Shown here piece after piece: positions 1 through 64,000 of a DNA stretch of 64,000 bases. The notes beneath the pieces are model-generated. The model searched no databases and was not told the DNA's origin. It saw only the letters and a list, made by a program, of their open reading frames with translations. Each line of letters begins with the position of its first letter. Positions within the stretch are counted from its first letter, which is position 1. Origin of the DNA: Xylographa opegraphella (taxonomy: Eukaryota). The stretch is from assembly GCA_022813865.1 (NCBI GenBank), contig JALDZX010000059.1, forward strand, positions 1-64,000, given 5' to 3'. A program made the position numbers and the translations under genes.

Positions 1-106
1 ATTAGACTGGAGCATTAAGACTGCATCGTGACTTCCTATCTACTCATTGACGAATCCAACCCAGGTCCCTAATCGAACTATACTAGTGAGAGGCAGGATC
101 GTAACA
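1..106. mobile_element. Probable end of an LTR (truncated by the window edge), abutting the RIP-degraded element
   Basis: Normal-GC stretch ending in GTAACA (101-106), the same terminus as the LTR at 6318-6538, followed by an abrupt switch to AT-rich repeat sequence. Confidence 0.4.
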
Positions 107-979
107 TTATACTCGTCACGAGAGTTTTTGTCGAGAGTATCTCTTGAAAACTCGAGTTTATAAACTTTTATTTCAATAATAAATATTAATTTCATTAAAA
201 ATATGCGATCGAAAATTTAAACTTCGAATAATTAATTATTAATTAAATATTTACGAATAAATGTACTACGCTTTTTGCGTGAAGAAAATATATTTAAATT
301 ATAATTCAATTCAATTTAAAGCGTTTTAACGAAATATAATTTATTATTCAATAATAAAAATAAAAATAATCGATAATATTAAAAAATAATAAAAATAATA
401 ATAAAAATAATAATAAAAATAATAATAAAAATAATAATAAAAATAATAATAAAAATAATAATAAAAATAATAATAAAAATAATAATAAAAATAATAATAA
501 AAATAATAATAAAAATAATAATAAAAATAATAGTAAAAAATAATTAAAAATTTTATAACATTGTTAAAATTATACGTAAATTGTAAAAAATACGTTAAAA
601 CGTTAAAACGATAAATTCGAAACGCGGTTTAAATATTGTTTTTATTTAAATTGTTTGTATTTTATTAATTATTTTAATTATATAATTATATATTCGTATT
701 ATTTATATTTATTTTAATACATATAATTTTTTAATTTTTTAATACATAATTTTTATATATAAAATTTAAAGGGGTATATTGTAAATAAAGTCGTTAACGG
801 CTCGCTTAATGATATTTATAAATGATTTATTCGATTCGATGCGAAAGTTCGCGGAGGTTCGAGTATTAAGAAAAGGTTTTCGCCCGTTTAAATAGGTATT
901 TAATATAATCGTAAATCTTTACATAGTATTTACAATATCATCACGTTCCTTACACATTGTATCACCCTGCATTGTGACA
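107..979 (+). mobile_element. RIP-degraded LTR retroelement, 3' part (internal region, polypurine tract, 3' LTR 777-979)
   Basis: 777-979 is the reverse complement of 5683-5885 and ends TTGTGACA. A purine tract AAAGGGGTA lies at 768-776. About 255-776 aligns in reverse with 5886-6317. Differences are mostly C>T/G>A. Confidence 0.8.
391..535. repeat. 12-bp tandem repeat (AAAAATAATAAT)n inside the LTR element
   Basis: About 12 directly visible units. Confidence 0.9.
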
Positions 980-1200
980 GGTTCTTAGGCATTAATATAA
1001 ATATCAAACCCATTCGTCATTTAACACGAAACAATTAAGAGCTGAATATCCCAAAAAGAAAAGGTTGATATTCTGTATCTCAAGGACACTCTGCTGATCC
1101 TATAAGTGCCAGCTCTGCGAGCGAGGCTTTAGTTCTACGATTAACTACGTTAATAACTCCTGCTTGCCGATTTCTTCCCCACAATCCGTATAAACTAACA

Positions 1201-2641
1201 ATGCCACCTGAATCGAGTCTCCACATGCAGGCTCCTATGAATCCACTTTTACTCGCAGAGAAGATTGGCATGGCCTGCCGGGTGAAAGAGTACGAGCATG
1301 TCCAAAGGTTACCGCCTGCGCTTGCCGATCATGCTGTTGCTGGGCGCCAGAAACGTAAAACGGCATTGGCAATAACACCCTCGACTATTACGACGAGTAC
1401 GATAGACAACGTTCCTGCAATTTCAACTGCTATAACGCTCCGCACAAACATAACGGAAGAATCGAGTGCAAATAGGACAACGTCGCATGGAAATCTCTCG
1501 TCTTCAAGTCTGGTAAGGAAGCCAACAACCCAACAGCCCAAGCCTGAATGGCATGCTCCTTGGAAATTAATGAGGGTTGTATCTGGTCATTTGGGATGGG
1601 TTCGCGCACTCGCTGTTGAGCCAGGAAATGAATGGTTTGCAAGCGGTGCAGGAGATCGCACAATCAAGATATGGGATCTTGCGTCGGGCGCGCTTCGACT
1701 GACTTTGACTGGTCATATCTCCACAGTACGAGGACTTGCTGTCTCACCCCGGCATCCATACCTATTCTCTTGTGGGGAAGACAAGATGGTGAAATGCTGG
1801 GATCTGGAAACGAATAAAGTCATCCGACATTACCATGGACACCTGAGCGGGGTCTACACCCTGTCTCTCCACCCTACACTTGACGTCTTGGTCACTGGTG
1901 GTCGAGACGGTGTTGCGAGAGTCTGGGACATGAGAAGTAGAAGCAACATCCATGTCCTGAGCGGCCACAAACAAACAGTGACTGATCTCAAATGCCAAGA
2001 GGCGGACCCGCAGGTCATCACCTCATCATTAGATTCGACAGTCCGCCTTTGGGATCTGGCGGCCGGCAAGACCATGGGAATCCTGACCCATCACAAAAAA
2101 GGAGTTCGAACTCTCGCTTTGCATCCAAAGGAGTTCACGTTCGCTAGCGGAAGCACAGGGAGCATAAAGCAGTGGAAGTGCCCAGAAGGTACCTTTATGC
2201 AGAACTTCGAAGGCCAGAACGTTGTCATCAATTCTTTGAATGTCAACGAAGACAATGTCCTCTTCTCGGGCGGTGAGTCACTCCAATCGACACTTGTGCA
2301 CATTATCTTTAGGCCTTGCTAATTTATAAATAGGTGACAATGGCTCTATGAGCTTCTGGGATTGGAAGACGGGCTATCGATTCCAAACCCTGGACACAAC
2401 CGCCCAGCCCGGGTCGTTAGAAGCCGAGGCTGGTATTTTTACAAGCACTTATGATCGAACTGGTCTTCGATTGATTTGTGGAGAAGCTGATAAGACGAGT
2501 CAGTTCCAGAAGAATTTGCCCCTTAATTGACGGCGGTACTGACTATGTGGTACAGTCAAGATATGGAAGGAAGACGACGATGCAACGCCGGAGAGCCATC
2601 CCTTAGACTGGCAACCTACAATTGGCCGTCAGAAGTTCTAG
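1201..2641 (+). CDS. PRP46: Pre-mRNA splicing factor Prp46/PLRG1 (WD40), 3 exons
   Basis: [21 protein letters not shown] followed by WD40 repeats. Introns about 2273-2332 and 2499-2555. C-terminus [27 protein letters not shown]. Confidence 0.95.
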
Positions 2642-2820
2642 ATTGCTGATTCTGGTTTTACACCTACGGAGGCAGTCGAATTCGCGCCGCGAAATACTGC
2701 GTGATAGGCTGTCCCACACAGAAGTCCAGTCACAGGCAATGACGGCGTTCTTACTTGGGCGGAACTTATCTCGTCGCAGCTCTTCATTTTGTGATTACCA
2801 GTGGCTACAACTGATGTTCC

Positions 2821-5189
2821 TTATGCTGAGAATCCTATTCCGCTTACCTCAGAATCGTCCTTCAATGCATTCTTGACCTCGTCCTCGCCTACATTAAGAC
2901 GTATCTGGCCCGTACGTTCGCCTTTCCTGTGCTCTAATCCGATGATACCGGCATCCAATAGCTCTATTGTGGCAATACCTAAAGCAAGCACCCGTGGCGC
3001 TGTTGACATGCCACCACTGGATGGCGTGTTACATTCCGGTCTTATCATGGATGGGGGCATAAACATTTGGACATCAGCTATGTGGCCCAGTCGCTTGGCC
3101 TCTTCGAAAACATCCCCCAGCATACATTCGGCGATCCCCGTCCTCCTCATTCTCGCAATTAAGGCCGCGAGGACCAATTTCGATGCCAACGGTAACGTTC
3201 GCAAAGAATGCTGCAACGGGCTTGAAGTTGCTTCGTTGATTGCAAGCTTGATCGTGCTTATCGTGACCCGTCCTCCCCTGTGCGACTTCTGGTCTCCAAC
3301 CTCCTCATGCTTGGTCCTTTTCGTTGGAGTGTCCAGCAAGGAGTTTTGCGTCAGACTCTCCGTTTCTGCAATCTCCACTGCTCTCCTACATATATCCAGG
3401 GCTCGTCTGGCGTCGCCACTAACTGCTGCTACCTTTCTGCTAGCAAACTGCACTGCATCTGGATCCACTATATTCCCAGGGACGCCTTCAAGGCGCGACT
3501 GGATGATTTGCAGTAGTTGCTCATGGTTATATCCTGGAAATGTTATCCTCGTCAATCCAAGTCGGCTGCTAATCTTATTACTGAGCGTGCGTTCTGGGAG
3601 ATCCATCGTATTCGCGACAGCAAGGACAATCAACCGGCTGTGACGAAGCGATGGCCAATTGAAGAAGTTGTACATAACGCTCTGGTTCTTGGTGACCAGC
3701 TGATCTAGCTCGTCCATGAGAACTACACAGGGCACCCTTCTCGGATTAGGATTGCTGAAGTCACGTTCTAGAAGTTCCAATGCATGTGAAGAACTAAGTC
3801 GATCACCATGCAGCGCCTCCCAAAGGAGAGAGTAGGACTGGTGCGGATCTGTCACTTTCATACCATTTATCTCAACAAATATGAAGTCGTTCAGGTCCTC
3901 GGCGAGCACGGCTGCGTCGAGCTGTGCTACTACTTCCCGGACTGTGGCCGTCTTGCCCGTACCTGGAGTTCCAGAAATGTAGATGCAGCACCCAGAGCCA
4001 TCAGAGATCGCAGCCTTCAGGTGTGAAAATACCGCCTCGAAGGCTTCTTCGCGACACGGCAAAGCCTCGGGTACAGAAGAACCATGAAGGCAACTCCGAG
4101 CGATCTGAAAAGGGGACGAGGCTATATATGTTGGAGATAAGACGCGTGTTCCCAAAGGCGTGAACTCCAAGGCCTTTTTGACAATGATCCTTCTCTCGTC
4201 AGCCTAAGTCGAGACCTGTTATAACAGTAGTCACCTTTTGTGATTCGGAGTAGTATAATTGCACGAGGCATGGCTGCGGGTTTGGGAAGTAGGGTTAGCA
4301 GCGATGCTAAGCTTTTGGATCTTGCTTGGGGTCTTTGGCGGCCAGCGCTGATCATTATCTAATAAACGCTGTTGTCATAATATCAGCGCGAGCTTTACTG
4401 GCAGCACCCATACATGCATACATTATGCTTCTCGTACTCATAGGTCCCTTTTCGCTTTCCAATCTTCTTTGCAGCTGTCTGCGTCTGTGACTGGACAAAT
4501 TCGCTGAGTTGTTCGATGTCCTCAGGACCCTTGTACATTTCCTCCCATACAAACTCTTCGGTATACGTAGCAATGGTGGTGTCAAGTCCCCGTCGACATA
4601 CGAATATTTTGTCTTGAAGCTTGGTTGACGGCGGTATCTTGCCTGATGGATATTTTGCGTTGAAGGCGGTCATTGACATAATGTGTGCTGTACCATTGAT
4701 GGAGGTCAAGGGATTAATGTCCCAAGCCGGTGTGATATATAGTTCATTCTGTCACGGTCAGCCTAAAAGCACATGCCTAATATCTGACCACTAACGCACA
4801 GCCAACGCATCGGACTTAAAAAGCTGTTTGTTCCTTCTGGTCCTGCTTATCTCCTTTGGCGTTGAAAACCACATGAAATTTGCGCTTTTCTCGCCAGCCT
4901 CGCCGACCTCAAAGTCGGTTATGAGGCCCACCCAAGCTTCATTGCTTTCAGCTTTCAATAATACACAATCCCCTCGCCCACAATGAAACTTGCCCATACG
5001 AGCGCCAACGATATCGCGACTCCCAGTTTTCTGTGAGTAAGAGTAGATCCATTGCCAGGGATGATCTTCCGTTCCCAGCTCGTCATCTGAATCCTCCCTG
5101 GTAACGCCGCCTGCAGTAAGGAAATTCCGTGCCGTCTTAGCCTTCACTGCATTACTGGCCTTAGTAGAATTGGTTTTGTATGGCACCAT
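2821..5189 (-). CDS. ORC1: Origin recognition complex subunit 1 (BAH + AAA+ + winged helix), multi-exon
   Basis: N-terminal REDSDDELG..HPWQW and a BAH-like region; Walker A GTPGTGKT; LMDELDQLVTKNQSVMYNFFNWP; VSGDARRALDICRRA. Confidence 0.95.
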
Positions 5190-5245
5190 AATGGTCGAGC
5201 ATACTCTCGTAAACTTTGTGATCTTTGTCGTCCTTAAACTTTCTC

Positions 5246-5251
5246 ACGCGT
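5246..5251. promoter_or_regulatory. MCB (MBF-binding) box upstream of ORC1
   Basis: ACGCGT 57 bp upstream of the ORC1 ATG. MCB boxes are typical of fungal G1/S replication genes. Confidence 0.5.
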
Positions 5252-5268
5252 TGGTGGGATAGGATGCA

Positions 5269-5335
5269 CACGCCTTTAAAACCCCCGCCTTTAAAACCCA
5301 CGCCTTTAAAACCCACGCCTTTAAAACCCACGCCT
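5269..5335. repeat. 15-bp tandem repeat (CACGCCTTTAAAACC) x4.5 in the ORC1 promoter
   Basis: Directly visible, with one substitution in unit 2. Confidence 0.95.
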
Positions 5336-6115
5336 GAATGCGTCACTTTAGGATCCTACTGTTGAACGAGTCATACGGCCGTCCACTTCGAATGCATTAA
5401 ACATTAGTCAGACATCTCGCAGAAAGCATCTTTTGCACCGGTATCTTACCATACAGCTCCGGTATGATCGCTTTCTGCTTCAGATGTGTTTTGCCATATG
5501 AGAGGAAATAATTTCTGTTTCAAGATGAACGATGATTGTACCAATCAGTGTATTTGATCATGCCTGCCCTACACAAATCAAACGTGGATCCAAATTGTCC
5601 TCGGAAAGAACGACTCTGAGCCCGGCCGTAGTGAGTAACCACGCCAACGTGATGTTTGCCAGCGAGATTAGTCCTAGCGAAATGTCACAATGCAGGGTAA
5701 TACAATGTGTAAGGAACGTGATGATATTGTAAATACTATGTAGGGGTTTACGGCTATATAGAATACCTGTTCGAGCGGGCTGAAGCCCCTTTTTAATACC
5801 CGAACCTTCGTAATGCTTTGTACCGAATCGGGCAGGTCGTTTATTAATATAATGAAACGAGCCGTTAGCGGCTTCACCTGCGATATTTTTTAAATTTTAT
5901 ATCAAAATTATATATTAAAAAGTTAAAATGGTTTTATATATTAAAATAAATATAAATAATATGAATATATAATCGTATAGTTAAAATAGCTAATAAAATA
6001 TAAATAATATAAATAAAAATAATATTTAAATCACGTTTCGATTTTATAATCTTGGCGTTTTGGCGTATTTCATAATTTACGTATATATTTTACAATATGT
6101 TAAATTTTTTTCCCT

Positions 6116-6228
6116 TAATTTTTCTTTTTTTTCTTTTTTTTCTTTTTTTTCTTTTTTTTCTTTTTTTTCTTTTTTTTCTTTTTTTTCTTTTTTTTCTTTT
6201 TTTTCTTTTTTTTCTTTTTTTTCTTTTT
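6116..6228. repeat. 9-bp tandem repeat (TTTTTTTTC)n inside the LTR element
   Basis: About 12 directly visible units, at the position homologous to the 12-bp array at 391-535. Confidence 0.9.
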
Positions 6229-6317
6229 ATTTATATTTCGTTAAAGCGTTTTAAATCAAGGAAAATCACAAATTGGATATATATATTTTTCGCAAAAGGT
6301 TTAATAAATTTATTTAT

Positions 6318-6538
6318 TGTTACGGCTCGCTATCTCACCAGAAAAGCAGGCCTAGAACCACAGCTATAGGTGAGCGATTTNNNNNNNNNNNNNNNNAAGG
6401 AAGCAAGTTTAGTAATACACGTAGAAGTTAAAATAAACAGTGCTAACGCCAAGACTCCTACCCGCTTTCGAATTAGCCTGAGTCCCGGACGCGCTTTAGT
6501 CCCGTTCCGTCTATCACTTGTTAAGGTGCCATGTAACA
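6318..6538. mobile_element. LTR (second family) containing an assembly gap
   Basis: Begins TGTTAC and ends GTAACA (perfect 6-bp inverted termini). It interrupts the host element exactly where homology with the left copy stops. Its start resembles 7764 onward. Confidence 0.7.
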
Positions 6539-7763
6539 CGCCGTTACACTCCAGGAAGAGACAATAAAAGAGCAGATGCGCCTAGCAGAAAGAAGGACCT
6601 CATGGACAAAGAGCCAATGAATGGGGCACTGCTAAAATTAGACAATCAAGGTGCACTTATTCCAGTACGACAGATCGCAGCTTTTGAGATAAAGGCTGTA
6701 GGGAAAGATTTCAGGAACTTATCAGCAGAGGAACTGATTAAGTATCATCATGATGGACTAATAAATGGCCATTCAGGAGTTACCAAGACGATGGAAATCA
6801 TAAGAAGAAATTATGACTTCCCAAATATAACAAAACATGTGGAAGCTTATATCAAGAAATATACACCATGCTAGAAAAACAAATCAACCAGGCATGCAGT
6901 ATATGGAAACATTCAATTTACAGAAGTACCAGAAATACCATAAAAACAGATCTCGGTAGACTTTATCATAAAATTACTAAAATTCGAAAATCCTGTTACA
7001 GATTAGCTTTATAATTCGATTATAATAATAATGGACAAGCTTATTAAATACTCCATTATCATACGCTTTAAAGAAATATATACAGCAGAGCAGTTAGCAT
7101 TTTTAATGCTAAACCGATTGATACGGGATTATAAATTCCCGGCAGGGATAATATTAAATAGGGATAAACTATTCATATTTAATTTCTGGAAGACTTTAAT
7201 GTTTGAACTAAAAGTCAAATTAAAGATGTTAATAATTTATTATTTACAGACAAATGAATAAATTAAAAGAATAAATCAGAATTTGAAAGTATATCTGCGA
7301 CACTTTATTAATTTCAAATAGAATAATTGAGTATTATTATTATCTTTAGGACAGCTGGCACTAAACAATAAACAATTTGTAATATCAGTATTATCGCCTT
7401 TTTTCGCAAATACAGAATATCATTCGAAATTGTTTAGGGATAAAAGACCGGGATTTAATACAAATAAAGCAATAATATTAGCCAAAGATTTAAAGATAAC
7501 GCATGAGACGTTATGCAAGAAAATTACATAGAATAACAATAATATTACTGCGAAAAAATTCAAAAATACCAAGAATAAACCTCAGCTAAGGAAAAGGGAT
7601 AAAGTATATTTTCTTACAAAGAATTTGATAGTTAGCAAAAATCGAAGCAAGAAATTTAATTATGTTAAAGTCGGATCATTTTTAATTAAATAAATCAGAG
7701 AATTAATCAACTATTTTCTTAATCTGCTAAAAAATGTAAACTTTAGTACTTTATTACAAATAA
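6539..7763 (+). pseudogene. Ty3/Gypsy pol remnant (RNase H end + integrase), RIP-inactivated
   Basis: YTPGRDNKRADAPSR; integrase zinc-binding region HHDGLINGHSGVTKT..NYDFP..C; degenerate core ISVDFI..MDKLIK..ILNRDKLF. Many in-frame TAA/TAG stops. Confidence 0.9.
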
Positions 7764-8062
7764 TGTTACGGCTCATCAACTCACCACACAAGCACGCCTA
7801 GAACGTAAGCTTTAGGTGGACGATTTCAACCCAGATTANNNNNNNNNNNNNNNNNNNNNNNNNNNNNNNNNCTCCATGGGCGAGACTATATACTAAAGGT
7901 GCTAGTCCTGATCCAGCCCGACCCCTATTACCTGTGACTGATGTCATAGCCGTCACACTATACATAAATAGAACTAGCCTTCAGGTATTCCTTTATGCCT
8001 ACCAGCAAGTGATGCTTCTACCAATTAACAATATTGAAGTTTATTAACTTAGAATTATAACA
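7764..8062. mobile_element. LTR-like sequence related to 6318-6538, containing an assembly gap
   Basis: Starts TGTTACGGCTC..CTCACCA..GCCTAGAAC..TAGGTG..CGATTT, as at 6318. The 3' end is uncertain (GTCACA at 7957 or ATAACA at 8062). Confidence 0.55.
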
Positions 8063-9175
8063 TGGGTTGAATACGGTTTTTACAATAAAGGAAATCCTTT
8101 ATTTTATATAAAAATCCTGTTTTAAAATGCCTTTTATGCCTTTACAGGGAGGCCATCGAAGCAAAGAGGTCATGCCTTCCATGCCTTCGCAGGAGGGCAA
8201 AGGAGGCTTCCGGAACAAAGTTCCTCCGACCCCTGTTTCACACAGCATTGGTCAGAACCTTATTACTGCGAGTCTGCGAGCCTGCGTAACCTGCGTGCAT
8301 TATATTATGCTAAGCGAATTATACAAATTTATACGTATTCTGCGAATCTGCGCGCATTTTACGTTGCATTTTTATTATTATTTTTTTTGTAATTTTGCGT
8401 ATTCAAATAAAGATTTTCGCTTGCAATAAAAATTTGATTTATTAAAATCGAGAGGCCTTTGCCGAACGTTAGATATTAATATTATAATTAATCAAATATC
8501 GTAAAACTTGCGTAAATTAAACCTCAAATTGACGTCGTTTAAAATTAATCTTTTTAAAATCCGGGTTTTAAAATTAAAATATTGTAAACGAAAAATTTCG
8601 AATTTTGCGTTGCATTTTACAACGCATATTTGTAACACAAATCTGCAAAATTCCCCCATTAATAAAATTCGCGCAGGCCTGCGAAATGCGTTTATTATGA
8701 TGAAATACGCGCAGGCCACGCAGGCCCACAGGCCACGCAGGCGTATAATATACGCGCAGGCCTGCAAAATGCGCCCATTATGATAAAATACGCGCAGGCC
8801 ACGCAGGCCCACAGGCCACGCAGGCGTGTAATATGCGTGCAGGCGTAGTGAATGCGTGCAGGCCTGCGAAATACGCCCATTATACGGTAATGAAATGCGC
8901 GCAGGCCTGCGAAATGCGCCCATTATGATAAAATGCGCGCAGGCCACGCAGGCTCACAGGCCACGCAGGCGTAAAGATTCGCGATTATTATAAAAATGGT
9001 TATAAAATTTTATTATACAAATTTTATGCATAGTATAATTTATATAATTATACGACTGGGTTAACCCAGCTCAACCCAGCTCAATTCATAAAAAAACTCA
9101 ACTCAATTCATAAATAATTCAATTCAGAATGAATTGAATTATTCATTCAATAATTCAACTCAATTCAACCCATGT
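8060..9175. mobile_element. Non-autonomous DNA transposon/MITE-like relic(s) with a 13-bp terminal inverted repeat
   Basis: ACATGGGTTGAAT (8060-8072) and ATTCAACCCATGT (9163-9175) are perfect inverted repeats. Subterminal (C/T)TCAA reiterations lie at 9057-9170. No transposase ORF and no clear TSD. Confidence 0.5.
8670..8972. repeat. GC-rich higher-order tandem array (~83-bp unit built from CGCAGGCC subunits)
   Basis: Units start at 8670 and 8753, with further partial and complete copies. It contains the palindrome CGCAGGCCTGCG. A degenerate inverted copy lies at about 8266-8360. Confidence 0.85.
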
Positions 9176-9755
9176 CGCAGTATATCAATATTATTTTAAA
9201 TAAAATTTAAATAATTTTTAATTCGATTAAAAACTTTATTAATTTAAAATAAAAATTTAAATTAAATAATAAAATATTTATTTATTTATTAAAGCGATTC
9301 CGGGCTTATAATTATTACAATACAAAATAATATAGTATATAAAAAACGTAATAATAATAATATTATAAATATTATATAAAGGTTTACGATTATATAAAAT
9401 ATTTATTTAAACGAACGAAAATCCCTTTTTAATACCCAATTTTCGTAATATATCGCATCGAATTGAGCAGGTTGTTTACTAATAGGATTAGGCGAGCCGT
9501 TAGCGGCTCCACCTACGACAAAATCGAACTTCGGTCGATAGTGGTGCAGTATTTCCGCTTCGATGTGTACTTTGTTTCCTATTCAAGTTTAGCTCCAGGG
9601 GTCTTGGCTTTCCACAACGCTGCATATGGAGCGAGAGGTCCCCTCGCGCTGGATCACCTGGTTCGTAAGCAAAAGTACTGACTCCCAGAGGCTTAGTGCG
9701 CCACATCTGAGGGTACTGAGGCAACCTTTCTGAGTCCAATTGACATAACATCTAC

Positions 9756-10701
9756 ATGTCAATCATCATGTTGTCAGCTGCAAGTCAAAGTCGAGGTCTG
9801 ATAGATTTCAGCCAACAGTCTCTCCTGAGTAAGATTACAGCCGAGAACCAATTGTCTATTTGGTAACTAATATATATATCCCAGTCTCGGCGTTATCAAT
9901 TGCATTCAATCCCATATTTTGGAAGTATGCGCTACCTACCCACATGTATAATAGTAGTCACTAATCAGACGCACAGCACCATCGCGCGTCAAGGTACACG
10001 AATGTCGCGGAACGTCTCTTGAGCAGTATCTGTTGACTAATTCTTGGCCATTTGAACAGAGTACTACAATAAAATACTCACCAGACTCTTCGGTGGAAAC
10101 TCTCGCCTGGGTTGCTACGCCCTTGCAATTACCATATTTACCCTCGGTATCATTAGAGACATGCTGTCGGACTCTCTTCTCCTTACTTGCCAACGCCTAG
10201 ATTAACTTCTTAATCAGTTATGAGCGCGCCCTACGCTATCAACCCTCCTCAACGTTACTCCTCCAACCTATGTTCACATACTTCGCCTACACACTCATCG
10301 TCGCAGGCAATATCCTCGTACTCTCAAGCATGTGGGCGCTTGGAGTGACAGGCACATACCTGGGTGACTATTTTGGTATTCTCATGGATGACGTGGTAAC
10401 CTCCTTCCCCTTCAATGTAGTCGCTGCGCCAATGTACTATGGATCGACGCTCTCGTTCCTGGGCACGGCAATTTTGTATGGAAAGCCTGCAGGAGTGATG
10501 CTGACAGTAGAGGTGTTGGCTGTATATATACTTGCGCTGCGGTTCGAGGAGTAAGTCTTATGCGCTTCGTAACTCTGCTCAAGTCCCAACCGCATTTTCA
10601 TGACCTCGGCGCCAACGGGCTAACCTGATCCTAGCCCATTCACAGCCGAAATATATGCGAAGAGAGAACGGGAGCGCAGACAAGCGATCAAAAAGCATTG
10701 A
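9756..10701 (+). CDS. OPI3: Phospholipid (methylene-fatty-acyl) methyltransferase Opi3/PEM2, multi-exon
   Basis: SIAFNPIFW; ENFTIK-like/EYYNKILTRLFGG; SSMWALGVTGTYLGDYFGILMD..FPFNV..PMYYGST; last exon PFTAEIYAKRERE. Start at 9756 or 9768. Confidence 0.93.
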
Positions 10702-10969
10702 ACACATGGAAGCTGTTTACTGTTCCAGACGCGTCGGAAGTTGGTTATACTGGAGCCCTTTTCAAGAGGGAGTAGGTGTTTTACTCACAGATATCAAAAG
10801 CTCTCTCAATAATAATGAGCTTATGTATACTAAGGTCGGAGAATTTCAAGGAATTCGTTCAGCGTCCAATTATGATAGATGTAGATCTCACTTTGGGATT
10901 GACTAGGGACATCAACAGCCACACCTGCCCCGGTAATCTCATTGAGCGACTCTCATTGAGCGATTCTCC

Positions 10970-12753
10970 TCATTGAGCGACTCTCCTCACCCGTGTCTTT
11001 TTCCCTTGGTTCGTGGACTCATCTTCTTCCTCCAGCTGACCCTTTTTCAGGTCTTCCTCTAAACCCCATTCTTCCTTGTCATACCAGTCTTCCCCGTCAC
11101 TCATCTCACCTATATGGCTTTCCGCCTTGCACCATCTAATGACATTCTTTCGCATCCGGTCCGCCTTTAGCAAATATTCATACAATCTCTCCACACCCCT
11201 CACCACCTCTTCCTGCTTTTGCACCCACATCATGAGAATTCTCCGCGTCTCATCGGCTTCGAGAGATGGCAGTCCATAGTCTCGGTCCAGTACTGCAGAA
11301 TGAGGCATCAGATAGAAAGAGTGTATGCAGCCCGCCTCTGAGGTTTCCGGAGACGAAGATCTAGTATGAGAGGAGTGTGTTTTGTCGGAGACTGCTTGGG
11401 CCTGTGCGCGAGTCCTCATTCGACGGGATGGTACCTGGATAAATTCCTTGGCTTCAACTTCGTCAACCAGAGGTGCGCTTCCCGGAGGCTCAGACTCTTC
11501 CTTCGAATGCTTTGATGTGGCACGAGCGCTATGACTTGCTCTTGTCGCCCTTTCAATGCTATTTTCATGACTATCATCAACCTCACTCAGTTCTTGGACG
11601 GAGTCTGTGACCTTCAACTGGTGACTTGAATGTCTATTATGAGTAGAGTCGTTGATTGGTCTCATCCGTGACTCGGCCGCGGGCTCTCCTTCGACATGTG
11701 CAACGAGTTCAGAACCATTTTGCGCAGATGACGGCCTTTTTTGGTTGGTGGCGATTCGGCACTTAGTGACGGGTTGAGCGATCTGGTGGCGTTGACTTGC
11801 TCCAGGAGTCGGGTTTGAAGTTAATATATGCTCCTCAGAGTGAAATGATTTCCCACCGGGAATACCGAAATTGTGCGTTATGACAGTTGCCCTATTATTC
11901 CCATTCCCGGGAGCGTTTTCTTTTGCGCCTTCATGGTTGTTTAGCTGGGTGGGTATAGAATATGAGGTGAATCTATCTTGTATAGTCTCTATGGGGAAGA
12001 GAGTTGCGTGATCAGTCGACAGAAGCCAATCAGCAGGAATGCAGCTCGAATCGCCGCGGAACCTTGTCAATAGATGCTTTACGGTCCAGAGTTTTCTTTT
12101 CTCTTTATGAACCATCTCCGATGTTTGCTGAACCATGTTGGAGAGTGTTGGTGATCGATATGGGATCGACAAGGACGGATGGTTCGGTAGTTCGGCAGCT
12201 GAGCTCAAGGGCATCAGGAGCTCTTCATATACCATGCGTTAGATATCTGGGCAGCGGGAGTCTCCATGGAATGCATCACACCTTCTAGCTTGACATTCCC
12301 GTATGGATTGCTTTCAGTTGCTTCTGCATCGGCTCGCTCATCTACCTCATCATCCTCCAGTTCGTCTCCATATTCGTCATACCGCTTCGGATTTCGTCGA
12401 AGGACAAATCTTGAGTATCCAGCATGTTCGACTTTCTAGTAGTGGTCAGATGAACATCACACAGCTTGCAACCAAATCAGTGTCAAATGTGATAAAGGCA
12501 TACACGTTTGTAGTTCTTTCCTCCGTCCAATCGACCCTCATGTATGAATTGGGACTTTCTCTTCAACTTTTGTCCTCTATTCGATACCTTCACAACAGCG
12601 TCATCGGAGTTCGATGCTTAAAAGAGCATCAGTCTGTAACAGCTTCCTTGTGTGGGGATAAGCAAACTATCGTTACTCACAATCAGAGCGATCGTGTATG
12701 GCCTTCTTCATGCCCAAAATTGTTTCTGCTATTACAGCAGCTTGAGCAGTCAT
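10970..12753 (-). CDS. RXT2: Rpd3L histone deacetylase complex subunit Rxt2-like
   Basis: N-terminus MTAQAAVIAETILGMKKAI..SNRGQKLKR; LLMPLSSAAELPNHPSLS; C-terminus HIGEMSDGEDWYDKEEWGL..DLKKG. Confidence 0.85.
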
Positions 12754-13900
12754 GGTGAGCCGGAAACACTAAATGTATGCTGCTCATGCGGGATTGGATC
12801 TAAGTGGCCAGTATCAGTGCAGGGTCAAATCGTAGACGTGTACCTAGTTAAGTGGCCGAAGGCAGGCGTTGGTCTGTAGGGAGCAGCACAGCCTGACGAC
12901 GAGCGTCTGGGATTCAGCGATACCCTTACTATGATGTCTTTGAGATGCCGCCAGGGATACTCCTCAGAGACTACTTAGGACAGATCCTCGTGATTACAGA
13001 ATAGCTCATACTGCACCTGGCATTTCTAATCACGCCATCTCAAAGGGGCACATCGCTAGGACTCAATCGGGAAGCGGAAAGCTCTAATCGAAAGTTTATT
13101 AATAACATGCCGAGCATGCCTAACACGAGTGTCCAAAACCCATCATAACGCGATCTGCATCAATTGGGCTTTATACATCTGCCTACCGTTAGACTGCCAG
13201 GAGGGATTGGATGTTATGCAGGTGGGTCTTGGAGTGCTCGAGGCATCAGGCTCTCAGGCCTGGTGGTGTTTGCCAACTGAGAGTCCATTGAAATCACTCG
13301 ACTTCCTGCTCGTACTTATTGGCCAACGCAGTTCAGGCTCAATCAACTACAGGAGCTGTGGATGTAAATTCGGTTCTGATCGGTTCGACATATAAAAGTC
13401 TACATTGAAAGCCTATGGACGATCCGAGTACTACAGTCTGCATTGTGTGTGAGGCTGCACCGAAGATAGACTGGCTCTAACGTTACACAAGACCAGGGAG
13501 CGTGCGGTCGTCACATTCCTGGCCGCGTCTACAAGCAAGGGTTGGTCTCTGATGTGCTTCACAATGTGTACGTATGAGAACAATCATCTTCTCTGAAAGA
13601 GAGCCCATGGTCTATTTCATGCTCACTCCTCCGGCTAAGTGGCAGGAATTTCTGGGTAGACTTGTGGCTCTATATGCTTCCGGAGCATGGGCGATAGAAT
13701 GGTCGATATGGTTGTCAGCATGACAGTCAAACGCCACGAAGCTGCGCCTTCCCGTCCGGATCTGAAGCCGACTAACAAGTGCATACACCATCTTCTCGGG
13801 TATCGTGAAGCCTCGTCCAATGGCGTTTGATTCCCATCGTGAAAGTCGATCGGTATGGCTGGGGGAATGCGAGAAATGCAGCAGCCACACACCCTGCATC

Positions 13901-13971
13901 GCGCCCATGCAGCCAGAACTTTGCGCCCATGCAGCCAGAACTTTGCGCCCATGCAGCCAGAACTTTGCGCC
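13901..13971. repeat. 22-bp tandem repeat (GCGCCCATGCAGCCAGAACTTT) x3
   Basis: Three perfect copies plus a partial one, in intergenic DNA. Confidence 0.95.
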
Positions 13972-15275
13972 ACGTATAGCAATGTTTCGCCGTGGATATG
14001 GTCAGGCCTGAGCTCCAAGTCACGAATGACGGGAGGTGTAGATAAGCTACGAACTGCTGGACCGTGCTACCTGCCAGGCCTTTCTCTGCTGTAAGAGGAA
14101 TGGAGGTTGTTACACAACGAATTCAAGAGAAGTATGGGCGCTCTGGTACTACATTGGTGTAATGGCCCCCCTATGTACCTATATATTCGCACTGTTCAAC
14201 ATATACAGCACACTTTTCACTTCTTACCTTTGGATATGATTTTCCCGCACTGAAGCAGAACAATAGCTGGGGACTTTTTGTGTAAGTTGTTTGGCACCTC
14301 GTGTATTGAGCACGGGATCCGAGATGACGGATTCGGTAAGGGAAACCGAGAACGGTCAGTCGGTTAGCAACGTAGAACCCAAATGCGGCCTCTTCCAATG
14401 AGTCTAGATATATAACTTCTTTAGTTATAAGTTCTATGAAAAATTAGTAAACAAAGAGGAGTCATTCGGCCCTGGCAGTTCCACCGCAGGGAGACAACAC
14501 TTAGAACGGAACCAATCGAGACACAAAGAGAGACGTGAAACAGTCACCCGCTTTGGGACCACGCAAGTGGAACAAGCAGTTGTCGCGGGTACTGCTTGGG
14601 CGCTGACTTCGCTTGCCCCGTCTTCTCTACCCGGAAACTGCGCAGTGTGAGCCAAGTGCGGTCTGCGGTGCAGCTTTCCGTGAGTGGTTCTTCCCATTCC
14701 ACGGCTTGACATACATCTCCTAACCACGTTAGAAGCAAACTAGTCTTCTCCTTTACATCCAATTTCACAAAACGATTCAGCTGCGAGACTTACCAGTGAA
14801 CCTAATCAGGTCTTCTTGCCGATTCTCCCAAAACCTTACGACCTTGACTGGCCCTGATCAAACTTGAGGCTCACGAAAGTCGGCCAGCTTCCTCGCGCCA
14901 GAAGACTTGTGGATGCGACCAACCTTCCAGGGCGATTTCCTGCCGATTCTTTGCTTGTGGTGACCTCGTACTCAATTCGCAATATATCGTATTAGCTTCT
15001 TATGGCTAGGTTTTTGTGAGGAAGCGCAGAATTTGTTTACCTCCTAGTTGTTGACCAGAATACCTCCGTGTCGTCCATCAGTGTCAATTAGGCTATTGTT
15101 TGGATTGGGTAGCCTTAGGAAACGGTCTAGCACCTATTTCGGTATTGTCCGACAATACAAAATATTGAGAACGATACCAAGTGAACCATCTTGGAAAATA
15201 TCATCTGTGGTACACACAGTGATTGATATCATTTTGGCGAGGCAGTTTCACTCGTCAGCCCTGAAAAGAGGCGCT

Positions 15276-17013
15276 ATGTCCATTGAGTCAATATCCGACC
15301 AGCGTCTCCCTTCGCCGCCCCCATCGGTGGAAGGAGAATACTATCCTGGAATTGATCGAATAATGGAACACAATGCTGACGCGCCCCTCATGTCTGGACA
15401 GTATGCCCAGGATGGTGGTGCATACGTACATTCTGGCCAAAGCACAACATATGGGTCCGCTGATGGAAATCACTGGATGGTCGATACATACGGCAATGAT
15501 CCATATCAGCGCCAGGAAGTGGGCCTGGGCATTGGTTATGTCAGTGCGAATTCCGACTTGCTGTTCATTGAGCCAGAGACTGACAGTTATCTAAGGATTG
15601 GTACAGCAGTCCAACTACCTCGCACAACCAGAATGGTCCGTATCATACCAATTCGGGCTCCTCAGTAAGTAGTTCGTTCGTTCATTCGTGCAAGGCCAGT
15701 TCTGACGCAATCCACAGTACCTTGATCAGCGCTTCACCGCTGTCTCTCCACCTACACCTTCTGCATCCGACATGAGTGCTGGTGAGCATATGACCACGAG
15801 AAGCGGAAGACCATTAGCGCTGAGCGAGTCGATACGAGCGCCGAAGTTTGCTGCTCAAGATAGAACCGGAACAACAGGCTCGACCAGAGTCAAGAAGACT
15901 TCGAAGCAGAATAAGAGCGAAAGGCCGAAAGTTCCGAAATTGGACGCGCCATTGAGCGAACTGACCAAAGACTACGATCATGTCCCTGTGAAAAACATGG
16001 AAGAGTGGGTCAACAGGTCGGCAGAGGTAAGGAATAAAGAGGTCGAAAAGAGAAATGGGTATGTGACTCGTCCAATGAATTCTTTCATGCTTTATCGGTC
16101 CGCCTATGCAGAGAGGACCAAGATCTGGTGTCTACAAAACAATCATCAGGTCGTTTCCTCTGTCTCGGGCGAAAGTTGGCCCATGGAGCCACCACACATC
16201 CGAGAGCAATTCAATGAGTATGCACGTATTGAAAGAGACAATCATCAGAAAGCGCATCCGGGCTACAAGTTCTCGCCTAGTAAGTCGCAGAACTCCTCAC
16301 GTAAGCGGAAAGGGATAAATGCGGAAACCGCCGACGACGACGCAAGTGATCAGCACGATCTAGACTTTGACTGGAGACCTGCTGGTGAACGGCGGCTTAG
16401 AGTGAAATCAACCAAGAGACCAGGAAGAGAAGCAGGTTACCCCGTTAACAGCACGCTATATAACGAGTTAGGATATGACATGCAGAACACAGCTCCAGGA
16501 TTGAATAGGTCATCGTACCAGGTCACAAATCCGGGAAAGCCTTTACCCGCAGCCATGAGCGATCGCGATATGTACGGTCAGTATTATCAGACCGAAACGT
16601 ACCAACGCTTCAACGATTCCAACATCCAAGATATCCTGATTCGCCGTACGGACGGTCCAGGCATGCTATTGGAAGCCGCACCACCAGTCGTAGGGCTTCC
16701 TGGCGCTCATCATTACGAGCTGCTGAACCACGATCCACGAGGACTTGATGGAAACATGGGCGATTCCCAAGTGGACCCCCTTCTCCGATTCGACGCCAAA
16801 TATCTGCAACAGTCTGGTAGCTTCATCTCCGAGCAGCAGTTTAAAGAATTCAACGAGGACATGCTGTTTGGCACCACACCACAAATCTATGAACAAGTTA
16901 ACTCGGGAGAGAATTTTCACGCCGAGCAAAACCCATGGCAATACACAGAACAACCAAATAAAGAAGCCGACGAGGACTTTGCAAGATGGATGGAGGAAAA
17001 CAATGACAGATGA
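15276..17013 (+). CDS. Sequence-specific MATA/Ste11-type HMG-box transcription factor (not at a MAT locus), 3 exons
   Basis: PLSELTKD..WVNRSAEVR..VTRPMNSFMLYRSAY..NNHQVVSSVSGESWPMEP..HQKAHPGYKFSP. Introns about 15540-15595 and 15666-15717. Confidence 0.88.
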
Positions 17014-17732
17014 ACACCGGATATCAATTTTTGGGAAATTGTAGGCGTTTCAGGTGGAATCTGGTGGGCGGCAAGTTGGTGGTATTTTGATGCCGATTCG
17101 TGGCGTAGAGCTGTTGTTGTATTGACAGCTGACAGCCACCGAAAGTGGCTCAGTGGATAGCTCTCGCATTCGTCGGCAGAGCGCATTATTGCGGGGCAAT
17201 GGTCGAGTTTGAACAGTTCAGCATATGAGCTAAGTCCATATCAGACATTGTGCAACAAGCCATCTGAAAAGTCCGTGGACTCGCAGTCTTTGATACTTGA
17301 AAGCCTGTGGTTCCTCACCAGAGGGAGAGACACGAAGAGAGAGGCTCACTACCTTAATGAACAATTACAGCCACCAACGGGTAGCAGCAGGAGAGTGCTA
17401 TTGTTTGGAGTCATTGACGCATCCCTGCAGCGCAACCGAGGTAGATGCTGCTTGAAAACAACCAGCCGATGTAATGTCAAAAATACTACGAGTATGTAGA
17501 AATGTATCCGTCATCTGTGATAAAGATGCATGGAATTCGGCACTCTAGCCCGAACCAGCTTGGGTGCTCCGTTAGGTGCTCAGTAAGGTAAGGTAAGGTA
17601 GTCTACCTAGGTAGGTACTGTACCTAGCTTGATGCTTGTACTTGAGATCACCACCAAGCATTCCAACCTCCACTTGTAGCTTGAGAGACAGACGAAGCTG
17701 CAGAAAACGTAGGTTCTACGGCGTAGGATCTG

Positions 17733-18469
17733 ATGTACGGCGAACTAGGCCTAAAGCTGGTGTGCTACTCCAATTGCTCCGTATTACTACGATAGCTCAC
17801 GCAGCCTAAAGGTTCAGCATGCCAAACGAATTCAAACCCTGGGTCATCTGCCCTCATATCAGACAGAGATCGTCCGTGCTGTTGCTCGTGAGGTTCGGGA
17901 ATTAGACAAAGACGTGGCACAAATCCTAGCTCCTTGCCAAGGGTCGTTCGATCCGTCTCGTGATCCAGCTACTGCAGTTTCCCTACTCGTGGATTACCTA
18001 TGCATGCGTCGCAACAAGCGATGTCTACTTGCCTATCACCGGGTGCGTGTGGATAGGCTGGAGAAGGGGTGTTGGAATGGACAAGACATTCTGAGCCCAG
18101 CGCAATCGCCTAAGCAAAGAAACGCCATCGATTCTGAAGGTACAACTTCGAGCTCTCTAAGTCCAGAAGAAGAAGAATATCTGGGACGGTATAGGGATAT
18201 GCTTGCGGCATACAGTGGACAGTGGACCGATATCGATCTGACAGGAAATTTAGAGCCCCCTCGGGATCTGTTCATTGACGTGCGAGTCTTGAAGGATGCT
18301 GGGGACATCCAAACCGAATATGGGTATGTTTGATTTGAGTGCGATATGGCTTGACATCACTCAAAGATCTTACAGTACCATTACCTTGACGAAAAACAGC
18401 CAATTCTACGTGAGACAGGGGGATGTGGAGCGTCTCGTTGCGCAAGGATTTCTGCAGAAGCTCAGTTGA
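17733..18469 (+). CDS. PSF1: GINS complex subunit Psf1, 3 exons
   Basis: MYGELGLKL|VQHAKR; MRRNKRCLLAYHRVR; LEPPRDLFIDVRVLKDAGDIQTEYG|TITLTKNSQFYVRQGDVERLVAQGFL. Confidence 0.95.
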
Positions 18470-19585
18470 AAGGCAGCATTTCCGATTCATTGAGAGGCCG
18501 AACATCATCTCTTCAGTACTGAGCTATGGCAACTGCAATCGCACGATTCTTTGTAAGGCGAGTGGTTATGCAACACTTTCGAAACTATGGGAAAGCCGTT
18601 GGCTTCGATGGCTTAGAAATTGAAAGTTCGAATGCAAAACCACATGATACGACACGGGTGATAGAAAGTTAACCTTGCATGCAGCTGTCCTATCGGGATG
18701 AGTGCAGGTGTCGAAAGCTCACGAGGTGGGACTTGATCGCCCGGCGAGATAGCCGGAAGCATTCACAAGTGAAGCGGAGAAGAGCTTCAGTGGATGCTTG
18801 AAGTGGGGCTTTTGAATGGAGAGAGCTACGAAATTTTGATGTCGTCGACCATGCTCTGGCTCTCACACTCGGACACATAAGGATCCCGCAAGTCGTCAAG
18901 CCAGTTTGACTGTATGCCGTATGCCTGCGAGATTACACAGGCTGTATGACTGCGGCGATATTGATTCGAGAAAGGATCCAAGATACTACAGAGGCTGGAG
19001 CCAGTTGAGCGTACGCCAAGAAGGACGGCAGTCTGGTTGATGCGCATACAACTACCTACTCCTACTTCACACATCGTCCCGATCACTGCAACCCCTCAGC
19101 GCGGTGCCGGCTTGCTATTATTGCCGTGAGCAGTTGCTGTAAATAGTAATCCGTTTGATTGCTTTGGTTGCAAACAACAGGCGTTGTGAGAATACAACAA
19201 TAATTAGGTGTAAGCCAGTTGGCGGCACAGAATTCTTTACGTAGTGCTATACTAGCTCGACTAGGTACCGTAATTGGCCCCTCGGCTATGTCGGCCGGAC
19301 CCCGCTAATAAAGGCATCTTTAATCGTCGAGGAAAGTACAAGAAAATCTTGGGGCTGACTCCAACTCCGCCGCGCTTTTATCTTTTGGTCCTCGTGCTGC
19401 TTCCCTTTCCTACATGTTCATGGCAAGAATCTCGGTATCTCCCTTTCCTATTAGCCATCATTTGCTAGCGTGACAATTGTAAGATTTCCATATCCAATGA
19501 TCTCACTGGGAACGACAGGGTATGCTAGTGGTTCCAAGAGATTCCATTGAATGGTATCAGGCACATCATTGCCTCGGTCCAAATC

Positions 19586-22500
19586 ATGTCATCTTTCACT
19601 TCGGCGCGACAGTGGAATGGGTTGCGCTTGGCAAAGGTTATGCGGTCTGTAGACGATTCTAGTGATGCCGAGGACTCGCAGAACACAACATCCCGCCAGA
19701 CGGATGTCCGATCCCAAGGTAGCTTCAGAACTCGGGGAGAATCTTCACCGGTGCGGACTTCGTTCTCGTCTTCGTTGAATCAGGCCACTCCAGCTAGGTC
19801 CTATTTTCAAAGGGCCTATCATGCCACAGCAGGTGCGTGTTCTCCGTGAACTACTCCTACCCAAGCCGGAACTGATCTATTCTAGCTCCGCAGAACGTCA
19901 CTCATACTTCCTCAAGCAGCGTTCGCGAGGACACGGCTGAATTAGCTTCAAGGGCGCTCTCAGATGTCGGGTCTATACGAAGCCGCACTCCCCCAACCCA
20001 CCATACTTCTTATGTGGTGGACTCGGCTCCCGCTATTTCAGAATTATTGCTTGATGAGCCTTTCGAACCCACTATAGCAGTTGATAGAAACGATGCAGAG
20101 TACCCGGCCGTTATAGAGGAAGTTTCGGAACCAGTGTCTCCAGAAATGCGGTCGTCATCGCAGAGCAAATCGGCCACCGCCTCAATTCTTTCGAACATGA
20201 TGATTAGGATGCCATCATCAACAGATGAGGATCAACTTTCAAGCAATCGCAGACGCGGACATGGCTACTCAGGTGTTCGAGTTCAAGATACAAGGAACGA
20301 AGAGCTCTCTCAAAATCATGAGAGGACGCCACTTCTACGTAGCAAGTCTATCCGTGCATCCCAGGAATACCAGGACTACTCCTCCTTCCGTGATCTTGAG
20401 AGCTTGGGACAGGGCCGCGAAGGTAATCTCGCTAATCATCAGCAGAACATTTCCAGCAGTAGAGAACAGAGTATTCAAACCGCTAGCGTCCAGTTCAATC
20501 CAAGGACGTGGAATCGACGAAAGGTCTGGCACGTCATTGTACTTAGACCGGTTGGATATGTTCCTGCAATTGCACTAGGTTTGCTCCTCAACATTCTGGA
20601 TGCGCTTTCATATGGTATTCTTCATCAACACAATGCTATTGCGTCGAATGGCTAATGATTCAAGGTTTAATTCTCTTCCCATTGGGCTCGGTCGTCTTCG
20701 AGGGTTGTGAGTTTACGAAAGTCATAACCAGTAGAATCTTGCTAACAAGTGAAGTGGGACCCGACGGGATCTCCATGTTCTACATCAGCTGCATTGTTTC
20801 TCAGCTGGTCTACAGTCTTGGAGGCAGCATCTTTAAGGGCGGGGTCGGGTCCGAAATGATCGAGGTCGTACCATTCTTCCACAAAATGGCCTTTACCATC
20901 TTGGCTCGGATTGGTGAGGATAATCCTAAATCTGTTATTGCGACTACGGTTCTTTCGTACTCACTGAGCTCCATATTGACGGGTGCTGCCTTCTATCTCA
21001 TGGGTAGACTGAAATTGGGCTCTTTAATTGGATTCTTCCCTCGACACATTTTGGTTGGATGCATTGGCGGGGTCGGATGGTTCCTTGTGGCAACTGGACT
21101 CGAAGTATCTGCACGTCTTGATGGAAACCTCGAGTATAACATGGGGACTCTTTTGAAACTCATACAGCTTGACACAGTACTTCTCTGGACGATACCTTTG
21201 GTTCTATCCGTCGCACTACTTGTTACAAAGCGTTGGGTCCAGCATCCCCTGACAGACGCCATCTACTTTATGTCAATTATTTGCATCTTCTACTTCTTTG
21301 TTGCTGCTATACCACAGCTCAACTTTGAGGACTTACGCTCGAGAGGCTGGATCTTTGAGGCCCCTGAAGCTGGAATACCATTCTACCATTTCTATAGTCT
21401 TTATGACTTTCGAGCCGTCAACTGGAAGGCCCTTGGATCCACAGTTCCTGCGATGTGTGCACTGACATTTTTTGGACTTCTTCATGTCCCTATAAACATA
21501 CCTGCACTAGCAATGTCCACTGATGAAGACAACTTGGATCTTAATCGTGAACTGAGGGCTCATGGCTTGTCTAATGCCTTGTCGGGATTATGCGGGAGTA
21601 TCCAGAATTACCTTGTATACACGAATACCGTTTTATTTATGCGAAGTGGAGGCGATAGCAGGATTGCTGGAGTATTGTCCGTTACCCCCCTGTTCCCACG
21701 AATCCACTAATTTGATCACAGATTGGCTGTGGCGACGTTTGGTATACTTATCACTGGCCCAGTGCTCATAGGCTTCATACCTATTATGGTCGTCGGTGCA
21801 TTGATATTTTTTCTTGGCTTCGAACTTATGAGGGAAGCACTGGTCAATACATGGGGCAGGGTGAATCGACTGGAGTATCTTACAGTAAGCCATCGTCTTG
21901 TCCGAAGATGCCAAATGAAGCTAATAACGTGCAGATCCTGATAATTGTGGTTACAATGGGTGCTTACGACTTCGTTGTCGGCATTTTTGTTGGTATTGTC
22001 TTAGCTTGTATGAGCTTCGTCATTCAGACATCTCAGATATCGGCGATTAGAAAAATAATAGATGGCCAAACTGCAAGTTCAACAGTCCGTAGACATGCTC
22101 TTCAACGCCATTTCCTCAGACAGGTTGGGCATCAAATTTTTGTGATGAAACTTGCCGGTTATCTTTTTGTACGTGGGAGTAGCATCTATCTGTTGTGAGC
22201 CTTCAACTGACTCTGCGAGAAAGTTTGGTACTATTGTGGGTGTGGAGAATCGGATTCGGGCTCTCCTCCATGACGACGTGTTCGCCTGTCAGCCTATTCG
22301 TTTCATAATCCTTGACCTCTCAAAGGTAGATGGAGTCGATTTTTCGGCAGCCGAAGCTTTCCCGCGCATTAATCGGATCTTGCATATGAGGGACGTTCAG
22401 TTGTTAATGTCTGGTATGACCTTGAATGGCAGTATTAGAACAAGCCTATACAATCTAGGACTTCTGCGAGATGATGACGGAGTTGAGGTGTTTGAAGACC

Positions 22501-23288
22501 TTAATTCGGCACTGGAATTCTGTGAAAATGATCTATTAAAAACGCTCTATCACTATGGTGATCCGGCTCGCCCTCCCGGACCAAATACGGTCGTTGTTGG
22601 TATGTTTTAACCCTATCAGCACTTTGAAAAGCTACTTAACCTAACATAGATATTCCGAACCCAACAAAGCCGCAATTTTCAGGGGAAATTACTTTCAACT
22701 CCCCTCGCAGAGATCACCTTCGGAATATGGCTGCAACTACACTTCGAGAACAACAGAAGTCCATGGCGAATACAAATGCGGAACAATATGAGCAGCCATT
22801 GCAGTTAATGCTCTTCGCTTTTTATAACTTTTCGAGTAAAGACACTAGCTTTTGGACGCGTGTGACACCCTACTTCACACAGCGCGAGTATGGTCAGGGA
22901 ACCACGCTGTATAGCCGAGCTGACCAGGCCGACGGATTTTACATTCTCCAGACGGGTATTTTGAGAGCCGAATACATTTTGGACCAAGGCACATATTCGG
23001 AGCTGATCGTGTCTGGCACGACATGTGGCGAGCTGCCATTTTTCTCCGGCACTACTCGAACCTCTACTACTACTGCGGATACCGATTGTGTGACGTGGGT
23101 GTTGAACAAAACCAAATGGGAAAAGATGCAGAAGGAAGAGCCGGATGTTGCGCAAGAGTTATTGAAGATATCCTTAAAACTCACGAGCGAACGGATGGAT
23201 GCTATCACGAAGTAATGAGACCCTTCGTTCTTCTCAGGTGACCATACGAAGCTAACAAGATTGTAGATATATGCTCACAAGTGGATAG
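19586..23288 (+). CDS. SLC26/SulP-family transporter with STAS and cNMP-binding domains (yeast Vsb1/YGR125W-like), multi-exon
   Basis: LGLLLNILDALSYG; GSEMIEVVPFFH; ALTFFGLLHVPINIPALA; GSIQNYLVYTN; STAS DFSAAEAF..EDLNSALEFCEN; cNMP-like GTTCGELPFFS; ends SERMDAITKYMLTSG*. Confidence 0.92.
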
Positions 23289-24758
23289 CTGGCGGACGCA
23301 TGCGATGGAAGGACTGCAGATCGCCATGGTTCTATGAATTGTGCACGGTTGCCCGCATGGCGTTGAGGCTACCGATCGGTGCATCTTCCTGGAGATGGGG
23401 GAACGGCTTGGGCTTGGCTATTTTCGAGATACCCTTGGGTGCGACTTCCTTTCATATTGATAGCAATCCACCTTGCTGCCAGCCTGTCACGCAAAGCAGA
23501 CTCCTCGGCCCTCGCGCGCGGGTGTTGTCCATCAAGCTCCATCCGGCATGGTTGCCTTGTAGCTGTAAGCGGGATCTCTACTTGAGCGCATCCGGGGATC
23601 GTAGTACGGAACACGTGATTCCAGTCCGGTCCAGCCATGGCCATGCTTGGAGAGCTCCAAGCAATTACCTCGACCTCCGCGTGGAGCCTGGAAAGGATAT
23701 CATACACAGTACGTAAGTACTCGGTACTTTGGTATTCGAACGAACTTGGATGGCGCGACCTCGCTCGAGACAGACCGATCATCCCAACACCCGGCAGGTG
23801 GCAGGTGGCAGGTGGCAATGGGCCGCGGCCACGGTGTGTGAGGGTGTTAGCCCGTGAGTAGTGGTGATTCCGGACAGGGAGTCGCCATCTAGGATCCTGC
23901 AGGCCATCAGACGACAGGTCTGCTGAGCTGTGGTCGCATGACCGTTGGGGACGATAGGTACGGATACCGATAACGATCTTCCTGAACGGTACCGCCTTTC
24001 CAGTTAGAGTAGCAGTAATATATTACCTTTGCACTACCCACCCATACTACCTTATGGTACATACCGACCTCAGTACTCCATCGCAGAGGCAGTAGGTGCC
24101 TAGCCCGGCTCACGGCGCCCTGTCGCGAAAGGACAAACGGTCGTGTGGCGAAGGAACGAAACGAGCCTGACCGAGTTACGGATTCCCGAACTCGAATGTC
24201 CCAGGGTGGATCCTACCCTGTCAAACGGCGTTGCTCTGCTCGCAGAGACCGTGTCGTCTACGTACTGTGTACTTACCTCCGTACCCACGTCGTCGGTAGG
24301 TACTTGGAAAGCGCGGTCGTGTGCGTTGGAGCGCAAGACAAGAGGTGGGCTGGATCCTTACTAACGTACGTTCCGAGGGCAGCGCTGAGATCGATTGGTG
24401 GCTTCTGCCCGCCGTAAAATTGATGGGGGATGGCACTAATAAGAATGGGGGACCGAGCTTAGAGGCCTGCATCCCGAACCAGCCTTGGCGAGATTATATT
24501 ACTCCAGCCCCGAGGCCAACTAGCGTCCCTCCCTTCTCTGAAACGAATTTCCCATAAATCTCTCCTGGAAACCTCGTACTCGAACATTATTTCTGTCCTG
24601 CCGTTGCTCGACATTCCCCTTCGCAGCGTCCGGCTCAAAGTCCAAGTGCCTGCTCTTGTGATACTCCATCTCTACGTCTGCACTGTTTGTTTACTTCAAC
24701 AACATAGGACGTTATTCAGCTCAACGCGTCGCCACCACCGCCAGATCAAACCTTCAAG

Positions 24759-27033
24759 ATGTCCGAGGCTCCTGTACACGAGATGCCAGCAGTGGATCCG
24801 GCTGCTATAGAGCCGACATCTACTGCTTCCGAGGCAACGTCGGACCCAATCCGTCCCACCGGCACCAACACTCTGGCACCTGAGAGTCGTTCCGAGATTG
24901 TATCAACTGATGCTTCAGAAGCTAAGGCTGATGCCGTGACCGCACTACCAGGGACTGAGCTGGCAGCGGAACCTACAGCTCCGGTCGAGAACCAGCCCAT
25001 CACTGACGGAATTCTCGGATACAAAGCTCCTGGTCTGCTTAAGTAGGTTCAGCGCGCACGCAGCTAATTATTATTGTTTCCGTTTCCGGTACTGATTATG
25101 GTCAGGGGTCTCCGCTTCTCCAAAAAGTTCTTCTGGTTCGGCAATGACGCCCTTGATGAAAAGTCTTTGGCATTGTATCTCAAGACTGAAAAGCCAGAGA
25201 TCGGACACCACAACTCTGCACACGCATCTCAGACCGGCAAAGGCCTGTTGCTCTTTGCGAAACGTGTTGAAGACAAAACATCGCCTGCAGGTATCCTCAA
25301 CCTGGTACGTCCAAAATTAATTCGCTGCAGGTACCAAGTACAAGGCTGACATGAGGGCATTAGGGCGACGCATCAGACTTGTCTAAAGAAGAATTAACAG
25401 ATTTCTCCTTCAAGCTTCAAGGGCACAAGCACACCTTCCAGGCTGGATCGAAAGCCGAGCGAGACAGCTGGTTTTCAGCTGTGGAGACTACGGCAGCCGA
25501 AGCAAAGACTTCCCGTCCTGCCATGGTCGAAAGTGAGGGATACAAGAACCAGATGAACAAGCTCAGTAAGAAATAGGATGCGTATGACCATGTTCCGAAG
25601 CTAATGCTTGGTCACAGATACACCGGCGGCTGCTCTGGTGCCTGCTGCTGCTGCTGCTAGGTCCACCTCAACAGCGAAGAAGAGCATGGATGTGAAGGTT
25701 CACGATGGAACTCAAGACAATCATATAGCCGCTGCGGAGGCAACCCCAAGAATGAATGACAAAAGCCGGTCTCAATCTCGAAAGAGGCAGAGCCTCTTTG
25801 GCAAGGTACTTGGTAAAAAAGACGAAAGCGAAGAGAAGAAAGAGATTAAGAAAGAAGAAAAGGCCGAGAAGGGAGAAGAGAGGAAGGAAATTAAGCCTGA
25901 AGAAATTCCTGAGAAGGCCGAGCTCATCGAGGAAACGAGAGAAGCTAAGCACGGTGATGTCATTGCCGGAACATCCACCTTTGATGCTGCTGCTGTCGGT
26001 AAGTAATAGGTTTTTGGAGCTCAAACATACGTCTAACATGAGATATCATAGCTGCCCGTGTAATAGGAGAACCTGTAGTGCCGATCGACGGTACGAAGGG
26101 CGAAGAGTCCGCCGCTCCTATGATATCTCAACCCGTTGCCGCGGAGCAGACTTCTGCCATCGCTCCTGAGGTAGCGGCCAAGCCTACCAAGAGGGGATCT
26201 GTATTTGGGAGTCTTTTTGGCAAGAAAGACGGAGTTAGCCCAAGTCTGGAACGTAGAGACAAGGACATTGTCCCGGCTGTTCCAGCCAAGGATAGTGAGA
26301 CTTTACCCGTAGCCACTGCTGGACCGCATCTGGACCCGACTGTTTTATCCGCTCCGTCGGTAGGCGGCGCCACTACAGAAACGGAGACTGCAGCAACGTC
26401 TCCAGCCGCTAAAGCAATCTCTCCGGGTGAATCCAAGGGAGGAATGTTTGGATTCCTCAAGCAGAAGGAGACCCAGAAAGAAGTTTGTACATCTTAGCTG
26501 CATTGGAAACCTGCACTAATTGTTGATAGGAGAGGAGAGAAGAGAAGAAAGAGATGAAGGCGGAAGTCGGTACAGAAGCAAAAGAGGATACGCCTGTAGT
26601 TGCTGCAGAAACATCAACTATTCCCGGAAGCGGCATTTCACCCCCATCGACCACTGATGTTATGACCCCAGCAACCTCAGAGCCTGTCCTGAAGGAGAAG
26701 CGTAGGCAGTCGTTCTTCGGGAGCCTTGGTGGTAAGAAAGACCGAAAGGTTGATTCATCCTCGGACAACGAGGCAACAGGAGGCAAGCTTGGAGGCATGT
26801 TCCGAAGGGCCAGCCGGTCCACAAAAGCTTCTCAAAGTGCCACAACCGACTCATCTGCTCCGCCGGCTCCTATTGCCAAAGATTTGACAGCGACGACCGA
26901 GGCAGTACCCGAAGCAACTGAGGCTCAAAATCATGTCGCTGGAGAATCAGCATTAGCGGGAGACGCTCATGAATCAAACATGCCTGAGCCGGTCACCAGG
27001 TCTCGGCCAGCAGTGGTTGAAGCGACAGCATAA
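24759..27033 (+). CDS. PH-domain protein of the Meu6-like fungal family with a low-complexity tail, multi-exon
   Basis: GILGYKAPGLLK|GLRFSKKFFWFG..AHASQTGKGLLLFAK..PAGILNL..KHTFQA..ERDSW; repeated KRxSxFG motifs. Confidence 0.8.
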
Positions 27034-28279
27034 AGGACCGCCTCTACAACGCTGTACACGCACAAAAATCCCGCCAGGAATTGGATCTTAATGATCATGT
27101 CATTCTTTATATTTGCTCCGCGGTGTGTGTGGGCAACAGCTGAAGTGGAGGATAAAGAGTTGCTGCTGTTTGATGGGGCTGTTTGCTATGTGTGCACTAG
27201 ATTGGTACCATTTGTGTTTCTGTGGCCTTCCGCATACTCAATACCCCCCACTGTTTTCTTTCCTGATACCCCCAATACCCCGCGCCGTACTTCTTATTCG
27301 AGTGTGTGCACACGGCCACCGGGGCAAGTTCTCTCCATTAATAGCTAATAAAAAGTCTCTTTTGCTATTTGCTACCATCTCAGTCGTTGTAAGTGTTGTG
27401 ACTTGTAGACAAAGTGCGAGACGGAGACAGATCTGCTGCCGAGGATCATACTTCATCCTGTGGACTAAAGTACACAAGATGGATGTGGACGACTACGCAC
27501 ACGTTCATACAGGGTGGATCTGAGATGCGCAACGTGGCCGGTGATACATTAATAAGCCGAGTATCAAGATTATGCCTTAGGTTGGGGTGCCCAAAAGTGG
27601 ACCCTACCAAATAATGGCACATTTACGCTACTGTCAGGATGGCGCTTCTTGTTCTGCTAATCGAATCAAGCGAATCGAATCAAGCGAAAAATCAAGTCTA
27701 GCTTTCCACAGCGGTAACAATTCCACACATCCAGATCACTTGAGATTTTTTGCACCTTGGACCATTGTTAGAACCTCTCAATGCTAGACGGAGTAGGGAG
27801 AGAATAGGGAAGAAAACTTGATTTGCACGAAGATTTGACAGGGGAACGGTCGTTGCGCGTAAAACAGCGGTCTGCCTTGACCACTCACTCCCTCCGTAAG
27901 GTACTGTGTGGTCCCTTCACCACCACTGCCTGGCCGATGTTCGGCAATCCATCCAATCACAGGGAGCGCGATGGGTGGGGCAGTAAGGGCCTTGGCGCGC
28001 CTTTCTCAGCTGACCCGAGGCTGCGCAACAGACCACGTCGCCCGTGCGGATCGCTGGCCAAGCACCAAGACAGGTATTCGCTCCACGTTCGCTGACACAG
28101 GCGACCGTCCTACGTGTATCTGTAGCTGTGAAGGCCGAAGCACAGTACTGATATTGATGGCCGACGGTGGGTGCTACCAGAATTACTGCTACCTGCTCCG
28201 AGTCCGTACACGCATTGTACTGTATTGGCTGCGCAGCCAGTTCCGTGCCTCGATGAGGGCCGAGCCAGTAAGCTGCGAG

Positions 28280-28288
28280 GTGACTCAT
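28280..28288. promoter_or_regulatory. Gcn4/CpcA recognition element upstream of CPC1 (candidate autoregulatory site)
   Basis: GTGACTCAT about 600 bp upstream of uORF1. Confidence 0.55.
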
Positions 28289-28877
28289 AGTTAGCGCCAC
28301 GGGCGCGAGGATCCCCCTGCCGTATCGGAATACAGTACGGAATCGCGTCTTTTAAATAAGGCTAAGGTACGGTTTCCCCAAGCACTTGCTCATACACGGC
28401 ACAGAGAGCTTACAATACCTAACGCATTGCTGGCTTCCACATGGTCGAGCGAGACGCTAGCGCGATGCAGATTTTCTATATGCTGATATGTTGCTGGAGC
28501 ATAGATAGGGAATCGAGAGATGCTGGTAAGAGTCGGCATGGAAGCACGGAATTCCACGGTTTATGCATGCAAACACGTCCGCAGCTGACGTGCCCGGCCT
28601 CCTCGTGGGTGCGGACTGACGGTCGTACGTAAAGGTATGCTCAAAGATATGGTAAGCGAGTCGTGCCGACCCTTGTCCGTATTCTCTGGGTCCTAGGGTA
28701 TCGAGGCCGTACTACGGCTACGCGGTAGATACCGTAAATACGTTAGCTCATGTCAGGCTGGATTTCATCGCACAACTTCAAATAGACTCAGGCAGCCGTT
28801 CTTCCCCCTCCTTCTTACAACCTCATCGTCTCACCCACACAAACAAGAACACCGACATAGAAGACTTCCATCACAGC

Positions 28878-28892
28878 ATGGACGCCTTCTAA
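28878..28892 (+). promoter_or_regulatory. CPC1 uORF1 (MDAF*)
   Basis: ATG GAC GCC TTC TAA in good context, the first AUG of the CT-rich leader. Matches the known two-uORF cpc-1/cpcA architecture. Confidence 0.85.
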
Positions 28893-29110
28893 GTCAAGCT
28901 TCCCACTACTCCACCTCTATCGTCCACTTCCGGCAAGATAGATCTCGACAGCTTCACGCTTCCCAACCCCACTCCATTATTTACCCCTCAAGTTTCAGAG
29001 CCTTCGGTACCTCTGATTCAGTCTACTACTTCACGTAGTTTCGGTTCCCGCTTCACAGCAACCATTCCACCACACGACCCCCAGTCGTTCACCACGGATA
29101 CCAACCAGAC

Positions 29111-29266
29111 ATGGCTTACCCAACCCTCGTCCCCGCGTCCTACGCAGCAACCATCGCACGTTCAAACTCCGCAGGCAGACTTCGTGCTCTTCCCTACGCC
29201 AAGGGACATCCGCTCGGCTCGCCCATCAGTCGAGCGCGTGCCGGTGACGTCCAATTCTCACCCTAA
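29111..29266 (+). promoter_or_regulatory. CPC1 uORF2 (51 aa, MAYPTLVPASYAATIARS...)
   Basis: The second and only other AUG in the leader, out of frame with the main ORF. Confidence 0.85.
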
Positions 29267-29672
29267 TCAGTGCCTCAGTTCGACCTCTCGAGGTTACCAA
29301 GAGCACTGTCATCGCCGTAACTCTACTCAGCAACTCCAAGTGCAGACTTCTGTATCGCCCTACCAGAATCCACGAGTGAGGAACAGCGTCCACGGTACTG
29401 GACCCAGCACTCCGTCTCAACGTTTTAGTCCCAACGGTCAGCATCACTTGCAGCACAATTTCTACGCGTCCTCGGCGCCTTCGTCTTCGACTGTACTTCC
29501 ATCTAAGCTATCTCATCGTCAACGTCCTCCGGTTCCAATATTTCCCAGCAATAAAACTGGGAAACCTTCTGAAGACAATCGCCCCCTGCTTTTCGGCCAT
29601 TCACCAGACGGTACTGACTCATCTACTCTACGCTTTGACTCTTGCGAAAGACTAACAAGCATCACCACAGGT

Positions 29673-30422
29673 ATGGCTGACATCAATTATGACTTCTCCC
29701 TCGGTGAGTATGTCTCGGACTTCTTGCCATTCGAGGACTCAACGACCTCTCCCGTCCTAGATTTTCCCACATCCTCCTTCAGACCAATAAACGACTCAGC
29801 TTTGACGCACCCACAAGGTGATTCGCACACTGTGTCTCCCCAAGACCTTTGGTTAGAAAACCCATCCGCACCGCCATCATCGGCTCTTACTTTCTTGTCC
29901 ACTCCTCAATACTCTGACATGGACGCATCACCAGATTACAGTAACAATACTTCGCCTTTATATGCACAGGACAACAACATTGCTGGCGACTTCGATTTCA
30001 TGGGATCGCGTTTCAATGAAGACACCCAGTTGATGATTGCACCCCTCGAGGATCTACCAAATGTTCCGCCTCTAACAGAGTCGTTCGTCGTCAACAGCAT
30101 CGAGACGATTCCTGCGCCTCCCATGTCCCGTAATCAGTCGTCTTCAGAACAACTGTCATCTCGTGATTCCACTACAGGTCGACACGCTTCCGTGGCTGGT
30201 GTAAATGCCAGGAAGAGAGACAAGCCACTACCGGAGATCAAGGTTGACGACCCGAATGACACGGTCGCGGTTAAGCGTGCCCGGAACACTGCTGCCGCAC
30301 GAAAGTCGCGCGCAAAGAAGATGGAAAACATTGATAAGATGGCAGCGGAAATCCGGAAACTCGAGTTGGAGGTGGAAAGATGGAAAAAGATTGCCCTTGA
30401 TCGGACCGGTGGCATCCAGTGA
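29673..30422 (+). CDS. CPC1: Cross-pathway control bZIP factor Cpc1/CpcA/Gcn4 (AUG-initiated form; non-AUG extension possible from about 28893)
   Basis: TVSPQDL..SAPPSSALTFLSTP; RKRDKPLPEIKVDDPNDTVAVKRARNTAAARKSRAKK..LELEVERWK. A 60-nt intron at 29611-29670 lies just upstream of the ATG. Confidence 0.95.
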   Translation: MADINYDFSLGEYVSDFLPFEDSTTSPVLDFPTSSFRPINDSALTHPQGDSHTVSPQDLWLENPSAPPSSALTFLSTPQYSDMDASPDYSNNTSPLYAQDNNIAGDFDFMGSRFNEDTQLMIAPLEDLPNVPPLTESFVVNSIETIPAPPMSRNQSSSEQLSSRDSTTGRHASVAGVNARKRDKPLPEIKVDDPNDTVAVKRARNTAAARKSRAKKMENIDKMAAEIRKLELEVERWKKIALDRTGGIQ

Positions 30423-31783
30423 AGTCCGATGGACGGAACGATGATTATGGTTTGTTTGGCTTGAGTTGTGTGTGTATGTGTATGAGGGTTGGGTCAGCAA
30501 CGACTCAAATCACCCAGGGCGACCTGATGATGGGACCTAACTCGGAGAGTATGGCGAATTGGTACCGGCTGAGGATGACGAGTTGAAAAATTTCTTACTC
30601 TTTCATTTGTTTGCAACGCCGTTGGCTGCTGCGCATCTTTAGACCTGGCCATCGTCGTTCTTGTGCTGGCTTCGGTCAGTATCAGCGCTGCGAGTGTCTT
30701 TGGTTGGCTTGTGTATGGGGATTAAATGCGACCTTTACTTCTATTTGCCGGTTCTGATGTCGCCCCCCTTAAGGGTTTGACTCGTGGCACATTTATTGAT
30801 TAGAATTGCTCGCTTGCGTTATGTATGCTATCTCTTTTCGGAATTAGAACATCCAATACACTCCTTAAGCCTGAGCATTCACATATACTGTCTAGCAATA
30901 TCTGGTGTTTGTTGTGGACTCCCGGAACCGGACATCTACTTTCGCTCCTTACTCTTCACATTCAACTTATAATGTTCAAGGAGATACCGATACCACTAAG
31001 ACCGTGACTACTCCACAGCTTGACACGTTCTGTAATTACGTAATAGGTACGTATTTGAGCACGAGGGGTTCAGGGACATGGGCTCCGGGTATATTTCTAC
31101 AGGATACAGCAGTATTGATTTAGTTTATGCCCTCTAATGACTTGAAAGTCTTGAATTGCTTGATCCAATTACCGCCACCTGTAGACCTACAACGATGAAT
31201 TCAGCATATACACGATGACCGTCCGACCCGCACCTGTTATGCTTCCTTGGAGCGATGGGGGGACGATGACCAATTGTCGCCCTTGCCAATGCACAGTATA
31301 GCCTCTCTTCACATCCCAGCTCCCACCAATCTTCCTCATCATGCATCGACCGTTCATCAGCCAAACCAAGTCTTTGACCTCTTACGGACATGGTCCTTGG
31401 CTGCTCCGTCTCCAGTTCTAATATGTGCTGGCAGCAATCGCGACTGTGGTTTGCAACAGTCCAGTAACATCGGATCGTCGAACAAATAGAAAGATATAAC
31501 AGTGCGCTGGTGAGCATGGAGGTTGTGGAGGCGAAAGCGACGGAGGCGTCGAAAGGGCAAGCAGCGAGCAGACGATATGTGCGACCGTCATATACCTGTC
31601 CTTAGGCTTCAGCAAGCATGGGTACTGCGAACGTGTTGAAACATTCTTCCACTTTAGACTTTCTACCAATATATAAAACATAATAGAATAAGTATACAAG
31701 GCCGTCATAAATCGTTGTAGCAGAGTGCCTGGCCTCTCCACTAGGCCATTACCGGGTTTCAAGAGTGTATGCACCAAAAGGAG

Positions 31784-34700
31784 TCATACTCGTCTAGCCC
31801 TCGGTCCAGCATCTGGAAATAGTACCGCCACAGCCTCATCTAGCAGCCGAAACGCCAAGTGAGTGTTCAACCGTGCATTGTTAGCCGTTGCAAATATCCG
31901 CCTACTCGCCGCCTGAGCGTTAGCTCTACCGACAACATTTCCTGCTAGATCAGGAATCAGTGTCGCCAGCATGACACTGGCCTCGCGCCGGCTGATGGCC
32001 TTTTCACCTTCTGTTCTCGGTTTTCTATCCCGCTGCAGATTTCCATTGGGCCACATGCTATCCTTGACGATGCGGATGTATTTCAGAAGATTCAGATCGG
32101 AAAGGAGGAATTTGAGGTTCTCGCGTACTTTGCGCTCCACTGTTCCTCCAAGAAGCTGATGGAGTACCACAACCACGGCACGACCTCGGAGCCAATTCTG
32201 GCCACGGTTGAGCTCAAATGTCTCAAGGAATATATCGCATATGGGTTTTACAAAAGGCTCCAATTCGCGATTCTCAAAGGCCTCGAGCTCGGCTTGGGCT
32301 TCTGCAGTGGACACTGTAACTTGGCTGTCATTCACAACTGTGCTGGGCAAGTTGTTGTATTGACTCGTAGCTGCTGAGATGAGATTCTGACCTGCAATAG
32401 ATAGTTGATCGAGCACAGTTATGTTCCCGAGAAACTCATCCATGCCGTCGGTGACCGAGTTGTATATTCGAGAGACAATATCTCGCCGTTCGCTGTCGCG
32501 ACCGAGTTTATGAGTGGAGATTATGGCCTGCTGAGAGAGGAAAGCACGAAGATCACGGGATCTGCAGACAGCGGGAAGGCGAAGAAGCTCCCTGAGATAA
32601 TTCTCCAATGAGACACGACGCTTATGAAGAAACTCTCGTTGTAGTTTGAGTACAAGCCGGCGACGTGGAAAGTCCAGGTTCCGAACTGTAGGATAAACAT
32701 TCCGCAGCCGCTGATGAAGCTCATGAAACTCACTATACCGACGTGCTACGGCCCATGAGGCTGCTGACATGTGCTCTCCAGCTTTTCGTTGCACTTCAAT
32801 GACGTACAAAGCGAATTCTTGGCCGTCCGGTTCTTTACCAACCATAATGGACTTGATATCCACGCTCGCCCGTCCATAAAGACTGTTATCACTTTCCTGA
32901 ACTATGTATTGCTGTCGCTGTAATTCTTTTCGACGAATTTCGCGCTGTAAGCTTGCCTTTGACTTTCCAAGGATCCGTAATTCAGCAACATTGTTTGTAA
33001 GCTCTGCTTTTCTGGTCAGCGTATCGACAACGGATTCTTGTGCAACCAGTCTTTCGATATCAATCGTCAGGGTAGATATAGCTTCCGCTAGCCCGAGATC
33101 CCCAGGAGCGGCCTCGTGAATTTCATCTTGAAGTTCTTTATCCTCCACGAATTCCTCAGGATCTGAATGTTCATCCTCGTTGAATTTTTCTTCATCACCA
33201 AACAAGTCGTCATCATGAAACACGCCGATACGGGACGACGTATTCACTAAGCCCAGCGAAGCCAGGTTGGGTCGCTCCCGCTCCTTTTCAGACAGCGGGA
33301 TATCAAGGCTCTTGAGTTCCGGCAGAACGTGTGGACTATGACTTCCTTCTCTGAATATTGAATCCTGTTCGTGTGGATCCAGTAGCGAGTCTCTCCTGTC
33401 ATCCTCCTGCGAACCGTCGGTCATGATATTGTTTAGTGCTGCTTCCATGGCCTGAACGACCTGAGCCTGGTTGTCATTGGAGTGGTCATCGTTCAGTGAT
33501 TCCGCATCCAAGCTGTGAGTGGACTGTGCGAGAGTTTCAGGCTCTATATCTTCATCGAAGAGCGGCGCAGAGGGACTAATATCGAAGGATCGGCGCAGAC
33601 TCTGGGATGTGTTATCAGTCGAAGCTTTGACGGGTGATCGGAGGTCACTGGAGGAAGTAGCATTTCTTCGCAGATCGAAGGTTGGCCCAACTAGGCGTGG
33701 CGCCTGAAGTGGTTGAGCGGGGGAAATTGCAGGTAATTCCGATTTTGATAAGTCGTACGGACTCTTCGGAGCCTTCGATACATCTTGGCGCGCTGCCTTA
33801 GTGGAGCTGTCATCAGAAGTTAGGTACTTGTAGTACAAGTCTGACTTCTGGAAATTTCGAAAATGAATTTCTTGCATCTCCTCAAGCACCATTGACTGTA
33901 TTCGAAGGATAACACTTCGAGCTTGTGCGTAATGATTCAGCGTTGCATTTTGACCGGCCTTGAGAAAGGAACGGACCGCCTCGCGAGAAATTTCTGGTAC
34001 TTTCAGTTCTGGTTTTGACAGATAAGCTTCCGCAATCTGAGCAATATCCTGACGATCCGACTCCGTCCATTGGGTATCTGTCGTGGTAACACCCTCTAGC
34101 ATATCATCTTCGAGAGGATTGCGAAATCCATCAACGACTACCCAAAACTGAACAAGAGTCATGAGTCGTTGTCTATCCATGTACTCCATAAAATAAGAAA
34201 GGCCAGAAGCGTTGTGTAACACCTCTTGTAACGAAGCATCCGTTGTTCGAGAGAAAACCCGGCCATTGCTAAAGTCTGATTGCGCAAGGCCAGAGTTCGA
34301 GGAGCCGCCGACAGCACTAAGCTTAGCAACCCGCTGATCTAGTATCCGCTTGCCGGTTTCCAGACGCCTTAAATAGATGTGATCTTGCCCAGGGAGCATC
34401 GATTCGCGTTTTAGTTGACTCGCGACCTCACTGCGAAACCTTCGAGCATCAGAAAGATTGTTGCACTGACGCATGGCCCGAATGAATCTCTCAAAACGTC
34501 GTTCATCATCATACGGAGACAGCTTAGGAAAGCTGTGTACCTTGGATATTTTGGGAGCTGGTGATGCGTGCTCATCGAGGGCTGCTCGTAACTTTTGGAC
34601 CGTCTTACGATCTTGCAACATAGTGCGGCCCTAGAGAGACGTCAACATCGAGGCAAAAAGCCATGACAAAAGAACCCACATATGCTTCCATAGACTGGTT

Positions 34701-35537
34701 CCAAGTATCTGGGTCCGAAAGTATTTGCATGACTGGTGTCAGAACACCACAAGAGACCACCTCCTTGATCAATACTGAGACAGCCCGGCTTCTAATCATG
34801 CTTTCAGATAAAACTTCCGGCATAAGCCTCACAACCAATTTTCGCATATACTCCTGCTGCGCCATTTTGGTATCGGAGAATGCCAGTGAAGCTGCAGGAT
34901 GCAGTTTTCCATCCTTATACTTTGCTGCAATCGCGAGATCAAGCTCCTCCGATTCGGTAACATTTCTATTAAGCTTCTTGCCTCGGACGGCATGCTCGGC
35001 ATCGTAGAAGTCCTTCAAATGAGACGTAACAATAGGCACAAAACGTGATACCATAACTTCGACCATATCGTGTGCTTCCAGTCTGCTCTTAATTCCGAGC
35101 AGTACTACCCGTAGTGCATCATCTATCTCGTTCGGGAAGTTTGGCCGTCGGGTAATATTCCCATACCAGGACGTGACGAAATCTCGGATGACCCATTCCA
35201 GCAAGCCATCGAGACTATCAGACACCACGAAAGACGAAGGAAAGAGAGGCTTGCGCTTGTAACCCGCTTTTGTCGCTAGCCACGCTGTTTCCGCTTCCCA
35301 CGCTTCCTGCTCGATAACTGCGATTGTGCAGGGTGCTTGCAATGCAGAAGGTGCTCCATTAGTTCGTCGCTTCACAGTTACTATATTCACGAAAAGTATA
35401 GCGAAACCTGAGATCGCAGCGCCGGTGACAAAGGCGTATCCGAGATAACGCAACACGGGTACCCAATGCGTGAGAAAGCCCCAGGATACGAAGGCGAGTA
35501 CTGCTGCTATGGCTACATCCCGATGCGATAGAGCCAT
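31784..35537 (-). CDS. MDM1: PXA-RGS-PX-PXC sorting nexin Mdm1/SNX13-like, 2 exons
   Basis: N-terminal transmembrane segments; PXA IRDFVTSWY; RGS SGLSYFMEYMDR..LVQFW; PX VARRYSEFHELHQRL; PXC FELNRGQNWLRGRA. Intron about 34632-34679. Confidence 0.93.
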
Positions 35538-36261
35538 GCTCCGGTAATTGTGAGGATTCGCCGTCGACGCATGGTTGTGCTAATGGGTTGGATGTGGTAG
35601 GATGGTACTCCGTATTGGGCTGATAAATGGGTTTTCATTCGACATCAAGTGCCAAGACGACAAGCATGTGCCTGCCAAGCCACTAACTTCCGAATCCATT
35701 CACTTTACCCTCAGCCCCTTCACACACGCCTCGAGATATCAATGGTGCAAATGGTCCGCATGGAGTAGTATTGTTTCCGTACACGACTTGTGGTCATTGT
35801 ACATACAAAGGCGGATCGGAACGCATATCTCTGAATACCATCTCATGGTCGGAAAGCACAAGCAGGCGGGTTGCCACGCACGCTGCCTGGCGTGCAATTC
35901 TCAATCTCCTTCCCTTGTCCCCAGTCCTCATCCTTCTTTTACCTTTTCTCTGCTGTTTCCCAGCTACTGTTGCTTCTCCTTCTCCACATTTCAAGAGTTG
36001 TACAAGTAAGGCCGCTTTCCGGTTGGGAAGCTTCATGGCCGGAATACGGCGATAGCTGCGAACCAGGTTGACAATCTAGGGACGACGGAGGCTTTCCTAA
36101 GCTACTTGTGAGTACGCTTGCAGACCATGTGTGGTGAATCAGCTTCAGAGCTCGGCACCATCGGGTAAACCACCGAAGCACGGATGATTGTCTTGTTAAG
36201 ATAGTGACCTATCAAGCTCTTGGGTCTGCCTGCCGCTATTGGATCTGCCACAGTTGCTGGC

Positions 36262-36694
36262 ATGGTCGGTATGTGGACTCAGCTCTATGAGTCACCCGTT
36301 TTTTTCAATTGCTGCGACTAGTGCTTTGGATCATCCATAATATATGGTCAGCACTTTCTCTGTCTCAATGACGCGCACAAGTCCGCATCACAGTATTCTG
36401 ACTCACAGACCAAGCATAACTTAGGCGTTATTTGGAAAGCTGCTTATGATACTCAGCACACTTTTCCCTTTCATAATGTCTTTGGCTGCTGTTTTATTGC
36501 AGGTATGACATAGTCCCTGGAGCGTGGTACTCAAGCTCTCGAAAGCAAAAACGGATCAACCAAATTCTTTAATCTGCGCGCATGGGGCACTGTGAATGCG
36601 GTGAATACTCTCTTGTAGTCGCTCGCAAGGTATGCTAGCGAGCTGGAAATACTAGCTGACGGGACTGATACTAAATCTGATGTCTGATTAGTGA
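36262..36694 (+). CDS. Candidate spliced 32-aa micropeptide MVGVIWKAAYDTQHTFPFHNVFGCCFIAVARK (or non-coding intron-host transcript)
   Basis: Five canonical donors (36006, 36108, 36269, 36503, 36630) with matching acceptors. Coding pieces 7+78+11 nt = 96 nt are followed immediately by TGA. The ATG is the first AUG after a CT-rich leader, in ggcATGg context. Confidence 0.5.
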
Positions 36695-37448
36695 TTAAAG
36701 TCCTCATCATTGCACCTGATAAATGATTCTATCATGGAAGAATACAGAAATAATGGCGATGCCCCTATTCTGCCTCCGGGCACGGCTATCACACCACAAT
36801 AGTCTTTAAAGTATCCTAAAAGGTTAGAGCCCGGAAACGCCTGGTCGCGAATTGGTCAACTTACCTGATAGTGTCTTCGCTTTGTGCGAACAGACTGGCG
36901 TCATCATCCACAGACGACGAAGGACGGCACGGGTCAGCCTCCAGTTAATTGCAGTTCTGCCAATGTGATCAAAAACTGATCACCATGTCAAGCTGGACGT
37001 GAGATTTGAAGCCCATGAGAGTGAAGCGATATACGATATCTGAGCTCCATTGACAGGGCTACAATGGTGGCGAGCTCGACATCACCCAGACTTCATTTCA
37101 GGAAGTAGGCGATCCTGGATATTCTCACATTGAGCCGAGGACACATTTCTCTTACCGTTTAGTAAATTCAGAACGAATGATGAATCCGTTTTGGAATCAG
37201 CAATGACCACACCGCATCCTTCACTTGGAATTGAAAGAACACCCTATGGGGAAACGGTCTACAATTCAAGCGTCGGTTGTAGTTCACCGCTGCGGATATC
37301 GTGTTCCTGAACCTGCCGATTGGTTGGCGTATATCCTCAATCAGTCAAATTGTACATCACGTGTCGTTAGGCTATCATGGCTCATTAATTAATTTGAGAT
37401 TGTCTATGTTTCCTGATCACCATATTCTACTTGTGGTCGCAGTGCCGC

Positions 37449-39419
37449 CTAAGCTTTTTGGTCCAGACGCGACATGTTGACTAACGGGAGTTGAAAATCA
37501 ATGCCGCTCAACGTCTCGTCTTTATGGATGTTCTTCAAGTGCCGTTTGAGGTGTTCTCGTCTGCAGAAGCCCTTGTCACACGCCTCGCATTTGTATTGTG
37601 GTTTCTTGTGGGTCAGCTTATGACGGGAGAAGTTTGAAGAGTCCCCGGTTTCGTATGGGCATTGCGCGCATTTGAACACCTTTTCTCCCGTATGTGTCCT
37701 CTCGTGTGTAACTATGTAAGCAGGGTGTAAGTTGAAAGATCTGTACCAGAATTTGAGCACGTTAGGCTTACTCAGGATAGCTCTGAACGCGAAGGACACT
37801 TCACAATACTTGCACTTGAACGGACGTTCCCCTGTATGTCTTCGCATATGACTTTCAAGGTTCGCTTTATCAACGAAGAGTTCTCCGCATTCCGCGCATC
37901 GAGCTCCTCTGTCTATGTTCTTGTTAGCAAGCCCTACAAGAAATCAGAGGTACGAAAGTCACAAACATCCGGAATGCGTGAAAACATGCTGTCTCAATGC
38001 TTGTGTAGATCGTAAAGTTTTCCTTTGCAAATTGTGTTTACAATCCTTCCATTGACAGCTGAATGACCGTGGAGTCTTCGTTAAACTCGTCGCTCGACCT
38101 TGTTTAGCGCTTGACAGTTGTGGCTCTATATGATTGGTCTCGATATGCGCCTGCATGTCGTTGCCATGTCCACAGGAAAAGCCACATATCATCCGAGACG
38201 CCTGATCTGTTATCCACAGGCACGTGTAGCCATTGGACTTGGGTTCGAAGAGTGGTGCAAAGGCTGGAGAAGACGAGATGGATATATCCGTTGAAGGGGA
38301 AGATCTTATATCAGAGTTAGAATGGCTGCTGTAAGGACGGGTTTTGGAGAGACTGTGTTGGTCGGAATTATTGTTGGTCGAAACTGTAATTGAGCGATTC
38401 TTCCAATGACATCCATAGGTGTCAGGCTGGGCATTGCAACTCTGAAAGTGCCAGTCAACGTCAGCTGCGTCAGAATCCACCAAAGATGCGAACTCGTATA
38501 TCGGGCAGTGTATTTCGTTGTTGGTTCCGCAATCAGGCTTGCTTAATTTGGATATTCCTCGAGGAAATTGTTCTACGGAAGCTGACAGACATTCTGATGA
38601 AGAATAGTGATTGGTGCTTCGGTCGTGTACCAGGTGATCCGAATTATCACCGTTGTATGGTGGCGTGACATTACATGATTCTAGGTCGCAGGCCCATTGA
38701 CAGGACCAGAAGTCAGAGCAATCTCCATGATCGAATCCATGATACCCGTATGGATCAACGTTGTACGGGCATCCAACGCCAGTGCACAAGCTTCCAGCAC
38801 AGTTGCCATCACAAAATCGTGCTTCAATTTCTTCCGCTGGACAGATGACTTGACTACTTGACGGACAGTCCTTTTTGGAACAAGCTTGTTGTTGACACAG
38901 AAGAGAAGTTGTGCAAGTATCGATGTATGGCTGTGCTTGATCTTGACGGGAACGCAATGTCGTCAAAGCATGTGCCGCTTGACTTTCAAGAATAGGAGAT
39001 TCCGTAGTGGTGACAGGATAAGTTGATGGCAAAAGTGGCTCCAGAAATGTATTGCTTGAATGATAACCCAGTTGCATCCCAACAGATTGAAGGCGCAGCG
39101 ATCTAGGCATATAACCCCGTCGCCATGGGCTTGCAATACTTGGCTTGACTGACGCGGAGGCTGAAGGTATTCGCTGTGGACGCAGTGTTTGAAGCTGGAA
39201 CGAATACGAGTCCAACATTTGTGGCTGTATGGGCCATGGCGTAAGGCGGTCGTGTATGTCGGAGGATGAGTTGAAACGGGTGTCATTCGACCCTAGAGCT
39301 GCTGACGATGATCGCTGAGCACTCTCGTTGCCCATACGCATCGGCGGTGTTTGAGTAGATGGCGAGAGAAGAGTTTCTACTTGCTGAGCAGCAGCAGCAG
39401 AATTCACATGATTTTCCAT
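37449..39419 (-). CDS. C2H2 zinc-finger transcription factor with a Cys-rich central region, 3 exons
   Basis: Multiple C2H2 fingers with HTGERPF/HTGEKVF linkers; Gli/Zap1-like CxW fingers (CLW..C..H..H, CQWKDC..HVFTH). First in-frame ATG at 39419. Confidence 0.88.
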
Positions 39420-40173
39420 GTTGTATGTTCGTGTTGGAAGCACACTCAGCGAGTCGTAGATAAGTGCATTTCGGAAGCCTCCGCGTCGTATATGGTTGGC
39501 ATATGTTCAGGTCCAGTAAGCGTGTTGACTTCCGCGAATGATTGATCCTCAGGTAACGGCTCTCCTGAGAGCTTGAATCATGCTATCCGATGAGATAAGA
39601 CGAAACCGACCTCGAACATAGACATGCTTTAATGGAGAGACTAAGATAGACTATGCTGTGTGGGTATGCACTGAAACGAGCAGCCGAACGACTCGAGAAG
39701 TTCAAAAGGTGATTGTGGATAGGCTAGAAGTAGAGTTGAAGTGTGATGTGATGACGGCGTCCTCGAGGGTTGTTAAAGTTTGCTGAGCAAGCCCGACAGG
39801 CGTGGCAAGCAAGTCATCCATTGGTGATAGACCGTATACCATGGGACAAGCTTCATCGTAGAGTCTTCCGGTACGTGGGGAAACCCATTGTTCTCAAGAA
39901 TGGAGATGTGAGACCGAGAAATCCGGATTCGTCATTGAAATTCGTGCTGAAAAGAGTACGGTACCCAGCCTTATTTCAGACAGGGGGTCGCCACTCATCC
40001 TACTTACTACGTACTAGCTTTGAATCGCTCGATCTAGAATAGACTAAACGATCTACTAGTACTTGGCAAGGCCTTGGCCGTTCCGCCTAAGGTAACTCCC
40101 GCCGAACGATGGCGAAAGCAGTGGCTATTGTTATCTCCAGGATCAATCTACGCTCCTGGCATTCTCGATCAAC

Positions 40174-40604
40174 ATGGGGAACTGCTTTGGCAAGGAGTCT
40201 TTGAGTTCTGAAAACTTCACCACCCCCGGCCGAGCTGTAGGTGGCGCTGCCGTTCCTGAACCCGCCCCGCGCGCTGCCGTGCCTAAGATCAGTGGTCAAG
40301 GGCGTTCGTTAGGCGGAGGCTACGCTCCAGACACCATTGATGCTCGGGCTGCCGCCGCAAGGGCTGCAGAGGTATGCAATCCGTCCTGGCAATTCCGAAC
40401 GAAGGTATCTTACGGGGATGTTACTGACCCTCATGATCCCGCCAGGACAGAGCAGCGCGAGCGAGCCAACCGAAAGGCAAGCTGGGTCAAGCACTCGCGA
40501 GGGAGAAGCAGCAGACGAGAGTCGGAACCTTGAGCGAAGCAAGCAGAGATGAACGAAGAAGGAAAGACGCCGATGAGGCCGCAGAAGCTAGAAACTACAA
40601 CTGA
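40174..40604 (+). CDS. Small (118 aa) N-acylated SVIP-like protein, candidate Cdc48/p97 adaptor, 2 exons
   Basis: MGNCFG start; intron 40372-40445 (GTATGC..CTGAC..CAG). The spliced product contains RAAAARAAEDR and ends DEAAEARNYN*. Confidence 0.8.
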
Positions 40605-40739
40605 GGGGCTGGCATGGGTCAAGGCACATGGTTTGTACATAGAACTTCAGAATGCCAATCGTGCGTCTCGAGGCCCGTGGTAGGACTGGATGGCTTCTAA
40701 TGTCAAGGACTACAACACATGTGCATCCGCCGAGACATT

Positions 40740-43700
40740 TTATACCACATTGTACCGACCGCTTGCTGGTGCCCTCGCATCGCTATCAGCGGCTGCGATG
40801 GTACCTTCCTTCAGCAACCGCATGAGTTCCCGCATCGCATTCGTAACCACAACCTCAGTATCACCCTCAACCAAGATGTAGAGTTTGGGGTTTTCGCCAG
40901 CTTGGGGCTCCTTTCCGGTGGCATAAAAGCTGCCTTTCGTAGTGATCGAAGTACCCGTAGCTTCCAGTATTTTGGCAACGTTAGTGCGATTGGTGACCGC
41001 CCACCGTGCTTTTTCTTCGAGAGAATTAGTCTGGGGATCATATCTAGCGCGGACTGAAGTGGACTTACGTGGGAAGTCGTTGATCTCAAGTGTTGCATGA
41101 AATGCGCCCGCATCAGGCCCTTTGTTGTCAATAGGCACACCTTGGCGCAGGACACCTGTATTGTTGAGGCGTTCATGAATATTGGCGACCGCACGACTGA
41201 CTTTGTCAAGTGGGTTCTTGGAAGCACCACCGACCGGTGCCTCCGTTTTGTGGACCGTGATCTTTCCATCAAGGTCAATGCCTTTTGGAACGCCAACCAA
41301 AGGAGCAGGCGCTGATGCCGATTGTACTGTTGACGCAGCCTTAGCTACCAAGTCGTCATCCTTATCCTTTTTATTCTCCTCCTTGTCGTCATCCTCACCT
41401 TCCTCACCTGTCTTGTAAGTCTTCCGCTCACGGTTTCGCGCAGCATCACGCTCCTGGTCGAGTCGCTCGAGGCCCTTACCACCAAACCCTGAACCACTAA
41501 CTTTCTCCTTTCCGGACTTGACCTTGTCAATGAACCTATTCACAAGCTTCTGGAGTTCTTCTGGTACATCTTGCCCACTCTGCCTCAACGCCTTTGCAAT
41601 GTCCAGAGAGTATCGCTCCTGATCTTCCGTGATAAAGGTGACCGCTGTGCCGGTATTACCAGCACGCCCTGTTCGTCCGGCACGATGCACGTAATCTTCC
41701 AGATGATTTGGCGCATCATAATTGACCACCAGCTTTAGCTGCTTGACATCTAATCCGCGAGCGGCCACAGACGTAGCAATCATAATTGGCACAACTCCTG
41801 CCTTAAAATCGTCAATCGTGGAGTCTCGATCTATCTGGTCCTTGCCACCATGAATTGACATGCAGGGATATCCTTTACGCATAAGATCTTTCAATAACCC
41901 ATCAGCGGACTCTTGGCGATCGACGAATATTAGAGCTCGATCATCTTCGTTATTGTCATGCTCGTACAGATTCCCAAGGAGTTCAAGCAGTCGAATAAAC
42001 TTCGATTCCTCTGAGCGAACTTCGACAATCTGTGTAATTTCTGGTGCAACCACACTTCGTCCACCAACTACTATCTCAATCGGTTTGGCAAGAGTCTTTC
42101 GTGCTAGCGCCTCCATTTGGCGTGGAAATGTGGCCGAGAACAGAACCGTTTGTCTATCAGGTCGTATGTTTGCAAGAATTTTCATCACTTGAGGTTCAAA
42201 CCCCATATCAAACATACGATCAGCTTCATCTAAGACCACATACGTCACACGGCGTAGATTGGTGACCCTTCCAGAGTTTGCAGCCAGCAAATCGATCATT
42301 CGTCCAGGAGTGCACACTATTATCTCAGCACCACGCTTCAGGTCTGCAATCTGCTCCTTGATCGGTGCCCCACCATACGCACACACCGCATGAAGACTGA
42401 GAGCTTTCAGAAATGGCTTGCATTCTTTGTGAATCTGGGTTGCGAGCTCTCGCGTCGGAGTCATGATCAAACCAATGGGACCGTCCAAAGAGTCTAACGG
42501 ACGCTGATCTTTGATATGTCTGAACATTGGTAGTAGAAACGCGATAGTTTTTCCGGATCCAGTTTTGGCAACCCCAATCACATCCCTCCCAGACATGATA
42601 GAAGGAATTGCTTGACTCTGGATTGCAGATGGCTTCTCGTAACCTAGCCTTTCAATGACTTCCATTGTTTGCACACCTAATCCACACTGTGACCACTTTT
42701 GGACAGGTTTTGGTGCATCGACACCTCGTATTTTGATTCCGTCAAGCTCTAACCTTAGATCGGCGACCTCTTCTTCCGTCATTTCGCTGAGTTCCGAAGG
42801 CTCGTTGTAGAAGCTCTTTGTAATGGGCTCGTAGCTCATCTTAGCATGATTAGTAGCTGGTAAATCCTTCTTCTTCCTTTTGCTCGCCATCGCCAGAATG
42901 TCATCAGGGTCAGCATCCATTGTTTTGAGGTCAATCTCTTCATCACCAAACATTGCCTCCGGTTCTGGAGCTTGTTTCTTCTTGATCTTCAAGCTATTCG
43001 TAGGGTTCAGTGCTGTCATCGGATCCCCAAGTTCTGTCATGAAAGTATCTAATGGATCATCTTCTTCTTCATCTTCCATTTCGACATCTGGTTCGACAAT
43101 AGTACCGTTAGCTGGCTCACTCATGATAATGTTGTCTGCAATTTCAGTACTGTTTGCCGTGCTGTCTACATCATCACCGGCCTGGTAGGCTAAGTTCTGG
43201 GCTTGAAGACGTTCCTCACGCTTCTCCGCGGCGGCTCTGGCAGCAGCAGCAGTTTCTTCTTCCGTGCCTGCATCTTGCATATCTACATCCTCCTCGTCGT
43301 CTTCTTCTTTGTTATAATTAGCAAGCGCATAATTATCGTCCAGCACACCATTGTCTAAGGGTGGGGTGGGTAGCTTCTCCAATTTTTTACGTGACCCTTC
43401 GTCATCCTCAAAGTCAATAGCCCGTTTGGTTGCCTGTTTTTCAGAGTCTGCAAGAGTCTTGGGAATGATGCCAAACCCACTTAGATTGCCACGAGCTTTC
43501 AACGGTGCGACCGGTATAGTGGCTAATAATGTATTCATTAGTAGTTGTTTGGAGGTAGTACAACTCAAAAACTTACAAGAAGTGGGTTTTGCTAAGGCTA
43601 GTGATTTGTTAGCCTTCAAAGCAGTATGCGTAGAATTTGAGGGACCGGACGCTTTGGCTAACTCCGGTAAAGCAATATCTGTTCCCAGTTTTGTGGCTCC

Positions 43701-44607
43701 GGACGAAGTACTAGCAGCTTTTCTAGCAATAGCTTTCGGATCAAACTTCCCGGCATAAGGAGCAGGAGACGCATCCCCTATAGATGTGTCGTCAGGTGTC
43801 AATGGTGAACCGGCGGCAAGTGGTGAGGCTACTGTGGGTGATTGAATCATCGGCAGAATCGCTGCTTTTCTGTCGATCTCATCAAGAATGCTACGAGCTC
43901 CATTTGTATTTTGAAATTCCTTCTGTTTCTCGGCTGCCAGTTTCTGCTTTTGCTTCCAAGCCTCGAGTTTTGCAAGTCTTTCAGCTTTCTTTTCTTCTTC
44001 ACTTTGTCTAGTAGGTCCTGCCATTTTAGTAGCCTACTCCATGTAAGCATTAATCTGCATTTCCATATGATTATACGGCCCAGGAGAGTAACATACGTCG
44101 ATTATTGCTCTACCTTTTCCATCTGACAAAATTCTCTCCCTGCTATCCCTCCGTCTAGCGTTCCTTTGGGAGTCAGTGGATCCATCACGCCGCCTGCGAT
44201 CGTGTTCTCGAGAGGTATCTCGCCTATCACGATAAACTCTCTCCCTACTTCTGGTTCTATAGTCCTTCGGGGTGTCTCTATCTCTTGATCGCCTTCGTAC
44301 ACGTGATTTGTCTCTCCGGCCCGGACGGTAGCTTTCATCCTGGCGCCGATCCGATGAGCGATCGCGATGTCTGTGGGACTCCCGGTCTCGGTAGCGTCTC
44401 TGTAGAAGTCAAAAGTGAGCAACGCCTTAGAAACTAGCTGGCGGGTTCACGTACTTCTGGACTTCGAGAACGACTCCTTTGTCTGTAACTTCTCCCATCA
44501 TCCCGCTTGGTCCTCTCGGAGTGTTCATCAGGTCGTCTGCTCCGTATGGAAGAGGAGTACGAGCTGCCTACTGGCGATGGTGAGCGTTTATCCCCGTGGC
44601 GAGCCAT
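40740..44607 (-). CDS. PRP5: DEAD-box RNA helicase Prp5/DDX46, multi-exon
   Basis: RS/RD-rich N-terminal exons; DPLD motif; [26 protein letters not shown]-terminal LEINDFPQKARW-type KH-like region. Confidence 0.95.
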
Positions 44608-45038
44608 ATGCAAGCTATGTCGGTGAGTGATACTTGTGTGTACGGAGAGTCAGGTTTTGATGGCGAGCTTATAATTTCGAAGCTCTTATGCGCTGTGGTC
44701 AGCAGAGCTTATATGCCCTACGTTCTGGGACATCATTGGAAGTTACACGCTGTGCTAGTTTGCCCAGGTCCTATAAACACATGGAGGTTTGTAATGTATA
44801 GGCCCTCGGTCCCATATCTTTGGGTGACTCTCTAGAGCCTTGCAAGGCTGCTCATTAGCGCCTTCCCAGCCATCCTGAATTTCGGTACCTTGCCGTCTAC
44901 CGTAGTCTACCTAAGCCACGCGATCCAGCCCAGAGCCCATCCATTCTCTTCCCTATTCTCCGCATGAGTCCTTACCAATCTTCCAATTGTGGTATGCCTC
45001 AAGCTTTTGCGAATAGCCATTGATACTCTTCTACCAAC

Positions 45039-46229
45039 ATGGCTGCCTATCGAGCTGGAAGTCAAGTGGTGCGGTCGTGTTACACAACCACTATTCGCGT
45101 CAGCCCTCTCCTATCCAGCCTTCAACGCGTTGTAGTAGTGCAAGGCACATTATACAACTCTCTGAATTTTCCATCCCAATTTAGATCCTATTCGATCAAC
45201 AGCATCGTGGGTGAGCGTACTTTCGCTACACGGCCGGCATCGAGACCGAAAGCGCACACTGGTCGAACGACGACTTCTGCCCGTGTAAGGAAGCCCAAAG
45301 CCAAAACGACAACTGTTGCAGAAACTGCGCACGATGGCACAGCTCAGATCACCAAAACCAAAGTTCAAGGAACAACGGGTAAGGCCAAAATGCAGGCGAA
45401 GCCAAAGTCAAAGTCCAGAGCAAAGGCAAAACCCCCCAAACCAAACCCAACAGTTGGGACGAAGAAGCCCTTGACACAAGAGCGCATAGCTGCGCAAGTT
45501 GCGCAGGAGAAGAGAAAGCATATAAAAGGATTGAAGTTACTGGCATTGAGTCCTCCCAGGGGACCACCTACCACACCATTCCTCATAATAAGCATGGAAT
45601 TGTCCAGAGAAAAACGTACCATTGCTGGCAAAGAGGCTGCTGAGAAGTTCAAGAACTTGATACCCGAAGAGCTCGAGGTAAGCAAGTACAATCCACAGAT
45701 TCATTGAGCAACTGGACTAATCTTGGAAGCATTACAACCATATCGCCCATCTGAACAAAGCGGCCAGTCGTGACGCATATGAAGCTTGGATTCAATCATT
45801 GACCCCCGAGAAAATTCGGAAGGCTAATATCGCGCGCAATGCGCTTACGAGATTGGGAGTTAAAGGGTTTTCTAGGCGTTTGAAGGACGAGAGACAGGTA
45901 AAACGTCCGGTACCTGCCCACGTTTTTTTCCTTAAAGAGCGTTTCAATTCCGGAGATATGCACGGAATGGCTCTTCCGGATGCCGCACGCCTCATCATGA
46001 AAGAATGGAGAGAGCTTGGAGATTCTGATAAGCAGGTAAGCCATTATTGATCTCGTTCTGTAGCCGGGACTTTGATCAGCTGCTAAATATGTGCACCCAT
46101 CAGAAATACTATGAAACCCAAGGCCAATCTCGAGCTAGATATGCTCAGGAGGTGAAGGATATTTACAAGCGAGACATTGATCTGAGCGCTGCTACTCCAG
46201 CAAACCCTGCAACGGCTCCTGCAGCATAA
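45039..46229 (+). CDS. Mitochondrial HMG-box (nucleoid, Abf2/mtHMG-like) protein, 3 exons
   Basis: R/S-rich presequence-like N-terminus; K-rich linker; WIQSLTPEKIRKANIAR; KDERQVKRP..FLKER..KEWRELGDSDKQ|KY. Introns about 45678-45729 and 46036-46103. Confidence 0.8.
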
Positions 46230-47644
46230 CCATATAGAAATTGGTGCACAGATCTAGGGAGATTGAGCTACTGTAAAGATACTCACCCTTGACTATTCCA
46301 TTCATTATTTCATTGCCGGCAGTGACCTTGTTGTGATACATTTCAGGTACTTTTCGTGTTTCACAAATATCAGAATCATATGTAAGACTGCGAATGGCAC
46401 CAATTGTCAGATCACAAATTCAAGTTTTCAATACTGTGTATTTAAAGCGTTCTTGACTAGGGGATTTTTGCGGCAAGGTTAGTCGTTGTATTTGTGGAAC
46501 ACCTTTTCCATCACTTGTAATTGTGAGCACCATGTTCATAATGGTTCATCACCTGGACTTCAAGACTAATTGACGCCCACAACCACCAGTTCACTCTCTA
46601 TGACGATGGCCGCACCGTGCTCTCGAAACCCCCACCCAATCTATACAGCCTCTTTGAGATCCTCCAATCATCGTGATCTGCCACAGCACCAGCACTGCCT
46701 TCAATAGAAGTCTCGTCGCTCGGCAAAGCGTTCTGAACTTATACTCGAGGGCAGACACCAAAACCTTTCTCTGCTGATAGTTCCTGCGTCATTGCCACCT
46801 GGCTATCTTTCTGCACCGGCACGGACAGAGAGGCCACGAGGAGACCATAGAGGATATTACGACACGACCTAGCGATAGCGCACTGGATGAGCACCCTTTA
46901 AGCAACAGCTGTGAGTATGTGATCGATATTGGAAGCGCGACGCAGACACGGTAGTAGTAGGTAATTCGGGGTTCCGGGTGGAACCCGCGTTGGTGTGCTA
47001 TCACGCTCGATATGAGGAACATTATCATGCAAAGTGAGAGCAGGATAATTGATGTAATCAGACGCCAATATTATATCAATTGTTAATATTGATACTCGGC
47101 ATCGGGCGCCGAAACTGAATCCAATCGCCTCTTAGGCAAGCCAGCTATTCACTAGTAATACATGTAAAGTTTTTCAGCCTACAATAGCTGGACTTCCAAG
47201 GACTGGGTTGCCCTATTCTTTCGTCAGATGGGTGGAGCGAGATTAGGATTGACAATATGATTGTAGGTTGACACAAAGGCTGGCTTAGCAGTGTGTTACT
47301 GAATCCACTGCCCGTGCACTTAGAGCAGATAGACAGTTTGGACGGGCGACAACAGGATGTAAGTGCTGCAGGCATTAATACGCATAGAAGCATCAGAGGC
47401 AGTTGGATATCATTTCCCAAGGATACGTAAGATCTGCTTCACTATTTACATTGTAGCTGATGTAGCTACTCTGTTAAAGCACACTTCAAGATAAAGCCAC
47501 CACGGAACCACTTAATCGACCTAAGAGATTCGTTCATCCAAAATTGCATCTTACTCTGACCCCTTCCTCCCAAGCCGTAGAAGGCTGTTCATCTCGAGGC
47601 ATTCCAGCGCCTGCACGGAGACAAATGAGCCAACTTGTCATGCA

Positions 47645-50600
47645 TTACAATCTCAATGCATCCAGTATTTTCTGCGCCATATTCTTGTATTGCCAGGTTC
47701 CTCCAGAGACTTTCTTGAACTGTATCCCGTGTAACGAGAAGAGGGGAACCTTCACGATGAATATTTCGAACTTCAAGACCATATTCTCTCCGAGGTCATT
47801 TTCGACATGAGTTGTGGTTTCTCCTGCTGGTCTATCATTTGGTCGTCGATGTATCTCGTCATCTGAATCTTCGGAGTTGGTAAAGCTTGCATCTGGGCCT
47901 CGGCGTCGTGGAGTTGATCGATGCATTTGTGGCGACTTCTCCAAATCTCGTGTCTCATCTCTTTCGCGGTCCCCTCCACCCATGAAACCACCGAAACTGA
48001 TCCGTCTCCGATGACTGGGACTTGTAAGCCCCAGGCGATCAGGGCTCGATGGACTCTTCTCTGAAACCCTGTTCAAATCAATACTGGGAGCATGGCGGCA
48101 ACTGAAGCCTCCTTTAATCTCCGAGAATGTGACACCTAATTGCTTCAAAACTCTGATGATGTCGGCACGTATGAAAGGGAGGGGTTTGTTGCTAGTGGTT
48201 GACACGCTGAAAAGCCCTTTCAAGTATACCGGCTTCATTTGGTCTGTGCCTTCACCAATATCAGTAAGCTCATCGCCCGTGACAAGTTCCTTGCTCGTCT
48301 CCTCAGGCACGTTCGACGTCCTGGCTTCTCCTCGTCGAGCCCGTCGAGCTTGAATACTTTCACGTCGTGCATGGCCCAAGGATTTCGTTCGTGTATTTGG
48401 TGTGCGAGTGTTAAGGCCAGATTTCGGCTCTGTCGGCGAAGGCTCATTTATTCTAACCTTGGGATTGTTCACCCCAACGCTAAAGCTCGAGCGGTCGGAA
48501 CCACTAGTCATAGGAGGATCAATGATGGGTGCGGTTTCAGAGACACCTCTGTGTGACTGTCTCCTGGAATAGTCAGCGGAGTTGACACTGGTGGATCGAC
48601 CAAGTATCTTGCTGCCTGCTCGAGCGACGACTCCGGCTGATGCTGGCGGCGTTAATAAATCAGGTTGCTGTTGTTGACTTCCTGTTGAATGTATCATAGG
48701 CGATAGTAAAGACTCCTTGTTGCGAGATCTGCGGACGCTGAAGCTCTTACGGGGCGGCGCAGCAGTATCAGTAGGGGTTTGCAGCTGCAAAGATGGAGCC
48801 GGAGGATCAAACCTCTCCTTCGTAGACTCCTTATTCCTGCGAGTGCTGAAGCGACGTAGTATTCCACCTGCCATACTCTCCCTTTTGGTGGTGGTTTGCT
48901 GTGGTGCAGGAGTAGTCAAAATGGCTGGAGATATCGAGCCACTTGCAAGATGTAATTTCTTCACACCGGCTTCGATATCATCTTCGCCTTGAGTCCTTGC
49001 TCTTGGTCGGGAGCGACCACCAGTAATCTTCTCACCCGGCATCTCATATGTAGTGGCATTGGTGTACGCAGGTGGGGGGGGTGGCAGCTCGGGAATCCTG
49101 AGCGGTTTTTCACCAGGAGAAATAGGCATGCTCAGTGCTCCTGGATTTGGCTCCGTTCTTTCTCGTTCCTGCTTTTCGCGCACGAGATAATATATTGATA
49201 TCAAAGGACTGAAGGCGTTTACAGGGTCCGAGCCAAGCTGAACTGCTTCAGCAGACATGTTAGGCAATGTGTCTCTGCTTGTAGTAGAGTTGCGACGTTT
49301 GTAAAAGTCAAAAACACCCCGTTTCTTCTCATTGTTGGCAATGTTGTTTAAACCGTCCCGAGCAGTAGTACGCACGGCACTTTGGTACTCATCGGATTCT
49401 ATCACTCTGATCAGTTCAGTGGTGATATACTCAGATGATCCAAAGTCAAAGCCGGTCATTTTCTGCACAACAGAATCGTCGAGTGGGAGCTGAAGAGGCT
49501 CTCTATGAGGAAGATAGTTCTCAGGCGGAGTATTGAAGCCTTTGGTAATCCATGGATGATTCATTATCTCACTCAGGGTTGCCCGTTGCTTTGGATCCGT
49601 GACTAGCATTCTTGAAATCAGATTTTTGCATTCTGTGATATTATTAGCCACAATTACAACAGAATCTGAAACTGTACGGACCTGCGGAAAGCCAAGCTGG
49701 ATAATCAACGACACCTTTCTTGATTTTAGCATGCAATTGAGGCATACTCTGATCATCAAAGGGTACTTTTCCGCAAACTAGAACATAAAGAACAATTCCA
49801 AAACTCCAAATGTCCACCTCAGGGCCTGTGTACTGTCTGGCTTGTAGCAGTTCGGGAGCCGCGAAATATAGACTCCCACAGAAGGTCTTAAGATGGTTCC
49901 GTGGCGAGAAGAGATTGCTGAGTCCAAAATCAATGATCTTAATGTCTCCGGTCTTGCTAATCAAGATATTTTCAATCTTCAAATCTCTGTGGACGATACT
50001 ATTCCGATGGCAGTAATCTAAGGCACTTGCAATCTGGCGACCAAATTTTCGAGCTTGCTTTTCTTTCAGTCTGCCATGGGAGATGATGTAGTCAAGCATC
50101 TGGCCGCCGTTGACGTATTCGAATAGCATATACCAGTGGTAATTCGTCCGTACAACATCCCTCATGCCGCAGATGTAGGGATGGTTCAGCAAGGTGACAA
50201 TTGCGGCCTCTCTAGCCGTTCTGATCTCCTTAGAGTGGTCCGCGCGCTCACGATCTCGAACGCTATGGTGCTCGTCGGTTGATTGCCGTGGGACAATTTT
50301 GATAGCAACCTTTGTGATCCAAGGTCAGCACTAAAAAGGCCACCGTATTGACCGGGGCTGCCTACCTGCTCTCCTGTCTCTAGATTTTTGGCTATTTTCA
50401 CTTTACCCATGCTTCCTGCCCCAATCGTTTTCCCGAGTGACCATTGTCCTGTTTGTGCTCCAATGGTTGTTCGCCTCTTCACAGGTGCTTGCACTCCTTG
50501 TGCGGGTGCTCCGCTGCTGGACGTCGGTATGGTAGCAGAGGCTCCATTAGTACCAGCATCTGAGGTTCCCGTTATTTCTGAAGTGTAACGGGAATTACTA

Positions 50601-50959
50601 GGTCTTGAATGGCTACGATGATTAACACGTCCTGAATCTGCTCTCGTCGTCGATGTTGCAGTCATGTATGATCGGTCTCTTGAGGAGCTGCGGCGCGAGG
50701 ATGGAGGCCGTGCAAGGTTAGAAGTTTCGTGATCTCTTCGAGCGACGACTGCAAGAGGTTGCTGAGATGCTGAAGGTGCGCGACCGTGGCTATAGGCCTG
50801 TGAATCGGAGCGAATCGGAAGTTCTGCGGGTGTTGCCGAAGACCTGGCTGCTGAAGATGGAGTCCTCTGCTGTCGTTCAGATGTAGGAGATGTGTACGAT
50901 TGCTGACGCCGCGATCCATTACGCGCGATTGTGGACATTGGAGCTGTTGCAGCAGACAT
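47645..50959 (-). CDS. KIN1: Kin1/PAR-1/MARK Ser/Thr kinase with C-terminal KA1 domain, 3 exons
   Basis: [41 protein letters not shown]1 [29 protein letters not shown]. Confidence 0.95.
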
Positions 50960-51813
50960 CGTTCAGTGGTCAGCTGTTCTTGTCTGCTAAATGAGCCCTC
51001 GTCACAAGCCCCCGAGCGGGCAGTTGCGGTGTGGAGAATAATCGCGGCGATCTGAGTACGGTCGACTTTAAGAACCACTCAAGCTGGATTCCTGATGCTA
51101 CCTCCGGTAGTGCGCAGTGAAAGTATAGTTCACGTGTCGAAAAGGCTGCTATGAAGAAGTAATTGGTAAATGATACGGAATATATGCTTGTCCGGCTCTA
51201 GAAGAACGGTGTACAGGTGGTTGGCAAGAGCTGGCCAAGCGATGCGGTCCTGCCGTCTGCGATACAAAGCAAGGAGCGGCTTGTATAATTTGCAGCTATT
51301 GAAAAGGCGGTTTCGCGTGAGTGCCCAATGTCCAGTTGTTACTTCTGAGGCTGTCTTTGATATAGATATCCTACAGCTGTTCTTATATCGCCGAGCGTTC
51401 CTAGAAGTGATGGCCGGAGCTCAGTGATCGAAATTAAAAAGTACTGTAGGATACGAGGGAACCCAGTCCGTATACGGGTTTCTAGAACTCGATACCACAA
51501 CAGAACACGACCATATCTTTCCCAGGCCCTTAGTCACAAACTCTATGCCTTGCTTCTCGTGTACTCCTTGTTCTTTTCGTTAGATATGCGTCACAAAAAG
51601 CCCGCTGAAAGACCGCAATTTTACTTACCTGCCGCTCGACTCAGCGCTCGTAATACATTACATAGATAGCCTGTATTATTGTATTTTTGGAGCATGGATC
51701 TAAGAAATTGACATCGATTATCACCGCAGGATTTCACATCGTCGCCGCACACATCAACTACGCTTTCTCCGCACGAGTCGAATCAGCGAAGAATATGCCG
51801 TATCTAGCCCACT

Positions 51814-54074
51814 ATGGCAAGCAAACGATCGCGTCAAATCTACGAAGCAGATCTTCCAGCCCACGAGTCGCCGTACGTGGTGTACGGCACCCCACTACCA
51901 CCGGCGGACCAAGATGTTCGTGATGATGGTTCCTATGTACCGATTTGGAAACAGGAGGTCACCGATGATCGTGGGAGGAAGCGTCTACACGGAGCCTTCA
52001 CTGGCGGCTTTAGTGCAGGGTAGGCTTCTTGTACCAACTATATATAATTTCTGTTGATTGCGTTTTCAGCTATTTCAACACTGTTGGCTCTAAGGAAGGC
52101 TGGACACCATCCGCGTTCGTTTCTTCTAAGTCAAGTAAGAAAAAAGGCGTTGCAACTGTACAGCAGAAGCTTGAGGATTTTATGGACGAAGAGGATATTG
52201 CTGACACGGAGGAGTCGAAAAATCTGGAAACTTCGGACTCCTTTGTGGGTCTTGGATCGACCGAAGGGGACTTGACCCGGCAGAGCACCTTTATGGACAT
52301 CCTAAAAGTGAGCGGGGAAACCATGGGAGTGAGATTACTGCGGAGGATGGGCTGGCGAGACGGACAAGGCATCGGCCCTAAAGTGCGGAGAGGGGCAAAG
52401 CTGGCAGATGGTGAAGAGATAGGACTACCTGAGGGCGAAGAAATGCATCTTTTTGCACCTGAAGACTCTTATATGGTATCTTTTGGCTGGAAGAACGATC
52501 GTAAGGGCCTCGGCTATCAAGCAGAAGAACGACTTATAAACAATACAATCGACACCGGAAATGGAGATCTCGATACCGCCGCAGACGAATACCATATCAC
52601 GGAGATATCCAAGTCAATGAGGAGAACCGAAGCCCCACGAGGCGGCTTCGGTATGGGCATATTAAATGACAACGGCTCGGATGAGGAAGACCCCTATCAT
52701 ATGGGTCCCCAGATATCTTATAATCGAGTTGTCAGATCCGATAAGAAGAAGAAAAGGAACGCGGAGAACAGGAAACACCTTGTCACTGCTTCAAATCCCC
52801 TGCTTCGCTCCAAACCTGTCTTCATCTCCAAAAAAACCCTCAATTCAAAGGCCCGCGACCGTCTTCGCCGCGGTCATGATGGTCGTCTTCCTCTCGAAGG
52901 CTTTGTCCTCTCAAGCAAGGGGGCGCCCAAATTCGAGAACGTGTCTATATTACCCACACCTGAAGTCCCCAAAGATTGGAGATCTTCCAAGACTCCAAGG
53001 TCAGCCGCTCAACTTACCAGGGAAACTTCCTTAACATACCAGTCCTTCGCGAACCTCGCCCGATCCTCTGCTCTTAACCCTGCCGCCCGCGCAAATATCC
53101 TAGGCGAAGCGCCCTTGCCCGGCAAATCCGTCTTCGACTATCTCACCCCCACCGCCCGTGCCCGTCTAGCAATCGCGACGCAGAACCCCAATCTACCAGC
53201 CGCCTTAAATGAACCCCCCCCATCAGATTACAAAGCACCTCAGTCGCAGCGAAACCTCGGTCTCGGCTCCATTATCCCTTCTCTTGACACTACCATTGCA
53301 GCCACCGCCCTTGATCGCGGTATAGGAGGCTGGTTGCCCTACGCCGAAGATGCTGCGAAACGTACTCGCTACCGCTCCTTTCTTGAGGTGCATGCTGGTC
53401 TCCGTGAGGGCCTTCCGTCACGGGCTGAAGGCATGAGTACGGATGACTGGGTAAATGAAATGCGAGAGTTCACACACGCGGCACAGATTTTCAAGCCCAT
53501 GAGTGGCAGGATGGCTGAACGTTTCACATCCGGCACTTCTACTACCACGGATTCTGGGGCGACAAGTTCAGCGCCGCAAACAGATAAGGAGACTCTGCCC
53601 TACACGAGTGCGCCCAAGCCTATCGATCCGGCAGAAGAGGCGGCCCGAGTGGGAATGTATGGTCCGCTAACGCGCTCGTCGATGCAGTTCTTCCCCATGC
53701 GATTGCTATGCAAGCGCTTCAATGTCAAGCCGCCAGATCATGTACTGACAGAGCCCGGTGGTATGCCACCTGCAGGTTCGAATCCTGTTGGTGCCAGTGC
53801 GGGTGCTGGGTCCGGGTTCGGAGGAAGATTCCAATCAAGTGGTTATCAAACTTCGACGAAGAGTCTGGAGCTGGTAGGGAAGAAGGAGATGGAAGAGCTG
53901 AGGAGAGAGAATGGGCAGCCATTCGGGGGGACAGAGGCGCACGGTGGCGGGACGATGAGTGTGGTGGAACCTACGGTGGTTAATCCTGAAAGAATCGAGG
54001 CGCTGGAGAAGAAGAGGCCGGGACAAGCGGTTTTCAAGGCGATATTCGGGAGTGACAGTGAAAGCGATGACTGA
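51814..54074 (+). CDS. G-patch domain protein, GPATCH1/TGH-like (DUF1604), 2 exons
   Basis: [46 protein letters not shown]-patch [37 protein letters not shown]. Confidence 0.92.
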
Positions 54075-54332
54075 AAGTAGCTATTGTCAGTGCAAAAGCA
54101 AAGCATCCGAACCCTAATCCCTTGATGCTATTATTTACTCCTCCAGAACGAGAACTGGAAACAATGCAGGACTTGCCAGAGGCACGATGCACGAAGGGTA
54201 TTGATTTTTCCAGCAGCTCAAACTCGCTGTTGCAAAACGCTCGCTCCATCTACTTTTAACACCAAATAGTCCGGATATAACATGCGCGGTGAATGGCATT
54301 CGCTCTCCCAACTATACTATCAAACAATTCCT

Positions 54333-55544
54333 TCAACGCAAGCCAATGACACTCTGCGTAACGGGTCAGCATTCATGGCTTGTAACACAAGTAAAGAGCT
54401 TGTTGGGGATCAGCTCACCATCTCAAGTGTCCAAACGCGTCGAATCCACACTTTCAACCTTTGACCTTCCATACCCTCCACGTTGTCCAGTTCTATACCC
54501 TCCCACCAACACCTCCGCGCCGGCTTTCTCCAAAATAGCAAGAGCTTCTGCGCCATTCCTACGGCATTATTACTTGCAGGATCGTTAGTATTGCCTCGAA
54601 TATCCGTCCGTAGCCGTGCAAGTGCCAGACTACATATCACAGCTTTATTGGGTTCACCTGCGCGATGACCCCACCTATCATCGTTGTTGAAGCCCCTGGA
54701 GAAGTCAGTACGTGTCAAGGCTTGAAGAACAAAGGACGACGCATACCCTGCGGTCAGCATTTCGATGAGGTGCTGCTCCGTAGTGCCAGAGTCTTCGCTT
54801 CGTTTCAAGCCTGAAAAGATACCATCTTGATCAAGCAGAGCTCTTCCAGCCGCCCTTTTGACCTCAATCATTTCCGGCTGTTCAATGTCTGCTTTCGGAG
54901 GTATAGCATAGAAGTCCAGGTCTTCCCTTAGAACGATAATGCCGGCTCGATCCTGAAGCATGTCACGAGCTGAGCCAGCCATCGATGGCTCAATAGCAGA
55001 TGGAGGGTGCGGAATGTTGGGCGCTTCGGATGATGGTGAGGGCGTGCTGGATGGTATGGTCTGAGCAACATTCCGGAAGAATTCGAGCATGTATTGAAGA
55101 GAAACGGGGTCGTACTATGACATATCACTATTAGCGGATATGACAGATTTATATGAGGAAGCTACTGCATACATCAACAGGATATACATCGCCTTCGTGA
55201 AAAGAGTTCATATGTCCATCTGGAAGGAGTCCATTCGGGAAAAGCGATAGAAGAACGAACTCGGGAAGTGTAAGCAGCTCATCCCGAGACAATGTGAATC
55301 TTGTACCCCTGTTTAAATGCTTAGCCGGTCCAGCTGCAGCATGATAAGAAGATTTACCTCAGGTCCAGCGTGATGTGCTCATCGGCGCCCACATCTGCAA
55401 GGTCTTGTCAGTCATGCTTTATGTCACCCCTAGTACTATCGCCACTCCAACTCCTTATATCATACCTCCGAGTGTATTGACCGGCGCCGGAGCTCCTTGC
55501 TGGACCTGAGTGATAATACTGGCGGCCCCACCAGCAGCAGACAT
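54333..55544 (-). CDS. WHI2: Whi2 (BTB/KCTD-like Psr1 phosphatase activator), multi-exon, AUG-initiated form
   Basis: MSAAGGAASIITQVQQG; LRGTRFTLSRDELLTLPEFVLLSLFPNG; IIVLREDLDFY; EQHLIEML; KLLLFWRKPARRCWW..VWIRRVWTLEM|SVIGLR*. Confidence 0.9.
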
Positions 55545-56089
55545 TACGTAGGTAAATCCGTCGAGTGGGCTCGAGCCTTCGGTGTATGGAGGTGGAGGTT
55601 CTCCCTCGTCAACACCTTTTGTATCCCGTGGTAATGCAGCTTTTACCTCTACCTCCGCGGCTGATAGGAAAGTGAAAGGACCGTTGGACAGTGGTGCCGG
55701 CGCGAAGGAAGAAAGGGTGGACGGATCAGGCTCAGTCACACAAGCCTTTGCCTGATCGACGACAGTGTCGGCGGGAGCCGGCGGGAAGTATAGAGATGAG
55801 AACGGTGGCGGTAACGTCGAAGTCGGGCTCGAGGACGAAGAGGGTGCTGGGCCTGGGTAAGCAGGTTCTGGATCAAAGTTTGGTGCGTAGTCCCGTGGAG
55901 CTTCTCGACAGGAACCACTCTCGTCGGCTGGCTGGAACGGAGCACAGGTTTCTCTTTTCAAGACCTCACTATCGGACACGGACGAGCCGTCACTTGAATC
56001 CCGTTTGACCGACAACTTGAAGAGCTTGCTTGCGGCGGATGCTCGTCCTGTATTTCTTGATGATCACAATGTATTATGTCAAGCTGAGT

Positions 56090-56193
56090 TCAGGGCGTCG
56101 ATGTAGTCATTCGTTCCTGTGCCTTCAAGTGCAATTAGGACAATGGCGAAGGTAATGTGCTTTCGTGGTCATGTCCCTTGGTGTGGAGGTCAT
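56090..56193 (-). promoter_or_regulatory. Two candidate uORFs in the WHI2 leader (56193-56125, 22 aa; 56110-56090, 6 aa)
   Basis: MTSTPRDMTTKAHYLRHCPNCT* and MTTSTP* read directly on the minus strand. The transcription start is not known. Confidence 0.5.
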
Positions 56194-57733
56194 TGCTGCT
56201 TGTTCTGTTAAATTGGAAGTTCAGGGAAGCTTATTGACGGCTCTTTCCTTAACAGCGGCTAACTAGGTAGTTGTTGATTCTACGTAGTACAGACTTCACG
56301 CTTGCTAAAAGTAGCAGTGATCAACCATCTGGCGCCGGTTTTGCACTTATCGACTATCGTATCCGCCGTCATCGTGAAGCAATGACTAGAATTCCCGTGT
56401 GTAAACGAAAGGGATGAGCAACACACCATGTCTTCGCTTTATTTCCATCCTACGTCAACTTCTATGTCGCCGTTGTTTTTGTGCAGGAAGTCTATTGTAA
56501 TTCCCGGTGAGGCAAACTATGGACAGCTGGAGGAACATCAAACTTCTGTATTCTGAAATCGTGCGTATATCTACGCCGCTGCTCTCTATCTTCCTCCCAA
56601 AGCTCTTCGAAACCACACGACCGATCAATTGCTAGGGTTTCCTCAATAATAATCTTCTTCCAGGGTCCTTGTTATCTTAGACCTCGAACATCTGTAAGTC
56701 GCTCGAGGGTTACGGCACATAGACATACGTGATGTTACAGTACAAGATCAAGAGGTAATTCTAGTGGGTCGTCTTTTTAGCATTGTGTGCATCCCCGGGT
56801 TTGAAACTGTTTTCCAGACTCTGCAGTGCTTTTGACATACCCCAGTAACTGCACAACCTCCTCTCGGGCATGCAGTGCTTTGGCATTGTCGCCATCTATA
56901 AGATATACCGCTCTAGAACATGAGTTCCAATTATGAATCGGATTTGAGACTGGAGCTCGAAAGGTTTACGCTCGCGCGTTCAATGTTCATCGGCATTGGC
57001 GAGGAGTTTGAGTTACGTTGGTCGCTCGCGGTGTTTCAAATGCCAACCCTGTCGGTCATGATTGGTACAGAGGCTCTTTGCGAACCAGATACCAGATGGG
57101 TAAGCTAAAATATCGTACGCCCCTTTAAATCCTGCTTCCAATGGAAGTCTTGCTCTTTCTCGATCAGGATAGGTTCATGATTGCAATACTCAAGCCTTTG
57201 ACGAAAAAACTGCTAGCAGGTGAGGAAGACTGAGAAAAGATGCAGATTAGTACAGATTAGATAATTCTCAAGCATCAAAGAACGCGGCAACAAGATGCAG
57301 TGGACTTAAAACTTCGATGTGCACATATCCTCCCGGATTTGTTTCGAAACCAATAGGACTAGGATAGCGAAGCATCTCAGTGAGGGTCTGGTCTTGAACA
57401 CGAAAATTCAAGTGAGATTGGAATTGGTTGATCTTTTCGGAAAAGGAGCATGGTACTCCGTACGTACTCCGGCAATATCAATGTCAAATGTTCATCTTCG
57501 AAAGTATAAAACTTCCGCATTAGGGGTCCAGCGGGAAAAAGTGCGCCCGGTATATGGAGGTGCTAGTCTAGCCGTCAGGGCATGGATCTGCGCCGCAATT
57601 CGAGGTCAAACCTCATTCTCTCTCTGTAGCGGCAGCACATATGAATAGATCTCATAGCACAATGTCCTGACTCCTTAAGCTTATCAGCTCATAAGTGACC
57701 ACCAAGTTCACTTCCACAGGACCAGGTGCGAGG

Positions 57734-59016
57734 ATGCTGAACCAGCAGCAGCATGTCTTTTCCCACCAACAGCAATACCAGTCCGACCCTAGTTGGTTGC
57801 ATCAACAGCAATCTCATCACCAGCAGCCGCATCATGGTCACATAAGTCACCAGCACGCCCAGGCTCAAGCCGCCGCTGCCGTCGCGGCTGTAGCGCAACA
57901 GAATCACTACAACCGGATAGCTGCCAGTAACAATAACAATAATGGACACGGGCATGGTGGCCATACTCTCGGCTCTGACACTTCATTGACAAGCGGAGTT
58001 GACAATAATTTTACTGATGAAAATAGGAGAGTTTTGGGCTGGGTAGCTGAGCTTTTGAATGGGAATTCCAGAGAGACCGCCTTGATGGAGCTGAGCAAGA
58101 AACGAGAACAGGTGCCCGAGTTGGCACTGATTATATGGCACTCTTTTGGTTAATTAATTCGTTCGTATTTGCTACCAGCAGCTAACTGTGTTCTTACAAG
58201 GTGTTATGACTTCGCTACTCCAAGAGATCATATTCGTTTACCCACTCCTGAACCCTTCCCAGCTCACTGCTGCTGCGTCAAATCGGGTATGCAACGCGCT
58301 TGCTCTTCTTCAATGCGTTGCATCACACAACGAAACCCGAGGGTTATTTTTGAGTGGTAAGTATGAGGAGCTTCATTATGTTGATATTTTGCTAATACCA
58401 GTGTTGAGCTCATATTCCCTTATTCTTGTATCCATTTCTTAATACTACCTCAAAATCCCGTCCATTTGAATATCTCCGCCTTACTTCACTTGGGGTAATT
58501 GGAGCCTTGGTAAAGAACGACTCTACAGAAGTGATCAACTTCTTGCTCACAACAGAAATCATACCATTATGCTTGCGGATCATGGAGACAGGATCAGAAT
58601 TGAGCAAGACCGTGGCAATATTCATTGTGCAGAAGATACTGCTTGATGATCTCGGGCTGGGATATATTTGCCAGACTTATGAGAGATTCTACGCTGTAGG
58701 CACCGTGCTGAGCAACATGGTTACCCAGTTAGTAGAACAGCAAACTGTACGCTTACTCAAGCACGTTGTTCGTTGTTTTCTTCGGTATTATCAGCCTGTT
58801 CGATTAGTATTGAAAGATCATTTAAACTTATACTCTGCCAGGCTTAGCGATAACGCACGAGCTCGCGAGGCACTTCGCCAGTGCCTACCAGAACCCCTAC
58901 GAGACGCTACCTTTCAGTCTGTCCTTCGCGATGATGCGGCTACTAAAAGATGTCTCGCTCAGCTTCTCATCAATCTCTCCGACAACATTGTCGACACCGG
59001 GAATCAAGGAATGTGA
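57734..59016 (+). CDS. CAF40: CCR4-NOT subunit Caf40/Rcd1/Not9, multi-exon
   Basis: [72 protein letters not shown]; His/Gln-rich N-terminus. Confidence 0.95.
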
Positions 59017-59630
59017 CATTACTCCGACAACATCTCACAGATGTGAAACAATTTTTCGAGGCTAATGTCTTCTCGTCGCCTCATTGAATTTACAGCTCTG
59101 TACAAATATATGCATAGCATCAGCGGCGGAATGGGTCATGTTCCTAAAGATACCAATTTCCTTACATGCACGATCTAGCACACGAGGTTCTGCATATGGT
59201 GGAGGAAAAGTATGCTCATGGATGGCGTTTTCTGTTTATGTCCTTCTACGGTAAGGCATGGCCTTAGATCACCATTGACTATCTGCGGACTCCTAGGTAT
59301 TGTTCGCCGTTACATTGGAGCATTAGGTATCAGGCCAGGATTTTACGCATAGATTAGCGGTGTTACTTTGGCGTTGCTACTATGATGATTCATATGTACT
59401 ATGTGTATAACAAGAAATTTATCGAGTGATCCTAGATTGCTTCAACATACCCGTGGTATAGCTGCCGCTTAATTTACTTAGCAGTCTCAAATGGTCTTAT
59501 ACCATAAAGACAGCGATTCCGACCTTACGAGTCCGAAGTCCAGAAAGCATTCCCAGTCATTAGTTCTCCTCAATTGCCTATTTGAGAATCCTCCGACGGG
59601 TAACCTCATTCTACGAGCCCGCGATCCCTC

Positions 59631-61835
59631 CTACGAGGGCCCATATATCTTCAGATGCTTTACCGGATGAGTAGCAGTACGGTTAGAGAAAGAAGATCCG
59701 AAGGCTCTTGATCGCCCCTGAAGTTCCAATTGAGGCACTCCATCGACTACTGATTGGGAGAGAAGCCACGCGCGAGGAAGATCTGCATACTCGTCTGCCA
59801 AAAGTGCTGTGGGTATGACTACTCTGGTAGGGCGATCGAATGGCAAGAAGATGAGATATGGACCGCCGGCAGCAGAGGAAGTCATTCGCGGAACTGACGA
59901 CAAAATTTGCTGCGACTCCCAGGGTCGGTACAAGCACTTTTCGAAGATATAGTATCCAAACTTCATGATAAGATCGAGCTGAGCCTTATCTTCCACAATC
60001 CACGCGAATGAGTGAACGAAGGTGTCTTTAGAAGCATTATCCCTCTCGGATAGAAGTATATCGACAGTTTGGTGAAAGGCAAAAGACGTACCGCAACGCT
60101 TCATCGAATTCAAGATCCACGAAATGCCACACTGCATCATACAAGCAACAATCAATGTGAATAGATATTTAGTTTTGGTATCCAGGCTGATCAGCTGTCT
60201 CCAATGGTAAAATCTGCCGTGGCGGTCACCAATTTGATGATCTTTGCAACCACTCAGCAAATGCTGGGCTTTTGATATATAATGATTTGACGGACCGTAG
60301 AAATGATGCGACTGACCAAGGATCAAGCAATCCAATTGTACCGTTTCGCTATTTGGACCGACATCGACTGAGATTCGAGAGCTATCAATCATGGAACGCC
60401 CACGTATGTACATATTGTCCTCGTCGTATATCGCCGGCCAGCGTAGCCAAGATTTTGCAGACGCACTATGATCCGGTCGAAAAGGGCTACCAGAGGTACA
60501 CAACACAGCAGGATTGTTCGCTGCCAGCGCAAGGAGAGAAATAACACGGAAACACTCATTGTGGGTAGCCATGGGCTCATCATACCCATCGAAGGATCGG
60601 GCCTTGACAGTCAGGCCAGTGCCGACAGAGTTGAGTACTATAGCCAGCTTTTCTCGATTTGCGTCGATGATTCTCTTGTCTGGAGGAAGCTTAGGATTTC
60701 CACCAGCGTCAAGCATAAAGACTTGCGTGAAAGCATCGAGGTGGTTATTTGTCTGGCCGCGCTTCATTATTGCATCAACAATGCTCATCACCTTTCTCAG
60801 ATTCACTCTAACTGAAGCAATATCTTGGTGATCTGGGAATTCAACCGCTAGACAGATCATATGCATGAGAAAGCTACCGTCGAATCTGAAAACTCTATCA
60901 GGCCGACCTTCGACATGTGTGCATTGTACTAGGAATGCATGCCGTTTACCCATGCGCATCTCATGCGCACACCAAGCTCTAGTGAAGTATTTGGCTCCCA
61001 ATATCTTGTCGTGAAATCTCACTAGAGCACGAAGCGAATCTATATGTGGCGGTGTCTCTCGTAGGCGAGGGAGCCTTCGTGTCTCATCATTCAATTTGAG
61101 GCCGTCATAAGTTTTGATATAGCGTCGTAAATATTCTTCCTCGCCGACATCAATCACGATATCATCCAGAGCAACAATGACACACCGCGCCTCCTTATAG
61201 ATAATGTTCATCAAGCCAATAGCCACTCGTTTCTCGACTTCGTTACTTTGATCGATACAAAACTGGTCGCACCACACCCCCTCAGATTCCGACTCGCGCT
61301 CGCTCAATAGAGCTTGAAACAACGAAGAGTGTATTGGCAACCGACAACCAAGTTCCTTGCCAGCGATGTTTTCGGCAATCTCCCAAGGAACACTTCTGCG
61401 ACTGTTGACTTTCCAACAATAACTTAACGCGACATAAGATGAAATCGGTTGATCATCGTGACATTGTGAATAGAGGCGCATAATCAAGTCATCAACAGTA
61501 TCGGCCTTAATAGAAAATTTTGCAGCGACTTCGGGTGACAACGTCCTAAGTCTATCGAGTGTGGCAGCGTCTTGACCACGATTGCAAGATATTAAGTCGA
61601 CAGACTCCTTTAAATGGGTCTGCTTCGTGACTTCCTTGAGCACGTGCACATCTTGCTGCCGAATGTGGCGTTCACGCACACCAGATTGTTCAGTAAAGAA
61701 GCAATCGCGATTCTCCCTAGATAGGATTGCCAGAGAAATGCCAGACTTCGTCAAAGAGGAATGGAAGCAACGGCTCGTCAGAGGCAAGACCGCTGGCGAC
61801 AACAATGGCCAGAACGCCAACCGCTGGGTCCGCAT
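59631..61835 (-). CDS. HET-domain (heterokaryon incompatibility, TIR-like) protein, apparently intronless
   Basis: YVALSYCW; VWCDQFCIDQSNEVEKRVAIGLMNIIYKEARCVIV; YFTRAWCAHE. First in-frame ATG at 61835. Confidence 0.9.
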   Translation of the reverse strand: MRTQRLAFWPLLSPAVLPLTSRCFHSSLTKSGISLAILSRENRDCFFTEQSGVRERHIRQQDVHVLKEVTKQTHLKESVDLISCNRGQDAATLDRLRTLSPEVAAKFSIKADTVDDLIMRLYSQCHDDQPISSYVALSYCWKVNSRRSVPWEIAENIAGKELGCRLPIHSSLFQALLSERESESEGVWCDQFCIDQSNEVEKRVAIGLMNIIYKEARCVIVALDDIVIDVGEEEYLRRYIKTYDGLKLNDETRRLPRLRETPPHIDSLRALVRFHDKILGAKYFTRAWCAHEMRMGKRHAFLVQCTHVEGRPDRVFRFDGSFLMHMICLAVEFPDHQDIASVRVNLRKVMSIVDAIMKRGQTNNHLDAFTQVFMLDAGGNPKLPPDKRIIDANREKLAIVLNSVGTGLTVKARSFDGYDEPMATHNECFRVISLLALAANNPAVLCTSGSPFRPDHSASAKSWLRWPAIYDEDNMYIRGRSMIDSSRISVDVGPNSETVQLDCLILGQSHHFYGPSNHYISKAQHLLSGCKDHQIGDRHGRFYHWRQLISLDTKTKYLFTLIVACMMQCGISWILNSMKRCGTSFAFHQTVDILLSERDNASKDTFVHSFAWIVEDKAQLDLIMKFGYYIFEKCLYRPWESQQILSSVPRMTSSAAGGPYLIFLPFDRPTRVVIPTALLADEYADLPRAWLLSQSVVDGVPQLELQGRSRAFGSSFSNRTATHPVKHLKIYGPS

Positions 61836-62335
61836 ATAAACCGTGAGAAAATAGGGAGACAACAGAGATATGCATTGATAATGTGAACATATGAAGGATT
61901 GTCTTGGTTATTCTGATGGGCCTAGTGTGCAAGATTCCTCAATACCTTAGGTAGTTATAACAAATTGAACTACTAAAGGTGAGCGGGTAACGCACCGAGG
62001 TCCCAAGGTCAATCATCGAATGGGGTTGTAATTGGGAGGAAACATAACACGTTTTAGATATTCATTTCGTGCAATACCTGTGAATCACGAAGCATCTTGC
62101 TGATTCTCCTGTAATGAAATGACGAAGAGATCGGGACGTGATTCTTTTTCCTCAAATGGTACCTCAAAACGCAGAGGATAGAAGTTTGCTTCATTTGGTA
62201 AGATAAATCTAAATCGATGCTAGTCCTAGCCTAGCTAAGTGGATTTCTGTGTCGCTTAACGCCCACGAACAACGAGTTTGGCTGCGCATCTACAGAATAC
62301 CTCGATTTGAGCATTTCACCTCAAAGTTGACCACC

Positions 62336-63249
62336 ATGAGGTACATACACTCGGAGGAGGCGCTTGAAATCCCTGACAATGGTAAGTCATTATACTAGAT
62401 TCTTTATCCTTATCAACTCATCTCCCACATGTCACTGTAGAGTGAGTAGGCTCAACCGTCGGACTTCAGCAAGATACGAGTAACCTTTGCGCTGTTTGAA
62501 AGCATGCGAACTAAATGAGAATATATAGTCAAGGTCCAGATCAAGTCGAGAATGATTACTGTTGAAGGGCCTAGAGGTATGCGGGCACATCCTCCGTGGG
62601 ATGCAGATAACGAAGTCCCAAGGTTCTGACATTTGCTCCAGGCAAGCTCAGCAAAAATCTTGGACATCTTTCAGTCGGATTCTCAAAACGGGGTAAAAAT
62701 ACGATTGTCATCGACCTGCATCATGGCGCCCGGAAGAACGTTGCAACTCTACGGACTGTCAAGACTCTTATCAACAACCTCATAATTGGTGTCACGAAGG
62801 GTTTCAAGTACAAGATGCGCTACGTGTATGCGCATTTCCCCATCAATGTCAACATCGAGACGAACTCGGAGACTGGCTTGAAGGAGATTGATATTCGGTA
62901 CGTGGGCAAACATCATGTGGGCACTTGGACATATCTACAGAAGCTGATGTGCATCCAGAAATTTCTTGGGTGAGAAGATCGTGCGAAAAGTTACTATGCA
63001 TGAGGGTGTTGAGGTGGAGAGCTCCAAGAACCAAAAGGATGAGTTACAACTCTTCGGTAATTCTCTCGAGAACGTGTCACAAAGCTGCGCAGACATCCAA
63101 CAGATTTGCAGAGTGAGGAATAAGGATATTCGAAAGGTATATCTACGTTCCGTTTACGGTCGTGAATACTCAGCTAACAACAATCTCCTCAGTTCCTGGA
63201 TGGTATTTACGTTTCAGAGAAGGGGAATATCGAGGAAGCCGCATCTTAG
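62336..63249 (+). CDS. RPL9: 60S ribosomal protein L9 (uL6), 5 exons
   Basis: [77 protein letters not shown]. Confidence 0.96.

Positions 63250-64000: not shown

Follow-up and report, generated by a model that had tools for sequence, protein, structure and literature searches.

A conserved AUG-free extension of the WHI2 reading frame in Pezizomycotina suggests a long isoform initiated at a near-cognate codon

In a 64,000-nucleotide stretch of Xylographa opegraphella DNA, which we call the window, the reading frame of a WHI2 gene on the minus strand does not end at its first AUG. A preliminary description of the window had pointed out that the frame stays open upstream of this codon, and we located the open part at 56063-55545 of the minus strand (519 nt, 173 codons). 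That description had also listed protein-like motifs in the upstream part, and PPPFSSLYF, EVKAALPRDTK and EPPPPY can all be read from the window. The question raised by this locus is whether a stretch that has the appearance of protein and is devoid of AUG is translated and, if so, at which codon ribosomes would begin.

Judged by similarity to known proteins, the locus is the WHI2 gene, coding for a Whi2/KCTD-like protein, presumably of BTB type. The exon-1 frame runs open from 56063 down to a stop in intron 1, and its best protein matches belong to Xylographa species (84% identity over the frame), with further matches carrying the names ‘general stress response protein Whi2’ or ‘WHI2-like protein P4H10.16c’. 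The test of orthology to Whi2/WHI2-like proteins was full-length similarity including the C-terminal core, and the alignment does reach the end of the protein (…WIRRVWTLEMSVIGLR). The gene model has five introns of 49-71 nt, all bounded by GT and AG, and its last exon (54353-54333) contains the stop codon. When read from the TTG at 56015, the spliced product comprises 462 amino acids and aligns without gaps, at 92.4% identity, to residues 27-488 of a gene model from X. soralifera (P0001). The first Met is residue 158 of this product, which gives an AUG-initiated form of 305 amino acids. A Pfam scan of three single-exon pieces of the gene matched no family; the Neurospora crassa orthologue, WHI-2 (NCU10518), is described as having two BTB/POZ domains according to InterProScan and as being required for cell fusion and MAP-kinase signalling. 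Whi2 is reportedly a negative regulator of TORC1 at low amino acids (Chen et al. 2018). The features of the locus are collected in Table 1.

Table 1 Features of the WHI2 locus in the window (columns: feature, positions, strand, remarks)
uORF1	56125..56193	minus	ATG, 22 codons, TGA; peptide MTSTPRDMTTKAHYLRHCPNCT
uORF2	56090..56110	minus	ATG, 6 codons, TGA; peptide MTTSTP; last ATG before the 566-nt ATG-free span
In-frame TGA closing the WHI2 frame upstream	56066-56064	minus	read from sequence
Proposed start codon TTG of the long isoform	56013..56015	minus	context aag TTG tcg, A at −3; corresponds to L27 of P0001
N-terminal extension	55545..56015	minus	157 codons, no ATG in any frame, Pro/Ser-rich, predicted disordered
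Ser/Asp block RDSSDGSSVSD	55971..56003	minus	directly after the proposed start
Motif PPPFSSLYF	55785..55811	minus	conserved
Motif EVKAALPRDTK	55617..55649	minus	coordinates by codon counting
PY motif EPPPPY (PPxY)	55584..55601	minus	read from sequence
First in-frame ATG, conserved Met, proposed start of the 305-aa form	55544-55542	minus	context tac gta ATG tct
WHI2 exon 1, 3′ end	55466	minus	spliced gene model
WHI2 remainder	54333..55466	minus	exons 55394-55358, 55308-55173, 55114-54747, 54695-54419, 54353-54333

The two short AUG uORFs reported earlier were both found above the frame, each in a different frame from that of the extension, and the first of them holds a second in-frame ATG at 56172. 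On the minus strand, ATG triplets occur at 56328, 56193, 56172 and 56110, and the next one is at 55544. The 566 nt between 56110 and 55544 are free of ATG in all frames, as had been claimed, and 55544 is the first AUG downstream of the uORFs. Mononucleotide shuffles of this span contained a mean of 6.5 ATGs, with a probability of 0.0005 of containing none. The span is the longest ATG-free run of the minus strand, and other runs of 548-562 nt are present elsewhere in the window. Judged from the window alone, the run is therefore suggestive and not decisive; it is the comparative data across loci that place it far beyond chance. The near-cognate TTG with an A at −3 that had been singled out as a possible start is likewise present (56015-56013, context ctc ttc AAG TTG tcg).

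The comparison was based on 80 genomic WHI2 loci, none of them intron-free, that were obtained in one scan of metagenome contigs, and on three protein alignments (A1, A2 and A4). A comparison of upstream regions had been proposed in the preliminary description, and in these data the frame, the PPxY motif and the near-cognate codon are conserved. The extension can be aligned to proteins, annotated or predicted, from Lecanoromycetes, Eurotiomycetes, Dothideomycetes, Leotiomycetes and Sordariomycetes. Among 63 distinct DNA blocks comprising the 22 codons that end at the conserved Met, six of which were fixed by the search pattern while the others were free, pairwise differences at codon positions 1, 2 and 3 amounted to 0.121, 0.058 and 0.524, respectively. 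P85-P87, F88, S89 and S90 of the PPPFSSLYF motif are invariant in A1 and nearly so in A2 and A4; K141, L144, D147 and K149 of EVKAALPRDTK are invariant or nearly so in all three alignments, and P156-P158 and Y160 of the PPxY motif are invariant in all three. The Ser/Asp block recurs in many loci as (T)RDSSDGSS or DSDGSS. These properties indicate that the extension is real coding sequence, kept across at least five ascomycete classes.

The Met at 55544 is itself invariant, both in A1, A2 and A4 and in 63/63 distinct blocks. As the conserved block runs through this residue (FTYVMAAAGGAASIITQVQQ), the internal Met may have been retained for reasons other than initiation. An AlphaFold2 model of P0001 computed with 60 sequences (mean pLDDT 52) displays no secondary structure in residues 1-212, where pLDDT is mostly below 50, and the predicted fold starts near residue 216. 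Hence, neither the start of the long form nor that of the short form would cut a domain.

Not one of the 81 sequences (the 80 metagenome loci and the window) has an in-frame ATG between the conserved Met and the upstream end of the frame, which was an in-frame stop in 71/81 and the end of the contig in 10/81. This holds for 75/75 sequences with an EPPP[PA]Y motif (74 loci and the window) and for the remaining six loci, which carry EAPPPY. Six of the EPPP[PA]Y loci were missed by the pattern used to find the Met; in these, the Met was found shortly downstream, with none in between. The avoidance extends to the other two frames: between the NTG described below and the Met, 43 distinct sequences contain a single ATG in any frame, as opposed to the 78.2 expected from codon-order shuffles. 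For comparison, the downstream exon contains 23.9 ATGs per kb.

The codon found at the 5′ edge of conservation is TTG in 31, GTG in 12 and CTG in 3 of 49 distinct sequences, that is, an NTG in 46/49, a count that is partly circular because the site was chosen by peptide patterns requiring L, V or F, and that comes from related rather than independent sequences. A purine occupies position −3 in 49/49. In the subset in which the preceding codon was unconstrained, −3 is a purine in 24/24 and an A in 20, compared to a background of 17% A at codon position 1. One of the three NTG misses (L028) is a mis-pick, the homologous ITALS site being TTG; the second (L064) has CTT at the start site and no NTG, and the third (L080) has TTC there and a TTG four codons upstream. 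One stop-bounded locus (L063) has no site that fits the peptide patterns, but GCA TTG is present. In an alignment made with MAFFT, the GTG or TTG of the ‘VDSD’ and ‘KLDPE’ groups sits 4 codons downstream of the ‘LS’ TTG, so that the NTG is a conserved feature of the edge of conservation and not one strict column.

Codon usage and nucleotide-level conservation both set this codon apart. Elsewhere in the extension, TTG accounts for 12/354 (3.4%) and CTG for 19/354 (5.4%) of the Leu codons, as against 13.4% and 21.2%, respectively, in the downstream exon, and the low share of TTG means that its presence at the start site is not ordinary codon usage. The NTG is better conserved than its neighbours, with T at +2 in 48/48 and G at +3 in 45/48. 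Immediately upstream, the third codon positions are conserved, with C at −7 in 41/48 and at −4 in 37/48 (background C 39%), which points to a nucleotide rather than a protein constraint, and hence to a transition from leader to coding sequence at this site. The TTG of the window is without the ACC at −9 to −7 that is common to most of the others, and its +4 position is T, not G. A stable hairpin downstream of the NTG, of the kind able to boost a weak start, was not found (mean z 0.2; 0/48 below −2).

Gene models and spliced reading frames of relatives bear on whether the extension reaches the mature message. Of 22 single-contig ORFs of relatives that were examined, 21 are fully spliced with the extension in frame, which places it on the mature mRNA in those relatives. 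Three spliced ORFs are given with their literal first residue (L, V and V) and have no Met above the conserved one; the other spliced ORFs begin with M, the underlying codon not being visible, and for one of these entries (P0032) the start position in its genomic counterpart, locus L014, is occupied by TTG. Twelve NCBI models marked as partial have a non-Met first residue and again no Met above the conserved Met. Among the best 120 matches, 43 are at least 650 aa long, many of them being fused to domains of neighbouring genes. The WHI-2 protein of N. crassa is described as having 297 or 298 aa, a length in agreement with the short form (305 aa in the window). For Aspergillus nidulans AN10545/WHI2, a phosphoproteome gives sites S103-S111 (PMC8399174), which by counting fit a Ser-rich linker in short-form numbering and are uninformative on the extension.

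The motif closest to the internal Met is PPxY, which WW domains of Nedd4/Rsp5 ligases typically bind, and all 81 DNA sequences have it as EPPPPY, EPPPAY or EAPPPY. In the P0001 model, pLDDT around it is below 50, so the motif is predicted to lie in a disordered region. Rsp5 WW domains interact with PPXY-containing proteins, of which Sna3 is an example (PMC2171029). WHI2, as a candidate, resembles such Rsp5 partners in that its PPxY is present in every sequence examined and falls within predicted disorder. The literature searched yielded no paper that connects Whi2 with a PY motif, and one Whi2 paper refers to Rsp5 in passing.

The comparison across relatives thus shows an extension that appears to be translated, for which no AUG is available, which has a conserved NTG with a purine at −3 at its 5′ edge and which forms an AUG desert; the exact initiation codon, the production of both isoforms and the identity of the WW/Rsp5 partner are what we infer from it. 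The core proposal of the preliminary description, a long Whi2 isoform that is initiated without AUG at the TTG at 56015, receives strong support from (i) the protein-like character of the extension, (ii) the lack of an in-frame AUG in 81/81 sequences, (iii) the conserved NTG with its purine at −3 and (iv) the AUG desert. Considering these points, we find it likely that the gene gives rise to a UUG-initiated isoform of 462 aa and, by leaky scanning, to an AUG-initiated isoform of 305 aa.

In the scanning model of initiation, a weak UUG that is followed by an AUG-free track and then by an in-frame AUG yields two isoforms, and we propose the following course of events for WHI2. Scanning ribosomes would first meet the UUG (56015), which is in a good context (A at −3), and a fraction of them would initiate there. 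The resulting 462-aa isoform would begin with 157 disordered residues carrying RDSSDGSS, PPPFSSLYF, ETKAALPxDTK and the PPxY motif. Ribosomes that pass the UUG would scan 471 nt, presumably kept AUG-free in all three frames by selection, and these leaky ribosomes would start at the conserved AUG (55544) to make a 305-aa isoform devoid of PPxY. The PPxY motif most likely docks the WW domains of a Nedd4-family ligase (Rsp5/HulA), in which case the long form alone would be linked with ubiquitylation, be it in the role of substrate or of adaptor.

The isoform ratio could be set by the uORFs through delayed reinitiation in the style of cpc-1 or GCN4, a possibility that we take seriously while thinking it unlikely. 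Late recovery of the ternary complex after translation of a short uORF would cause the UUG to be skipped, so that phosphorylation of eIF2α would favour the short form. The layout of the leader suits such a scheme: an upstream ATG is present no more than 150 nt upstream of the NTG in 35/45 distinct loci with at least 200 nt of upstream sequence, the nearest uORF has at most 6 codons in 23 of those 35 loci, similar mini-uORFs recur within clades, and the density of ATG upstream of the NTG falls from 18.8 per kb in the interval −600 to −201 to 7.1 per kb between −200 and −1. However, no upstream ATG is found within 150 nt in 10/45 loci, one of which has none in 475 nt, and neither the peptides nor the positions of the uORFs are conserved between classes. 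The uORFs are, moreover, candidate parts of the leader, placed there from genomic sequence.

It could also be that only one of the two products matters. In one version the long form does the work, with the internal AUG as a harmless landing site; in the other the short form does, and the long one is a minor by-product. We consider this improbable, even though the conserved motif straddles the Met and published work on N. crassa takes the 297-298-aa form as the protein and describes complementation of the deletion by HA-tagged whi-2 under its own promoter. That the extension and its motifs are under strong purifying selection speaks for a functional long form. As to the short form, the near-total avoidance of out-of-frame AUGs over ~440 nt in the 43 sequences and the invariance of the Met suggest that many ribosomes reach and use the internal AUG.

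Initiation without AUG might, in turn, be shared by several near-cognates at or above the NTG, such as an ATC or ACG one or two codons up or other NTGs, instead of being concentrated on one codon. In many loci the NTG is indeed immediately preceded by ATC and/or ACG (acc ATC ACG TTG), loci of the Eurotiomycete type have a second TTG 5 codons upstream, and L080 retains just the upstream TTG. The case of cpc-1, where at least four near-cognate codons are described as initiating in vitro (PMC5487733), provides a precedent. We nonetheless hold shared initiation to be decidedly improbable here, for the NTG is far better conserved than the codons adjacent to it and NTG codons are depleted throughout the rest of the extension. 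In the window, two AAG codons are the only near-cognates to be found from the stop down to the TTG, and AAG is among the weakest near-cognates.

The preliminary description had offered an alternative in which translation of the extension begins at an ordinary AUG, supplied by an upstream exon and joined by splicing to an acceptor above the conserved block, at the CAG near 56048 in the window. The comparison across loci argues against it and renders it very improbable. In-frame GT-AG joins can be drawn in the window, for example from the ATG at 56448 via the donor GTGTGT at 56426 to an acceptor ending at 56048 (379-nt intron), or from the ATG at 56895 via the donor GTATGT at 56840 (793 nt), and automatic models of relatives such as P0001 employ upstream exons of this sort. 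But in none of the 155 GT-AG joins possible in the window does a CTRAY branch site fall 8-50 nt ahead of the acceptor, and the introns they require are 100-1484 nt long, as compared to 49-71 nt for the five WHI2 introns. The N-termini predicted for relatives vary from species to species; that of P0001, which begins MTTKTIKAHYSRNYPNCT, resembles the peptide of uORF1, which terminates in TGA in the window, with no GT after it before 56067. Above the NTG, moreover, the sequence is conserved as CC ACC nnC Rnn and not as a pyrimidine tract followed by YAG. In several loci in-frame stops lie only 4-8 codons above the NTG, and 4 loci are without any AG from the in-frame stop down to the NTG, which leaves no room for a 3′ splice site in that interval. 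The spliced, transcript-derived ORFs with a literal first residue and the 12 partial models described above, in which no start Met is present, also speak against an upstream AUG exon. An AUG created by RNA editing was ruled out by reasoning, as A-to-I editing cannot turn the U, G or C of an NTG into A.

Returning to a UUG-started long form made alongside an AUG-started short form, we put forward, as a speculation that we rate as doubtful, that start-codon stringency is sensed by the WHI2 mRNA itself. The proportion of long to short form would shift with the eIF1/eIF5 balance or with eIF2α phosphorylation in nutrient stress, switching between Rsp5-coupled Whi2 (degraded or acting as an adaptor) and free Whi2. 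Translational stress signalling would in this way be linked to TORC1 restraint and to MAP-kinase and cell-fusion signalling across Pezizomycotina.

Should the long form exist, several consequences follow. Work on model filamentous fungi would have dealt with just the shorter product of the two (297-298 aa in N. crassa), and the unstudied part would hold the best-conserved linear motifs of Whi2, including a putative docking motif for a ubiquitin ligase. The widespread misannotation of the gene, whose models are over-long or fused, partial, or furnished with invented 5′ exons, would be explained. Lastly, WHI2 would provide a clean and deeply conserved natural instance of UUG/GUG/CUG initiation with an AUG-free scanning track. 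In the openly available literature that we searched, neither initiation without AUG nor a PY motif is described for Whi2, and the supplements of PMC7049704 and PMC5487733 make no mention of NCU10518, WHI2 or whi-2. Mechanisms of this kind are already known, and WHI2 would be a further case.

With the Whi2 proteins described so far, WHI-2 of N. crassa and Whi2 of Saccharomyces cerevisiae, the protein of the window has in common an orthologous core, presumably of BTB type. It differs from the former in that N. crassa WHI-2 is described as the short form only, whereas in Sordariales relatives the extension is Met-free up to ~290 residues above the conserved Met.

Genes that make two isoforms by way of a weak non-AUG start and leaky scanning include ALA1 and GRS1 in yeast and PTEN-L, FGF2 and MYC in humans. 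As proposed for WHI2, an upstream near-cognate in a good context adds a module in these genes, and a downstream AUG gives the standard form. Their extensions are usually mitochondrial, nuclear or secretion signals, whereas that proposed for WHI2 comprises 157 residues that are predicted to be disordered and include a PPxY motif.

A close parallel is provided by cpc-1 of N. crassa, for which N-terminal extensions initiated at near-cognate codons have been described (Ivanov et al. 2017, PMC5487733); a search of the text and supplements of that paper found no mention of WHI2. In both genes the frame continues, free of AUG and conserved across Pezizomycotina, above the annotated start, and conserved near-cognates are present; the leader of cpc-1 has uORFs, and that of WHI2 has candidate ones. 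Features peculiar to cpc-1 are the length of its leader (more than 700 nt), the presence of several usable near-cognates and two well-characterised uORFs. WHI2, in contrast, has one dominant NTG and an AUG-free stretch of ~440-470 nt that ends at the conserved internal AUG, and its candidate uORFs differ between lineages.

The nucleotides that precede the proposed near-cognate start of the WHI2 extension (TTG, GTG or CTG, hereafter NTG) are conserved beyond the immediate vicinity of the codon, and across the 80 metagenome loci with WHI2 (L001–L080) positions −12 to −1 read mCC ACC nnC Rnn. The ACC at −9 to −7 is found in about 40 of 48 cases, and CTC stands in the window at the place where most loci have ACC. 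This extended context tracks the start codon and not the downstream protein block.

Within the extension itself, measured over the same loci from the start site to the conserved Met, codons that could act as weak starts are used sparingly: TTG and CTG account for 3.4% and 5.4% of the Leu codons compared to 13% and 21%, respectively, in the downstream exon, and GTG for 10% of the Val codons compared to 18%. There seems to be selection against competing in-frame TTG, CTG and GTG starts in this stretch.

One locus, L064, carries CTT where its close relatives L030, L058 and L069 have TTG, and an in-frame stop, followed by an ACG, lies five codons upstream of the CTT site. Either the long form has been lost in this lineage, or another codon is used, for which the ACG after the stop is a candidate.

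A minimal uORF, in which the ATG is followed at once by a stop, is located 60–79 nt upstream of the GTG or CTG start in L008, L011, L012, L013 and L033, a group that is Dothideomycete-like. In the window, the uORF1 peptide (…MTTKAHYLRHCPNCT*) matches the annotated N-terminus (MTTKTIKAHYSRNYPNCT) of P0001, the Xylographa soralifera WHI2 model, the first exon of which seems to be a uORF borrowed by the gene predictor.

Features in the vicinity of WHI2
Feature	Window position	Strand	Remark
Extended ORF that includes a G-patch-like stretch	52014..54074	+	Label from reading of the sequence
uORF1	56125..56193	−	
Open frame, Gln/His-rich at its start	57695..58153	+	Divergent upstream neighbour of WHI2

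The upstream neighbour presumably resembles the beginning of an Rcd1/CAF40-type protein, which we use as a candidate label. The frame with the G-patch-like stretch and WHI2 are arranged tail to tail. Many Sordariomycete annotations show WHI2 as a fusion with a ‘G-patch domain-containing protein’ of 1100–1260 aa (PF01585, PF07713).
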